DNA from: Candidatus Sumerlaeales bacterium
Lineage (GTDB): Bacteria > Sumerlaeota > Sumerlaeia > Sumerlaeales > Sumerlaeaceae
Assembly: GCA_038243585.1 (NCBI GenBank)
Contig: JBBSQY010000070.1
Coordinates: forward strand, 1-11,617
DNA length: 11,617 bases
Direction of reading: 5' to 3'
In this document: in pieces, positions 1 through 11,617 of the stretch
Position numbering within the stretch: position 1 is the stretch's first letter
How the letters are laid out: each line of letters begins with the position of its first letter
The notes under the pieces: model-generated
Databases searched by the model: none
What the model was told of the DNA's origin: nothing
Seen by the model: the letters and a program-made list of their open reading frames with translations, nothing else
Position numbers and translations under genes: made by a program

Positions 1-2887
1 AGTGGTTTACGAGCAGGATTCCGTTCCTGACCGCAATGCCGAAGAGGGTCACAAAACCAACCATACTGGCGATCGACAGTACCGGAGCAATATAGACCCC
101 ACCCAGACCGAACAGGGCGCGGGTATTCGCGAGAATGGAAGGAGATTCCGTCAGGAAGACGGCAAGAATACCGCCAATAAGGGCCAGTGGCAGATTTATC
201 ATCACCAGGACGGCGGCCCGCGTTGAACCTAAAGCCATCTGAAGTAGTATTAGGATCAGCACGATCACACCCGATCCCATAATATAAATGGTTCGACTGG
301 CGGATTGCTGGGCCTCAAATTGTCCGCCATAGTGGACGGAATATCCGTATTTCGCCACTATGGGATCGACTTTCAGCTTTACGGCTTCCACCAGATCGCC
401 GAGGTTGCTTCCGACCGCCACGTTAAGCGAGATGGTGGCCTTGCGTCGACCATTTTCCCGGGCTATCAAATTGGAAGTGCTTTCGACTCCGATGGAGGCC
501 ACGTCTTCAAGCCGTACCAGGGCCCCGTCCCGACCCTGAAGAATGAGATCCCGAACCTGCTCGATTTTTTCTCTTTCATCATCTTCCAGCCGGACAACAA
601 GTTGAAGCCGACGGATCCCTTTGTTAACTTCGGCAACCACGCCACCGCTAAAGGCCAACTCAACCTGCTCGGCCGCTTTCGCGGGACTCAGTCCCCAGCG
701 GGCCAGATCGGCGGGACGAAATTTAATCGGCACCGAGTCGAGTAGAATTTCCCGGTTAGCCGCGACGTCGCGGGTGCCGGGCATGGAAATCAGAGCTCTC
801 TCTATCTCTTTCGCTATGCTGCGGAGTTTTCCAAGGTCGTCGCCAAAAACATTGATTGCGATGGCCGATGGAGTGCCGGACATTACGTGGCTCAGCCTGT
901 GCTCAATCGGCTGACCTATCATCGTGGTGATACCAGGTACGTTGCCCATCACCTCGTCAAGGGCGGCACGCACCTCCTCCTTGGCAAAGCCGGGCTTTAT
1001 AGACACGTCAATTTCTGACGAGCTTACCGGCTCCGCGTGTTCATCGCTTTCCGCGCGGCCCGTGCGCCTTACCACGCTTTTTACACCCGGGATTTCGCCC
1101 ATACGTTCTTCAACCCCAAGCGCTAATCGGTTGCTTTCCTCCAGAGACGTCCCCGGCGGCGCCATCAGGAAAACCGTAAAGCTGCCCTCGTTGAACTCCG
1201 GCAAAAAGCTGCTCCCGAAGGTGGAAGCTAACACAATAGACGCCACGGTGGCCGCCCCCGCCGCCATAAAAAGACTTTTCCTCCAGCGAAGGGCTGTCTT
1301 GAGAACCGGCTCGTAAAACATCTTTATCCAGCGGACCAGCGGACCATCGCCATGGTTGGCACCGCCGCCCAGTTTCCCGCGCAGCAACAGACTGCACAGC
1401 ACTGGCGTAACGGTAAGAGCAACGACGAGTGACGCCAAAATAGACGTGATGTAAGCGATCCCTAACGGCCTGAAAAATCGACCTTCCAGACCCTGAAGAA
1501 ACAGCAGCGGCACAAACACGATAATAATAATAATTGTCGCAAACACTACAGATGATCGTATCTCGTTGCTGGCGGAATAGACCACCTGGAGGTGCGATCG
1601 CTGGTGTTCCACCGCGAGCACGGCATTCTCTCGAAGCCTCCGAAAAACGTTTTCCACATCGATAATGGCGTCATCAACAAGCTCACCAATGGCCACCGCC
1701 AGTCCGCCCAGAGTCATAACATTAATGGAGAGACCCAGCGCCCATAGGATCAACAGGGCCACCGCCAACGACAGCGGCAACGCGGTGAGAGTAATCAGCG
1801 TGGTGCGCGCGTTCATTAAAAACAGCACGAGAATTATCGCGACAAAAATAGCCGCGTCTCTGGCCACATGCAGCACGTTCCGCACTGACAATGAAATAAA
1901 GTCGGACTGCCGCACAATGTGCCGGTTTATGACCATGCCCTCCGGCAGGCCCGGCTCGATCTGGTCCAGAACCTCGTCGATCTTTTCAGTCACCAACAGG
2001 GTATTAGCCCCCGGCGATTTCTGAATGCTGATGACAACTGCGGATTTTCCGCCCTCACTGGATGTGCCGCGTTTTGGCGCGCCAGCGATTACCACCTCGG
2101 CAACCTGCCCAATTGTTACGGGGGCGCCGTCTTGATACTTGATAACGCTCCCGCTGATATCGTCAACGGATTGCACCCGGCCCGACTGGCGAAGCGGTAA
2201 TTCCCGCCCTTCAACATTTGTCAGGTAACCCGCGCTGGCGATACTGTGAGCGTCCCGCGCGGCGTCTTCCACATCCTTAATGGTGAGGCCATAAAGCATC
2301 AGCCTGTCCTGCTTTACGTTTACCTGGTATTCCGGCAGTTCCCCGCCAATCGCAACCACCTGAGTGATACCAGGAATCCCCAGCAACTGGTTTCTTAAAT
2401 CAAACTCGGAAAAACCCCGGAGTTCGAGGTCTGAAACCTCACCCCCCGGCGACGACACGGAAATCAGCATTATCTCGCCGGTGAGGGAACTGATAGGCGC
2501 AATTTCGGCCACGGTGCCTTCAGGTAGATTTTCTCGAGCCCCCGTCAAGCGTTCGGAAACCAACTGGCGCGCGCGATAAATGTCTTCGCCCCAATCGAAT
2601 TCCACCCAGACAAGAGACAAACTCATTGCGCTGGCGCTTCGAATCCGCCGAACCCCCATCAGACCGTTGACCGCGCTTTCGAGCGGCAACGTAACATACT
2701 GTTCAACTTCATCGGCGGCCAGGCCGCGAGCTTCAGTGAGTATGACCACCGTTGGGGCGTTCAGCTCCGGAAACACGTCGACCGGCATCTGGGGGATTTT
2801 CCAGGCAGTAAAACCAAGCAGGAGCAGCGCGGCGGATATAACCAGCCCAGCGTGACTTAAGGAAAAGGCAATCAGCTTTTTCAGCAC
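1..2887 (-). CDS. CusA/CzcA-family heavy-metal efflux RND permease (3' end outside the window; about 962 codons visible)
   Basis: Not in the ORF track, translated by hand in segments that all share one frame. GTG start at 2887 lies 3 nt after the adaptor stop, with GAGGA just upstream. N-terminus MLKKLIAFSL...QMPVDVFPELNAPTVVILTEARGLAADEVEQYVTLPLESAVNG; TM4 LGGLAVAIGELVDDAIIDVENVFRRL; PEFNEGSF; near the window edge SIASMVGFVTLFGIAVRNGILLVNH. Confidence 0.96.
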   Translation of the reverse strand, partial: MLKKLIAFSLSHAGLVISAALLLLGFTAWKIPQMPVDVFPELNAPTVVILTEARGLAADEVEQYVTLPLESAVNGLMGVRRIRSASAMSLSLVWVEFDWGEDIYRARQLVSERLTGARENLPEGTVAEIAPISSLTGEIMLISVSSPGGEVSDLELRGFSEFDLRNQLLGIPGITQVVAIGGELPEYQVNVKQDRLMLYGLTIKDVEDAARDAHSIASAGYLTNVEGRELPLRQSGRVQSVDDISGSVIKYQDGAPVTIGQVAEVVIAGAPKRGTSSEGGKSAVVISIQKSPGANTLLVTEKIDEVLDQIEPGLPEGMVINRHIVRQSDFISLSVRNVLHVARDAAIFVAIILVLFLMNARTTLITLTALPLSLAVALLILWALGLSINVMTLGGLAVAIGELVDDAIIDVENVFRRLRENAVLAVEHQRSHLQVVYSASNEIRSSVVFATIIIIIVFVPLLFLQGLEGRFFRPLGIAYITSILASLVVALTVTPVLCSLLLRGKLGGGANHGDGPLVRWIKMFYEPVLKTALRWRKSLFMAAGAATVASIVLASTFGSSFLPEFNEGSFTVFLMAPPGTSLEESNRLALGVEERMGEIPGVKSVVRRTGRAESDEHAEPVSSSEIDVSIKPGFAKEEVRAALDEVMGNVPGITTMIGQPIEHRLSHVMSGTPSAIAINVFGDDLGKLRSIAKEIERALISMPGTRDVAANREILLDSVPIKFRPADLARWGLSPAKAAEQVELAFSGGVVAEVNKGIRRLQLVVRLEDDEREKIEQVRDLILQGRDGALVRLEDVASIGVESTSNLIARENGRRKATISLNVAVGSNLGDLVEAVKLKVDPIVAKYGYSVHYGGQFEAQQSASRTIYIMGSGVIVLILILLQMALGSTRAAVLVMINLPLALIGGILAVFLTESPSILANTRALFGLGGVYIAPVLSIASMVGFVTLFGIAVRNGILLVNH

Positions 2888-2890
2888 GGA

Positions 2891-4465
2891 TCAGTCCTCT
2901 CCCGGATGGAATGTTCCATCGGCGTGGAAATGTCCGCCTTCGGTGGCTTTTCCGGACCCTGTAAGTTTTAGCTCATAGACGCCGTGAAGAACGACTTCAT
3001 CGCCTTCCATCACACCGGATTTGACCACAACCCACTTGCCATCGTCAACGCCAAGGTCCGCCTCCATCCGTATCGCCTTGTCCGGGTCAGCCGGATCCCG
3101 CAGGAAAAAAATCTTCGTCAGATCGTCCTGGATAATCGCTTCCAAAGGAATCGAAAGCTCCGGATAGGCGGTGCCTTCAATTACGATCTCCGCTTGAGCG
3201 GCGACGCCGGACCTGGTCCATTTTGGCAGATCTTGCCCTGGGGTCGGGGTGACGATAAGGTTGAGAGTTCGCTGCTGGGAGTTGGCCTCTCCGCCAATGG
3301 TTAGCACACCGGTGACGGAAGTCTGCAGATCAAGACTGCCGCCCTGCGGCGGAACGATTACCGCGGACAATCCATTTTGCAGCTTGCCCAGATCGCTTTG
3401 TAGGGCGATACCGCGAAATCTGACAGCGTCCGGATCGACTGTTGTCATTATAAGCGACAAAGAATCCGCGTACGCCCCGTTGCTGCTGTCAATCGTTTGA
3501 ATTACGCCGGGAGCCGAAGCTTTCACCTCCACTCGGTCCACGGTCTGCCAATATGGAACACTCCCATCGGCTGTTTCTACCGATTTAAGAAATTCGTCTT
3601 CCGATACACCAAGAACTGATCGCGCTGTGGCTTCAGATAGCCTATGTTTAAGTTTAGCGGCCTCATATTCGGATAGCTTGGCCGCCAGCGTGGTCTGAAG
3701 CGTAGATGTCGTTCCAAAAGAACCGCTGCCTTCGGTGGCCAGTTGAAGGTATTGCTGCTCCATCTCGGCGCGTTTTTGTCCGGCCTCCGCCACGGCGCTT
3801 CTGGCCCCCGCCACATCCGATCGTGCCTGGGCAAGTTCACTCTGTTTTCCGCCTAACGCCTTTTGAAGCCGTTCCACCTGCTTAAGCCGCTGTTCCGCAA
3901 CCGCAAGCGCCTGCAGAGCACTTTCATTTTGCCCCTCGTCAGCTTCCAGCCGCTTCCGCGCAACATCCACCGCGGACTTAGACCCGCCGCGCGCCACCTG
4001 AGCGGTCATAAGAGCAGCCGATGTCATCCGTACGGCGGCTTCCGCATCAGCAATTTCCTGCTGCAGGCTGCGCCACTCACGAGAATCCAGGAGATAAAGC
4101 GGAGTACCAGTCGTAACCTGTTCATACTGGTCTACGAGCAGCTCAACTTTACCTGGCAATGGGGTCCGATACTCTCGGCGACCCGACGGCTGGCTTTCAA
4201 ATGTTCCCGGAACTCTTAATGTCCTGGAAACGGCACGACTTTCGACTTTGGCAAAAGTGATCCCCAGATTCTGCCGTACGGGCGCGGGAATTTCTATCCG
4301 ATTGGTTATGAGATCTTCTTCGGTTTCCAACGCAGTGTTTTCCGTTTGAGCGGTTGTTTCAGCGCCACTTGAAAGTTCCAGTAGTCGTCTGATTCCGATG
4401 ACGACTATCAACGCCAGTACGACGCCGATTAACACCCGCAAAACAACGGATGGTTTGAGTTTCAT
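2891..4465 (-). CDS. RND efflux periplasmic adaptor (membrane fusion protein, CzcB/CusB-like), about 524 aa
   Basis: N-terminal membrane anchor (VVLRVLIGVVLALIVVIGI), split lipoyl halves (RTPLPGKVELLV...GTPLYLLDS and EVKASAPGVI) around a long coiled coil, and a membrane-proximal motif (LSIPLEAI...LGVDDGKWVVVKSGVMEGDEVVLHG). Lies directly upstream of the permease. Start moved from 4501 to ATG 4465 because AGGAG (4476-4480) sits 10 nt upstream. Confidence 0.92.
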   Translation of the reverse strand: MKLKPSVVLRVLIGVVLALIVVIGIRRLLELSSGAETTAQTENTALETEEDLITNRIEIPAPVRQNLGITFAKVESRAVSRTLRVPGTFESQPSGRREYRTPLPGKVELLVDQYEQVTTGTPLYLLDSREWRSLQQEIADAEAAVRMTSAALMTAQVARGGSKSAVDVARKRLEADEGQNESALQALAVAEQRLKQVERLQKALGGKQSELAQARSDVAGARSAVAEAGQKRAEMEQQYLQLATEGSGSFGTTSTLQTTLAAKLSEYEAAKLKHRLSEATARSVLGVSEDEFLKSVETADGSVPYWQTVDRVEVKASAPGVIQTIDSSNGAYADSLSLIMTTVDPDAVRFRGIALQSDLGKLQNGLSAVIVPPQGGSLDLQTSVTGVLTIGGEANSQQRTLNLIVTPTPGQDLPKWTRSGVAAQAEIVIEGTAYPELSIPLEAIIQDDLTKIFFLRDPADPDKAIRMEADLGVDDGKWVVVKSGVMEGDEVVLHGVYELKLTGSGKATEGGHFHADGTFHPGED

Positions 4466-4473
4466 TAAAATTG

Positions 4474-4636
4474 ATCTCCTGACAGAGCCAAAAAGCCCCA
4501 TCTAAACACGGGAAGTTCATGAGGGAGCAGTGTTTTCTAGGGCCCGACGCACCAAGGCGTGGAAACAAAACAACTGCGCCGATACTTTCTCCGACCATAA
4601 AGGGCGGATAGGATAAACGACTATCTGTTAGGAGAT
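4474..4636 (-). promoter_or_regulatory. Putative translational attenuator: long-range anti-SD/SD helix sequestering the adaptor RBS
   Basis: mRNA 5' arm AUCUCCUAACAGA (4636-4624, covering Ile-Ser-stop of the leader ORF) pairs 12/13 with UCUGUCAGGAGAU (4486-4474, containing the AGGAG SD). An internal helix GCAG(U)UGUUUU / AAAACACUGC (4577-4567 / 4536-4527) shortens the loop. Confidence 0.7.
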
Positions 4637-5134
4637 GGCGGGGGGAGCACGAAGCTGCGGCGGCGGCCCGGAAGACAGGCTTCGCCAGTGTTGCTTATCA
4701 TCACGGGGCCAGTTGACACCCTGAGGAATGGTACAAAACGTTTCGATTCGGGCTAAAAGCACCACAAACAGTGAAGCATTAAAAAATTGGGGTGCCGGTT
4801 TCCTAATCTTCGAAAATTCAAGATGATCAGTCGCCGTGTGATGTTGATGTTGGGATGAATGCTCCGAATCGCAGGCCGGTTCCCCCTGATGATTATCATC
4901 TACGGGAGAATGTGAATCGTGGTCATCAGTTTCAAAATGCTGAAAGTCCGATTGATGATTATGACCGTGATAGTGCGTTTCATGCTCATCAAAGATGACA
5001 TGAGCAAAACTGGCCGCCTGCGACAATGGCAGTATCAACGCCATAAAGATTCCAAGGAGCAACCGCAGCTTGCATTGACGGCCTGCCCGCTTCAATTTTC
5101 CAAGGGAAAAAAATATTTTGGATGTGCTTGGCAT
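4628..5134 (-). CDS. His-rich exported leader protein with C-terminal RAPP arrest motif (CutF/CruR/DUF2946-like architecture)
   Basis: 168 aa. Basic n-region plus hydrophobic h-region (LLLGIFMALILPLSQAASFA), 15 His in residues 45-104, a second hydrophobic stretch at 117-128, and the ending GPPPQLRAPPAIS*. Same strand as, and immediately upstream of, the metal-efflux genes. Confidence 0.82.
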   Translation of the reverse strand: MPSTSKIFFSLGKLKRAGRQCKLRLLLGIFMALILPLSQAASFAHVIFDEHETHYHGHNHQSDFQHFETDDHDSHSPVDDNHQGEPACDSEHSSQHQHHTATDHLEFSKIRKPAPQFFNASLFVVLLARIETFCTIPQGVNWPRDDKQHWRSLSSGPPPQLRAPPAIS

Positions 5135-5140
5135 TGATAA

Positions 5141-5146
5141 AGATTA
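5141..5146 (-). promoter_or_regulatory. Putative sigma70-type -10 element (TAATCT) for a leaderless leader-ORF transcript
   Basis: TAATCT-TTATCA-ATG(5134), with no SD upstream. The same layout precedes polA and the prenyl synthase gene. Confidence 0.55.
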
Positions 5147-5455
5147 ATTTGTTTAAAAAATGACACCGGTAAAAAATTCTGTTACGCTCGTTTTTACTTC
5201 AGACATAAGTTGAACCTGAGCCGATTCTGCGGGTAGTTATATTAGGGTATTACAAGAGCGTAACTGCAACTGTGTCGATTATCACCTCTCCGCCCTTAAG
5301 TTCCCGTGCGGGAATTCCATCGCCTACATTCCCGTAACAGAACTACAGCCTTGAACAATACAGACATACCCCGCCAGCCCGACCCCAAAACTCATTAAGT
5401 AATTAATAGAACAGGTTAAACCACTCCAGAACCACCGCTTACATATTAATTAATT

Positions 5456-5492
5456 AAAAAAAAGGAGGCCTGTGGATAATTCCGCAATCCCT
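5456..5492 (-). terminator. Possible intrinsic terminator after polA
   Basis: Starting about 15 nt after the polA stop, an imperfect hairpin (AGGGAUUGCGGA-AUUA-UCCACAGGCCUCC) is followed by a U8 tract (A8 at 5456-5463). The stem has mismatches. Confidence 0.4.
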
Positions 5493-5506
5493 GATTTCAT
5501 GTCGCG

Positions 5507-8230
5507 CTAACACTCATTCCAGTTATCTCCCCAACCCGCTTCCACCAGCACTGGGACGGACAGGGGCAGGGCGTATTCCATTTCTGTTAGCACCAGTTCC
5601 CGCAGCTTTTCCAGTTCTTCCTTTGGCACATCAAAAATCAGTTCATCATGCACCTGCATGATCATTCGGGCCGCATACCCTTCGTCCTTCATTCGTTTGT
5701 CGATGCGGATCATGGCGATCTTGATCATGTCAGCGCTGGTGCCCTGGATCGGAGCGTTTGTGGCGACCCGCTCCGCCGCGTTTCGGGCGTTAAAATTCTT
5801 AGATCGGATGTCTGCCAGGTAACGCCGCCGCCCGCTAACGGTTTCCACATACCCGTTGTTTCGCGCGTCCACCAGGGTCTGATCGAGCCAGCTTCGGACG
5901 CCCGCATAGCCCTTAAAGTACTCTTCAATAAACGAACGTGCCGTGGCAAACGGAATCCTCAGGCGCGAACTCAGTCCCTGTGCTCCCATGCCATAGATGA
6001 CCCCGAAGTTGACCATCTTGGCCACCCCGCGCATTTCGCTGCTCACCATTTCCACCGGGATGTCGTAAACCTTCGACGCTGTGAGCGTATGGACATCAAT
6101 GCCCGTGTTGAACGCCTCTACGAGCGCTGGGTCGCCTGTCACGTGTGCCAGCACACGCAGTTCGATCTGGCTGTAATCCGCCGCCAGCAAAACTCGATCT
6201 TTCGAGGATGGTACAAATCCCTGCCGAATTTTTCGCCCCCACTCCGTCCGGATGGGAATGTTTTGGAGATTCGGATCGCTGCTACTCAGGCGGCCCGTGG
6301 CGGCTACCGCCTGATTATAGCTGGTATGTATGCGCCCGGTTTCTCGGCATATCAGCGTCGGCAATACATCAATATAGGTGCCTTTCAGCTTCTCAAACTG
6401 GCGATATTCCGCCAGCAGACCCGGCACTTCGTGCTCGCAGGCTAATTGCTCGAGCACTTCAATGTCCGTAGAAAACCCGGTTTTTTTCGATTTCACCGGC
6501 TTTAATCCCAGGTCTTCAAACAGCACCTGCGCCACCTGCTTAGGGGAGCCGATGTTAAACTCTTTGTCGCACTTCTGGTAAATGTCCTGCCGAAGCCGGT
6601 CCAGGTGCGCGTCTGTTTCCACGGCCAGCTGCTTAAAATGTGGCCGATCAATACAAACGCCTGTCGATTCCATATCCATCAGGACCTGCACCAGCGGCAG
6701 TTCAATGGTCTCCAACAGATTCCGCGCATTAAGTTCATCCAGCTTTGGATCAAAGTACTGCGTAAGTTGAAGCGTAACATCCGCATCCGCCGCAGCGTAT
6801 TGCGTGGCCGCCTCCAGTTCCACCTTATCAAAGGTCATCTGGGTCTTGCCTTTGCCGATTAAATCCGTGATTTTCGTCATCTGTATTCGCAGCACATCCG
6901 CCGCCAGGTCTTTCAGGCCGTGGTTCCGCCGATCCGCGTTGATCAGATAACTGGCCAGCAGGGAATCTCCCGATGCCTTGTCCAGCCCCAGCCCGTGACG
7001 CCGCAGCAGATGCCAGTCAAACTTCAGGTTGTGTGCATACTTTTTGATCGTCGGATCAGCCAACACCGGCGCCAATTCTCGCTGCAGCACGCTGAGTGGC
7101 AACTGCTCTACCTCTTCGCGCACGCCGAGGGGGCCAGTGTGCGCCAGCGGAATGTAAACCGCGTCGTTTGGCGTCACGCAGAGAGAGACGCCAACCAGCT
7201 CAGCCACGATAACCTGCAACCGGTCTGTTTCTACATCCAGCGCAACAAATCCCGCGTCCCGGATCTTTTGGACAAATTCCCGAAGTTCATCTTCCGTGGT
7301 AATGGCACGGTAGTTTGTCTCACGATCCGGAAAATTTACAGCGGCTTCCTCCTGACTGGATCCCGTTTCCAGATCGCTCACCAGCTTGCGGAATTCCAGT
7401 TCGCGATAAATAGCCAGCAGGGACGGCAGATCCGGCTCCGCCATTTCGCATCCGTCTGCATCGCAATCCATCGGCACATCATAACGCAGAGCAACCAGCT
7501 TCTGGCTCAGCAGCGCGCTCTCCCGCCCCGCTTCTACGTATTCCGCCTGCTTTCCTTTCAGCTCACCCGCGTGCTTTAGCACCTCTTCCAGCGTCCCGTA
7601 CTTTTCCAGAAGCGTTGCCGCGGTTTTCATTCCGATGCGGGGGATGCCTGGAATGTTGTCCGACGTATCTCCCACCATAGAAAGCAGATCACCGATCTGT
7701 TCTGGGTACACGCCCATTTTTGCCATGACAGCCTCGCGGTCGTACACCGTTTCAGAATCCGGCTGCAGGCGGAGCACCCGCACCTGCTCGTTCACCAGTT
7801 GAAACAGATCCTTGTCCGCCGTCACCACATGAACATTATATCCCTTGGCCGTCGCCTGTCGCGTCAGTGTCGCGATCACATCGTCTGCCTCGAAGCCGGG
7901 CGCTGTAATCACCTTCATGTTCATGCTGGTCAGGATCCGGTTGATGTACTCCATTTGCTGCCCAAAATCTTCCGGCGGCGCGCCGCGGTTTGCCTTGTAA
8001 GCTTCATACAGTTCATGGCGAAACGTCGGATGCTTCGTATCAAACACAACCACCATGTGGCGCGGCGCTCGCGATTTTATCAGCCGGTGCAATATCGCCA
8101 CAAATCCATAAACCGCGTTTGTGGGTATTCCTGTGGAAGTGGAAAGCTGGCGAATTCCATGATAAGCCTTAAAAACCTGGCTGTGGCCATCAATTATGTA
8201 AATCTCTTTAGGGGCGGGTGAGTCTGTCAT
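5507..8230 (-). CDS. polA: DNA polymerase I
   Basis: 907 aa. 5'-3' exonuclease domain (IIDGHS, PTNAVYGF, YKANR, EADDVIATL, GDTSDNIPG), 3'-5' exonuclease motifs with acidic residues retained (LDVET, HNLKFD, YAAADA), and polymerase motifs TGRLSSSDPNLQNIP, DYSQIELR, KMVNFGVIYG and QVHDEL. Confidence 0.99.
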   Translation of the reverse strand: MTDSPAPKEIYIIDGHSQVFKAYHGIRQLSTSTGIPTNAVYGFVAILHRLIKSRAPRHMVVVFDTKHPTFRHELYEAYKANRGAPPEDFGQQMEYINRILTSMNMKVITAPGFEADDVIATLTRQATAKGYNVHVVTADKDLFQLVNEQVRVLRLQPDSETVYDREAVMAKMGVYPEQIGDLLSMVGDTSDNIPGIPRIGMKTAATLLEKYGTLEEVLKHAGELKGKQAEYVEAGRESALLSQKLVALRYDVPMDCDADGCEMAEPDLPSLLAIYRELEFRKLVSDLETGSSQEEAAVNFPDRETNYRAITTEDELREFVQKIRDAGFVALDVETDRLQVIVAELVGVSLCVTPNDAVYIPLAHTGPLGVREEVEQLPLSVLQRELAPVLADPTIKKYAHNLKFDWHLLRRHGLGLDKASGDSLLASYLINADRRNHGLKDLAADVLRIQMTKITDLIGKGKTQMTFDKVELEAATQYAAADADVTLQLTQYFDPKLDELNARNLLETIELPLVQVLMDMESTGVCIDRPHFKQLAVETDAHLDRLRQDIYQKCDKEFNIGSPKQVAQVLFEDLGLKPVKSKKTGFSTDIEVLEQLACEHEVPGLLAEYRQFEKLKGTYIDVLPTLICRETGRIHTSYNQAVAATGRLSSSDPNLQNIPIRTEWGRKIRQGFVPSSKDRVLLAADYSQIELRVLAHVTGDPALVEAFNTGIDVHTLTASKVYDIPVEMVSSEMRGVAKMVNFGVIYGMGAQGLSSRLRIPFATARSFIEEYFKGYAGVRSWLDQTLVDARNNGYVETVSGRRRYLADIRSKNFNARNAAERVATNAPIQGTSADMIKIAMIRIDKRMKDEGYAARMIMQVHDELIFDVPKEELEKLRELVLTEMEYALPLSVPVLVEAGWGDNWNEC

Positions 8231-8236
8231 AAAGAG

Positions 8237-8267
8237 AGACTACCAGCAGGGAAGAGAAAAGCGTCAA
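8237..8267 (-). promoter_or_regulatory. Putative sigma70 promoter of polA (TTGACG-N19-TAGTCT with extended -10 TG), probably leaderless
   Basis: TTGACG at 8267-8262, TG-G-TAGTCT at 8245-8237, then 6 nt (CTCTTT) to ATG 8230. The upstream stretch is pyrimidine-rich with no SD. The 19-nt spacer is long. Confidence 0.55.
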
Positions 8268-8349
8268 CGCCGAAGAGTATGTTTTTCCTCGTTCTATTTG
8301 AGCAACATTGGCGTCAGATAGCCAGGTAGTTAATTATCAGCGTTTTCAC

Positions 8350-8922
8350 TCACTGATACAGCGCGTGCTTTGCTATGTAATCGAGAACAATTGCAGGCAC
8401 AGCACCGGTTGGTGTTTCGCCGGCAGCGAGGGTTTGGCGGATTCTCGTGCTGCTTACATCTGGCAGGGCGGCCTCAAATGCAGTTCCGCCGTGGATGACA
8501 CCTTCCGAGATACGAGGGATGACCAGCAGGGGAGCTATGATGGTGAGTTCTTTGAACGCGCGCCACTTTTGTGTATCCGGCAAAATGTCGCCGCCGACCA
8601 AGAGGCGAAAATTTTCGTCCGGACGCAGCCGCGTGAGCTCCTGAACAGTGTCTATGGTATAGCTGACGCCGCCAATCTGCCGCTCCACATCGGTAAGTTC
8701 AACGGCGTCGCCGAGGTGTGCGAACGCGAGGCGGCACATGGCGAGGCGGTGATCAAACGGCGGCAAAGGCTTGCCGAATGGATGCGCGAAGCTGGGCACG
8801 ATCAGCACTTTTTTCAGATTCCAACGGAGTAGCGCGTAATGACAGGCGAGCACATGACCCATGTGCGGCGGGCTGAAGCTGCCACCGAACAGTCCGGTGC
8901 AGCCCTGTGCTTCGTCTTCCAT
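8350..8922 (-). CDS. nadD: Nicotinate-nucleotide adenylyltransferase
   Basis: 190 aa with LFGGSFSPPHMGH (HxGH), HPFGK, SYTIDTV, LLVGGD, VSSTRIR and a VLDYIAKHALY C-terminus. Confidence 0.93.
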   Translation of the reverse strand: MEDEAQGCTGLFGGSFSPPHMGHVLACHYALLRWNLKKVLIVPSFAHPFGKPLPPFDHRLAMCRLAFAHLGDAVELTDVERQIGGVSYTIDTVQELTRLRPDENFRLLVGGDILPDTQKWRAFKELTIIAPLLVIPRISEGVIHGGTAFEAALPDVSSTRIRQTLAAGETPTGAVPAIVLDYIAKHALYQ

Positions 8923-8934
8923 TCGGGGAGTCCG

Positions 8935-9957
8935 TTAGACCGTTCGAGCGGTGAGGTATTCCGTCACTTCGAGCAGACGGACGCGCAGACCATCCGGCAG
9001 TGGCTGGAGCGCGGCGATCGCTTGTTGTTTCAAATCTTCACAACGGGCGTCCGCCGCCTGCATGGCGCCACACTTTTCAAATATCGAAAGAACAGTCTGC
9101 ACATCGGCATCCGTGGTGTCATCGCGCGGCAGATCAAGAATCGTCATCAAGCGATTTTGATCTTCCGCCGCCGCATGCTCCAGGGCATGAGCCACAAGGA
9201 AGCTGCGTTTTCCTTCTCGAATATCATTACCGATAGAACCGCGCCCTTTGCCGTGGGTGAGGTCGATCACGTCGTCGCGAATCTGAAACATGGGGCCAAT
9301 CATGAGGCCGAATGTGCCAAGGGCTGCTGTCACATCCGCTGCGGCATCGGCACAAATCCCGCCGGCGATCATGGGTGCTGCCAGATAATGCCCGGTCTTT
9401 TCCGTTACCAGGTGCATGTAATCGTCTACGGTAATACGCGATTCCCGGGCGTTCATATCCAAGGCTTGACCGCGATGGGTATGGTCCAGGGTCGAGCGCA
9501 TCAGCTCAAACAAGCGCACTTGGCGATCCGGGGGAGTACTATAGCTGTCCAGTAGCAGGGCTTCAAAAACTTTTGTGAAGAGGTAGTCGCCAATATTGAT
9601 GGCGTGGGGCAGACCGTATTTTTTCCAGACGGCAGGGCGACCGCGCCGCATCTCGTCGCCGTCTTCTATGTCGTCATGCACGAGACAAAAGTTGTGCATC
9701 AGTTCAATGGCCGCGGCGAAGGGCAGGGCCGGGCGGGCGTTGCCGCTCAGCTCCCGGCAAACCAGCAGGCAGAGCAGCGGACGGATGCGTTTACCGGAAT
9801 TGCCGCCATCCGGATCAAGACCCAGAGAATAGGCCAGACCATCGTCCAAATTGGCAATGGGGTTTTTGTGAGGTGTTATGATCTTGCGCAGGGTGTCGTC
9901 GACCAAACCCTGCGATTCATTAAAAAAGCTATCCAGTTCCGGAGAAAGACGGTTCAT
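8935..9957 (-). CDS. Short-chain polyprenyl diphosphate synthase (type-I / IdsA-like GGPP synthase)
   Basis: 340 aa with GKRIRP, FARM HNFCLVHDDIEDGDEMRRG, AINIGD, GQALD, KT and SARM FQIRDDVID, followed by DIREGKRS. Confidence 0.93.
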   Translation of the reverse strand: MNRLSPELDSFFNESQGLVDDTLRKIITPHKNPIANLDDGLAYSLGLDPDGGNSGKRIRPLLCLLVCRELSGNARPALPFAAAIELMHNFCLVHDDIEDGDEMRRGRPAVWKKYGLPHAINIGDYLFTKVFEALLLDSYSTPPDRQVRLFELMRSTLDHTHRGQALDMNARESRITVDDYMHLVTEKTGHYLAAPMIAGGICADAAADVTAALGTFGLMIGPMFQIRDDVIDLTHGKGRGSIGNDIREGKRSFLVAHALEHAAAEDQNRLMTILDLPRDDTTDADVQTVLSIFEKCGAMQAADARCEDLKQQAIAALQPLPDGLRVRLLEVTEYLTARTV

Positions 9958-9963
9958 AGAAAT

Positions 9964-9969
9964 AGATTA
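9964..9969 (-). promoter_or_regulatory. Putative -10 element (TAATCT) for a leaderless prenyl synthase-nadD transcript
   Basis: TAATCT-ATTTCT-ATG(9957) within the 45-nt divergent gap; no SD. Confidence 0.5.
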
Positions 9970-10002
9970 CACATCCAGAGGTTTGTTGGCGGGAACGATC
10001 TT

Positions 10003-10818
10003 ATGAAGAAAAAATTCCCTGAACGGAAAGACTTAGGTCTTTCCGAAAATGATACCCAACTTAACACTATCCGCCTGCAGAAATTCCTTTCGGAGGCGGG
10101 GTTGTGCTCACGTCGCGGCGCGGCAGAAATAGTGGATGCCCGGCGAGTGATGGTAGATGGCGTGCTGGCTGACAGCCTGGGCATGCGTATTGACCCGAAA
10201 CGTTCGAAGGTGCTGGTCGACGGCAGGCCGGTGCAATCGGTACGCGCTCGTTCGTTTACATACCTTGCTCTCAATAAACCTCGTGGTTTTATTACCACGT
10301 TGGATGATCCGGGCGGTCGAAAGACCGTGCTTGATCTGTTAAAGGGCGTGCGCGACCGCGTTGTGCCGGTGGGGCGACTCGATCGTGATTCCGAAGGTCT
10401 ATTACTTTTTACGAACGATGGCGACCTCATTTATCGCCTGACGCACCCGAAATATGAGATTGAAAAGGAATACCAGGTCACAGTAAACGGACTGCCACGC
10501 GAAGACGACCTGCAGGACATGCGTGAGGGTATTGAGATTGAAGGCCAGGTTACGCTGCCTGCACGCGTTTGGATTCGTGAGGTGCGCGAAGGAGCCGGAG
10601 AGGGCGGCGCGCCGGTGACTGTAATGGGCGTGGTGCTGAAAGAGGGCCGCAAGCGCCAGGTGCGGCGCATGTGTGAAGCTGTGGGTCTGGATGTGCGCCG
10701 ACTGATGCGTGTGCGTGAGGGCAAGATCGAACTGGGCGACATGAAGCAAGGCAGCTACCGGGTGCTCAAGCAGAATGAAGTGAAGGCGCTGAAAAAAGAG
10801 ACGGGATTGATAGAGTAG
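10003..10818 (+). CDS. rRNA pseudouridine synthase, RsuA/RluB family (271 aa)
   Basis: S4 domain RLQKFLSEAGLCSRR, YLALNKPRG, catalytic PVGRLDRDSEGLLLFTNDG, LTHPKYEIEKEY and EGRKRQVRRMCEAVG. Start moved to ATG 10003 because the track's 9604 extension overlaps the prenyl synthase gene antisense. Confidence 0.95.
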   Translation: MKKKFPERKDLGLSENDTQLNTIRLQKFLSEAGLCSRRGAAEIVDARRVMVDGVLADSLGMRIDPKRSKVLVDGRPVQSVRARSFTYLALNKPRGFITTLDDPGGRKTVLDLLKGVRDRVVPVGRLDRDSEGLLLFTNDGDLIYRLTHPKYEIEKEYQVTVNGLPREDDLQDMREGIEIEGQVTLPARVWIREVREGAGEGGAPVTVMGVVLKEGRKRQVRRMCEAVGLDVRRLMRVREGKIELGDMKQGSYRVLKQNEVKALKKETGLIE

Positions 10819-10826
10819 CATACGGA

Positions 10827-10870
10827 ATTTGACGCGAAGAGGCGACAGAAGAGCAGAAGCAGAAAGAACA
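10827..10870. repeat. Left, purine-rich arm of a REP-like imperfect inverted repeat
   Basis: ATTTGACGCGAAGAGGCG... pairs with 11257-11275 on the + strand, using two G-T wobbles, one bulge and one mismatch. Confidence 0.4.
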
Positions 10871-10881
10871 GTTTCTTTGTA

Positions 10882-11181
10882 TTATTTGGCTGCAACTATA
10901 CCAAAAGCATACGGCTTGAACTGAAATTCTTCACCAGTAATATGTTGAAGTTTTCCACCTTTTTGTTTGAAATCAGATACTAACTCCAGAGCTAAACCAA
11001 TAGCCAGACACAAAGCTTGAAGCGAGTTATCTCCGTATATGTCAATTTCTCTCTGGAGGGGCTGCACGGACACAGGACATGCCCATGCATTTTCAACTTG
11101 GTAGGGTAGACCAATCTCCACAATTATTTTAAAGCGCTCTTCATTCGGCCGTTGTCCATAAATTGTTGTTTGAGCAATCAC
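10882..11181 (-). CDS. Small hypothetical protein, DUF6968-like
   Basis: 99 aa, GTG start with an AGGTGA SD-like sequence upstream. The pattern IGLP...WACPV...IYGDNSLQALCLAI resembles DUF6968 as I recall it (not searched). About 42% GC by hand count over 240 nt. Confidence 0.7.
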   Translation of the reverse strand: MIAQTTIYGQRPNEERFKIIVEIGLPYQVENAWACPVSVQPLQREIDIYGDNSLQALCLAIGLALELVSDFKQKGGKLQHITGEEFQFKPYAFGIVAAK

Positions 11182-11243
11182 AAATCACCTGTGGCTTTCT
11201 CCTATTTCTACTTCTAAAAAAATGCTTTTCTTACTCTTGTTTT

Positions 11244-11275
11244 TCTTTGTGTCCTCCGCGTCTTTGTGTCGAAAT
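11244..11275. repeat. Right, pyrimidine-rich arm of a REP-like element with an internal direct repeat
   Basis: TCTTTGTGTC-CTCCGCG-TCTTTGTGTC-GAAAT: a 10-nt direct repeat at 11244-11253 and 11261-11270, complementary to the arm at 10827-10844. Confidence 0.5.
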
Positions 11276-11284
11276 GTCGGCTAC

Positions 11285-11617
11285 TCACTTCCGCGTTTCC
11301 TTTAATAGTTTAAGCGTTTCCCAGATGGTTTTGAACAGGGGCAGTTTGCTACGGCTTCGTTTTTGATCGTAGCGCAGCACAAAGGGAATCTCTGTAATGC
11401 GCTGGGTCATATGGCTTAAGCGGACCAGCAGTTCATCGGTGCAGGCGAACCCTTCACGCTGGATCAGTCCGTCACCATATTTGGCCAGCGCGTCACTTAT
11501 CAGTCCGGCATGGTAAGCCCTGAACCCACAAGTGTAGTCCCGGACGCCAGGAAGACGCAGAATTGTTTGAAATACGTAACGAGCAGTGCGGCTGAGCAGA
11601 GGACGAAATGGCGGAAC
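11285..11617 (-). CDS. Family 2 glycosyltransferase (polyprenol/dolichol-phosphate glycosyltransferase-like), C-terminal 110 aa only
   Basis: Not in the track, translated by hand: VPPFRPLLSRTARYVFQTILRLPGVRDYTCGFRAY...GFACTDELL...EIPFVLRYDQKRSRSKL...RK*. DxTxGFRAY, EIP and SK are typical of DPM-synthase-like GT2 enzymes. Confidence 0.88.
   Translation of the reverse strand, partial: VPPFRPLLSRTARYVFQTILRLPGVRDYTCGFRAYHAGLISDALAKYGDGLIQREGFACTDELLVRLSHMTQRITEIPFVLRYDQKRSRSKLPLFKTIWETLKLLKETRK

Follow-up and report, generated by a model that had tools for sequence, protein, structure and literature searches.

A 168-residue open reading frame (ORF) with a histidine-rich segment and a RAPP motif close to its stop codon stands at the head of an RND pump operon in a Candidatus Sumerlaeales bacterium. 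We propose, with moderate confidence, that it is a cis-acting arrest-peptide leader of the CutF/CruR/SecM type, which unmasks the ribosome-binding site of the pump. For the window, which is the whole of an 11.6-kb contig (11,617 nt), we computed the ORF and its conservation, the register of the RAPP motif, the hydrophobic segments, a predicted mRNA helix and its recurrence at other loci, and the type of the pump. An earlier note on this DNA had described a candidate metal-sensing RAPP leader of an RND pump. Its architecture holds (a putative export signal, a metal-ligand-rich segment, the RAPP register and the position at the operon head), and the novelty that it implied does not: RND-linked CutF-like leaders, clusters of His only and 620 RAPP ORFs upstream of RND adaptors have been published.

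The leader ORF, its relatives and the pump operon

The locus comprises the following features, in coordinates of the window:
2..2887, minus strand: HME-type RND permease (ACR_tran, 2e-211), its 3' end cut by the contig end
2891..4465, minus strand: RND periplasmic adaptor (HlyD_D23, RND_mfp), 524 aa from ATG 4465 (longest ORF from 4501)
4466..4627, minus strand: leader-adaptor intergenic region, 162 nt, counted to ATG 4465
4474..4486, minus strand: Shine-Dalgarno (SD) strand UCUGU-C-AGGAGAU, with the AGGAG core 10 nt upstream of ATG 4465
4624..4636, minus strand: anti-SD strand AUCUCCU-A-ACAGA, formed by the Ile167 and Ser168 codons, the stop codon and 4 nt beyond it
4628..5134, minus strand: leader ORF, 168 aa, ATG start, TAA stop, with two full-length homologues
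4631..4726, minus strand: C-terminal tail, residues 137-168 (32 residues)
4640..4651, minus strand: RAPP codons CGT GCT CCC CCC, residues 162-165 of 168, followed by A-I-S-stop
4727..4792, minus strand: second, marginally hydrophobic segment, residues 115-136, with a conserved R/H-x-E within
4823..5002, minus strand: His/Asp/Glu-rich segment, residues 45-104, with 15 His, 9 Asp, 5 Glu and 0 Lys/Arg
5006..5134, minus strand: putative signal peptide or N-in signal anchor, residues 1-43, with a basic n-region and a hydrophobic segment
5135..5506, minus strand: non-coding stretch from polA to the leader ORF, 372 nt, which presumably holds the promoter

The N-terminus of the leader fits a signal-peptide-like sequence, as had been noted before: residues 1-24 hold seven Lys/Arg and no acidic residue, residues 25-43 form a 19-residue hydrophobic peak (Kyte-Doolittle 1.98), and A-x-A-like sites are also present. 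A recount of residues 45-104 gave 15 His and 14 Asp/Glu, in agreement with the 15 His and many Asp/Glu reported earlier, and the His content of this segment is 25% versus 2.2% in the ORFs of at least 300 aa in this genome. The second hydrophobic segment, absent from the earlier description, is marginal and contains Arg and Glu. It recurs in all three family members with a Kyte-Doolittle peak of 1.56-1.95. The tail carries the motifs W-P-R, K-Q-x-W and G-x-P-P-Q-L-R-A-P-P-x-x-S; its 32 residues are close to the ribosome exit tunnel in length.

Neither Pfam (DUF2946 at E<=1 included) nor NCBIfam gave a family match to the leader protein. Its AF2 model has low confidence (mean pLDDT 48), with helices at residues 19-53 (low confidence) and 115-135, and with pLDDT below 50 and no secondary structure at residues 54-114. 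These two points, together with the absence of a Shine-Dalgarno sequence before ATG 5134, could be taken to mean that the ORF is not a gene and that the pump operon has a long 5' untranslated region here. This we find hardly credible: two full-length homologues, 62% and 48% identical, belong to the same length class and share the segment order and the ending, and the language-model recognition score of the leader (2650) is above the level reached by 91% of known-family proteins.

These two homologues were the only ones found in ~15 billion proteins. A word-indexed search yielded, among 19 candidates, the query itself and one relative; an exhaustive HMMER search of 1.84 billion representatives gave three matches, namely the query, one further relative and a 1360-aa repeat protein (P0004), which was discarded as spurious. 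The three family members have 168, 168 and 157 aa and are alike in segment order and ending. Both homologues keep PPQLRAPP-x-x-S*, the ending whose retention the earlier note had proposed to check, and from the second hydrophobic segment onwards the alignment has no gap. Although overall identity is 48-62%, 20 of the 32 tail columns are invariant in the three members; the His segment varies in length and sequence and retains eight invariant His, so that conservation in the protein peaks in the tail and not in the His segment. No Cys column is conserved among the three (Cys at 21/88/134, 134/152 and 51, respectively), and the earlier statement that the leader has no CxxC is borne out.

Searches for the DNA of the homologues gave 56 pattern matches in genome contigs and 138 in metagenome contigs, none of them confirmed. 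The degenerate DNA pattern for G-x-P-P-Q-L-R-A-P-P matched at least 119 stretches of genome contigs, mostly by chance in GC-rich genomes. Among the pattern matches listed, the motif lay at most 10 residues from the stop in seven frames, and only two Gemmatimonadaceae loci (L036 and L098) were leader-like. Within the phylum, a search with the single protein gave matches at E<=10 in 22 of 61 genomes, those beyond its own genome all being weak and representing unrelated or stop-interrupted frames, and a three-sequence profile matched one of 75 genomes, the leader's own.

The pump downstream of the leader looks like a metal pump, as suggested by its closest solved structures and by a conserved His-rich adaptor tail. 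The closest structures to the permease are CusA (1e-112) and ZneA (2e-98), and its best NCBIfam match is CusA/CzcA TIGR00914 (602.5 bits, E 1.4e-180), under the 701-bit cut-off for a gene that is cut short. The three-methionine binding site of CusA, which we take to be M573, M623 and M672, is not matched in the permease, where Phe, Ser and His stand at these positions in a phmmer alignment to 3t51_A, the 7-residue tag offset of the CusA numbering being deduced from this alignment. The adaptor ends in G-G-H-F-H-x-D-G-T-F-H, and a His-rich tail is conserved in its orthologues. The adaptor probably starts at ATG 4465 rather than at 4501, judging from the SD sequence and from one low-depth variant contig that lacks 1 nt at 4490, between the two ATG codons; related variant contigs from four DNA runs cover the leader-pump region.

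Upstream of the leader, a perfect 6+6 palindrome, TTCCCG-TG-CGGGAA, is located at 5301-5314. The minus strand of 5135..5506 yielded no sigma-70-like site, and promoter and terminator scans remained at chance level. The six other ORFs of the window contain no regulator domain, in keeping with the previous remark that no transcriptional metal regulator is visible there.

The RAPP ending and the predicted anti-SD/SD helix

The leader ends in ...GPPPQLRAPPAIS*, in which three residues separate RAPP from the stop. As the earlier note had it, RAPP is located at 4651-4640, directly upstream of the RND adaptor and permease genes. It stands near the C-terminus of a small ORF with a putative localisation signal, upstream of a co-directional gene: PP occupies residues 164-165 of 168, and the start of the adaptor lies on the same strand, 126-162 nt downstream. 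RAPP has been described as a strong arrest motif that is avoided by proteomes (PMC12992588). By analogy with the CruR toeprint, from which the arrest register is taken (PMC12992588), arrest would be expected when Pro164 occupies the P site and Pro165 the A site.

RAPP within the last 12 residues is not enriched in this genome (8 of 24,826 ORFs of at least 40 aa, versus 16 for AAPP and 9 for RAPA). At the C-terminus it is by itself unremarkable here; what exceeds chance is its conservation. Another candidate with a C-terminal RAPP in the same genome, ORF C7:24490-24741, was rejected and lies in an unrelated context. The second hydrophobic segment has its N-terminal end 46-49 residues from the peptidyl-transferase centre, with no indel between this segment and RAPP in the three family members; transmembrane helices are reported to start pulling once their N-terminal end lies ~45 residues away from this centre (PMC7886326).

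The last codons and the stop codon of the leader are predicted to pair with the SD region of the adaptor in a long-range helix of 7+5 bp, whose strands are 150 nt apart. The AGGAG sequence preceding ATG 4465 has a pairing probability of 0.94-1.0, and the individual pairs of the helix have probabilities of 0.76-0.998. The duplex energy is -18.5 kcal/mol, and 0.8% of 20,000 random 25-mers from the genome and 1.2% of 7,728 from the window do as well. Upon forcing the footprint of a stalled ribosome to be unpaired, the SD pairing decreased to 0.08-0.92, part of the SD (GAG) re-pairing locally at 0.58-0.92. The fold of the 241-nt region is not more stable than its shuffles (z = -0.68; 41 of 200 shuffles are as stable), so the support for the RNA model comes from this one helix, and sequence coding for Pro, Ser and Leu is CU-rich and therefore tends to resemble anti-SD strands. 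The leader-adaptor intergenic region gave no Rfam family match.

The same layout recurs at all five R[AG]PP-ended leader loci examined in the phylum, with SD pairing probabilities of 0.74-1.0 and with the anti-SD strand inside the last 15 nt of each ORF; these loci are the present one and four DUF2946-like leaders preceding pseudopilin genes, which are homologous to one another and do not represent four independent trials. The helix sequences differ among the five loci, and the duplex percentiles are 0.012, 0.010, 0.034, 0.007 and 0.085. SD pairing is absent at the two Gemmatimonadaceae RAPP-leader loci and is not consistent at five loci with leaders ending in F-x-PPK, a set from which L150 was left out owing to masked bases.

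Six of the eight orthologous adaptor genes in the phylum are preceded by a Cys/His-rich leader with a PP-motif ending, and the pump lineage thus appears to be habitually leader-controlled. The leaders in sister genera are Cys-rich, end in F-x-PPK and are unrelated to the present one, with a profile-profile probability of 1.7%.

Proposed mechanism and alternative readings

In the mechanism that we favour, the nascent leader chain would be targeted to the membrane by its N-terminal signal, and the His/Asp/Glu-rich segment would become exposed outside the cytoplasm. The ribosome would pause when R-A-P has reached the P site and the A site holds the last Pro, and would occupy the next ~10 nt, i.e. 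the Ala-Ile-Ser-stop codons. The occupied nucleotides AUCUCCU (and ACAGA) would otherwise be held in the helix with the adaptor SD region. A pause would leave the adaptor ribosome-binding site free and the pump translated; after a short pause, the helix would re-form and the pump would be off. The length of the pause would be set by the fate of the exported part: metal on the His-rich loop may weaken or delay the pull on the chain, as proposed for Cu and CutF, and an excess of divalent metal would then make the pause longer and turn the pump on. What we infer for this leader is the stalling, the binding of metal, which metal it is and the sensing in the periplasm, and the direction of the response would follow CutF by analogy, that of CruR being opposite. 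It is possible, if doubtful, that the leader is more specifically a force sensor of periplasmic divalent metal (Zn, Ni or Co) and an exchangeable module. Metal on the exported loop would in that case alter the insertion of the second segment as the ribosome reaches RAPP, and insertion would set the dwell time on the anti-SD strand in the last three codons.

The arrest could alternatively have a transcriptional output, the paused ribosome shielding a Rho-loading site in the leader's C-rich 3' end or blocking the path of Rho, and its release leading to termination before the adaptor. CruR, the sole RAPP metal leader studied in vivo according to the reports cited here, uses Rho with an intergenic region of 162 nt, which is also the length of the gap in our locus. 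The last ~80 nt of the leader contain more C than G (C 0.40-0.44, G 0.19-0.23 in 78-nt windows from 4700-4680), and the lack of SD pairing at the two Gemmatimonadaceae loci implies that other outputs exist in the class. However, the C-richness of the leader end is largely a by-product of its Pro codons, and the intergenic region is not itself rich in C (39 C and 40 G of 162). A Rho-based output, which we regard as rather unlikely, would also leave the anti-SD/SD helix and its recurrence at five of five loci unexplained, although both mechanisms could coexist.

It is unlikely, in our view, that the leader protein acts as a stable accessory of the pump, such as a two-span membrane or periplasmic metal-binding protein (a CzcI-like or chaperone-like buffer or donor), with RAPP slowing its insertion or being incidental. 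Its 168 aa exceed the length of most leaders, the long His-rich segment has eight invariant His, the second hydrophobic segment is a possible anchor, and CzcI-type proteins upstream of czcCBA, described as having no Pro motif, are thought to act as proteins (PMC9973294). Against such a function, conservation is highest in the tail, PPQLRAPP-x-x-S, and not in the variable His segment, the strong arrest motif is followed by codons that double as an anti-SD strand, and a tiny family with unrelated leaders at orthologous pumps is more readily reconciled with a regulatory module than with a tailored structural partner, although the protein may serve both roles. Very unlikely is a leader sensing a non-metal cue, be it export or insertion by Sec/YidC or an envelope stress (pH, proton-motive force), with the His loop as a translocation substrate. 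The RAPP peptides ApdA and ApdP are reported to monitor protein localisation (PMC7897499, PMC10951233), the geometry of the second segment would make the release of arrest depend on insertion capacity anyway, and protonation of His could render the loop sensitive to pH. Yet the downstream genes encode a metal-type RND pump and not sec or yidC functions, a segment with 25% His and acidic residues but no Lys/Arg is typical of metal ligation, and the leaders of the orthologous pumps are Cys/His-rich.

Two-component systems or MerR/ArsR-type repressors are usually held responsible for the regulation of metal pumps, and we know of no RAPP ORF ahead of an RND pump that has been studied. Arrest-peptide leaders, as we propose here, would let the cell sense extracytoplasmic metal and respond translationally without a regulator protein, and extracytoplasmic metal sensing by a leader has already been published for CutF and CruR. 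The locus is a compact candidate for study, combining a strong arrest motif that is well understood, a clear anti-SD/SD helix and a second segment at insertion-force distance; with no conserved Cys in the leader, redox chemistry would not confuse the read-out. The position of the anti-SD strand in the last 15 nt of the five R[AG]PP ORFs offers a testable reason for the placement of RAPP two to five codons before the stop. Since unrelated F-x-PPK leaders precede the pumps of sister genera, the ligand specificity of induction could, if the proposal is true, be swapped via a 0.5-kb leader cassette, changing the inducing ligand of a pump without any transcription factor.

Comparison with known leaders

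In the exported leader SecM of Escherichia coli, the paused ribosome disrupts the mRNA structure that hides the secA SD, and the pulling force of export ends the pause. SecM and the present, putatively exported leader have in common a C-terminal arrest motif of the R-A-G/P-P type. SecM is a monitor of the export machinery and regulates secA, whereas here a metal pump lies downstream and a metal-ligand-rich loop would be exported.

The leader resembles CutF of Rhodobacter capsulatus and the CutF-like proteins in having a metal motif, a Pro motif at the C-terminus and, here in putative form, a signal peptide (PMC9973294). Sensing by CutF is proposed to take place during export, and its stalling to open the anti-SD stem-loop that shields the SD of the next gene, cutO (PMC9973294; bioRxiv 10.1101/2025.02.05.636593). 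The metal motif of CutF, given as CxxC in the earlier note, is in fact CxxxC (PMC9973294). Together with an EF-P-sensitive PPP and a position before a multicopper oxidase gene, it sets CutF apart from the leader. CutF-like leaders have RND genes as their most frequent neighbours, and clusters with His only have been described (Ozturk 2023, PMC9973294); these clusters (14 and 17) precede HupE/UreJ and not RND pumps. The leader uses RAPP, and its family (168, 168 and 157 aa) exceeds the filter of that survey, which retained proteins shorter than 150 aa.

CruR of Bordetella pertussis (Bp2923, Pfam DUF2946; PMC9426467) is an exported small protein, as the leader putatively is, and heads a metal-homeostasis operon. 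Its RAPP occupies residues 139-142 of 145, again with three residues left before the stop; an upstream element stands at a fixed distance from RAPP, and the gap to the next gene is 162 nt. Its RAPP is needed for regulation (PMC9426467) and arrests translation in vitro (PMC12992588). CruR alone senses Cu via an invariant CXXC, 45 residues before RAPP, and represses a TonB-dependent importer by Rho-dependent termination; the leader, in contrast, lacks a conserved Cys, has a His-rich loop and a second hydrophobic segment, carries an anti-SD strand within its last codons and precedes an efflux pump. Membership in DUF2946 (PF11162), which the earlier note had raised, was not found: the leader stays below the gathering score of 23.7 bits, and at E<=10 there was no match for the homologue P0002 and one of 8.9 bits (E 3.5) for the homologue P0003. 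A conserved CXXC/CxxxC ~45 residues before the Pro motif, a DUF2946 feature, is absent in the three family members, and a profile-profile comparison against six DUF2946-like proteins yielded an alignment of the last 15 columns only (probability 84%).

The source data of a 2025 EMBO J study list 620 RAPP ORFs upstream of RND adaptors, versus 148 AAPP controls, and 50 versus 7 upstream of CusA/CzcA genes, with 16-fold and 28-fold enrichment over the AAPP controls, respectively (PMC12992588). These RND-upstream entries have the same gene order as our locus and RAPP two to five residues from the stop. By our own reading of individual rows, some lack Cys, are rich in His/Asp and have a second hydrophobic segment that precedes RAPP by a few tens of residues. 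HMMER detected no similarity between the entries and the leader, and they are given as a list, the term 'efflux' being absent from the main text. The nearest named cluster to the leader by language-model features is DUF6769 of the Bacteroidota (score 0.94); those of its members that appear in the published list lie upstream of RND adaptors and are His/Cys-rich leaders with a RAPP ending. DUF6769 is Cys-rich, and the leader has neither a Pfam match nor alignment-based similarity to it. The leader described here adds one example to a type of gene that is catalogued in the published surveys.

The leader ORF and its conserved tail

The window is one complete contig, 11,617 bp long, from a draft genome (52% G+C, 3.43 Mb in 99 contigs) of a small and apparently uncultured phylum, Sumerlaeota, represented in the analysis by 75 species genomes. 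The sequence features that the earlier note had described for the ORF preceding the RND pump genes, namely a basic and hydrophobic N-terminus, 15 His residues, a C-terminal RAPP and the adjoining pump genes, were all confirmed at the coordinates given there, as was the lack of a visible regulator in the window: none of the six other ORFs encodes one.

Features of the leader and the pump genes
4628-5134 (-): leader ORF, 168 codons, downstream of polA
Residues 1-24: basic leader N-terminus, 7 Lys/Arg and no acidic residue
Residues 25-43: hydrophobic peak of 19 residues
Residues 45-104: His/acidic segment, with 15 His and 14 Asp/Glu; Lys/Arg absent
Residues 118-136: second hydrophobic peak
Last 32 residues: tail, ending in G-P-P-P-Q-L-R-A-P-P-A-I-S-stop
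2891-4465/4501: RND adaptor, downstream of the leader
2-2887: RND permease, cut by the contig end, best family match CusA/CzcA

The leader matched none of the Pfam and NCBIfam models, and a search of the phylum's 74 other genomes detected no further member of its family. When very large protein collections were searched in two ways, only two relatives came up: P0002 (168 aa, 62% identical) and P0003 (157 aa, 48%). A third match was rejected as spurious, being a repeat protein. The three homologues can be aligned end to end; the His-rich segment is variable in length and sequence, eight His residues are invariant, and conserved Cys residues are absent. Conservation is highest in the tail: the alignment is free of gaps between the second hydrophobic segment and the stop, and all three proteins share P-P-Q-L-R-A-P-P-x-x-S-stop, so that the RAPP ending, on whose conservation the earlier note had made its proposal depend, is present in both relatives. 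A C-terminal RAPP occurs in 8 of the 24,826 ORFs of this genome, fewer than the control AAPP; it is the conservation that carries weight, because the ending alone is not unusual among these ORFs.

Elsewhere in the genome, an 83-aa ORF (contig C7, 24490-24741, +) with a hydrophobic N-terminal segment ends in S-R-A-P-P-Q-stop and is followed after 81 nt by a 733-aa ORF, in a region of restriction/mobile appearance; its RAPP may be due to chance. Within the 372 nt that precede the leader there is a perfect palindrome, TTCCCG-TG-CGGGAA (5301-5314), nested in a longer imperfect inverted repeat (5299-5315/5328-5344); it may act as an operator or form a hairpin. The window also encodes a 99-aa DUF6968 protein (10882-11181, -), with a pseudouridine synthase gene on one side and, on the other, an ORF truncated at the contig end.

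The pump and the leaders of its relatives

The closest solved relatives of the permease are CusA (1e-112) and ZneA (2e-98), and a His-rich C-terminal tail of the adaptor is common to its orthologues. Given these CusA/CzcA-type matches and this tail, the sequence identifies the system as a predicted metal pump. The three methionines with which CusA binds Cu(I)/Ag(I) align with Phe, Ser and His in the permease; the pump is probably of a type other than the Cu(I) type of CusA. The adaptor tail G-G-H-F-H-x-D-G-T-F-H is conserved in the window (2891-2950) and in the orthologues in L148-L155, loci from other genomes of the phylum, and several orthologues carry His-rich stretches directly after an N-terminal lipobox-like Cys; both are likely metal sites.

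The longest adaptor ORF starts at ATG 4501, which lacks a Shine-Dalgarno (SD) sequence; ATG 4465 has AGGAG upstream, and a typical membrane-anchor sequence begins there. In one low-depth variant contig a 1-nt deletion lies between the two codons, so that the start at 4501 would fall out of frame. Variation was seen among the DNA runs with contigs over the window: in a contig of run X3 the single bases 4490 and 4504 are missing; in X1 a contig joins 4696 to 4811, leaving out 114 nt, or 38 codons, without a change of frame, so that the leader would lose its second hydrophobic segment; and in X4 the piece over 4407-4578 has 4 differences in 172 nt, and that over 4597-4777 has 21 in 181.

Adaptors 38-53% identical to that of the window (blastp) were identified in eight other genomes of the phylum, one gene in each (two genomes each gave a pair of match pieces, which share one open frame); the window's own genome has only one such gene. 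At two of the eight loci an outer-membrane-factor gene precedes the adaptor. At the other six a small ORF lies 107-187 nt upstream, encoding a Cys/His-rich product with a shared PPK ending (I-F-x-P-P-K plus 1-4 residues in five). An N-terminal hydrophobic segment can be recognized in all but one of the six; the exception is the ORF called in L155.

PPK leaders
L148:3264-3593 (-)
L149:3156-3596 (-)
L150:3008-3409 (-)
L151:895-1320 (+)
L152:905-1264 (+)
L155:3052-3255 (-): variant ending, E-Q-P-P-K plus three residues

The survey upstream of related pumps that the earlier note had proposed did yield Pro-motif leaders, but with a C-terminal motif different from RAPP. The PPK leaders reached the threshold of no Pfam family, and in a profile comparison the F-x-PPK leaders were unrelated to the leader of the window (probability 1.7%). 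From these data, a Pro-motif leader usually stands at the head of this pump lineage, but one leader has been exchanged for another. Among the matches listed by a degenerate DNA search with the C-terminal motif were two Gemmatimonadaceae loci encoding His-rich leaders without a Cys motif:

L098:2991-3398 (-): leader between two RND permease genes
L036:1413-1865 (-): leader with only the downstream RND permease in view

These leaders, of a 135-aa class, end in G-P-P-P-Q-L-R-A-P-P-T-V-stop. The gene of another RND permease (ACR_tran, 2.4e-242) follows after ~190-220 nt, and its start codon is placed in the loop of a local hairpin that is conserved.

Predicted pairing of the leader end with the downstream Shine-Dalgarno region

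When the end of the leader is folded together with the intergenic region, AUCUCCU-A-ACAGA is predicted to pair with UCUGU-C-AGGAGAU (pair probabilities 0.76-1.0; duplex energy -18.5 kcal/mol). The first strand (anti-SD) is made up of the stop codon, the two codons before it (Ile167 and Ser168) and the four bases after it; the second, 150 nt away, is the SD region of the adaptor gene. A duplex at least as good was obtained with 0.8% of 20,000 random genome 25-mers and 1.2% of 25-mers drawn from the window itself. Taken as a whole, the region folds no better than shuffles (z = -0.68), and our RNA claim is therefore limited to this one helix. In the arrested CruR ribosome both of RAPP's Pro codons lie in the P and A sites (PMC12992588); a ribosome arrested in the same register would cover Ala-Ile-Ser-stop of the leader, which is the anti-SD strand. 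When the footprint of such a stalled ribosome was forced to be unpaired, much of the SD was freed in the fold prediction.

A similar arrangement was found at four other loci, in four genomes of the phylum, where small DUF2946-like ORFs with a signal segment, H-x-x-A-H, CxxC and, at the C-terminus, RAPP or RGPP are located directly upstream of pseudopilin-like genes (N-terminus F-T-L-I-E-L-L):

L140:1468-1788 (-)
L141:1486-1929 (-)
L143:1486-1788 (-)
L144:1489-1851 (-)

At all four, pairing is predicted between the SD of the downstream gene and the final 15 nt of the leader ORF (probability 0.74-1.0), and the helix sequence differs at each. The predicted pairing is thus found at 5/5 R[AG]PP leaders examined in the phylum, four of which are relatives of one another. 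Pro, Ser and Leu codons resemble anti-SD strands because they are CU-rich; ranked against local 25-mers, the duplexes at the five loci fall at percentiles 0.012, 0.010, 0.034, 0.007 and 0.085. Since the pairing is absent at the two Gemmatimonadaceae RAPP-leader loci and inconsistent at five assessable loci with F-x-PPK leaders, it is not universal among such leaders.

The second hydrophobic segment is marginally hydrophobic and includes a conserved basic-x-Glu pair. With Pro164 in the P site, its N-terminal end lies 46-49 residues from the peptidyl-transferase centre. An AlphaFold2 model based on the three-sequence alignment (low confidence, mean pLDDT 48) places helices at 19-53 and 115-135 and shows no order between them. 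In the design that we infer, release of the pause would depend on insertion of this segment, and that insertion could be biased by the state of the His-rich loop in front of it.

Comparison with known leader systems

A candidate metal-sensing arrest peptide is a reasonable interpretation of the leader sequence, strengthened by the anti-SD finding. The suggestion that such a leader is unusual finds no support in the literature. Among 5,334 surveyed "CutF-like" proteins, the commonest downstream genes were those for RND outer-membrane, permease and adaptor proteins, and two clusters with only His-rich motifs adjoin HupE/UreJ genes (PMC9973294). In the source data of an EMBO J 2025 paper (PMC12992588), RAPP ORFs upstream of CusA/CzcA genes number 50, versus 7 for AAPP; the word "efflux" does not occur in its main text. 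In rows 3-29 of its list of 329, at least three His-rich entries, Cys-free outside the N-terminal signal region, were recognized by eye (WP_094097866.1, NLE36158.1 and WP_028730569.1), and the first of these (162 aa) has, by eye, the same order of parts as our leader. No study of a RAPP leader before an RND pump was found in the literature searched. Three features might repay experiment: the presence of the anti-SD strand within the final codons of R[AG]PP leaders, the position of the second hydrophobic segment at the distance where insertion force begins, and the unrelated, swapped leaders on orthologous pumps.

CruR of Bordetella, a DUF2946 protein with RAPP at 139-142 of 145 residues, senses copper through CXXC and controls a TonB-dependent transporter through Rho (PMC9426467), and its arrest was demonstrated in vitro (PMC12992588). 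CutF of Rhodobacter senses periplasmic copper during export, and its stalling on PPP opens a stem-loop hiding the cutO SD (PMC9973294; bioRxiv 10.1101/2025.02.05.636593). The leader of the window does not reach the DUF2946 HMM threshold, lacks the CXXC motif and exceeds the 150-aa CutF-like filter, and is therefore not filed in the DUF2946/CutF-like family. It has every sequence-level feature of the broader functional class: a small ORF, a localization signal, R-A-P-P near the stop and a co-directional gene downstream. In motif and register it resembles CruR, and its predicted RNA output is like that of CutF and SecM.

Follow-up and report, generated by a model that had tools for sequence, protein, structure and literature searches.

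Can a ribosome that stops near the end of a small leader open reading frame (ORF) switch on the metal pump encoded behind it? An 11,617-nt stretch of DNA from Candidatus Sumerlaeales bacterium (assembly GCA_038243585.1, contig JBBSQY010000070.1, positions 1 to 11,617, forward strand; hereafter the window) raises this question, as it holds a single minus-strand operon in which a leader ORF is followed by a 162-nt structured spacer, an adaptor gene and the gene of a CusA/CzcA-type RND pump. Our reading, in which we place somewhat more belief than doubt, is that a translational switch of the SecM/CutF type acts on this metal pump operon.

The two genes downstream of the spacer are readily recognized. 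The first (2891..4465, minus strand, AUG at 4465-4463) encodes a periplasmic adaptor, or membrane-fusion protein, with the Pfam domains HlyD_D23 and HlyD_3, weak NCBIfam matches to RND_mfp and CzcB/NccB, and a His-rich C-terminus (GGHFHADGTFHPGED). The pump gene (2..2887, minus strand), which is truncated by the window end, starts 4 nt past the adaptor stop and encodes an RND permease of the CusA/CzcA heavy-metal efflux family (Pfam ACR_tran, 2e-211; best NCBIfam match TIGR00914, 602.5 bits). In this genome, long ORFs show an excess of SD-like (Shine-Dalgarno-like) tetramers at -15 to -10 relative to their first ATG; the 16S 3′ end, which would give the organism’s own anti-SD, was not found in this incomplete assembly. 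An alternative adaptor start at ATG 4501 is less likely, as it lacks an SD and its frame would be shifted by the loss of one nucleotide at 4490 in one contig of run X2 (depth 3.4, and possibly an error).

The leader ORF (P0001; 4628..5134, minus strand) encodes 168 residues (SecM has about 170) and lies directly upstream of the adaptor gene on the same strand, its stop codon at 4628-4630 and the adaptor AUG at 4465. An N-terminal hydrophobic, signal-like segment is followed by a His-rich middle part (16 His), and hydropathy places a second hydrophobic segment at residues 118-136, ~28 residues before the expected arrest point. The protein ends in GPPPQLRAPPAIS and then the stop; RAPP occupies residues 162-165 of this small ORF (<300 aa), encoded by CGU GCU CCC CCC (4640..4651), and the poly-proline codons CCG CCG CCG (4658..4666) make up a pause motif upstream of it. 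The leader ORF has no SD of its own, and its product has no Pfam or NCBIfam family match.

Only three relatives of P0001 were detectable in searches of 5.8 and 1.84 billion proteins. All four family members, which are 33-62% identical overall, share the C-terminal pattern PPxLRAPP-x-x-S-stop; LRAPP, three further codons and the stop are invariant, and in the alignment the residues before RAPP keep PP in all four members and PPP in two. The number of residues beyond the arrest point is constant, which fits a constraint at the level of the mRNA. Every member also has the N-terminal hydrophobic segment (Kyte-Doolittle 19-residue mean of 1.65-2.23, export being judged by hydropathy only) and 14-20 His. 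The four-member alignment conserves ALxLPxxQAA, a signal-peptidase-site-like motif, and the histidines H45, H56, H66, H82, H98, H99 and H104; no Cys column is invariant in it, and CxxC and CxxxC motifs are absent. Neither P0001 nor its relative P0004 matches PF11162 (DUF2946) at E up to 10, and hhalign finds no profile-profile similarity between the four-member alignment and the DUF2946-like, PPK-ending leaders of related operons (probability 0.5%).

Among genomes of the same family (13), order (13) and phylum (75), the window’s own copy of P0001 was the only one found. Pattern searches for homologue loci returned 43 stretches (P0004 query) and 139 stretches (four-member alignment) in genome contigs, and 339 and 198 in metagenome contigs, with none confirmed in either set. 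The phylum search also returned two matches at E ~0.07 (L003 and L004), inside frames of 389 and 405 aa. In a protein atlas, unnamed clusters and DUF6769 lie at 0.94-0.95 with few shared features, and we take these as leads only.

The feature that could connect leader and pump is an inverted repeat. The original prediction described 12 of 13 matched positions across a 137-nt loop, and a repeat search recovers exactly this: 4474-4486 (ATCTCCTGACAGA) and 4624-4636 (TCTGTTAGGAGAT) are 13 nt long, 92% complementary and 137 nt apart. In the minus-strand mRNA, the 5′ arm, or anti-SD (4624..4636; AUCUCCUAACAGA), comprises the codons AUC-UCC (Ile-Ser, the last two of the leader), the stop UAA (4630-4628) and CAGA. 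The 3′ arm (4474..4486; UCUGUCAGGAGAU) holds AGGAG (4480-4476), the SD of the adaptor gene, whose last G is 10 nt from AUG 4465. The sole mismatch in the helix sets the middle A of UAA against C4481, and the 137-nt insert between the arms (4487..4623) is predicted to fold into several hairpins in a multibranch arrangement.

In RNAfold predictions, the helix belongs to both the MFE and centroid structures of 221 nt of sequence and to the MFE structures of 258-, 321- and 360-nt contexts, its pair probabilities being 0.77-1.0 across them. The proposed pairing of AUCUCC-UAA-CAGA with the adaptor SD region thus holds in the MFE of four sequence contexts. The proposed extension of the helix by GUCG/UGGC does not hold: it is absent from the MFE, where GUCG (4621-4618) pairs with CGGC (4581-4578). 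As for the accessibility of the SD, AGGAGA has a mean P(unpaired) of 0.017 in the predicted free mRNA, so that the SD is masked in an ensemble dominated by the helix. Within the predicted ensemble, the helix is confirmed as real, thermodynamically dominant and SD-masking. It had been offered as independent RNA-level support for a leader-peptide model; the helix indeed exists, but the support is not fully independent because the 5′ arm overlaps conserved codons. Both arms are constrained otherwise, since one is coding sequence and the other is the SD.

Variation among related strains gives a view of how the region changes. The insert carries at least 10 substitutions and two one-base deletions among the differences listed (40 of 133). 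Among these same listed differences (40 of 133), the 3′ arm is unchanged in contigs of runs X2, X3 and X4, and the 5′ arm, again among the 40 of 133 listed, is unchanged where it can be assessed (one run, 9 of 13 positions); the X2 and X4 contigs end at 4641 and 4635, and the listed differences appear to lie at least about 31 nt from a contig end.

Several other identities for the spacer were considered and rejected. A known riboswitch or other known RNA finds no support, as 4300-5500 has no Rfam match at E up to 10. A MITE or terminal inverted repeats do not fit a 175-bp stretch that is single-copy in the 3.43-Mb assembly, in which the 13-mer with at most one mismatch occurs at five other places, about the chance number. 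An internal promoter of the sigma-70 type is not seen: a scan for sigma-70-like sites found no minus-strand site between the arms, and the only such site on that strand is at 4916-4889, within the leader.

To understand how an arrested ribosome would sit relative to the helix, we took the arrest position from the literature. According to PMC12992588, experiments have established that RAPP arrests ribosomes strongly, and proteomes otherwise avoid it; arrest while its two Pro codons occupy the P and A sites is described in PMC12992588 and PMC10951233. By this account CCC 4645-4643 would occupy the P site and CCC 4642-4640 the A site. The anti-SD lies one codon past the last Pro of RAPP, as originally predicted, with GCC intervening and the arm starting at +10 from the first Pro codon. 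Counted from the first base of this P-site codon, the 5′ arm runs from +10 to +22, so that AUCUCC (+10 to +15), the partner of GGAGAU, would lie under the stalled ribosome.

Folding with the ribosome-covered segment held unpaired supports the idea that such a ribosome would loosen the helix. In constrained folding, CAGGAGAU costs 9.44 kcal/mol to open when nothing is masked, 4.27 kcal/mol when a footprint of -12 to +15 is masked and 5.82 kcal/mol when the footprint is -12 to +12. For the 34-nt 30S site, masking the footprint lowers the cost from 12.86 to 7.83 kcal/mol. The predicted cost of opening the SD drops by ~5 kcal/mol. With the footprint masked, the two G’s of GGAG are still 95% paired in the ensemble, in several weak alternatives.

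These observations can be assembled into a model. In the resting mRNA, the last two leader codons, the stop and the next 4 nt would pair with the adaptor SD region, closing a 137-nt multibranch domain and holding adaptor initiation low. The leader would probably be inserted or exported during its translation, with its His-rich, putatively metal-binding stretch outside the cytoplasm. On arrest at RAPP, the leading edge of the ribosome would cover +10 to about +15, that is AUCUCC, leaving its partner GGAGAU unpaired; for as long as the arrest lasts the SD could be used by a second ribosome and the adaptor made, and translation of the pump, 4 nt further on, is probably coupled to that of the adaptor. 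Since the target is an efflux pump, arrest should last longer when metal is bound to the nascent chain, in line with what has been proposed for CutF. This direction of regulation we infer from pump logic and the CutF precedent; CruR works in the opposite direction.

A different output for the same arrest has to be weighed, because the C>G bubble that is strongest in the 900-nt region scanned (C 43.6%, G 20.5%; a 78-nt window centred on 4641, 4602..4680, minus strand), a candidate Rho-utilisation site, lies over RAPP, the stop codon and the first spacer bases. A ribosome arrested at RAPP could hide this C-rich rut site, letting RNA polymerase continue into the pump genes; Rho-dependent (CruR-type) or intrinsic attenuation would then be the main output, and the helix would be auxiliary, keeping the spacer untranslated for Rho, or incidental. 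There is a precedent in the RAPP leader CruR, which is followed by a 162-bp structured intergenic region, has a C>G bubble extending from the leader end into that region and is described as Rho-dependent (PMC9426467); the spacer here is also 162 nt. For the intrinsic version, there is a hairpin (4529-4495, -12.5 kcal/mol) followed by UUUUU (4494-4490) immediately upstream of the SD arm (4490..4529, minus strand). This terminator-like feature is weak, because such sites are no commoner in the scanned region than in shuffles (2 versus 1.7), and the hairpin and U-tract carry two 1-nt deletions and one substitution among the differences listed in related strains. The C-richness, in turn, is largely dictated by Pro and Ala codons, and attenuation leaves unexplained why the masked partner is precisely the SD. 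We consider attenuation as the main output possible though unlikely. The evidence suggests that Rho attenuation and SD unmasking may be either rivals or partners, as they are not mutually exclusive.

Related operons in the phylum offer a comparison. There, adaptor homologues are preceded by a different leader that carries Cys/His and ends in IFxPPK, and in three of six such PPK-leader operons the leader end is predicted to pair with the RBS in an analogous, non-homologous helix. With our locus included, four of seven loci reach a leader-end to RBS pairing score of at least 0.8 (own 0.98; L006 0.95; L007 0.97; L018 0.81), whereas 2-10% of samples in locus-matched backgrounds (120 samples each) do so; by our own arithmetic, Fisher’s method over six empirical tail fractions gives p ~0.01. 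Relative to the first Pro codon of the final PP, the masking arm begins at +10 in our operon and at +16, +11 and +13 in L006, L007 and L018. At the remaining three related loci (L009, L011 and L013), long-range pairing is absent and the RBS lies within local hairpins. One relative’s leader (L008) has a weak match to PF11162 (E = 0.073).

Is arrest needed at all? In constrained folding, a terminating ribosome, which has the Ser codon in its P site and UAA in its A site, makes the SD about as cheap to open as a stalled one does (4.67 versus 4.27 kcal/mol), so that the helix alone does not require arrest. Plain translational coupling would then suffice: each ribosome finishing the leader would briefly open the helix, pump translation would follow leader translation, and there would be neither programmed arrest nor metal sensing by the nascent chain, any regulation being at the promoter. 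The overlap of the 5′ arm with the stop codon fits this account, as does L006, whose arm (+16 to +25) is beyond the reach of a PP-stalled ribosome and within that of a terminating one. However, coupling gives no reason for LRAPP to be invariant in all four members when identity elsewhere is 33-62%, nor for the use of a strong arrest motif that proteomes avoid (PMC12992588), and it leaves the His-rich leader, with its predicted export, without a role; moreover, the CruR paper deems a 162-nt spacer incompatible with coupling of the reinitiation type (PMC9426467). We regard coupling without arrest as distinctly unlikely. If the helix does prove passive, the locus would still be a clean example of long-range translational coupling.

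The bare inverted repeat is unremarkable. The window contains 36 inverted pairs of at least 13 nt within 200 nt, and at least two reach 92% among the 25 of 36 listed, against ~1.4 expected by our own estimate. RNAduplex between the two functional windows gives -16.6 kcal/mol, an energy that 1,096 of 20,000 random pairs of genomic windows also reach (5.5th percentile), and the 221-nt fold as a whole has no exceptional stability (z = -1.27). What is unusual is the position of the helix: in a same-geometry control, none of 973 random genomic places reaches the observed mean pairing probability of 0.955, and in a control with AGGAG at the same offset, one of 527 does, the true p being somewhat larger, about 0.01, because the control windows were chosen after the helix was seen. 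On a broader pairing score, the background drawn from the locus itself equals the observed value in 2.5% of samples. Repeat number, duplex energy, fold stability and the three related loci that lack such pairing would all suit a chance match of pyrimidine-rich codons beside a Pro-rich motif to a purine-rich SD, giving a helix functionless in vivo (one that never forms co-transcriptionally across 137 nt, for example), but the positional controls, the analogous helices in three of six related operons and an arm that begins at +10, the leading edge of the expected stalled ribosome, make this very unlikely.

Returning to the SecM/CutF-type switch, its implications would be several. To our knowledge, nascent-chain sensing in metal homeostasis is a recent finding (CruR in 2022, CutF in 2023-2025) that has been worked out in only two proteins, both proteobacterial and of the DUF2946 kind. 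Our reading, if true, would extend the principle to heavy-metal efflux by an RND pump, and to a small phylum of uncultured bacteria (75 species genomes searched), with a leader that senses through histidines and carries both PPP and RAPP. It would also supply a geometric rule, shared by four operons whose leaders belong to two unrelated families, that the anti-SD starts +10 to +16 from the P-site codon of the arrest, and a compact natural part, responding to metal through translation, with which SD unmasking and Rho attenuation could be compared. A bolder version, which we hold to be doubtful, is that P0001 is the founding member of a very rare and so far unrecognised class of nascent-chain sensors that bind metal through His (4 sequences in about 15 billion), unrelated to DUF2946. 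Under this version the mRNA would fix ‘RAPP + 3 codons + stop’ and so place the anti-SD at +10, the long-range helix would couple SD unmasking with rut-site protection to give two outputs from one arrest, the second hydrophobic segment, ~28 residues from the peptidyl-transferase centre, would be a force generator whose membrane insertion is modulated by metal, and +10 to +16 would be a general design rule for finding such switches.

Switches of this kind are already published, including CutF-like leaders upstream of RND metal pumps. According to PMC9973294, CutF-like leaders are frequent upstream of OEP/CusB/CusA-type RND metal pumps, and among the papers listed by a literature search this is the only one that links arrest leaders with RND pumps; the supplements of PMC12992588 and PMC9973294 may hold comparable loci. 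The likeness to CutF-cutO of Rhodobacter capsulatus, as that system is described, lies in several features: a small leader has an N-terminal export signal, a metal-binding motif and a C-terminal Pro-rich stalling motif, it lies directly upstream of a metal-detoxification gene, and the SD of that gene is shielded by pairing within the mRNA, with stalling proposed to unmask it. The cutF-cutO anti-SD stem-loop is reported to have been validated by mutation (PMC9973294; bioRxiv 10.1101/2025.02.05.636593). P0001 likewise has a Pro-rich/RAPP stalling motif at its C-terminus and a position upstream of metal-homeostasis genes. In contrast to CutF, it has no match to the DUF2946 family profile (E up to 10) and no CxxC or CxxxC; its candidate ligands are the 14-20 His of the family, Cys not being conserved as a pair. 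Its stall motif is RAPP preceded by PPP, whereas that of CutF is PPP alone, and it has a second hydrophobic segment ~28 residues before the arrest point. The mask also differs, being a long-range helix over a 137-nt insert with its 5′ arm overlapping the leader stop, whereas the cutF-cutO element is described as an intergenic stem-loop (PMC9973294).

CruR (Bp2923), upstream of bfrG in Bordetella pertussis, shares a different set of features, as described in PMC9426467: a C-terminal RAPP in a metal-sensing upstream ORF (sensing by P0001 being our inference), an intergenic region that is structured and 162 nt long, and a C>G bubble over the leader end. Unlike P0001, CruR belongs to DUF2946 and has CxxC. 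It acts through Rho-dependent termination, its arrest is relieved by copper, and its target, an uptake receptor, is off with metal (PMC9426467); as the target here is an efflux pump, the opposite logic would be needed. SD masking is absent from the CruR model as described in that paper. A related case is that of the RAPP/RGPP small ORFs upstream of metal-homeostasis genes reported by Fujiwara et al. (EMBO J 2025, PMC12992588); the downstream classes named there are TonB-dependent receptors, YcnI, PCu(A)C and PepSY, and its main text nowhere uses the word ‘efflux’.

The final comparison is with SecM-secA, MifM-yidC2 and ApdA/ApdP (PMC10951233, PMC7897499, PMC10987492), described as having a C-terminal arrest motif, RAG/P in SecM and RAPP in ApdA/ApdP (PMC10951233), an N-terminal localisation signal and a downstream RBS held in a stem-loop that the stalled ribosome opens (PMC10951233). 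P0001, like the RAPP-type arrest peptides of the ApdA/ApdP/CruR sort, carries RAPP near its C-terminus and lies upstream of the gene that it would regulate, and as in other stall-opened, SD-sequestering systems, the SD is predicted to be paired in the free mRNA with the masking strand within reach of an arrested ribosome. Whereas those leaders monitor the Sec or YidC machinery that they regulate, a heavy-metal pump lies downstream of P0001, and this together with the His-rich leader suggests that the input would be metal and not secretion capacity. It is thus plausible that this locus is a member of the CutF/CruR/SecM kind.

The leader ORF and the pump operon downstream of it belong to a run of four consecutive genes on the minus strand. 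The first is polA (8230–5507), followed by the ORF encoding the 168-aa leader P0001 (5134–4628) and, after a 162-nt spacer, by a membrane-fusion adaptor gene (AUG at 4465, stop at 2891; weak matches to HlyD_D23 and CzcB-type models) and an RND permease gene that begins 4 bases past the adaptor stop and continues off the window. For the permease (ACR_tran, 2e-211) the best match is TIGR00914 (602.5 bits), the CusA/CzcA heavy-metal family. At its C-terminus the adaptor has a His-rich tail, GGHFHADGTFHPGED (2891–2935, minus strand), which is kept in homologues (for example GGHFHADGTFHTGTDH and AGHFHSDGTFHAGKD) and may be a metal-binding tail. Ahead of the leader ATG at 5134 lies an A/U-rich stretch (5135–5180, minus strand) and no SD-like motif; leader and adaptor thus seem to use different initiation signals. 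Two inverted repeats occupy 5299–5344 and 5395–5457 in the polA–leader intergenic region: an imperfect one of 17 nt with the palindrome TTCCCGTGCGGGAA inside it, and an AT-rich one of 14 nt (93% complementarity, arms separated by 35 nt). Either could serve as an operator, promoter or terminator.

The original prediction placed an SD-masking helix between the leader's stop codon and the adaptor's ribosome-binding site (RBS), and its inverted repeat is present as described: 4474–4486 and 4624–4636 are complementary at 12 of 13 positions, with 137 nt between the arms. In the mRNA, the 5′ arm, AUCUCCUAACAGA, comprises an Ile and a Ser codon, the UAA stop and four further bases, the 3′ arm, UCUGUCAGGAGAU, holds AGGAG with its last G 10 nt from the AUG, and the lone mismatch sets a C opposite the middle A of UAA. 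The helix appears in both the MFE and the centroid of a 221-nt fold and in the MFE of 258-, 321- and 360-nt contexts (pair probabilities 0.77–1.0), and the predicted folds give AGGAGA a mean unpaired probability of 0.017; a proposed GUCG/UGGC extension goes unused in the MFE. Across 2,456 long ORFs of this genome, the stretch from −15 to −10 before the first ATG shows a clear enrichment of SD-like tetramers, which makes AGGAG at −15 credible as an SD; a 16S 3′ end of this organism was not found in the assembly.

As a bare inverted repeat, the helix is not beyond chance. Inverted pairs of 13 nt or more within 200 nt number 36 across the window, and two among the 25 listed of these 36 have a complementarity of 92% or higher; pairing the stop-codon window with the RBS window gives a duplex energy (−16.6 kcal/mol) that is equalled by 1,096 of 20,000 random window pairs, in a genome of 52.5% G+C, and the stability of the whole-region fold is not unusual (z = −1.27). 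The unusual feature of the helix is its location. When random genomic places of identical geometry were folded and seven bases (−15 to −9) were scored for pairing with a 27-nt window around the 'stop', the observed mean pairing probability of 0.955 was reached by none of 973, and 0.5 by 1.8%; with control places restricted to those bearing AGGAG at this offset, 1 of 527 matched the observed probability. Because the control windows were set after the helix had been seen, we take p as ~0.01, not 0.002.

The expected arrest at the RAPP motif (Arg-Ala-Pro-Pro) puts the two Pro codons in the P and A sites, and the geometry originally proposed for this state holds: with CCC 4645–4643 in the P site, the 5′ arm occupies +10 to +22, and AUCUCC, the partner of GGAGAU, lies at +10 to +15 from the P-site codon. 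On the mRNA, ribosome coverage extends to about +15 and unwinding occurs at about +11. We recomputed the cost of opening the SD with the ribosome footprint forced unpaired. In free mRNA, opening CAGGAGAU costs 9.44 kcal/mol and opening the 34-nt 30S site 12.86 kcal/mol; with a ribosome stalled at RAPP these values fall to 4.27 and 7.83 kcal/mol (footprint −12 to +15) or 5.82 and 9.36 kcal/mol (−12 to +12). Under commonly used models, a drop of ~5 kcal/mol would correspond to a roughly tenfold change in initiation. A ribosome on the stop codon opens the SD as well as the stalled one in silico (4.67 vs 4.27 kcal/mol; 8.17 kcal/mol for the 30S site), and after unmasking two G's of GGAG are still ~95% paired through several alternatives, each at most 0.3. 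For both reasons the helix is plausibly a mask of moderate strength, and arrest would contribute dwell time, as in SecM, rather than access.

P0001 has no family match in Pfam or NCBIfam; the protein starts with a hydrophobic N-terminal segment, contains 16 His and ends in GPPPQLRAPPAIS-stop. Only three relatives emerged, P0004 (62% identity) from a search of 5.8 billion clusters and P0005 (48%) and P0006 (33%) from 1.84 billion representatives searched with an HMM. All four proteins share the N-terminal motif ALxLPxxQAAxFxH, 14–20 histidines and an invariant C-terminus, PPxLRAPP-x-x-S-stop; a Cys pair is not conserved. RAPP is described as an established arrest motif (PMC12992588). The three residues past the A-site Pro would be unmade during arrest, and yet their number is constant in 4/4 proteins, which is suggestive, at n = 4, of an mRNA-level constraint. 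A second hydrophobic segment (residues 118–136, window ~4727–4783, minus strand; KD 1.16–1.95 in all four) ends ~28 residues ahead of the expected arrest point, where membrane insertion could pull on an arrested chain.

Close relatives of the locus occur on contigs from three other metagenome runs. Among 40 of 133 strain differences listed, none falls in the SD arm, at least 10 substitutions and two 1-nt deletions lie between the arms, and at least two substitutions lie in the SD–AUG spacer; the comparison of the 5′ arm covers 4628–4636 in one run only. A more telling comparison comes from adaptor homologues (42–53% identity), which occur in 9 of 75 same-phylum genomes, the window's own included. 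The operon head in six of eight relatives is a different small ORF, Cys/His-rich and ending IFxPPK(L/V)xx-stop; such PPK leaders head adaptor or OMF operons at loci L006, L007, L008, L009, L011, L013 and L018. One alone resembles DUF2946, weakly (E = 0.073), and hhalign relates none of them to P0001. Leaders of two unrelated families, both with a C-terminal Pro-Pro motif, thus stand at the head of related pump operons. No PPK-type leader was seen at L010/L017, which was left unscored; L017 (G053:C31, 2777–3637, plus strand) has the order OMF–adaptor–pump, and the frame ahead of its OMF ends in a long His/Asp-rich run (…HSHDDGDHGHSH) with no Pro-Pro motif. L008 (G008:C56, same genus) was left out of scoring because of N bases between leader and adaptor.

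The pairing score, set before the relatives' loci were viewed, took the best 6-nt RBS stretch (−20 to +3) against the window −24 to +15 at the leader stop, and masking-arm starts are given in nt, counted from the last PP's first Pro codon. The window's own locus scores 0.98 (arm from +10), L006 0.95 (+16), L007 0.97 (+11) and L018 0.81 (+13); L009 (0.09), L011 (0.00) and L013 (0.01) have no masking arm position, and their RBSs lie within local hairpins. Scores of at least 0.8, found in 2–10% of background places (120 per locus), are thus reached at three of six related loci, own locus excluded, and Fisher's method applied to the six empirical tail fractions yields ~0.01 by our own arithmetic. 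Because these loci are related by descent and have differing RBS zones, the support is moderate.

Control could instead lie in transcription. The strongest C>G bubble of 4300–5200 (4602–4680, minus strand; C 43.6%, G 20.5%) is centred at 4641 over RAPP, the stop and the spacer start, and resembles the rut region described for CruR, a RAPP-bearing copper leader of Bordetella reported to hide a C>G rut site from Rho and to have a 162-bp structured spacer (PMC9426467). Rho attenuation likely acts together with the SD mask and not in its place. Adjoining the SD arm on its upstream side is a −12.5 kcal/mol hairpin followed by UUUUU (4490–4529, minus strand), which could be a weak intrinsic terminator or pause site, but terminator-like sites are no commoner than in shuffles, and the hairpin/U-tract varies in related strains (1-nt deletions at 4490 and 4504, a substitution at 4506). 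Passive coupling, in which any ribosome completing the leader would open the helix, accounts for the helix but leaves the invariant LRAPP unexplained. The positional controls speak against pure chance complementarity, as does the finding of such helices in relatives. No support emerged for a riboswitch (no Rfam match), a mobile element (the stretch is single-copy) or an internal promoter (no sigma-70-like site on the minus strand between the arms).

We lean, by a modest margin, towards a heavy-metal RND operon whose SD mask is opened by a stalled ribosome, as in CutF and SecM, with Rho-type attenuation probably acting alongside. Of the original prediction, the SD-masking helix, as a predicted structure, and its geometry stand; that the ribosome arrests at this locus, that the leader is exported and binds metal, and which way the response runs are what we infer. 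This kind of switch is already in print: for cutF-cutO, a stem-loop with an anti-SD is described as validated by mutation, CutF as requiring its signal peptide, Cu motif and Pro-rich end, and CutF-like leaders as lying most often upstream of OEP/CusB/CusA-type RND components (PMC9973294; bioRxiv 10.1101/2025.02.05.636593), and a survey spanning several phyla has covered small ORFs that carry RAPP/RGPP and localisation signals and precede metal genes (PMC12992588). The locus would operate as those systems do, but unlike the DUF2946/CutF leaders, the leader here has neither a profile match nor a CxxC motif and by these tests is not a DUF2946 member. It also differs from known systems in its His-only candidate ligand site, its tandem PPP and RAPP, its extra hydrophobic segment ahead of the arrest point, and a mask that is long-range, overlaps the stop codon and encloses a structured insert of 137 nt.
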